25,218 nt of DNA, from positions 64,001-89,218 of IMG/VR virus record IMGVR_UViG_3300035492_000080. The stretch is one strand, 5' to 3'. The position numbers were made by a program, and so were the translations under genes. Of this stretch, positions 1 to 25,218 are shown piece by piece. Under the pieces are notes generated by a model, which did not search any database, was not told where the DNA came from, and saw nothing but the letters and a program-made list of their open reading frames with translations. Source of the stretch: a virus. Its lineage: Duplodnaviria; Heunggongvirae; Uroviricota; Caudoviricetes. Each line of letters begins with the position of its first letter. The first letter of the stretch is position 1.

Positions 1-219
1 TTGAATCTCTTCAAGAGCGAAGATGGCTTCACCCTGCTCCACCTTTTCCACTCGCACAATACTAACACCAGTACGCTTAGACAGCTCCCCAACTGTCAGA
101 CCCAATGCTTCGCGTCTTTCCTTGATGTTGATGCCAATATCCTTGCGGAGCCATTGGGCATGTACGGCTTTCTCATAGGCAGAGAGTTTTACTTCCGAGC
201 TAACTTCAATGTTACCCAC
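1..219 (-). CDS. Xre/Cro-family helix-turn-helix protein (3' end truncated by window edge)
   Basis: Not in the ORF track. Hand translation from GTG at 219: MGNIEVSSEVKLSAYEKAVHAQWLRKDIGINIKERREALGLTVGELSKRTGVSYCASEKVEQGEAIFALEEIQ. IKERREALGLTVGELSKRTGVS...EQG is the classic Xre HTH pattern. AGGAG RBS at 228-232. Confidence 0.85.
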   Translation of the reverse strand, partial: MGNIEVSSEVKLSAYEKAVHAQWLRKDIGINIKERREALGLTVGELSKRTGVSIVRVEKVEQGEAIFALEEIQ

Positions 220-262
220 TACTGCTACTCCTAAAGAGTGTTGTGCTGTGTTGTTGGAGCTA

Positions 263-291
263 ATTGTAGTGGGTGACAAATGGGAAAGCAA
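263..291 (-). promoter_or_regulatory. sigma70-like promoter for the HTH gene
   Basis: Minus strand TTGCTT-N17-TACAAT. Confidence 0.7.
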
Positions 292-367
292 TAGGTTCCA
301 CAAAAAATTCGACGTTTTTGTGACAATGCTAAAATGATGGCCATAGAGAATGCCTATTGCTTTCCCA
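281..367. repeat. 15-bp perfect inverted repeat with a nested shorter one
   Basis: tgggaaagcaatagg (281-295) is the reverse complement of cctattgctttccca (353-367). cacaaaaa...tttttgtg lies between the arms. Confidence 0.85.
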
Positions 368-372
368 AGGCG

Positions 373-397
373 AAAAAAAGGGCCATCACTGGCCCTT
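373..397 (-). terminator. Rho-independent terminator for the leftward unit
   Basis: Minus strand AAGGGCCAGTGATGGCCCTTTTTTT: GC stem followed by a T run, 24 nt past the stop at 421. Confidence 0.85.
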
Positions 398-420
398 GAA
401 GCATTCCATTACTTTCGAGG

Positions 421-621
421 TTAGCCCACCATAAGGGGTTTAGCCTTGACAGCATCTTCCCTTGCTTCAGCATAGTGAGGAAAGTCATTGACTTCCATCT
501 CATACAGTTTGGTTACTCGGTACTTACCGTCCATCTTCTGAATCTGACTGACGGCCCGATTATCCTTGTAGACAATGCGTACATCAGGGGAATTCTTGGC
601 GAACTTGACGATAGTGCTCAT
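421..621 (-). CDS. small hypothetical protein (66 aa)
   Basis: Start reassigned to ATG at 621 (MSTIVKFAK) because AGGAGAGG lies just upstream and the longer ORF start overlaps the promoter. Confidence 0.75.
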   Translation of the reverse strand: MSTIVKFAKNSPDVRIVYKDNRAVSQIQKMDGKYRVTKLYEMEVNDFPHYAEAREDAVKAKPLMVG

Positions 622-664
622 GGTGCCTCTCCTAGTCATCTCGGTTGAGATATGTTGTGAGGCA

Positions 665-693
665 AGAGTAAAGCCCCATTCGTCGGGAGTCAA
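665..693 (-). promoter_or_regulatory. sigma70-like promoter
   Basis: Minus strand TTGACT-N17-TACTCT. Confidence 0.7.
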
Positions 694-718
694 CACCAAC
701 ACACTACCGTTCGTCGGG
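676..718. repeat. 12-bp direct repeat pair (operator-like)
   Basis: ccattcgtcggg (676-687) and ccgttcgtcggg (707-718), 31 bp apart, flanking the -35 box. Confidence 0.75.
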
Positions 719-725
719 TTTTGAT

Positions 726-1058
726 CTAGGTCATCATCTTTAGAAAATTCAACACCTCTTCTATATTGTCTGCGAGTTTTTCCCTAACCTCTTCGTTTTC
801 TGTTGACAACCTCATACAGACTCTATCCAAACTCCAATCGGCTGATATAAAGTATGGTGTTAGGGTGGTGGAATTTCCATCAGCCTTCCTTTGGAGGATG
901 TAACCAACTACATCGGTCTTATTGCTACCATCAACTACAACATATTTTATTTCTGAAACATCTGTCGAGAAGTTCCCTACGAAATCTTTAATTATTACAC
1001 CTTCATACATCTCAGTAAAATAATCACAAGGGTTATTCCACGCCACATCAACCACCAC
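726..1058 (-). CDS. hypothetical protein, paralog of 1048-1389
   Basis: ORF overlapping its neighbour; shared C-terminal S-x-D-xx-LDR...L-xx-N-xx-EV-x-NFL. Confidence 0.75.
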   Translation of the reverse strand: MVVDVAWNNPCDYFTEMYEGVIIKDFVGNFSTDVSEIKYVVVDGSNKTDVVGYILQRKADGNSTTLTPYFISADWSLDRVCMRLSTENEEVREKLADNIEEVLNFLKMMT

Positions 1059-1389
1059 TAATTAAAGAAAGGAAATTTTTAACTTCTTTCCAATTTTTTA
1101 TAAGAGATAGCATTTCTTCGTGATCAAGGGATGCTGCCAACACCATTATTCTATCAAGATCATGATCCATGCTTAAGTAAAACCCTCCGTTGCGCCGATC
1201 TTCATGAGGGCTATAAACTCTTATCATCTCTCCCTGAGTATTGCTGTGAATTTCAATCCCTGAATCAAAAACATCAAAAAGTTGGCGAAAATCTTCACCT
1301 TTATTAATCAACTTTAAATCTTGAGAGTTAAGGTGTTCAGATAAAGATGATACCAAATCAGAAGCTTTTTTAAAAGCAAATGATGACAT
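1048..1389 (-). CDS. hypothetical protein, paralog of 726-1058
   Basis: ATG directly follows the upstream TAA (TAAATG, translational coupling); shared C-terminal motif. Confidence 0.8.
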   Translation of the reverse strand: MSSFAFKKASDLVSSLSEHLNSQDLKLINKGEDFRQLFDVFDSGIEIHSNTQGEMIRVYSPHEDRRNGGFYLSMDHDLDRIMVLAASLDHEEMLSLIKNWKEVKNFLSLISGG

Positions 1390-1530
1390 TTAATCTTCCT
1401 TTGATTGCCACATATCTTTACGGCTTTTCCGTTGATCACGGAATTGGCGGTGTTGCTTGCGCTGCTCCTTTTTAGCCTCTTCATATTCACGATCAGAATC
1501 GAATTGTTTGGCGAAAAGTTGCTTGCTCAT
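1390..1530 (-). CDS. small charged, basic-tailed protein (46 aa)
   Basis: Below ORF-track cutoff: MSKQLFAKQFDSDREYEEAKKEQRKQHRQFRDQRKSRKDMWQSKED. AGGAG RBS at 1536-1540; first gene behind a strong promoter. Confidence 0.8.
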   Translation of the reverse strand: MSKQLFAKQFDSDREYEEAKKEQRKQHRQFRDQRKSRKDMWQSKED

Positions 1531-1603
1531 AAAATCTCCTAATGTTGTGTTCGGTATTATTGCCTTTGGTAGGATCGGGGATTAATCCCTCTTCTCTGGC
1601 GAC

Positions 1604-1632
1604 CATTCTAGCTGGAAAAAATTTCGTGTCAA
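1604..1632 (-). promoter_or_regulatory. strong sigma70-like promoter with A-tract UP element
   Basis: Minus strand TTGACA-N17-TAGAAT, preceded by an A run. Confidence 0.85.
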
Positions 1633-1696
1633 CAGGATTTTTTTTTCTTAGAGAAAATTATTTTTCTTTCATTCCTCCATCAGAATGTTGAGCTGT

Positions 1697-1789
1697 CTAG
1701 TGCAGCTCGCTCCCATATTTCTGCCCAATGTGAGCCATCGAAGCAAAGATGAAAGCTTTGTTTTTAAGCCACTTATCTGCGCTTGACAT
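1697..1789 (-). CDS. possible 30-aa peptide (may be a degraded gene)
   Basis: MSSADKWLKNKAFIFASMAHIGQKYGSELH; ATG abuts the stop of 1790-2206, with GGAG upstream. Confidence 0.4.
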   Translation of the reverse strand: MSSADKWLKNKAFIFASMAHIGQKYGSELH

Positions 1790-2206
1790 TTATTTCTCCA
1801 CAATCCGTACACAGAAACCGCCGTAGTAACCATTGTGCTCATTATGACATACTAACTGGATAACACCTTTGCTTGTAAAGATGTTGCAATATTCTGTTTC
1901 GTGGACTTCATAACCATCTTCATCATCACCACCAGCAACAATTTGAACAAATCTCAGAAATGCACCCTCATGAAATTCAAAATCACCCTCATCTTCACAG
2001 TGCATGTAACGGTGTTCACAACAGCTTTGTCCATGATCGCTGATAGTGATTTCCCTTCCAGATTCGAAGGAGATTAGAAGTTCGTCTCCGTCCATTATAA
2101 TTTTTGCGATTGGATCGTCTGAGAAGGAGTTTAAAAGAGTTACCTCTTCTTCATCAACACCCTCATTCCCATAGAAAACTGCATCAACATTTTTAAAATC
2201 TTCCAC
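1790..2206 (-). CDS. acidic phage protein, probable metal-binding
   Basis: GGAGG RBS and GTG start; motifs GQSCCEHRY and HNEHNGYYGG, of a type recalled from phage hypothetical proteins. Confidence 0.8.
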   Translation of the reverse strand: MEDFKNVDAVFYGNEGVDEEEVTLLNSFSDDPIAKIIMDGDELLISFESGREITISDHGQSCCEHRYMHCEDEGDFEFHEGAFLRFVQIVAGGDDEDGYEVHETEYCNIFTSKGVIQLVCHNEHNGYYGGFCVRIVEK

Positions 2207-2218
2207 TACTCCCTCCCA

Positions 2219-2386
2219 TTAGATATACAAATCAGGCTGTTCCATCTCGAAGAATTTCTTCATATCATCAGGAACCTGTTCAATGTTTTTAGGGTATTTC
2301 TTTCCAAACATACCACGCTTACGAAGCTCTGCCTTAATCTCTACACGTTTGTGGTAGTGTTCATTCTTGATCATAAGCACTTTCAT
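2219..2386 (-). CDS. small basic hypothetical protein (55 aa)
   Basis: Likely start ATG at 2386 (MKVLMIK) with GGGGA upstream; the 2407 ATG lies almost at the predicted +1. Confidence 0.6.
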   Translation of the reverse strand: MKVLMIKNEHYHKRVEIKAELRKRGMFGKKYPKNIEQVPDDMKKFFEMEQPDLYI

Positions 2387-2416
2387 AGTGTTCCCCAGAA
2401 ATCCCATCTGCCACCC

Positions 2417-2444
2417 ATTTTACACGAGTTTTCTGGTGAGTCAA
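2417..2444 (-). promoter_or_regulatory. leftward sigma70-like promoter (divergent pair 1)
   Basis: Minus strand TTGACT-N16-TAAAAT. Confidence 0.75.
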
Positions 2445-2467
2445 GAAAAATTTTTCGCAAGTATAGC

Positions 2468-2496
2468 TTGACAGCATCACGCACATACATTACCAT
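2468..2496 (+). promoter_or_regulatory. rightward sigma70-like promoter (divergent pair 1)
   Basis: TTGACA-N17-TACCAT upstream of 2526. Confidence 0.8.
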
Positions 2497-2525
2497 TGTG
2501 GCATAACTAGCTCATCGGAGGATTT

Positions 2526-2987
2526 ATGACATTCTCACCTAAAAACGCAGGAAAAGAAACACAACGTCCAAAGATTATCTGTGAGTTTGCGATCAGTATG
2601 CAGTGGGACGGGCTCAAAGCTGTACCATACGATCACGCACAGCATAGATTTTATTTCAAGTGGCCTTTCAGTGTTCAACTACCAAACACAGTGCTCAATG
2701 CGAATGGAATACCTACGGATTATGGCGTTGCAGCATTTCACGTTGCCTTTGGATTCGGGCAAAGAATGAAAGTTCTGAAGGAGAACGGCTGGCACAACTC
2801 TGGACCAATCGTGGAAAAGCGTTGCTTCCTTTTCTCTAAAAAGAGAGATGACGGCAGTGGTACAAACAAACAAATCTCCATCGCTCTCGGTTGGGATGGT
2901 AATGTTTTCCTTTGGGTGAACAGTCCAAAGGACAAGGAAGATATCATAGAACAATTAATTAATATGGTAGAAATGATTAATTATTAA
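2526..2987 (+). CDS. hypothetical protein (153 aa)
   Basis: GGAGG RBS and its own promoter; no motif recognised. Confidence 0.75.
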   Translation: MTFSPKNAGKETQRPKIICEFAISMQWDGLKAVPYDHAQHRFYFKWPFSVQLPNTVLNANGIPTDYGVAAFHVAFGFGQRMKVLKENGWHNSGPIVEKRCFLFSKKRDDGSGTNKQISIALGWDGNVFLWVNSPKDKEDIIEQLINMVEMINY

Positions 2988-3025
2988 TATATTATTAATA
3001 TAATAATTATATATAACTAATAAAA
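2976..3025. other. extremely AT-rich stretch, candidate DNA-unwinding element
   Basis: 50 bp containing a single C and no G. Confidence 0.6.
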
Positions 3026-3032
3026 GCTCTTT

Positions 3033-3061
3033 AGGGTAGCATACAAGAGTGTACTTGTCAA
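3033..3061 (-). promoter_or_regulatory. leftward extended -10 promoter with no ORF downstream (divergent pair 2)
   Basis: Minus strand TTGACA-N17-TACCCT with TG-C ahead of the -10 box. Confidence 0.6.
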
Positions 3062-3085
3062 GCCTCCACTGAAAAATAATTTCTC

Positions 3086-3113
3086 TTGACTCCCTGAAAT
3101 TTTCCTGTATGAT
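3086..3113 (+). promoter_or_regulatory. rightward sigma70-like promoter (divergent pair 2)
   Basis: TTGACT-N16-TATGAT. Confidence 0.75.
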
Positions 3114-3144
3114 TAGTGTCATTGAAATTTTTGGAGGTGTTGTG

Positions 3145-3342
3145 ATGAAAATTGAACAGCTGAGCAGGTTTGCAAAGCTCTCATATCAGGGTACGCAGGA
3201 GCAGCTAAAGGCAATGCTTGTCGATAGTCGGCTTGTGTTTCAAGATGAGTCAGGTGCATTCCTTGTTCGTGTACCTGATGAACAGGCTCTTGAGCAATTG
3301 TTGAGTATCTTAAATATGGTTGATAGTGGAAGCGATAACTGA
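3145..3342 (+). CDS. hypothetical protein (65 aa)
   Basis: GGAGG RBS supports ATG 3145 rather than 3109, which lies inside the -10 box. Confidence 0.7.
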   Translation: MKIEQLSRFAKLSYQGTQEQLKAMLVDSRLVFQDESGAFLVRVPDEQALEQLLSILNMVDSGSDN

Positions 3343-3359
3343 TTTCAGCGAGGTGTGCA

Positions 3360-3692
3360 TTGAGTAAATTTTTGTATGATGTCGTTCATGTAGTTGATGA
3401 AGACGGTACAGCAAATCTAATGACAATGAGGGGTATGGTCCTTCCCAAGGAAGTCCTAAATATTGCAAATATTCTCGGTATAGAATGCAATGAGACTGAC
3501 CATCTTGGATGGAAAGATATCAACACTATTGAGAGTATTGTAAAGCAATGCCCTGCATTAGGTATTAAAGTGGTGACTGTCCATATTGGAAGTTTAAGGA
3601 AAGATTTGGACGACTTGGGAGATTTGAGTGACGATTCAATAAGATTAAACAATTTAGAAGTTTTGCTGCAAAGATATTTGCAAGGAGATTAA
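3360..3692 (+). CDS. hypothetical protein
   Basis: GAGG RBS, TTG start, tight operon packing. Confidence 0.7.
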   Translation: MSKFLYDVVHVVDEDGTANLMTMRGMVLPKEVLNIANILGIECNETDHLGWKDINTIESIVKQCPALGIKVVTVHIGSLRKDLDDLGDLSDDSIRLNNLEVLLQRYLQGD

Positions 3693-3699
3693 GTGTAAA

Positions 3700-3918
3700 A
3701 TGAATGAAATTATAGTGTATCTATTCGACAGTGATGGTAATGAAATCATGGCCATTGCACAATATAATGTAGAATACCCTAGAGATTTTAAGGTGTTGAA
3801 TGCTCGTGTTCTTGTTAACTTTGAGTGGGTTGAAATTAATAATTTAGAGATGTTGCAGGCGCAATACGCCAATGACATTCTTCGTCAAATCAATTCGAAC
3901 GTTGAGAAGATGAGATGA
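3700..3918 (+). CDS. hypothetical protein
   Basis: GGAG RBS; ATGA overlap with the next gene. Confidence 0.7.
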   Translation: MNEIIVYLFDSDGNEIMAIAQYNVEYPRDFKVLNARVLVNFEWVEINNLEMLQAQYANDILRQINSNVEKMR

Positions 3919-4460
3919 GATTGGTAGTTCTTATACTAATCTTCTGCTTCTATGTTATTATTACTACTGGAGTTCAGGCATCCAAACCTAGAGTTAAGGA
4001 GTGGCATTCAAGTGAATTTTTCATCGATGCCCTTTCTTATACAAACTCCCCCACTACCAAGAAAAGATGGGAACTCTGCGATCAATCGAAAGACTGTAAG
4101 AAATTGGCAGAAGCTATTTATTTTGAGGCAAGGGGTGAAGGTTGGGTGGGTATGGTTGCAGTTGGCCATGTAATCATGAACCGAGTAAAATCTAAGAAAT
4201 ATAGGAACAGTGTTAAGGATGTTATTGAGCGTCCTTACCAGTTTTCCTATATCAAAGAAGTTAAAAATAAAACTATAAGAGAACCAGTAGCTTATAGGAA
4301 ATGTCTATCAGCTGCTTATAGTGTGATGTCCGGTGCTTCAAAGGATAACACCAAAGGTGCAACACACTATTTTAAAAAATCCATGCCGCGCTACCCGAAA
4401 TGGTCAAGGTCGCTTGAACGTACCGTGGCAATTAACAATCACTTATTTTTTAGGGGGTAA
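3915..4460 (+). CDS. SleB/CwlJ-like cell wall hydrolase (Hydrolase_2) with N-terminal signal/anchor
   Basis: LAEAIYFEARGE, VGHVIMNRV, YQFS, GATHYF, NHLFF; hydrophobic N-terminus. Confidence 0.92.
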   Translation: MRLVVLILIFCFYVIITTGVQASKPRVKEWHSSEFFIDALSYTNSPTTKKRWELCDQSKDCKKLAEAIYFEARGEGWVGMVAVGHVIMNRVKSKKYRNSVKDVIERPYQFSYIKEVKNKTIREPVAYRKCLSAAYSVMSGASKDNTKGATHYFKKSMPRYPKWSRSLERTVAINNHLFFRG

Positions 4461-4461
4461 T

Positions 4462-4539
4462 ATGAGCACACAGGACATTATTTTTCACACTTGGTGGGCA
4501 TTCCACTATGCGCAGTGCTGGTTCTATTCATACGTCTAG
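4462..4539 (+). CDS. tiny aromatic-rich peptide (25 aa)
   Basis: MSTQDIIFHTWWAFHYAQCWFYSYV; AGGGGG RBS; ATG 1 nt after the hydrolase stop. Confidence 0.5.
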   Translation: MSTQDIIFHTWWAFHYAQCWFYSYV

Positions 4540-4560
4540 TTTTTTTTTTTCAAAAAGGTG

Positions 4561-4588
4561 TTGACACAGCTTCTAGAGGTGTTATGAT
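4561..4588 (+). promoter_or_regulatory. strong sigma70-like promoter (extended -10)
   Basis: TTGACA-N16-TATGAT with TGT before the -10 box and T/A tracts upstream. Confidence 0.8.
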
Positions 4589-4649
4589 TCACCCATCGAA
4601 GCAACAAATGCTTCTGATCTAAACCAACTAGAAGACAGGAAGGTCAATC

Positions 4650-4853
4650 ATGGCTAGCGTGAAAGCAGTTAAAGGTGAATTCTCTGAGGTTAACGGAAGC
4701 AAGGTCCGAATTGTTCGTGATCTTAGCGGTAACATTCTCGGGACAATCACTAAGACAAGCGAGGGCTACCGTGCAACCCGCGTCAAAGATGGTAAGGTGA
4801 GAGTGAAGCCGATGTTGAAAGATGCCTTCAAAACAATTGCTCGTGCCAACTAG
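4650..4853 (+). CDS. small basic hypothetical protein (67 aa)
   Basis: AGGAAGG RBS; first gene after the promoter. Confidence 0.75.
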   Translation: MASVKAVKGEFSEVNGSKVRIVRDLSGNILGTITKTSEGYRATRVKDGKVRVKPMLKDAFKTIARAN

Positions 4854-4861
4854 GAGGAAAA

Positions 4862-5938
4862 ATGCGTAAACTTGTCAAATTGGTAGTAGTCGATAACATC
4901 GTTCCGCACACGAATGCTGATGCTTTGGAATTGGCTATCATCGGTGGTTGGCAGTGTTGCGTCAAGAAGGGTGAATTTAAGCCGGGGGATAGTGGTGTCT
5001 ATTTTGAAGTGGACAGCATGCTTCCATTGGATGTTGGATTTTTCGAATTCCTGTCCGGCCGGAATGAACGAGAGCATGAGGGACGGAAGTATGCACGAAT
5101 CAAAACAATGAAACTTCGCGGGGAACTGAGTCAGGGCTTGCTTCTGCCAATCTCTCATTTTGGTGATGTTTTTGGTGAAGCGATTCTTGGTTGGGGTGCT
5201 TTGGAAGAGGAAGACAAACTTACTGAAGTTATGCAGGTTGTGAAGTATGAACCTGCTATGCCTGCCTGCTTGGCTGGAAATGCTAAAGGAAGTTTCCCCT
5301 CTTTCATTCCGAAAACCGATCAGGAGCGTGTTCAGAATATCAAGCGGGAGTATGAGAAATGTGTTGCTTCTGGGGAACTCTTTGAAGTAACGTACAAACT
5401 CGATGGAAGCAGCTTCACAGCTTTCGCCATCAATGAGGGCGATGATTACGAAGAAGGTTTCAACCCTCGCATTGGAGTATGCTCCCGCAATCTGGAATTA
5501 AAGATTGATGAGAATGAGGGTAATGCTTTTGTTCAGACTCTCAAAAATTACAGTCTCGATGTTAAACTTCACGACTATCTGTATGAACAAGAGCGTCAAA
5601 TTGCAATCCAGGGTGAGATGGTTGGCCCCGGCATTCAAAAGAACTTTGAAGGTCTTGAAAGTGTTCAGTTGTACATTTACAATATCTTTGATATCGACAA
5701 ACAGGAGTATCTGCTTCCGAATGAAGCTCGGATGATTTGTGAAGAGCTTGATCTGGACTACGTGCCACTGTTTGATTCTCCAATGCGTCTCCCTGAGACA
5801 ATCGAGGAAGTGATTGCAATGGCTGACGGTGAAAGTGGCCTTAACGGTAAATATCGTGAGGGGCTGGTGTTCAAAAGCTTGGAACGGGATTTCTCCTTTA
5901 AGGTGATTTCCAATAAATACCTTCTGAAGGAGGAATGA
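4862..5938 (+). CDS. ATP-dependent RNA ligase, DRB0094/Rnl5 family
   Basis: N-terminal module (PHTNADALELA..GGWQCCVKKGEFKPGD.GVYFEVDS). Nucleotidyltransferase motifs KLDGSS, QGEMVG, YNIFD, EGLVFK, FKVIS. Confidence 0.9.
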   Translation: MRKLVKLVVVDNIVPHTNADALELAIIGGWQCCVKKGEFKPGDSGVYFEVDSMLPLDVGFFEFLSGRNEREHEGRKYARIKTMKLRGELSQGLLLPISHFGDVFGEAILGWGALEEEDKLTEVMQVVKYEPAMPACLAGNAKGSFPSFIPKTDQERVQNIKREYEKCVASGELFEVTYKLDGSSFTAFAINEGDDYEEGFNPRIGVCSRNLELKIDENEGNAFVQTLKNYSLDVKLHDYLYEQERQIAIQGEMVGPGIQKNFEGLESVQLYIYNIFDIDKQEYLLPNEARMICEELDLDYVPLFDSPMRLPETIEEVIAMADGESGLNGKYREGLVFKSLERDFSFKVISNKYLLKEE

Positions 5939-6249
5939 TGGGAAAGCTTGAAAAGTTTAAATACATCATGCTATACTGCTTCGCATGTGTTTCTAAAGGC
6001 TTGATTCACAAGTATTGTGCTGAATGGGATAAACAGCTAAATTACCTACTTGACACTTATGCAGAGACATCGGAGAATGTAGGCTTCACTCTGAAACTTG
6101 GGGATTTTAAGGTGTGGGTAGGACACTTCCCTTACGCGACTGGCTCTTTGTTTACTACAGGAGCACTCCGTACAGAATGGAATACTCGTCGTCGTCCATC
6201 ATTAAACACGATGTTACGGGTGATTGAAGTTTACAAAACAAACTCTTAA
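5935..6249 (+). CDS. phage hypothetical protein
   Basis: ATGA overlap with the ligase; WD..LN..LD, VW.GHFPY and RPS..T features. Confidence 0.75.
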   Translation: MMGKLEKFKYIMLYCFACVSKGLIHKYCAEWDKQLNYLLDTYAETSENVGFTLKLGDFKVWVGHFPYATGSLFTTGALRTEWNTRRRPSLNTMLRVIEVYKTNS

Positions 6250-6256
6250 ATAAAAG

Positions 6257-6285
6257 TTGCAACAGTAAAAGAAACAGTTTAAAAT
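6257..6285 (+). promoter_or_regulatory. sigma70-like promoter for the AAA+/vWA unit
   Basis: TTGCAA-N17-TAAAAT. Confidence 0.75.
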
Positions 6286-6333
6286 TAGGGCTTCAGAATA
6301 AGCCACACTTAAAATCAAAATGGAGGAAAACTA

Positions 6334-7476
6334 ATGCTCAAGCTCACTATGTCTCAACTGAAGAACCTTCTGCCGATCTACATCAAGGCAAACACTCCTG
6401 TAATGATCTGGGGTGGTCCGGGCGAAGGTAAATCCGGTTTGGTGAAAAGTGTTGTTGAGAAAATCGGAGCTGATCTGCAAGACTTCCGTCTGCTGATGCG
6501 TGATGCCGTTGATGTTCATGGTCTGCCTGATAAAAATGAAGATGGTCGCATGGTTTGGTCCTATCCGAAAGAGATGCCACTGGCGTCCGATAAGATCGAG
6601 AAAACCCGCGTAATGTTCCTTGATGAACTTCCGGCAGCACCTACTAACGTTCAAACTGTCGCATACCAAATGCTGCATGAACGTGCAATTGATGACACGC
6701 CTCTGCATGAGAATGTTCGTTTCGTGGCTGCTGGCAACCGTGAGCGTGATGGTGCTGTTTCCAACCGCATGCCCACGCCTCTGGCAAACCGCATGGCTCA
6801 CTTCGATGTTGAAGCAGATGTCAATAGCTGGCTGAGCTGGGCACACGGTGCTGGTCAGAACCCGTATGTTCTGGCTCACATTGAAAACAGCCCGCAAGAC
6901 CTACGAGTTGCCGATATCAAGGAATACACCACCAATAAGGCGTTCCGTTCGCCTCGTGCTTGGGAATACACCAGCAATGTTCTGAAAATTGCATTGCAAG
7001 GGAACGATGGGACTATCTCTGATGGTGACATCTCAATGATGGAAGATATTGTTGCATCTTTCGTAGGTGCTCCAACTGCTGCAAACTTCCGTGGTTATAT
7101 CGAGGTAGGAGCGAAGCTTCCGAAGCCTCGGGAAATTCTGGAAGGTAGTGTGAAAGCCAAGCGTTTTGAGCTGCATGAGCAATTCTTCATTTCGTGTGGT
7201 GTTCTTGCTCAACTGGCAGAAAACCGGAAGTTGGTAGAGGTGCGTGGGGTTTCTGATTATCAGAATGATCCTGAGTTTATGAAAGGTGTTGACAATGCTC
7301 TGGGTTTTGTTAAGGATAGTTTTGATGCCGAAACTCTGGCATCTTTCCTGAGCCGCTTCGTCAACCGCGACTTCTACGGCTTCCATTTCTCCAGTCAAAG
7401 TGCTGTACAGAAAGCATGGGCACAATCTGTATTTGGCGGTAAAGAAGGTCATAGCCGACTCATCTTCGCAAGCTAA
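6334..7476 (+). CDS. MoxR-like (AAA_5-type) AAA+ ATPase
   Basis: Walker A GGPGEGKS, Walker B VMFLDE, sensor-1 AAGN, Arg finger LANRM; GGAGG RBS. Confidence 0.9.
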   Translation: MLKLTMSQLKNLLPIYIKANTPVMIWGGPGEGKSGLVKSVVEKIGADLQDFRLLMRDAVDVHGLPDKNEDGRMVWSYPKEMPLASDKIEKTRVMFLDELPAAPTNVQTVAYQMLHERAIDDTPLHENVRFVAAGNRERDGAVSNRMPTPLANRMAHFDVEADVNSWLSWAHGAGQNPYVLAHIENSPQDLRVADIKEYTTNKAFRSPRAWEYTSNVLKIALQGNDGTISDGDISMMEDIVASFVGAPTAANFRGYIEVGAKLPKPREILEGSVKAKRFELHEQFFISCGVLAQLAENRKLVEVRGVSDYQNDPEFMKGVDNALGFVKDSFDAETLASFLSRFVNRDFYGFHFSSQSAVQKAWAQSVFGGKEGHSRLIFAS

Positions 7477-7493
7477 TAAAAATTAATCCAACT

Positions 7494-7521
7494 AGGGCAC
7501 CGAATGGTGCCCTTTCTCTCT
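7494..7521 (+). terminator. intergenic hairpin, weak terminator/attenuator
   Basis: AGGGCACC-GAAT-GGTGCCCT followed by TTCTCTCT, between the ATPase and vWA genes. Confidence 0.65.
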
Positions 7522-7530
7522 GGAGGGAAA

Positions 7531-8667
7531 ATGTCTAAGAATTTCACTGCTGCTGAAAAACTCACAATTGCCCGGATCGCGCTTGGTAAGCGTTTTCCTT
7601 TTTACAGTTTTCTAGCTCTTCGCCTGAAACTGAAAGAAGTTTCGGAGATTCCAACAGCGGGTGTTGATGGTAAAGGCACTATGTACTACAACCCCGAATT
7701 CATTGATGGTCTCACTACAGACGAGATTGTTTGGTTGTGGGGTCATGAAATCGGCCATCTTGTTTTTGAACACGTTGCACTGAAAGGTAAACGCAACCAC
7801 ACCCTCTGGAACATGGCAGGCGACTATGCAATCAATCTTCTTCTTGAAAAGGATGGTGTTGGTAAGCGTATTAAAGATGTTCTTTACGATACCAAGTATG
7901 AGGATTGGACGGCTGCTGCAATTTATGAAGACCTCTTGAAAGATGCGGAAGCGAATGCTCAGAAGTATGGGGAGGCAACCGGCGCTGACGACCATTCGAT
8001 GTGGGGAGACCTCACTGAAGAAGAACAAGCCAAGGTTAGTAAGCAGTGGCGTCAAGCTGCTGTTGCAGCCGCCCATGCTGCAAAGCAGGCAGGTGGGCAG
8101 GTTCCAGAGGCATTCCGTGACCTGATTTCTGATCTTACCGAGACAAAGATTCGTTGGGAGGATATTGTTCGTGAGCGTATCCGTTCTTTCAACAAGGAAG
8201 AAATTAGTTGGAGCCGGGTAAACCGTCGCCGCCAGTTGGGTGAATTCAACTACCCCGGAAAGAAGCCCGGCGAAAAAGTTAAGTTTATGGTGGCTATTGA
8301 CGTGTCTGGTAGTTTCTCTCAAGAAGATGTCACTAAGGCAATGTCTGAGGTATATGGTGCCACTCGTGAATTCAATGAAGTGACTGTTGATGTAATTCAA
8401 TGGGACACTCGGGTGTATGGTGAAAAGCAATTTACTCAAGATAATGCAGATGAGATGGTTGGATACCAGATTGAGGGTGGTGGTGGTACTGATTTTAACT
8501 GTGTGATTGACTACCTTCGTGATAATCATATCGAACCGTCTCAATTGTTTGTATTCACTGACCTCTATTTCAGTTACATGCCTGATCCCGGCATTTGCCC
8601 AACTACATTTATTGCAGTTGGGAATGATGCAGAGGGGCCGTATGGCGAAACTGTTAAATATGAATAA
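7531..8667 (+). CDS. DUF2201-type protein: HExxH metallopeptidase-like domain plus C-terminal vWA domain
   Basis: AGVDG..MYYNPEF, GHEIGH, WNMAGDYAIN. MIDAS elements IDVSGS, GGGTDF, FTD. GGAGG RBS supports ATG 7531. Confidence 0.9.
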   Translation: MSKNFTAAEKLTIARIALGKRFPFYSFLALRLKLKEVSEIPTAGVDGKGTMYYNPEFIDGLTTDEIVWLWGHEIGHLVFEHVALKGKRNHTLWNMAGDYAINLLLEKDGVGKRIKDVLYDTKYEDWTAAAIYEDLLKDAEANAQKYGEATGADDHSMWGDLTEEEQAKVSKQWRQAAVAAAHAAKQAGGQVPEAFRDLISDLTETKIRWEDIVRERIRSFNKEEISWSRVNRRRQLGEFNYPGKKPGEKVKFMVAIDVSGSFSQEDVTKAMSEVYGATREFNEVTVDVIQWDTRVYGEKQFTQDNADEMVGYQIEGGGGTDFNCVIDYLRDNHIEPSQLFVFTDLYFSYMPDPGICPTTFIAVGNDAEGPYGETVKYE

Positions 8668-8679
8668 GAGGATTTAAAT

Positions 8680-9087
8680 ATGACAAATTTTCTCCTGAAA
8701 AACGTTCTTGATGACGATACTGGCTCATCAACATACTCAGACACTTTTAACCAAATCTTCGTTGATATTTCAGGGGAAAATTTCTCAATAAATAAGAATA
8801 TACTAATGAGTGTTTCTAATAGAATCTCTTGGGTAGCTGAAATGACTATGCCAGAGAAGTTCGGAGAAGACAGACACTTCATAGTTTATATGAAGCTTGA
8901 AGAAGCTGAAACTTTCCAGAATCTCTGCTTAGCAGTTGGTGCAAAATTAGAAGTTATAGATTTTCTCGAAAAAGAAAAATATCCCATAGAAGTTAGAGAA
9001 CTTATAGACACCTATTGGGAAATAAGTGATGAAGGTGTTTGCAGGTTTCTCAATAATCTTGTATATGAGGGGGCCATTGGTGGATAA
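8680..9087 (+). CDS. acidic hypothetical protein (AT-rich gene)
   Basis: GAGG RBS, 135 aa. Confidence 0.75.
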   Translation: MTNFLLKNVLDDDTGSSTYSDTFNQIFVDISGENFSINKNILMSVSNRISWVAEMTMPEKFGEDRHFIVYMKLEEAETFQNLCLAVGAKLEVIDFLEKEKYPIEVRELIDTYWEISDEGVCRFLNNLVYEGAIGG

Positions 9088-9460
9088 TCTTTTTATTGTT
9101 ATGAGAATGGAAGATGCCGATAAAACATCAAATTTTGAAAACGTCATTATCATTAAGGGCACTGAGTGCTTAGAGATTGTCTCTAATGTTTGTAAAACTC
9201 TCGATATCTACAAAGACTTTTCAAAAGAAGATGATGGTAATTGTGATGGAATTGGGGAGGGACTAGAATACCTCATGACGGATGATGAGGTATTGTTGAT
9301 TGAAACTGTGTTAAGCACCAGTGCAATTGAAACATATCATTTTGATATGGAAGACATTTCCTATTTCAAGAAGGTGGATCAAAGAGATTTAAACAAGGAT
9401 ATTCGTTTGAAATCTCTTTGTGACTTCATTGAGCAAAAACAGGGGAGTAAAGGAGGGTAG
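9080..9460 (+). CDS. acidic hypothetical protein (AT-rich gene)
   Basis: GAGGGGG RBS supports GTG 9080; stop abuts the primase ATG. Confidence 0.75.
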   Translation: MDNLFIVMRMEDADKTSNFENVIIIKGTECLEIVSNVCKTLDIYKDFSKEDDGNCDGIGEGLEYLMTDDEVLLIETVLSTSAIETYHFDMEDISYFKKVDQRDLNKDIRLKSLCDFIEQKQGSKGG

Positions 9461-11167
9461 ATGGGTGGGGTGATTGGGCGAGAGCAGTGCCCAAAGTGTG
9501 CTGAAGGTGGTGGAGACAGAAGCAAGAACAACTTAGCCCGCTACTCCGACGGAGGCGGGCATTGTTTTGTCTGTAACTATCATGAGTTTGCAAACAGTAA
9601 GAATCGTGTGAGGGAGGAAAAAGTGGCGACTGAGAAGGTAGGAATTGAAGTTTACCATTCCTTACCTTATGGTGAAGTTCATGGCGTTTCAAAAGAAACT
9701 TGTCAGAAATACGGAATCAAGGTAAGTGTCAATGAAGAGACAGGAAGAGTTGAGAGTGTATACTACCCTTACTACTCAGAAGATGGTAAACTAGTAGCTG
9801 CAAAGGTGAGGAAACTCGCAACAAAAGAGTTTCACTGGATTGGTAGTCCAAGTAAAGCCACACTCTTTGGCCAACAAACCATTGGCCAAGGGGGTCAGAT
9901 GGTGATCATCACTGAAGGAGAAAAGGATGCTCTCGCTCTGAGTGAGATGTATCGACTTTCCGGTAAAAATTATCGAGTAGTTTCCATCAAGGATGGTGCT
10001 TCTCTCCCACGAGCAGGGGAGAAGTTGCCAAAACCTGACATCACTGTTGCCACAAACTTGGACCTCCTGTCTAAGTTCAACCATGTAATTGTCGCAATGG
10101 ACAAAGACAAGGCGGGTGAAGCAACAGCTAATATGATTGCGGAGATGGTGGCTCCAGTAACTAGTGTGAAAATCCTAGATTACCCCGATGGGTACAAGGA
10201 TGCTCACGAGTGTTTTGAGGGTGTGTTTGATTCTTCAGGAGAACAACTTAAACCAGCGATCCCGCGAGCCGCTCTAACATGGCTCCAGAACGCTCGTGAT
10301 TTCGTTCCTGAAGCGATTTACAATGGTAGTGATATCGCCCTAGAGGACTTGATGACACCACTTGCTCCCGGTGCTCCTATCCCGTTTCAGGGGTTGCAGG
10401 AGAAGATGCACGGGCTTCGTAAAGGCGAGTTGACAACTATCTGTGCGGCATCCGGGGCTGGTAAGAGTACGCTTACACGAGAGCTTGCTTATTCACTTGT
10501 GAAGAGTGGCCACCGTGTAGCAAACATCTTCCTCGAAGAGACGATGGAGAAAACCGCCCAAAGCTTCATTGCTCTGGATAATAACATCCCACTGGCTCGT
10601 TTGCGTGCAATGCCTAATTCGATTGCTCCAGATGATTACAAGCGGAGTTATGAAGAACTTGTAGCTAATGGTCGCAACTTCTTCTTTAAGCACTTTGGTA
10701 GCTTAGACAGTGACTTGTTGTTGAATAAAATGCGCTACTTTGCTCAGGCTCAGCAGTGTGATTTTATTTTCCTAGACCACTTGTCGATGGTTGTAAGCGC
10801 GAGCGATGAGGGGAATGATGAGCGTAAATTGCTAGACAAGATTTGTACTAAGCTGGCGGCGTTCTGTACTGAGACTGGTGTTGGTGTGATTATGGTTGTT
10901 CACCTTCGTAAGACAGGAAACAACCAACAGAGCGCTTCACAGGGCGGCATGATTACGCTAGACGATCTTCGTGGCTCTGGTGGTATTGCTCAGCTGTCTT
11001 TCAACGTTGTAGCTGCTCTACGGGACACTACGGCTGTGGATGATGGGAAGGCCAACATTGTTCAACTTTGGGTTTTGAAAAACCGAGAATGGGGCAGCAC
11101 AGGGATGGCCGGTAGGCTTGTCTATGATCGACAAACAGGACGGTTAAAAGAACTGCCTGATTTTTAA
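9461..11167 (+). CDS. bifunctional DNA primase-helicase (T7 gp4-like)
   Basis: Zn finger CPKC...HCFVC; TOPRIM ITEGEKDA and MDKD; SF4 helicase motifs AASGAGKS, FLEE, FLDHL, VVHLRK, LRGSG, KNR. Confidence 0.95.
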   Translation: MGGVIGREQCPKCAEGGGDRSKNNLARYSDGGGHCFVCNYHEFANSKNRVREEKVATEKVGIEVYHSLPYGEVHGVSKETCQKYGIKVSVNEETGRVESVYYPYYSEDGKLVAAKVRKLATKEFHWIGSPSKATLFGQQTIGQGGQMVIITEGEKDALALSEMYRLSGKNYRVVSIKDGASLPRAGEKLPKPDITVATNLDLLSKFNHVIVAMDKDKAGEATANMIAEMVAPVTSVKILDYPDGYKDAHECFEGVFDSSGEQLKPAIPRAALTWLQNARDFVPEAIYNGSDIALEDLMTPLAPGAPIPFQGLQEKMHGLRKGELTTICAASGAGKSTLTRELAYSLVKSGHRVANIFLEETMEKTAQSFIALDNNIPLARLRAMPNSIAPDDYKRSYEELVANGRNFFFKHFGSLDSDLLLNKMRYFAQAQQCDFIFLDHLSMVVSASDEGNDERKLLDKICTKLAAFCTETGVGVIMVVHLRKTGNNQQSASQGGMITLDDLRGSGGIAQLSFNVVAALRDTTAVDDGKANIVQLWVLKNREWGSTGMAGRLVYDRQTGRLKELPDF

Positions 11168-11176
11168 GGAGGTAAT

Positions 11177-12760
11177 GTGAAACTGAATGGGTTTGTACTA
11201 GACGTTGAGGCTAATGGGTTTTACTTCCAGTCAACCCTGATGTGGATTATTCACCTGCGAGATTTGTATACTGGAGAGAAGTTGTCTATTTATCCATTTA
11301 AGGATGTGGCTGCGCCTCTCCAATTCGATCAGTGGATGAATAAATACACCAACCCCTTGGTGGTATTTCATAATGGATTGGGGTATGATATTTTCGCAAT
11401 GCGGAAACATCTAGGAATCAACTTCACCGTTGGACCGGATACAATCAATGAAAAACCTGTAAGGTTTGTAGACACTTTTTACCTATCAATGTTTCTAAAC
11501 CCTGATCGTCAAGGTCATGGTATTGAGCCGTGGGGTGAACGTCTTGGGTTGCAGAAAATTGACTGGCGTGGTGAAGCAATTAAGCTTGGCTTGATTGATA
11601 AGAATGCTCCAGATGGGGCAGAGTTTATGCAGTGGCATCCTCAGATGGGTGTATACTGTGAACGAGACGTAGAAGTTAACGTAAGAGTGTTTCTTGCACT
11701 TCTTGATGAATGGCGAGATGCTTACGGAGAATGGACTGAAACACTCCCACAACATTTTAAGTGTGGGCAGAAGAGTTTCTATCTCATGTCCTGTCAGGCT
11801 CTTTGTGGGTGGAAGTTTGATAAAGAGAAAGCTCTAGCTCTCAAGGAGAGGATTGCTGTAATGATGGAAGAGATTCGGGCTGCCACTGAGCCGAAGCTTC
11901 CACCTCGCCCACTTAAAAAGGGTGAACAAAATAATTTCACAATCCCTGCAAAACCTTGGAAAAAAGATGGAACATTCTCTTCTCATATGCTAAACTTTAT
12001 AGAGAAGCATAATGCTGAAGTGATTGACAGCCACAATATCCGCGTATACGGAATGGATGTGGAAATCGAGAGCAGGAAGATTCTCGATGTTAAGGTGCCT
12101 ATGGAAATGGGCAACCAAGACGATATGAAGGAATGGTTTTTGGAAATGGGCTGGGAGCCTGTATTCTGGAACTACAAGAAGGGACCGGATGGGAAACCGG
12201 AGAGGGATAGTCGCAGACAATTAATCCCAACATCGCCAAAGATTCAGGAGCAAGGGAAAATTTGTCCCAACCTGCTTGCGATGGAAGGTGATATTGTTAA
12301 AGATGTTGTGAAGTGGCTGAGCTTGCGAAACCGAGCTGCTGTGTTGGAAAGTTGGATTAATAACCCTCGTCTAGAAATGGACGGTAGACTCCCAACAGAC
12401 AGGACAGGTATTGCAGCAACACACAGACAGAAGCACAAGATCGTTGTGAACGTTCCAAAAGCCTCTGAGAAAGTATTGCTTGGTAAGGAGTTCAGGGAAC
12501 TGTTTACCAGCGAGGAAGGCTTCAAAATTGCTGCTGGTGACGCGGCAGCACTTGAGGGAAGGGTACAGGGCCACTATACGTTTAAGTACGATGGTGGAGC
12601 CACTGCGAAGGAATTGCTTGAGGGTGATCCACACTCTAAGAACGTTGTTGCGTTCTATTGGGATGATGAGCCGGTGTTGCATCAATTTAATATTAATGAT
12701 CCTGCATTTGATAAGGAACATCCGATATTCAAACCATTCCGTGACAGGAGTAAAAACGGT
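11177..12760 (+). CDS. family A DNA polymerase, exon 1 (3'-5' exonuclease, thumb, motif A, start of motif B)
   Basis: DVEANG, FHNGLGYD, YCERD, GDAAALEGR; ends RDRSKNG at the 5' splice site. Confidence 0.93.
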
Positions 12761-13466
12761 TAATTTAGCCCGCTAACTGAGTAATCAGTTAGATGAATTG
12801 TGTGAATTCAGGGGAAGTCTTAATAGGTAGTGCTAAAGATAATCCTGAGCCAAGCCAAATAGCGTATTGCCTTTATGGGAGGTGGTATGCACATAGTTAG
12901 AAGTAATAAAAAGCAGGAAGAACAAACTGCTTCACCGGACAAGTACCCACAAGGTAGGTTCAATGAGAAGCCTTGTAGAGAGTGTAAGGAGATTTACTCA
13001 CCTAAAGCTCCATCACACCTGTACTGCTCGGATGATTGCGCGGATAATGGTACGACTAGGAATTATCTCAGGAAAAATTATGGGATAACTTTAGAAGAGT
13101 ATAAAGAGATGGTTGTAAATTCTGGTGGTAAGTGTAATATTTGTGGAGATGTTGGTTTTACGATGAACCGTAATCAGCGTTCCCCGCTTGTGATTGACCA
13201 CTGCCACGCAACAGGAAAGGTTAGAGGGCTTCTTTGTCACAATTGCAACAGAGCACTCGGACTGTTTAAAGACAACATTCAAACATTAGAAACCGCAATA
13301 CGCTATCTGGAAGGTGCAACGACTATCCCGCAAGGGAGTACACTGGAGTCAGTGGAAGCGCACAACACCCTTCAATAAGGGTGATGATATAGTCTGATCT
13401 TTATGGAAACATAGAGCAGCTTGAATAAAGCGGGGAGAGCTTAACGAACTCTCCTGAACATAAATG
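12761..13466 (+). mobile_element. self-splicing group I intron (IA2-like), 706 nt
   Basis: U before the 5' splice site and terminal G. P2 hairpin 12773-12792 with GUAA loop. P/Q AATTCAGGGGAA/AATCCTGAGC. R/S GTGCAACGACTA/ATGATATAGTC. P7.1 and P7.2 hairpins, P3, P8 and P9 pairings. Excision restores motif B in frame. Confidence 0.93.
12887..13378 (+). CDS. intron-encoded homing endonuclease, EndoVII-type HNH
   Basis: YGITLEEY, CNICG, IDHCH, VRGLLCHNCN.ALG.FKD; N-terminal CRECK...YCSDDC Zn finger. GGAGG suggests ATG 12887 (alternative start 12875). Confidence 0.9.
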   Translation: MHIVRSNKKQEEQTASPDKYPQGRFNEKPCRECKEIYSPKAPSHLYCSDDCADNGTTRNYLRKNYGITLEEYKEMVVNSGGKCNICGDVGFTMNRNQRSPLVIDHCHATGKVRGLLCHNCNRALGLFKDNIQTLETAIRYLEGATTIPQGSTLESVEAHNTLQ

Positions 13467-13994
13467 TATTATGCAACGATGTATGGTTGTAGTGGACCGA
13501 AGCTTGCCAAAACCCTTGGTTTGCCAGAGTTTAAAGGAGATATTCTTCTGGAGAGGTTTTGGGATGTAAACCCTGGCACCAAGGAATTGAAAGATAACTT
13601 GGAAAGCTTTTGGAATACTAAGGGCCAGAAGAAGTGGCTACCTGCAATTGATGGAAGACGTTTGATTACGCGCAAGAAGAGCGCATTGTTGAACACAATC
13701 TTCCAAAGTTGTGGTGGTATTGCAATGGATTATGCTTGCTGTTTCATGGATAAGTGGCTTGGCCCGATGTATTGGGATCGCTATGGCCGTCCTTTCTACA
13801 AGTATAAAGGGTGTGTTGTTCGCCGTATTGGCTACTACCACGATGAATTGGAATTCGAATGTGAAGAGCCAGTTGCAGAGGAAGTTTCCAAGATGATTGA
13901 GAAAGCAATCACCAAAGCTGGAGAATTCTTAAAACTTGAGATTCCTTTGGCCGGTGAAGGTAAGACCGGGAAGACGTGGAAAGACGTTCACTGA
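13467..13994 (+). CDS. family A DNA polymerase, exon 2
   Basis: YYATMYG (rest of motif B), LLNTIFQS, YHDE (motif C), W..VH terminus; spliced product is 703 aa. Confidence 0.93.
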   Translation, partial: YYATMYGCSGPKLAKTLGLPEFKGDILLERFWDVNPGTKELKDNLESFWNTKGQKKWLPAIDGRRLITRKKSALLNTIFQSCGGIAMDYACCFMDKWLGPMYWDRYGRPFYKYKGCVVRRIGYYHDELEFECEEPVAEEVSKMIEKAITKAGEFLKLEIPLAGEGKTGKTWKDVH

Positions 13995-13999
13995 TTTTT

Positions 14000-14038
14000 T
14001 TTTTGGTAAGTTGAATTTATAGTTTGACTTACCAAAAA
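14000..14038 (+). terminator. long hairpin/inverted repeat after the polymerase, overlapping the next -35 box
   Basis: tttttggtaagt (14000-14011) pairs with acttaccaaaaa (14027-14038). Confidence 0.55.
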
Positions 14039-14051
14039 TTTCCTGTATAAT
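14024..14051 (+). promoter_or_regulatory. sigma70-like promoter
   Basis: TTGACT-N16-TATAAT. Confidence 0.8.
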
Positions 14052-14073
14052 AGGTGTCCTACGGAGAAAGAGA

Positions 14074-14313
14074 ATGAAATATTCTGAAGGTGATGTTGTA
14101 AAAATCTATGCAGCTGTTCATCAGATTGATGGGGATGGAATTCAACTGAGCATCCACGGAGAAACACTTGAGTGGTGGTTTTCAGAGGAAGCGATCTCTA
14201 GACTAGAGATTGAGGCTGATCCAGAATCCTACAAAGCCCGTGAAAAAACGTATCTCAAGAAACAACTTGAGATAATCCAAAAACGTCTGGAGGAATTGGA
14301 TGAAGAAGATTGA
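14074..14313 (+). CDS. hypothetical protein (small beta-barrel-like N-terminus, coiled-coil tail)
   Basis: GGAG RBS; first gene after the promoter. Confidence 0.75.
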   Translation: MKYSEGDVVKIYAAVHQIDGDGIQLSIHGETLEWWFSEEAISRLEIEADPESYKAREKTYLKKQLEIIQKRLEELDEED

Positions 14314-14476
14314 AACTAAAACTGCATGGGCAGTGATTAATGCGGATGGTGAAATCATCTGTTTTGAACGTAATCGGAAAGATGCACGGGAAGTTAAGCG
14401 TGAGATTGAAGAAGACTTCAACAGCAAAGTGAAACTCACTATTGCTAAGTTTGATTTCGCTGGTTTCAAGCGCTAA
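14300..14476 (+). CDS. hypothetical protein (58 aa)
   Basis: Below track cutoff: MKKIETKTAWAVINADGEIICFERNRKDAREVKREIEEDFNSKVKLTIAKFDFAGFKR; GGAGG RBS. Confidence 0.75.
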   Translation: MKKIETKTAWAVINADGEIICFERNRKDAREVKREIEEDFNSKVKLTIAKFDFAGFKR

Positions 14477-14622
14477 TGTACACAAAAGCTGTCAAATATA
14501 GAGATGTATGGCTAGCTCCCGGTTCTGAAGCATATTCTCTGTATGGGGCTAAAGACTGGAAGAAGTTAGATGCTCTTCTAAAACAGACAGATACTGCAAA
14601 AAGGAAATTGGAGGGTAAATGA
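14476..14622 (+). CDS. hypothetical protein (48 aa)
   Basis: TAATG coupling: MYTKAVKYRDVWLAPGSEAYSLYGAKDWKKLDALLKQTDTAKRKLEGK. Confidence 0.7.
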   Translation: MYTKAVKYRDVWLAPGSEAYSLYGAKDWKKLDALLKQTDTAKRKLEGK

Positions 14623-14795
14623 AGAAGTTTAATGCTAAGCGTCAAAAAGGTGCTGTGAAAGCAGCACAATCCCGTTGGCAAGGATTGGCAAAGATTTTGA
14701 ATCTTTGTGCCCGTGCCCAACACACTGCAAATGTTTCATCTGTTGTAGATTCTTTCCACGCAGTTGATTTGCTTGCTCATCAGAAGAACATTTGA
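14619..14795 (+). CDS. hypothetical basic protein (58 aa)
   Basis: GGAGG RBS, ATGA overlap: MKKFNAKRQKGAVKAAQSRWQGLAKIL... Confidence 0.7.
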   Translation: MKKFNAKRQKGAVKAAQSRWQGLAKILNLCARAQHTANVSSVVDSFHAVDLLAHQKNI

Positions 14796-14840
14796 TTACG
14801 CCATCTGTAAATGGTTAACTTAATTTAGGAGAAATAAGTA

Positions 14841-15728
14841 ATGGCTTTTAAACCAAAAACCGGCAACACCAATACCAATAATGCTGGCAAGCGCGACAGC
14901 AATATGAAGTTCCCTGAGCCTAAAGCAGGCAACCGCCCTGCTCGCGTCTCGCTGATTGTAGACCTTGGCCTGCAAGAACGTAAGGACTTCGAAGACCCTA
15001 TTACTAAAGAGCTTAAGCCTCAGAAGCCAGCAGACCAGATTGCAATCTTCCTTGATCTTACAAATGATGTTGTAGATTATGGTGGAACGATTGGTATGCA
15101 ACCATATCGACTGATGCTCAATAAGAGTTTCGCTGGTGAGGTTGAGGGTATCAATTTTGGTATTGGTCCGGTTCGTGATCCACAAGGTCAGCCAATCCAA
15201 GGCCGTCCGTGGAACTATCACCCAATGTCGATTATCACTAAGTTGGCAAAGGCCGCTAAGTGTACTCCGATTCTGGAAGGTAGTAACCTTGATCTTGAAC
15301 AGCTTCTCAACCAGCCGATGATGGCGATGGTTGAAGTGAAGAAGACCGAGGACAAGAACGGTAAGAAGGATGAAAACGGGAAAGTTATCACCTACACCAA
15401 TGTGAATTTCCGTGGTGTAAGTGAGCTGCCGGAGATGCCGGATGGCAGTGCATGGCCTGTCCCTGAACTACAGAATGCACCCCGCGTAATCTCTTTTGAC
15501 AACGCCACCGCCGAAGACATCAAGTTCATTCGTCGAGACATTCTGAAGAAAATCAAACTGGCCCTTAACTATGAGGGTAGTCAGATTCAGAAGGCAATTC
15601 AGGAATTTGAGGCATCGCAACCGGGCAATTATGTCAACAATGATAAGCCGGTTGTTAATAAGAAGGCAGAGGTAGAGGAATCACCAATGCCAGACTATGA
15701 CAGCTTCGATGATGACACACCGTTTTAA
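14841..15728 (+). CDS. putative single-stranded DNA-binding / replication protein
   Basis: Located between polymerase and exonuclease; RVSLIVDLGLQ beta-rich core; acidic tail ending DYDSFDDDTPF. Confidence 0.65.
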   Translation: MAFKPKTGNTNTNNAGKRDSNMKFPEPKAGNRPARVSLIVDLGLQERKDFEDPITKELKPQKPADQIAIFLDLTNDVVDYGGTIGMQPYRLMLNKSFAGEVEGINFGIGPVRDPQGQPIQGRPWNYHPMSIITKLAKAAKCTPILEGSNLDLEQLLNQPMMAMVEVKKTEDKNGKKDENGKVITYTNVNFRGVSELPEMPDGSAWPVPELQNAPRVISFDNATAEDIKFIRRDILKKIKLALNYEGSQIQKAIQEFEASQPGNYVNNDKPVVNKKAEVEESPMPDYDSFDDDTPF

Positions 15729-15740
15729 GTGATGGGTGCT

Positions 15741-15763
15741 GGGGCTGGAAACAGCCCCTTTCT
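15741..15763 (+). terminator. Rho-independent terminator
   Basis: GGGGCTG-GAAA-CAGCCCC followed by TTTCT. Confidence 0.75.
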
Positions 15764-15777
15764 AAAAGGAGGAAATT

Positions 15778-15903
15778 TTGGAAAAACTATATGACGTTAC
15801 GATTGAAAAACTGAAAGAGGCCATCAACGAAGGTAATCTTGATGCTGCTGAAGTTTATAGTCGAATTCTTCAACGCATCGCTCCAATTGTTGCAATCAAG
15901 TAA
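15778..15903 (+). CDS. hypothetical protein (41 aa)
   Basis: AGGAGG RBS, TTG start: MEKLYDVTIEKLKEAINEGNLDAAEVYSRILQRIAPIVAIK. Confidence 0.7.
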   Translation: MEKLYDVTIEKLKEAINEGNLDAAEVYSRILQRIAPIVAIK

Positions 15904-15909
15904 GGAGGA

Positions 15910-16374
15910 ATGATGGCATTTCGTTCTGGGGGTTTTCGTTCTTTCAGCAGCAGTCGAAGCTTCTCTACTTCAAGTGGGCGAAGCTACGCAATCAAGAGTC
16001 CTAAAGTAAGTAGTCCTGCAAAGGCCTATAAGAGCTATCCTAAGCCCACTTATGGTGGAGGATATGCGAAGGATAGCTTCGGGCGAGATATCGTTCAAGG
16101 AGCTGCTGTAGGAGCTGCTACAGGCATTGGCGCTGGTGTTGGTATGGGTGTTGTAAACAACCTGATGAATCCAACTCCACAAGTGGTTTATAGTGGGGTT
16201 GCTCCACAAGTAGCGAATCAGCCGTTGCAGACATATACACAACAACCGGCCCAAACATACCAACAAGTACCATACCAAGACAATAGTTGGTCTTTCAGTA
16301 GCGTACTTCTGACAATCACTATCCTAAGTGTCGGTGGCTGGCTGATTTTTAAGAAATTGGGAGATAAGATTTGA
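15910..16374 (+). CDS. low-complexity membrane protein
   Basis: Ser/Arg-rich N-terminus, Gly/Ala-rich helix GAAVGAATGIGAGVGMG, Gln/Pro linker, C-terminal TM segment. Confidence 0.75.
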   Translation: MMAFRSGGFRSFSSSRSFSTSSGRSYAIKSPKVSSPAKAYKSYPKPTYGGGYAKDSFGRDIVQGAAVGAATGIGAGVGMGVVNNLMNPTPQVVYSGVAPQVANQPLQTYTQQPAQTYQQVPYQDNSWSFSSVLLTITILSVGGWLIFKKLGDKI

Positions 16375-16553
16375 AAGTAAATGAGTTAATTGATCTGCTT
16401 AAAAGTTACCCAGAAGAGGCTGAAGTGAAGCTTCTAGTTGTTGAGGATCGTGAGGATCAGTCCTCACTTCTTCATGAACTAGAAATTAGTGATATTTTTA
16501 TGGCTGTTTCAGAGAATTGCGAATCTGAAACTGAAGTTGTTTTCATTGCATAA
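16371..16553 (+). CDS. acidic hypothetical protein
   Basis: MKVNELIDLLKSYPEEAEV-type N-terminus; overlaps the previous stop. Confidence 0.7.
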   Translation: MKVNELIDLLKSYPEEAEVKLLVVEDREDQSSLLHELEISDIFMAVSENCESETEVVFIA

Positions 16554-16573
16554 TTGATATAGGAGATTTATAA

Positions 16574-16804
16574 ATGACTGATATGACTAAACTGGAAAAC
16601 TATGTAAACGAAGTGAAAGTTGGTATGCTGCGTCGTAAAGATGCTACTTCCTTTATTCGTGATGTAATGGAAGCTGCCAAGGCAGATGGCTTCAAGCCAA
16701 AAGAGATTCGTAATCTAGCTAAACTTGCTCTGTCCGTTGACGCAGCAGAACAAAAAGCCGAAATGGCTGAGCTGCTCGATAAAGCTGAAGCTCTTAATAT
16801 CTAA
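16574..16804 (+). CDS. GapR/DUF2312- or T4 DsbA-like small dsDNA-binding protein
   Basis: IRDVMEAAKADGFKPKEIRNLAKL matches the IKD...AK..GFD.K.....L pattern of these families; AGGAG RBS. Confidence 0.65.
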   Translation: MTDMTKLENYVNEVKVGMLRRKDATSFIRDVMEAAKADGFKPKEIRNLAKLALSVDAAEQKAEMAELLDKAEALNI

Positions 16805-16819
16805 TTAGAAATGTTTAAT

Positions 16820-16868
16820 GGCTGGGACCGGGCAGAAGAAATTCTCCCCGCTCCCAGCTTTTTGTTTT
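16820..16868 (+). terminator. multi-stem hairpin with U tail (terminator or RNA processing site)
   Basis: GCTGGGA/TCCCAGC, CGGG/CCCG and AGAA-GAAA-TTCT stems, followed by TTTTTGTTTT. Confidence 0.6.
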
Positions 16869-16877
16869 GGGGGTATT

Positions 16878-17822
16878 ATGAAACGAACACTCTATATTGA
16901 TGCAGACACGGTTTTGTATTCCAGTGCTGCACAACAGCAAAAGAACAATTGCCTTGCGAAACATATAAGTGGTGAAGAGAAAATTTGGGAAAGTAAGACA
17001 GAATTCAATTCTTGGGCTTCAGAAAACAATATTGACAAGAGCGAGTACACTTTCGAAGTGGTTAGTAAGTTAGTTGGTGTCCCTGCCTTTGCTTTCCAAT
17101 CCATTCGTCAGAAAATTGAAAAAATTGTTTATGCGTCTGGGTGCGATGAATATTATGTCTGTATCCAAGGGAGTGGTAATTTCAGAAATGATTATGTCAC
17201 TCCACATGTTGAGTATAAGGGTCATCGAGTAGCAAAGCCTATCCTGTTCAACGAGTGCTTTGATTACACAAAGAAGAAGTGGGGTGATAATTGTATTATC
17301 TCTTCAGGAATTGAGACGGATGATTTTGTGGTGACTAAAGGGTGGGAATCCTACAATATGGGCGTTGCTAAGCGTGATCGAGATGCCTGCCCATATGTGA
17401 TTGCATATGTTGATAAAGACATTATTGCAAACTCCCGAGGATGGCATCTAAATTACAATAAACTAGAAAATGGCGTGTTTTGGGTAGATGGGCTTACACA
17501 GTCGAGAAATTTCTTCACTCAAGTGTTGATTGGTGACACAGCTGATAACATTCCCGGCATTGTTGAATTGAGTGATGATATCAAGAAGAAGTGGGGAATC
17601 CGTACAAAAGGCTGTGGGCCTGCCAGCGCAAAGAAAATCCTTGGACAATGCAAGACAGAGGCCGAAATGGCAACTAACGTTGTAGAGGCTTATAGAAGCT
17701 CTTGGCCTAATGATTGGTATTCCCGCCTGAGAGACAATTGTTTCTTTCTCTACTTGCAGCGCGAGGAAGGTGAAATCTTCGATGTTGATAAATTCTTTGG
17801 GCAGTATGGAGTGGTGTTGTAA
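16878..17822 (+). CDS. 5'-3' exonuclease (T7 gp6/FEN-like)
   Basis: LYIDAD, GSGNFR, YKGHR, IETDD, DKD, GDTADNIPG; GGGGG RBS supports ATG 16878. Confidence 0.9.
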   Translation: MKRTLYIDADTVLYSSAAQQQKNNCLAKHISGEEKIWESKTEFNSWASENNIDKSEYTFEVVSKLVGVPAFAFQSIRQKIEKIVYASGCDEYYVCIQGSGNFRNDYVTPHVEYKGHRVAKPILFNECFDYTKKKWGDNCIISSGIETDDFVVTKGWESYNMGVAKRDRDACPYVIAYVDKDIIANSRGWHLNYNKLENGVFWVDGLTQSRNFFTQVLIGDTADNIPGIVELSDDIKKKWGIRTKGCGPASAKKILGQCKTEAEMATNVVEAYRSSWPNDWYSRLRDNCFFLYLQREEGEIFDVDKFFGQYGVVL

Positions 17823-18112
17823 TGAAACCTGCAAGGAAAATTAAAACTATGTGGGCGACTTGGGGGTTAAAGGATGGTACTCCAGTCCGTGATCTGGTTG
17901 CAGACATTTTGAAACTCTTAGAAGAACATGGAGACTCCTTAACTGTTGATGGATATTTTGATATTGATCTAAAATATGAACGTTTGGAAAACGATACTGA
18001 ATATAATAATCGGATCAATTATGAGGCTAGAGAAATTGATCGAGAAAAGAATCTACTAAAAATTCTTTTAGATAAATATGGATTACCCACGGAGGATTTG
18101 AAAAATGGATGA
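17822..18112 (+). CDS. hypothetical protein, paralog of 18105-18470
   Basis: TAATG coupling; shared motifs with its neighbour. Confidence 0.75.
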   Translation: MKPARKIKTMWATWGLKDGTPVRDLVADILKLLEEHGDSLTVDGYFDIDLKYERLENDTEYNNRINYEAREIDREKNLLKILLDKYGLPTEDLKNG

Positions 18113-18470
18113 AGATTACAAGCAACGTAAGCAAAGGTGTGAATATGTCGATGTAGCCTCTGAATTTAATGGTGTCTCTCTGTCAGACCTCGTATCTAAC
18201 GTTTATATGTTGTTCGAGAGGTATGGTGGCGACGCCCAACTAGATATTACCACCGATGATGGCAGTGATGAATGTGAAATAGAACTTTGCTATTATCGTT
18301 GGGAAACTGATGATGAGATGGAAAAGCGAATTTCTTATAAAGAAAAACAGAGGGCTCTAGAAGAAGCTCGCCGTGCGAGGCAGGAGGCTGAAGACGCCCA
18401 GCGCAAAATGATAGAAGAAAGAGAAGAGCGTTTGCTTCTAAAAAGACTCAGGGAGAAATATGGAGAGTAA
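18105..18470 (+). CDS. hypothetical protein, paralog of 17822-18112, with coiled-coil insert
   Basis: GGAGG RBS; shared motifs. Confidence 0.75.
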   Translation: MDEDYKQRKQRCEYVDVASEFNGVSLSDLVSNVYMLFERYGGDAQLDITTDDGSDECEIELCYYRWETDDEMEKRISYKEKQRALEEARRARQEAEDAQRKMIEEREERLLLKRLREKYGE

Positions 18471-18999
18471 TATTTGGGATAAATACCCGGAAATCTGGAA
18501 AACCCAAGCATCCTTTTTCTCTTGGATGAGGGGAGGGATACGTCGATCCCTCTGGAGCAAACACCCTGTGAAGTTAGAGTTCCTTAAGAAGAATCGTATA
18601 AAGATTCCTAATCCAAATCCAAGAGGTAAAGTGAAAACGGTTTGGGGCGGTGAGTGTGTTCTTTGCCTGAAAACCCTCCCACTCAATCAGATTGAAGTGG
18701 ATCATAAGAAAGGAAACCTCTCGTTGAATTGTGTAAGTGATATTCAATCTTTTATCGAGGGGATCGTTCTTATTACTGAGGACGATCTGCAACTTTGCTG
18801 TAAAGCCTGTCATAAGGCAAAGAGCTATAGTGAAAAGCAGGGAATGTCTTTCAAAGAGGCTTTGATTGAAAAACAAATTATCCAGATTATTAAAGATAAG
18901 AAAGATAAAGAGTGGTTGATTGCAGAAGGAGTTTTACCTGAGTCAAACGCCAAGAAACGTAGAGCGCAGATTAGGAAAATAATGGAGGGAATGTTATGA
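18460..18999 (+). CDS. HNH-family endonuclease
   Basis: CVLC, EVDH, QLCCKACHKAKS. Confidence 0.8.
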   Translation: MESNIWDKYPEIWKTQASFFSWMRGGIRRSLWSKHPVKLEFLKKNRIKIPNPNPRGKVKTVWGGECVLCLKTLPLNQIEVDHKKGNLSLNCVSDIQSFIEGIVLITEDDLQLCCKACHKAKSYSEKQGMSFKEALIEKQIIQIIKDKKDKEWLIAEGVLPESNAKKRRAQIRKIMEGML

Positions 19000-19364
19000 C
19001 TGATTTGAAAATGGTCGAGATAAGTGTTGTAACTGAAACTGAGGCTGTTGCCTATCCGGTGTTTGGAAGGGTGTCAACATCAAGCGCCCACAACATGATT
19101 GCTGGTGGTGTAAACAATGGGTACAAAACTATTGTGAAGAAAGCAGTTTATGGTCCATTTGAACACATCGACGTTTATGGAACTGTAATTGTTGCAAAGA
19201 AAAATGGCTGGGCCAGTGACGCGCAGGCCGTAATCCAACTTCCACAAGGAGCCTCATATGTAATCAGAGATGCTTCAAGTGATGAAGAGCTTGTCAATCT
19301 AGTATCCACGATGAGTAGTGATCAGTTGGAGATTCTGAGGAATTTCATTAAAACAGCAGTATAG
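18996..19364 (+). CDS. hypothetical protein
   Basis: GGAGG RBS, ATGA overlap. Confidence 0.7.
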   Translation: MTDLKMVEISVVTETEAVAYPVFGRVSTSSAHNMIAGGVNNGYKTIVKKAVYGPFEHIDVYGTVIVAKKNGWASDAQAVIQLPQGASYVIRDASSDEELVNLVSTMSSDQLEILRNFIKTAV

Positions 19365-19372
19365 GAGGTTAG

Positions 19373-20152
19373 ATGAGTAGAATTTTAGTTATTGGTGACA
19401 CTCAAGTTAAACCGAACCATGACCTAAGTTACATCAGTCACATTGGCAAATACATTGTTGATAAACGGCCGGAGACAGTTGTCATGATTGGGGATTGGTG
19501 GGACTTTGAGTCCCTGTCCTCCTATGATCGTGGAAAGAAGAGTTTTGAGGGTCGTAGATTGCTAGCTGATATTCAAGCAGGTCATGATGGTATGGAGCTT
19601 CTTTTTGCTCCACTGAAAACCCTTCAAGATCAACAGAGGCGCTTCAAGAAAAAAGTATACGAACCAAGGCTTGTTTTTTGCATGGGTAATCATGAAGAGC
19701 GTGCTGATCGGGTAGCGAATGATATGCCCGAGTTCGAAGGATTTGTAGGAACCGATATGTTAAACCTTGAACAATACGGTTGGGAGGTGTATAATTTTCT
19801 TCAACCCGTTGAAATCGAAGGAATTTATTTTGTTCACTATCTTGCAAATCCATTCACGGGTAGGCCATATTCCGGTACAGCAATGTCGATTCTCAAGACG
19901 GTTGGGAAAAGCTTTGTTGTAGGACATAAGCAGTGTTTGGACGTAGCCATTCGTCCTACGATTGATAACAAGATGCAGATTGGTATCGTCAATGGGGCCT
20001 CTTATCCACATGATGAAAGTTACAAGGGATATCAGGGCAATAACCACTTCCGTGGAATCACTTTGCTAAATGAAGCAGAGGATGGGTTTGCTCTGCCTTG
20101 CTTTGTGTCTATGGAATTCCTTGAAAAGAAATACGGAGGTAAAAGTGTGTGA
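19373..20152 (+). CDS. calcineurin-like metallophosphoesterase
   Basis: IGDTQ, IGDWWD, GNHE, VH, GHKQ. Confidence 0.9.
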   Translation: MSRILVIGDTQVKPNHDLSYISHIGKYIVDKRPETVVMIGDWWDFESLSSYDRGKKSFEGRRLLADIQAGHDGMELLFAPLKTLQDQQRRFKKKVYEPRLVFCMGNHEERADRVANDMPEFEGFVGTDMLNLEQYGWEVYNFLQPVEIEGIYFVHYLANPFTGRPYSGTAMSILKTVGKSFVVGHKQCLDVAIRPTIDNKMQIGIVNGASYPHDESYKGYQGNNHFRGITLLNEAEDGFALPCFVSMEFLEKKYGGKSV

Positions 20153-20225
20153 GTGGGAGCCTGTCCATAAGGATGATGATGAGTACAATGATGATGGTTG
20201 GGGTCCATTCCCAAGAAAAATTTAA
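20145..20225 (+). CDS. tiny acidic peptide (26 aa)
   Basis: GGAGG RBS plus GTG: MCEWEPVHKDDDEYNDDGWGPFPRKI. Confidence 0.5.
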   Translation: MCEWEPVHKDDDEYNDDGWGPFPRKI

Positions 20226-20236
20226 GGAGGTGAGTT

Positions 20237-20371
20237 GTGGAAGAGCGTATGCACACAGACGATCTATTTCGGTGGATTGCCGATTGGATGGTAGCTAATG
20301 ACCTTGAGTGTGGAGTCGAAGGTTCTGCTATTTTAAATGAAATTTTTAAACACATTGGGGAGGATGAATGA
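20237..20371 (+). CDS. small acidic protein (44 aa)
   Basis: AGGAGGT RBS plus GTG: MEERMHTDDLFRWIADWMVANDLECGVEGSAILNEIFKHIGEDE; ATGA overlap with the next gene. Confidence 0.7.
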   Translation: MEERMHTDDLFRWIADWMVANDLECGVEGSAILNEIFKHIGEDE

Positions 20372-20700
20372 GTATTTTCTTGGCTTGGGTGATTGTTGGA
20401 TTTTGTTCTTTCCTGATTCAGCAGCACAATTTCAATAAGGTGTTGCCAAAATACGCCTTTGGTATTCTGGTGGCTGATAAGATTGAAACTCACGGTAAAG
20501 GTGAAGCCTACAATCCAGATATGGTTGCGGCTCTAGACTTCTATGTCCGCCTGACGGCTGGCGTTATTAGTATCATCATCGCTCCTTTCACTCTGTACCG
20601 GGCACTGATGTCAACTTTTGGTTTTAGACAAGGTAAAATTGAAAAGATTAAAAAGAAAGTTGATGAAATCGTTCGCAAACGTGGGCAACTGATTTTCTAA
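20368..20700 (+). CDS. membrane protein (two hydrophobic segments)
   Basis: IFLAWVIVGFCSFLI and LTAGVISIIIAPFTLY. Confidence 0.7.
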   Translation: MSIFLAWVIVGFCSFLIQQHNFNKVLPKYAFGILVADKIETHGKGEAYNPDMVAALDFYVRLTAGVISIIIAPFTLYRALMSTFGFRQGKIEKIKKKVDEIVRKRGQLIF

Positions 20701-20709
20701 GGAGGGAAT

Positions 20710-21192
20710 ATGATTAAGCGTCTACTCACCATCAGATATATTTGTAAAAAATATAAAGTTGATTATTCACTACTCTCTGTACTTGGAGTTAAATTTTTTA
20801 GAAAATCTGATGGCTGGGTAGAGCTTGATGGAGAGGGTGTTCCTGTACGGATTGGTGTAAACCCTTTCATGAAAAACTTCTACGAAACACTTTTACACGA
20901 GACTGGACACATTGTTCTTAATCGTTGTGGAAAGAATGGAAGATTTAAAGAAAATTACAAAGTGGACGGACCTGAAGAGCATTCTTGGATATTGAGAGTA
21001 GAAGAAGAGGCGTTGGCTAGTAAGTTTGCCATCCGTGTACTTAAAGGTGAGGCTAATGTTCAATACCTTGAAAAATGTTGGCATACCTATACAAGGCATG
21101 TCACCACAGCCTATAGAACAAGTCCTGTATTTATGACACTTATTGACACTATTGGTAAGAATTCAAAAATCTTCTGGAGGAACAAATGGTAA
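20710..21192 (+). CDS. HExxH zinc metallopeptidase-like protein (ImmA/IrrE-like)
   Basis: TLLHETGHI plus downstream EEEALASKFA. Confidence 0.7.
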   Translation: MIKRLLTIRYICKKYKVDYSLLSVLGVKFFRKSDGWVELDGEGVPVRIGVNPFMKNFYETLLHETGHIVLNRCGKNGRFKENYKVDGPEEHSWILRVEEEALASKFAIRVLKGEANVQYLEKCWHTYTRHVTTAYRTSPVFMTLIDTIGKNSKIFWRNKW

Positions 21193-21761
21193 AAGTTGCA
21201 GCAATTGATTGCGACCAAACTGTAGTGGACTCGGCCTATCCGTGGTATGAGTGGTTGGAGCTGAAAACAAAAGCAGGCTATGAATATAGAGACGTTTGCT
21301 CCACCTATAACTTCTCAGATGTGTACGCTGAGATTTGGCGTGATAAGGAAATTAGTGGCCACCCTTATGATTTCTGGCGTGGTAAGAATATCTATGACAA
21401 TCTATACCCTTTGCCGGGAAGTGTTGAAGCACTCGCAGCTCTGAAAGAACGTGGGTGGGACATTGTGTTTGTTTCCACTATCAAGGGCGATCATCACAAG
21501 AGTAAATACAATTTCCTGAAAAAGCATTTTCCATTCATGGATGGGTTCATTGCAACCAAGGAAAAGGGGTATGTGAATGCGCGCCTTGTGATTGATGACA
21601 GAAACTCTTGTCTCAATCTCTTTGGAGAAGATGTGATTAAAATTAAGAAAGTGACACCTTTCGACCAAGATGTTGCTTTGAATGGGGATGGAGCTTTTGC
21701 ATCTTTTAATTATTGGAGTACATTTAAAGCTTACATTAAAAATGGAACATTTGATTTCTAG
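21186..21761 (+). CDS. HAD-superfamily 5'(3')-deoxyribonucleotidase-like protein
   Basis: IDCDQTVVD (motif I), PLPGS.EAL, FVST, K...L..HFPF, VIDDR. Confidence 0.85.
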   Translation: MVKVAAIDCDQTVVDSAYPWYEWLELKTKAGYEYRDVCSTYNFSDVYAEIWRDKEISGHPYDFWRGKNIYDNLYPLPGSVEALAALKERGWDIVFVSTIKGDHHKSKYNFLKKHFPFMDGFIATKEKGYVNARLVIDDRNSCLNLFGEDVIKIKKVTPFDQDVALNGDGAFASFNYWSTFKAYIKNGTFDF

Positions 21762-21769
21762 GAGGAAGA

Positions 21770-21994
21770 ATGCTTGTAGATAAGATGGATCAACAAATTG
21801 AAGTTGGACAGTGGGTAATTAAACCTTGGGACGGGTCTTTTGACCTTGGAAAAGTGGTTAAAGTTACTGACCACACGTTCACATATGAGTATACTGATTG
21901 GCGTGGAAATAGGAGTACAAGTATTTGTAAGGTGCCTTGGAGATGCCTTGTAATCCCTGAAATCCTCGCAAACTATTGGAGTATTCTGAAATGA
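21770..21994 (+). CDS. hypothetical protein (SH3/KOW-like)
   Basis: D...QQIEVGQWV...LGKVVKVT; AGGAGG RBS. Confidence 0.7.
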   Translation: MLVDKMDQQIEVGQWVIKPWDGSFDLGKVVKVTDHTFTYEYTDWRGNRSTSICKVPWRCLVIPEILANYWSILK

Positions 21995-22653
21995 GGGTGG
22001 TTGGAGTTACAGGGAACAAGAGAAGTGGGAAGGATACGATTGGAAAGATTTTGCAAGAGAAAGGATATCAACCTCTAAGTTTTGCTAAGAAGTTGAAAGA
22101 TGCTGTTCACAAACATTCTTACGTCCATATTCATACTGTCTCTGGAGGTGATGAGAGTAGACGTGAAGAGGTGGGGAGTGTTATGATTCTGCTCCGGGAT
22201 ATCATTCGAATGGCCAAGTTCCTAGAATTTGATAGGAAACTCTACTACCCTTTCCAGTGCCGATTCCTAGAGGTATTTCAACCCTATGTAAGTATGGAAA
22301 CTGATCTTGGAGTTTCTTATAAAATGTCCGAGCGTACATACTTACAACTTCTTGGAACTGAAGTGTGTCGCTATTTTAAAGACAGTATTTGGGTTGACTT
22401 CATTCGTGATGAAATAGAGAATAATCCAAAGAATAAATATGTAATCACTGACGTTCGCTTTGACAATGAAGCAGAAATGATAACCGCCAATGGCGGTAAA
22501 GTTGTTTGTGTAGTGAGGGAGGGGATGGACGGTGATGGTCATGTTTCTGAGAAGGGTGTATCATCCCACCTCATTGATTTCATTATAGAAAATAATGGAA
22601 CATTTGAAGATTTGAGAGCGGAGATAAATAAAAATTGCAGTTTGAATATGTAA
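21991..22653 (+). CDS. deoxynucleoside monophosphate kinase
   Basis: GVTGNKRSGKDT P-loop, SFAKKLKD, RTYLQLLGTE, SIWVD, ITDVRFDNE. Confidence 0.9.
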   Translation: MRVVGVTGNKRSGKDTIGKILQEKGYQPLSFAKKLKDAVHKHSYVHIHTVSGGDESRREEVGSVMILLRDIIRMAKFLEFDRKLYYPFQCRFLEVFQPYVSMETDLGVSYKMSERTYLQLLGTEVCRYFKDSIWVDFIRDEIENNPKNKYVITDVRFDNEAEMITANGGKVVCVVREGMDGDGHVSEKGVSSHLIDFIIENNGTFEDLRAEINKNCSLNM

Positions 22654-22937
22654 TTAGTGAAGATAAGCAATGGTGTAAGGTTGTTTGGAGGGATAGCTTC
22701 ACACAAAACTATCTAGCCAAAGTTACCTTCACCCATACCAGACGACCATTTGAAGTATTTGTGACAGATGAGGTTAAGGGAGATGTCATCAATTTCATTG
22801 AGGCGGTATTCCCGCGTAAAAATGTGATGAGTTTTAAATCTGACATTGGGGCTGGAATGTTCCGAATTAACCAAACATTTAATACGCAAGAGGTGGAGCA
22901 GGTAATAAACTTCATTAATACGTTGGAAGGCCGTTAA
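22635..22937 (+). CDS. hypothetical protein
   Basis: ORF fills the gap between kinase and next gene; TTG start. Confidence 0.65.
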   Translation: MQFEYVISEDKQWCKVVWRDSFTQNYLAKVTFTHTRRPFEVFVTDEVKGDVINFIEAVFPRKNVMSFKSDIGAGMFRINQTFNTQEVEQVINFINTLEGR

Positions 22938-23050
22938 TGGAAGATTATCGACTAAAGAAAACAGTTGAAGAGCTTCAAGAGAAAGTGAAAATTCTTGAAA
23001 AGAAACTCGAAGAGCTTAGTAAAAGGCTCTGTGATGATGATTGTAAGTAG
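22937..23050 (+). CDS. short coiled-coil peptide (37 aa)
   Basis: TAATG coupling: MEDYRLKKTVEELQEKVKILEKKLEELSKRLCDDDCK. Confidence 0.6.
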   Translation: MEDYRLKKTVEELQEKVKILEKKLEELSKRLCDDDCK

Positions 23051-23058
23051 GAGGAATC

Positions 23059-23562
23059 GTGAAAAAAGATACGCTAAATAAATTTATTGATAAAATTGAT
23101 CTGATGAACTTTCTGACTAAGAAAGAAGTTACACGTAATACTCCTAAAGAAAAGATTCTTGAGGCACTGAAGAATCAGGCAAAGCGTGTCCTCGAAGAAG
23201 CTCAGGAGATTGTTGATGCTTGTGAGAGTGGAGATACCGAGGGGATTCTGGATGGGATTGTTGATGTTCAAGTGACTGCTTTGCCGCTTATCCAGATGGG
23301 TGAAGCTTATGGCTTTAATGTGGGGGATGCACTTATTGAAGTGGCGGACAACAATCTGACCAAAGTGACTACAAGTATGCCAATTGCTGCACAGACAGTT
23401 CTCCACTACAGCGAGAAGGATGGTACAGATGTGTACATTGATGAACAACACTATATGGACCGTATCTATTACTCGATCAAGCGGAAAGCAGATGATAAAT
23501 ATCTCAAGCCAGTTGGTTATCAGTCTGTGAGCCTTAAAAAATATCTACCGGAGGAAAAATAA
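23059..23562 (+). CDS. MazG-like / PRA-PH-like NTP pyrophosphohydrolase
   Basis: LEEAQE, ILDGIVD, EV.DNNLTK, and a C-terminal K.LKP..Y..V.L pattern. Confidence 0.8.
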   Translation: MKKDTLNKFIDKIDLMNFLTKKEVTRNTPKEKILEALKNQAKRVLEEAQEIVDACESGDTEGILDGIVDVQVTALPLIQMGEAYGFNVGDALIEVADNNLTKVTTSMPIAAQTVLHYSEKDGTDVYIDEQHYMDRIYYSIKRKADDKYLKPVGYQSVSLKKYLPEEK

Positions 23563-23813
23563 TGACTAATATTGTGAAGGTGTTTAGTGCAAAGTGGTGC
23601 CCTTCTTGTGGCCCTTACAAAGAGTCTCTTGATAAGGCCGGGATTGAATATATCTCGTTTGATGCTGATTTGGATGCAGACCAAGAAGAGTTCCGTAAAT
23701 ACAATATTCGTGGACTCCCAACTACAGTGGTTGTAATTCAAGAAACTGGTGAACTTGTACGACAGATTGTCGGTAGTGTTCCTGTTAGTGAAGTTAAGAA
23801 ATATGTCTCTTAA
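23562..23813 (+). CDS. thioredoxin
   Basis: WCPSC active site, YNIRGLPT cis-Pro loop. Confidence 0.9.
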   Translation: MTNIVKVFSAKWCPSCGPYKESLDKAGIEYISFDADLDADQEEFRKYNIRGLPTTVVVIQETGELVRQIVGSVPVSEVKKYVS

Positions 23814-23985
23814 TGATTTCTTAAAATACCTAAATTGTCAGTGTTCGGATGGCGGATGTATTTTCCGCCCTTCGGATGCAAAAGGATTAGTAACTAACGG
23901 CGGATGCAAATGTTCTGGTGACTATAATAAAAAACATCAGATTGAACGTTTAATTCGTTTTATGAGAAATAAGTTGGAGGGTTGA
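23803..23985 (+). CDS. small Cys-rich protein (60 aa)
   Basis: CQCSDGGC...NGGCKC; ATG at 23803. Confidence 0.65.
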   Translation: MSLNDFLKYLNCQCSDGGCIFRPSDAKGLVTNGGCKCSGDYNKKHQIERLIRFMRNKLEG

Positions 23986-24896
23986 TGGAAATTACAGCAA
24001 AAATTATTGCACACAGTGTTACGCAGCAAGGGAAACAAATCGTCACTTTCGAACTGGAATATCCCCGGTTCATCCACAGTGAACTGATGACGCACCGCCT
24101 GTTCTCTCGGAATGCTGCAAGTTCTCGTGCAATTCCTGTTGCAAAGATGATTGAGCAAGTACGCACTTCACCTGCTGTTCCGTGTCATTGGGGTAAAAAT
24201 CAGCCGGGGATGCAGGCGAAAGAAGAGCTTGACGTAAACGCTAAAGTTGAAGTGATGGGTGAATGGAATCTTGCAGCCAACAATGCTGCTGACAGCGCGG
24301 AATATATGTCTTCCGAGGGCGCCCACAAACAAATCGTCAATCGTATTCTTGAACCGTTCCAGATGATGAAAACTGTTCTGACAGCTACAGAGTTTGATAA
24401 TTTCTTCTGGCTCCGTAAGCACGCAGATGCTCAGCCTGAAATTAAAGTGTTGGCTGAGAGGATGTGGGAAGCTTTGCAAGCAAGCTCACCTGTCACTCTA
24501 GAAGCTGGTGATTGGCATACTCCTTATTTTGGTGATGGGTATTGGTTGAAAGGTTGCGGTGTTCCTCTGGAAGATGCTCTAGCTATTAGTTCTAGTTGCT
24601 GTGCTCAAGTGTCTTATCGGAAGTTGGATGATAGTTTGGAGAAGGCTAAAGATATCTTTGAAAAATTGATTGAGAGCAAGCCTTGCCATGCCTCTCCTAC
24701 AGAGCATCAGGCTACACCAATTACAACCCCATCTTGGGACCGTTTTGAAGATGAAGAGGGTAGTTGTTGGGAAGAGGGTGTTACTCACAGTGATCGTCAA
24801 GGTAATTTGTGGAGTGGTAACTTTAAAGGGTGGATTCAGCATCGTCAGCTAATCCCTGAAAACGTGTGCTGGAATTTTGTGGAGGAAGAAGTATGA
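23982..24896 (+). CDS. thyX: flavin-dependent thymidylate synthase
   Basis: YPRFIHSELMTHRLFSRNAASSRAIP, NRILEPF, HASPTEHQA. Confidence 0.9.
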   Translation: MMEITAKIIAHSVTQQGKQIVTFELEYPRFIHSELMTHRLFSRNAASSRAIPVAKMIEQVRTSPAVPCHWGKNQPGMQAKEELDVNAKVEVMGEWNLAANNAADSAEYMSSEGAHKQIVNRILEPFQMMKTVLTATEFDNFFWLRKHADAQPEIKVLAERMWEALQASSPVTLEAGDWHTPYFGDGYWLKGCGVPLEDALAISSSCCAQVSYRKLDDSLEKAKDIFEKLIESKPCHASPTEHQATPITTPSWDRFEDEEGSCWEEGVTHSDRQGNLWSGNFKGWIQHRQLIPENVCWNFVEEEV

Positions 24897-25218
24897 GTAA
24901 GTTCAACAGCTATAATTATTTGAGCGAAGCAGACCTTGAGAAACTTGATTGTTGGACTCCAGACCTCCCGTATAAAAATCCAACACTGTTCAAGCAAATT
25001 CTGTTCAAACATGGTGCTGAAATTACAAAAACAATTGAGCTTGTAGAAGATACTCATCGCATGCGAACTTCTAACAAAACCCACACAGGTAAGCGCTGGG
25101 TTTTTATTGAACGTATTGACAGGGATTGGTTGAATAGTGGTGCGGCTTCTATGGAAGCGTGGATGGCCTCTGCTGATAAAGAAACACAGAAAGATATGTC
25201 TTCTATGAGCCGATATGT
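24893..25218 (+). CDS. hypothetical protein (truncated by window end)
   Basis: Open from ATG 24893 (MSKFNSYNYLSEADLEKLDCWTPDLPY...) to the edge; GGAGG RBS; ATGA overlap with thyX. Confidence 0.75.
   Translation, partial: MSKFNSYNYLSEADLEKLDCWTPDLPYKNPTLFKQILFKHGAEITKTIELVEDTHRMRTSNKTHTGKRWVFIERIDRDWLNSGAASMEAWMASADKETQKDMSSMSRY

Follow-up and report, generated by a model that had tools for sequence, protein, structure and literature searches.

In the window, a 25,218-nucleotide stretch of a Caudoviricetes genome, an AAA+ ATPase gene and the gene that follows it form, by their sequence, a pair of the N4 gp24/gp25 type (PHROG 1297 plus PHROG 1314). The earlier note had presented the best candidate for an undescribed system; instead, the two genes match phrog_1297 and phrog_1314, a combination published in jumbo phages, and their proteins have homologues in 751 and 841 phage records. 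With slightly better than even confidence, we read the pair as a two-gene protein-remodelling and cleavage module of this type that would work with the replication genes. All four of the ORFs named in that note are present, and the region is organized as follows.

6334..7476, + strand: AAA+ ATPase of the MoxR/midasin (AAA_5-like) kind, N4 gp24 homologue, 380 aa
7531..8667, + strand: zincin-like metallopeptidase fused to a MIDAS vWA domain (DUF2201_N plus DUF2201), N4 gp25 homologue (Pfam, phrog_1314)
8680..9087, + strand: orfA, acidic orphan ORF in a hypervariable slot, 135 aa, GC 35%
9080..9460, + strand: orfB, acidic orphan ORF, 126 aa, GTG start, SD GAGGGGG, overlapping the orfA stop
9461..11167, + strand: T7-type primase-helicase (phrog_239, 6e-147; Pfam DnaB_C and Toprim)

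Distribution and linkage of the pair

The genes for gp24 and gp25 are two of the 14 core genes in N4-like phages, and in N4 they are middle transcripts (PMC4193335). For jumbo phages, the published description is of a MoxR–vWA chaperone pair with a fused metallopeptidase (Iyer et al., 2021; PMC7824862). We found no experimental work on the pair in the literature. Even very distant phages retain the order of ATPase gene and then partner gene: in 13 of 14 distant viral contigs, the ATPase gene is found 5' of the partner gene, both on one strand. Profile searches recovered both genes in each of five cultured phages from four lineages (E ≤ 1e-58), and the pair is present in 8/8 members of the window's clade. 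Structure prediction lends weak support to a complex. The ATPase–partner score is 0.56 (the median of 0.57, 0.00 and 0.56) compared with 0.00 for the best control. When the tool was calibrated, 58 of 80 solved complexes came up to its pass mark, as did 2 of 110 mismatched pairs; at scores up to 0.60, where this result lies, only 7 of the 80 solved complexes pass and both passing mismatches are found. The partner has a pLDDT of at least 65 in these predictions, and contact agreement between runs is at least 0%.

The AAA+ ATPase

The ATPase matches phrog_1297 at 9.4e-72, with a weak second match to phrog_249 ('porphyrin biosynthesis', CobS-like) at 4e-7. With Pfam AAA the protein reaches 23.9 bits (cut-off 21.2); AAA_5, one of the domains expected at first reading, stays under its cut-off (18.1 against 22), whereas the DUF2201_N and DUF2201 domains expected in the partner are both matched. 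The top solved match of the family profile is to the midasin AAA modules (E 1.9e-22), and RavA, CbbQ and NorQ are absent from its best 60 sequence matches. Some homologues carry the bpMoxR Pfam domain PF20030. The invariance of the motifs was read from an alignment of 47 homologues.

6409-6435, + strand: Walker A, WGGPGEGKS; G27, P29, G30, K33 and S34 invariant
6610-6627, + strand: Walker B; D97-E98 invariant
6727-6741, + strand: sensor-1; N135 invariant
6778-6801, + strand: Arg finger (PLANRM); R153 at the Arg-finger position, invariant
6946-6963, + strand: sensor-2, SPRAW; P207-R208-W210 invariant

Arg136 is likewise invariant. The description of the protein as an intact AAA+ ATPase, made from Walker A/B, sensor-1 and the Arg finger, is thus borne out, and the codon usage judged by eye in the same note (CTG, CGT, GGT, ATC) agrees with the counts: CTG makes up 61% of Leu codons (17% in the genome), CGT and CGC together 81% of Arg codons (41%), GGT 67% of Gly codons (42%) and ATC 62% of Ile codons (33%). 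The codons AGA, AGG, ATA and TTA are not used at all in the ATPase gene.

The zincin–vWA partner

The partner matches DUF2201_N (5.5e-36), DUF2201 (1.9e-16) and phrog_1314 (1.5e-101), and it is acidic (pI 4.95). Its start is most likely ATG 7531 (SD GGAGGG) and less likely ATG 7504, which sits within the loop of an 8-bp GC hairpin; in a second assembly of the same phage, the gene caller also gives a partner of 378 aa. The motifs of its two domains are located as follows.

7744-7773, + strand: HEIGHLVFEH, the HExxH motif
8299-8313, + strand: DVSGS, vWA/MIDAS
8479-8490, + strand: GGGT, vWA/MIDAS
8557-8562, + strand: TD, vWA/MIDAS

Among 78 homologues, His81, His85, Asp107, Asp266, Ser268, Ser270, Thr329 and Asp353 are invariant, Glu82 and His90 are kept in at least 90%, and the HExxH glutamate is found in 75. 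Because of this conservation, the GHEIGH motif and the complete MIDAS site noticed at first reading are real and under selection. From the sequence, the candidates for the third zinc ligand are His90 or Asp107.

The AF2 model of the partner has a pLDDT of 88.5. Its vWA domain (residues 255-387) superposes on solved vWA domains with Z of 12-13, and the structural matches include the Rea1 MIDAS domain and the NorD vWA domain, with CLCA1 vWA among the top ones; for NorD in the solved NorQ–NorD complex, Z is 10.5. The best matches of the N-terminal domain are nearly all zincins, at a Z of about 5, which is below the level of a safe fold match. The family profile matches selecase (E 4.4e-4).

Predicted transcription signals around the ATPase gene

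The ATPase gene is flanked by three predicted elements.

6257..6285, + strand: sigma-70-like promoter TTGCAA-N17-TAAAAT, 9/12 consensus match, upstream of the ATPase gene
6289..6304, + strand: short hairpin GGCTT-CAGAAT-AAGCC in the predicted 5' leader, read from the sequence and also listed on the opposite strand
7494..7521, + strand: GC-rich hairpin and U-rich tract, an intrinsic-terminator-like attenuator directly 3' of the ATPase stop

A promoter of its own had been assigned to the gene. Taken alone this is a 9/12 match, and such matches are not enriched in the region (15 found against 10.3 ± 2.8 expected), but the promoter is kept in 7/8 clade members including the window, that is, in 6/7 relatives, L026 being the one in which no sigma-70-like promoter was found upstream of the ATPase start; it is therefore supported by its conservation. 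The promoter lies about 83 nt before the start in four relatives and closer to it in L023 and L038; among the six promoter-bearing relatives, five read TTGACA at −35. An AAGCC...GGCTT hairpin occurs at the equivalent place in clade relatives. The hairpin after the ATPase gene (7485-7525) folds at −18 kcal/mol (z-score −4.4), and a comparable hairpin with a U tract, differing in stem and loop, stands 3' of the ATPase stop in 8/8 clade members. This element could alternatively be an RNA stabiliser instead of a transcription attenuator. The clade layout seen in these eight members, a sigma-70-like promoter, the ATPase gene and then a terminator-like hairpin, is new.

The downstream genes and the small-protein families

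The two genes directly before the primase-helicase gene are acidic, as had been noted (pI 4.3 for both orfA and orfB), and they had been proposed as partners of the pair. This proposal is not supported. Neither protein has a Pfam, PHROG, PADLOC or NCBIfam match, or a homologue among 5.8 billion proteins except in the same phage, and a protein atlas gave nothing informative on orfB. In a single pairwise comparison, orfA and the L002 ORF in the corresponding place are weakly similar (E 8e-5). In clade relatives the neighbourhood varies: the slot between the vWA gene and the primase gene contains no ORF in L023, two different ORFs each in L002 and L026 (the L002 partner protein being 91% identical) and five paralogues of another family in L024. 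Since this slot holds zero, two or five unrelated genes in close relatives, orfA and orfB are not obligate partners. Their composition is also unlike that of the pair (GC 35%; AGA 71% of Arg codons). We read them as lineage-specific accessory genes outside the machine.

Small, fast-evolving genes crowd around the pair across the whole clade. New among these is a small-protein family that fills the gap between the ATPase and vWA genes in relatives (15/16 ORFs) and is not in the gap of the window. Its sole member in this genome lies elsewhere.

22635..22937, + strand: member of the gap-filling family, with two copies of ...E-V-x-x-V-I-N-F-I...

An iterated HMM places this ORF in the family at E 2.1e-9, compared with 0.07-0.2 for the best decoy; it has no PHROG match. 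The orfA motif YMKLEEAETFQNLCLAVG aligns with the motif of the gap-filling family at an hhalign probability of only 10%, and neither orfA nor orfB is a significant member of either small-protein family. In 20 loci of other phage lineages, neither family was found beside the pair.

Genome context

The order of the pair and then the primase-helicase gene is common to L002, L023, L024, L026 and L035-L038, and throughout the clade the pair directly precedes the primase-helicase and polymerase genes. In G7C, the order is gp24, HNH, gp25, dCTP deaminase and, further on, thymidylate synthase; in XC38, it is ATPase, a hypothetical ORF, partner, helicase and then DNA polymerase. The pair adjoins rIIA, rIIB and helicase in slur16 and comes straight after five structural genes in 121Q; nucleotide-metabolism genes surround it in both 121Q and G7C. 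In the present genome, NrdA and NrdB (class I ribonucleotide reductase) are encoded just beyond the end of the window. Gene neighbourhood is not the same as timing, and in 121Q and the roseophage RPP1 structural or virion-protein genes lie near the pair (PMC4193335 for RPP1).

The genome encodes its own head maturation protease (phrog_53, 1.5e-76); this gene and those for capsid, sheath and baseplate are on the opposite strand, at a distance of about 35-60 kb. Neither pair gene occurs in the five cultured phages whose capsids are closest (50-55% identity; positive controls 5/5). These two observations are new, and judged from the genomes the pair would not be needed for the virion.

Comparison with known systems

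To place the pair, we compared it with related systems. The gp24/gp25 pairs of N4 and G7C (Schitoviridae) belong to the same two PHROGs, in the same order and strand, and the profiles built for the window pair match the G7C proteins at 1.4e-58 and 1.3e-79; both pairs lie among replication or nucleotide-metabolism genes. However, identity is only 25-30%, the C-terminal part of the window ATPase is longer (the N4-like matches cover about 55-70% of the query), and the pair is core in the podovirus family but an optional module in this FelixO1/PAK_P1-like myovirus group, in which the cultured members lack it. Group 2.2 jumbo phages such as PA5oct, RaK2 and 121Q share the domain architecture (PMC7824862), and the PA5oct-type partner is the best match from a cultured phage (E 5e-61; 34% identical over 96% of its length), although in jumbo phages the two genes are often split by several ORFs and a homing endonuclease.

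In midasin/Rea1, RavA–ViaA, CbbQ–CbbO and NorQ–NorD, the AAA+ motor belongs to this clade too and is teamed with a vWA domain whose MIDAS site holds an acidic client residue; unlike the window partner, none of them has a zincin fused to the vWA domain. The known clients of midasin and MoxR–vWA systems are pre-60S assembly factors, respiratory complexes, Rubisco and nitric oxide reductase. The vWA–MoxR–VMAP ternary conflict systems (Kaur, Burroughs, Iyer and Aravind, 2020; PMC7159879) also join MoxR and vWA proteins, and in some of them the vWA component carries a fused peptidase. However, those are bacterial defence loci, whereas the window pair is phage-borne, has no PADLOC match, VMAP component or effector domain, and is flanked by ORFs without a Pfam match. 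In the animal CLCA family, a single chain likewise contains an HExxH protease and a MIDAS vWA domain, but the likeness is purely architectural. CLCA proteins are secreted, self-cleaving and have no AAA+ partner.

Function of the pair

Iyer et al. (2021) suggested that the pair of the group 2.2 jumbo phages takes part in virion assembly or processing, by analogy with the MoxR–vWA proteins of the Acidianus two-tailed virus, which are needed for tail growth (PMC7824862). A chaperone and processing protease of this kind would fold and assemble structural proteins and trim them, and the placement of the pair in 121Q and RPP1 agrees with it. In the present phage such a role is unlikely given the clade context and distribution: the structural genes are remote, the five cultured capsid relatives lack the pair yet make a virion of the same kind, the clade, XC38 and G7C pairs lie among replication or nucleotide-metabolism genes, and the N4 pair is a middle, not a late, transcript. 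We also doubt a maturation factor resembling NorQ–NorD, CbbQ–CbbO or CobS–CobT, although enzyme maturation is the classical role of MoxR–vWA pairs (PMC7159879). Here the pair would insert metal into, or reactivate, a phage enzyme such as class I ribonucleotide reductase, and the HExxH domain would serve in metal handling or regulation and not as a general protease. The NorD match, the nucleotide-metabolism neighbours in G7C and 121Q, the nearby NrdA and NrdB and the CobS-like second match of the ATPase fit this reading. However, no one enzyme is common to all the pair-bearing phage lineages; the HExxH glutamate, which is catalytic and not metal-binding, is so widely kept that it points to hydrolysis; and to our knowledge no cofactor-insertion MoxR–vWA pair has a fused zincin domain.

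The four-gene system first suggested, in which orfA and orfB serve as adaptors or substrates for the removal of a host defence protein, repressor or replisome part, is quite improbable. The two genes are packed tightly 3' of the pair, orfB is translationally coupled to orfA, their acidity would suit a MIDAS ligand, and the small genes throughout the clade and the YMKLEEAETFQNLCLAVG alignment could be read in its favour; against it stand their orphan status, the varying slot, the sharply different composition, the poor fit to both small-protein families, the absence of these families beside the pair elsewhere and the lack of a PADLOC match. It is more improbable still that the motor and zincin strip proteins off phage DNA for replication, by analogy with Cdc48–Wss1 and SPRTN. 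The pair does come right ahead of primase-helicase and polymerase genes in this genome and ahead of helicase and polymerase genes in XC38, and ArdC, SPRTN and Wss1 are structural neighbours of the N-terminal domain (Z 4-5), but these matches do not rise above noise and have many other zincins among them, and the partner is acidic, with no DNA-binding domain found by Pfam.

In the remodelling and cleavage module that we prefer, the ATPase would assemble as a hexamer and be produced in excess, which is in keeping with the strong codon bias and the attenuator ahead of the partner gene. The partner may dock onto it as a substoichiometric adaptor, with the MIDAS site gripping an acidic residue of the client in the manner of Rea1/midasin, CbbO and the integrin I domains. 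The energy of ATP hydrolysis would then serve to pull on or remodel the client, and the zincin domain would cut it. The host-type promoter would turn the module on with the RNA ligase, primase-helicase and DNA polymerase genes, and this promoter and the replication and nucleotide-metabolism genes therefore suggest action early or midway in infection, not in head maturation. For the whole family, we infer that the ATPase is active, that the two proteins form a complex and that the partner is proteolytic. N4-like phages with very different hosts have the pair among their core genes, whereas it is optional in this myovirus group; from this distribution only, we favour a host client over a phage client: the client may be a conserved host protein rather than a virion protein.

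Identity and distribution of the pair

Four open reading frames (ORFs) lie on the plus strand within 6257–9460 of the window, which comprises bases 64001–89218 of the record of an uncultured virus (89,218 bp, with a terminal repeat of 127 bp). No match to this region was found by nucleotide search among 50,697 phage records; the phage is one without a close cultured relative.

6334–7476, plus strand: AAA+ ATPase of 380 aa, matching phrog_1297 ('ATPase') over nearly its full length at 9.4e-72
7531–8667 (alternative start 7504), plus strand: partner, a predicted zincin-like peptidase fused to a vWA domain
8680–9087, plus strand: orfA
9080–9460, plus strand: orfB
9461–11167: primase-helicase gene

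The partner matches phrog_1314 over nearly its full length at 1.5e-101. By sequence comparison, the ATPase and its partner are a pair of the N4 gp24/gp25 type (PHROG 1297 and PHROG 1314) and are already known. The earlier note had proposed an undescribed unfoldase–protease system of four genes, and the claim that it is undescribed falls, as the pair is the type described by Iyer et al. (2021). Their account of group 2.2 jumbo phages contains a MoxR–vWA chaperone/co-chaperone pair with an N-terminal metallopeptidase (PMC7824862). The matching genes of phage G7C are annotated as gp24 and gp25 'similar to N4', and the profiles that we built match G7C at 1.4e-58 and 1.3e-79. In the N4-like phages, gp24 and gp25 are two of the 14 core genes, belong to the middle transcripts and are listed as 'unknown' and 'vWFA domain' (PMC4193335). 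We found no experimental result on the pair in the literature, including CRISPRi-ART and transposon essentiality screens.

A tblastn search of the phage records located the partner in 751 and the ATPase in 841 of them, and the carriers of the pair include N4-like, rV5-like and Certrevirus phages, PA5oct-like and RaK2/121Q-like jumbo phages and many Vibrio phages. Both genes were present in all five cultured carriers tested by profile search. In 13 of 14 distant viral contigs, the ATPase gene precedes the partner gene and shares its strand, and the same order on one strand is seen in G7C, XC38, CR8, 121Q, PAC2 and all relatives of the clade (ATPases 55–79% identical, contigs of 75–91 kb). The exception is the rV5-like phage slur16, in which the two genes are divergent and about 3.6 kb apart. 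The locus also differs from the vWA–MoxR–VMAP ternary conflict systems, which have a third VMAP component and an effector domain; neither is found at the window locus, where the neighbours have no Pfam or PADLOC match and the pair is flanked by an RNA ligase gene and the primase-helicase gene. PADLOC and NCBIfam searches with all four proteins returned nothing useful.

Sequence and structural features of the ATPase and the partner

Across 47 aligned homologues, the ATPase residues G27, P29, G30, K33, S34, D97, E98, N135, R136, R153, P207, R208 and W210 are invariant. The motifs assigned to the ATPase are Walker A, Walker B (D97–E98), sensor-1 (N135), the Arg-finger position (R153) and a MoxR-style sensor-2 (SPRAW), all of them intact. 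The sole Pfam model above threshold is the generic AAA (23.9 bits against 21.2); AAA_5 (PF07728) scores 18.1 bits, under its cut-off of 22, and AAA_3 (PF07726) gives no match. Homologues at 30–38% identity carry PF07726, PF07728 and PF20030 (bpMoxR). Among solved structures, the best match of the ATPase family profile is to the midasin AAA modules at 1.9e-22, with the next AAA+ families at 8e-7 or worse, and midasin is also the best match of the single sequence (2.7e-4). By these profile comparisons, the closest solved relatives of the ATPase fall in the MoxR/midasin-type (AAA_5-like) clade.

The partner combines two Pfam domains in the expected order: PF13203 (DUF2201_N) at residues 17–243 (125 bits against a cut-off of 23.2, 5.5e-36) and PF09967 (DUF2201) at residues 263–385 (60.7 bits against 26.4, 1.9e-16). 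Its family comprises 16,908 clusters at 50% identity (E ≤ 0.001). With residue numbers such as E82 and D266 counted from the 7504 start, H81, H85, A105, D107, D266, S268, S270, G327, G328, T329 and D353 are invariant across 78 homologues. In the HExxH motif, all 78 sequences have H81 and H85, and 75 of them have E82; the candidates for the third zinc ligand are H90 (75/78) and D107 (78/78). The MIDAS motif DxSxS...T...D consists of D266, S268, S270, T329 and D353, invariant in the same 78 sequences. The earlier note had read from the DNA alone an intact AAA+ ATPase with Walker A/B, sensor-1 and Arg finger, and a partner joining HExxH (GHEIGH) to a complete MIDAS vWA domain; both descriptions hold in the 47 and 78 homologues, respectively. 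Of the domain models it named for the HMM check, DUF2201_N and DUF2201 exceed their gathering scores, whereas AAA_5 stays below its own.

The AlphaFold2 model of the partner has a pLDDT of 88.5. Residues 255–387 form a vWA fold, with collagen VI, CMG2, VWF A2 and integrin I domains matching at Z 12.1–12.8 and an rmsd of 2.3–2.5 Å over 129–133 residues (Foldseek probability 1.00); the Rea1 MIDAS domain and NorD match at Z 10.5–10.9. The N-terminal domain, modelled alone, reaches a pLDDT of 89.6. Its best structural matches are nearly all zincins (the predicted zincin 3e11, ArdC, BlaR1, ZMPSTE24, selecase, abylysin, SPRTN and Wss1) at a Z of just 4–5.1, which is unsafe alone, and Foldseek with this domain gave no match at E ≤ 0.001. 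The partner family profile matches selecase MJ1213 at 4.4e-4. We therefore describe the N-terminal domain as zincin-like, a prediction from its motif and Pfam clan to which the fold adds weak support.

Other identities considered for the partner were rejected. The single sequence gave only urease matches at chance level among solved structures; a role as the head maturation protease is ruled out by the separate one in this genome; and the PHROG label 'HNH endonuclease' is ruled out by the Pfam search, which detects no HNH domain. The mislabelling is widespread: PHROG 1314 and GenBank records (NC_071039.1, OR805292-5 and many OZ19xxxx Vibrio phages) call the zincin–vWA protein 'HNH endonuclease' or 'homing endonuclease'. 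True HNH genes often adjoin its gene or split the pair, as with G7C gp24.1, in PAC2 and in the clade relative L026, and the label may come from such real HNH genes inserted at the pair.

Possible mechanism

Complex prediction gave the ATPase and partner a score of 0.56 (runs 0.57, 0.00 and 0.56; best control 0.00), and at 0.60 or under, 7 of the 80 solved complexes of the calibration passed, as did both mismatched pairs that passed at all. Over the whole calibration, 58 of 80 solved complexes and 2 of 110 mismatched pairs scored high enough to pass. The partner pLDDT in these runs was at least 65, and the contact agreement between runs was at least 0%. The modelling thus gives weak support to an ATPase–partner complex.

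The mechanism that we propose draws on knowledge of midasin, CbbQ–CbbO and NorQ–NorD summarised in PMC7159879. By analogy with these systems, the ATPase would be a hexameric motor, and the partner, as its adaptor, would use its MIDAS metal to grip an acidic residue of the client; cleavage of the client by the fused zincin would follow. The ATPase, MIDAS and HExxH motifs are intact and conserved, the two genes are strictly linked, and their expression layout is conserved.

Expression layout

The partner most likely starts at ATG 7531, judging from the sequence around it, rather than at ATG 7504. The former has the SD GGAGGG in front of it, and the latter is located in the loop of an 8-bp GC hairpin. 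The gene caller chose the shorter form on a second assembly of the same phage, and homologues start near residue 10–13 of the long form. The distance between the ATPase and partner genes is 27 nt, or 54 nt with the corrected start.

The sigma-70 promoter that the earlier note assigned to the module at 6257 is weak by itself, matching at only 9 of 12 positions with no excess of such matches in the region, but it is kept in the clade: of the seven relatives, six have a sigma-70-like promoter in front of the ATPase start, which makes seven of eight clade members with the window. It is placed about 83 nt from the start in four relatives and nearer in L023 and L038, and is missing from L026; in five of the six promoter-bearing relatives, the −35 hexamer is TTGACA. 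In all eight clade members (window 7494–7521; L023, L024, L026 and L035–L038), a GC-rich hairpin and then a U-rich tract come directly 3′ of the ATPase stop, a count made on eight single folds, since in a MAFFT/RNAalifold alignment two of the hairpins were misaligned and the consensus was weak. Stems and loops vary among the phages, with GAAA, UUCG and GCAA tetraloops. This hairpin is probably an attenuator that sets the ATPase:partner ratio.

RNAalifold detected no structure across the promoter and leader. Behind the predicted −10 element, the ATPase leader carries a short hairpin (window 6289–6304); its arms are AAGCC/GGCTT in the relatives and occur in reversed order in the window, and it may act as a 5′ stabiliser of the transcript.

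Codon counts bear out the earlier remark that the ATPase gene uses the CTG, CGT, GGT and ATC codons typical of high expression: it strongly favours CTG, CGT/CGC, GGT and ATC and avoids AGA, AGG, ATA and TTA, a bias that is weaker in the partner gene. Taken together, the promoter, hairpin and codon bias suggest a highly expressed ATPase unit and a partner produced at a lower level by read-through. The motor is thus probably wired to be made in excess of its adaptor, which would suit a hexameric motor with a substoichiometric adaptor.

orfA, orfB and the small proteins around the pair

As the earlier note stated, two acidic genes lie directly before the primase gene. From their sequence context, orfA and orfB appear to be genuine genes; a good SD precedes orfB, which overlaps the stop of orfA, and both were called by the gene caller on another assembly. 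Searched against 5.8 billion proteins, they match only themselves and the same phage, and neither has a match in any family library searched (Pfam, PHROG, PADLOC and NCBIfam). They differ from the pair in composition, with GC 35%, AGA 71% of Arg and ATA 30% of Ile. A pairwise comparison of orfA with orfB gave nothing, and in a single pairwise comparison, orfA showed a weak likeness (E 8e-5) to the same-position ORF of the relative L002. Protein-atlas feature matches of orfA to BTB-like proteins (0.90) were discarded as chance-level, with few shared features and an atlas model pLDDT of 0.43; the look-up of orfB gave nothing.

The order of the ATPase, partner, primase-helicase and polymerase genes is common to all clade relatives, and the content of the slot between the partner and primase-helicase genes varies.

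Content of the slot in the clade relatives
L023: empty
L002 (partner 91% identical): two different ORFs
L026: HNH gene and one ORF
L035: two ORFs
L036: three ORFs
L037 and L038: one ORF each
L024: five paralogues

Homologues of orfA and orfB are also absent at 14 distant loci of the pair. The proposal that the two downstream genes are adaptors or substrates of the pair therefore finds no support in the neighbourhood survey: they are orphans, and in the clade relatives their slot is variable or empty. We consider orfA and orfB best read as accessory genes in a hypervariable slot.

Two families of small proteins accompany the pair in the relatives. The first consists of 70–98-aa proteins in one to five tandem copies in the gap between the ATPase and partner genes of six of seven relatives, ending in a motif close to E-E-L-x-x-V-L-N-F-L-x-x-L-x-G-E. 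The family was collected with an iterated HMM, for which reversed ORFs served as decoys (members at E < 1e-3; best decoy at E 0.07–0.2). Its 20 members comprise 15 of 16 ORFs in the gap, 4 of 104 other small ORFs of the same loci (Fisher p = 1e-14) and one in this genome, a protein with two copies of the motif encoded away from the pair. The gap of the window holds no ORF. The second family (n = 10) is confined to the slots of L024, L035, L036 and L037.

Gap-family ORFs between the ATPase and partner genes
L023:7191–7460
L024:7198–7446
L026:7185–7904
L035:8182–8478
L036:5738–6693
L037:4230–5485

Gap-family member with two motifs in this genome
Window 22635–22937

Second-family ORFs in the slot
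L024:8619–9787 (five tandem paralogues)
L035:9895–10149
L036:7901–8663
L037:6691–7002

The motif of the second family and the gap-family NFL motif occur together in one ORF, L036:7901–8143, a hint of distant kinship between the two families. Neither has a PHROG match, and neither was found beside the pair in 20 loci of other phage lineages. The iterated HMMs of both families did not recruit orfA or orfB at significance; in hhalign comparisons with the families, orfA and its L002 counterpart reached 10% probability, on the same motif, and orfB less than 1%. The small-partner idea is thus unsupported for orfA and orfB, and the other small proteins of the clade are better candidate partners.

Genomic neighbourhood, timing and client

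In the clade, the pair is always preceded by early small genes or by the RNA ligase gene, and followed by the primase-helicase and polymerase genes. It precedes the helicase and polymerase genes in XC38 and the dCTP deaminase and thymidylate synthase genes in G7C, and it is beside rIIA, rIIB and a helicase gene in slur16. The pair travels with replication genes. Just past the end of the window on the circular map, genes for the large and small subunits of a class I ribonucleotide reductase (G000:C1:160–3039; phrog_84 at 1e-157 and phrog_86 at 5e-62) extend this block of replication and nucleotide metabolism.

The DNA polymerase gene of the window (11177–13994) is split into 528-aa and 176-aa pieces with an Endonuclease_7 ORF between them, according to the gene caller on L027. 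It is uninterrupted in L002 (2853–4937), whose first 528 aa are 95.8% identical to those of the window, and in L023 (10926–13034, 702 aa), a pattern in line with reading the split as an intron. HNH_3/AP2-type homing endonuclease genes sit between the primase-helicase and polymerase genes or just 3′ of the partner gene in some relatives (L023:10348–10917, L035:11885–12445 and L026:9101–9649), and the window has none at those places.

Iyer et al. (2021) proposed that the pair assists virion assembly and processing (PMC7824862), and outside the clade some gene neighbourhoods keep this model alive: in 121Q the pair comes straight after five structural genes, and in roseophage RPP1 virion-protein genes lie near the gp24/gp25 homologues (PMC4193335). 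In the present phage, however, the head maturation protease is a separate protein (phrog_53, 1.5e-76), and the capsid, sheath and baseplate genes are elsewhere. The five cultured phages with the closest capsids (50–55% identity; Limnohabitans DC31, Curvibacter P26059A, PAK_P5, KIL1 and PseuGesM_254) all lack both genes in a profile search that detected each gene in five of five positive controls. The pair is optional or dispensable for building this type of virion, which weighs against the assembly model for this clade, as do its middle transcript in N4 (PMC4193335) and its place among replication and nucleotide-metabolism genes in the clade, XC38 and G7C. We lean towards a conserved host protein as the client, because the pair belongs to the core of N4-like phages whose hosts are very different, and its carriers share no single phage-encoded replication or structural protein.

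A bolder reading, which we regard as improbable, is that the pair is a programmable protein-removal machine in which fast-evolving small acidic neighbours (the gap family, the slot families, perhaps also orfA and orfB) serve as interchangeable adaptors or decoys and bring different host proteins to the MIDAS site and the protease. If this were true, an arms race with the host would explain both the conserved motor pair and the turnover of its small neighbours. Irrespective of that reading, the pair of this clade is flanked by rapidly changing small proteins that are candidate partners. In summary, few phage modules without an assigned job are as widespread as this pair, which is core in all N4-like phages and also occurs in rV5-like, jumbo and many uncultured ones. 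The window brings no new kind of system, but it sharpens the question of what this pair does.
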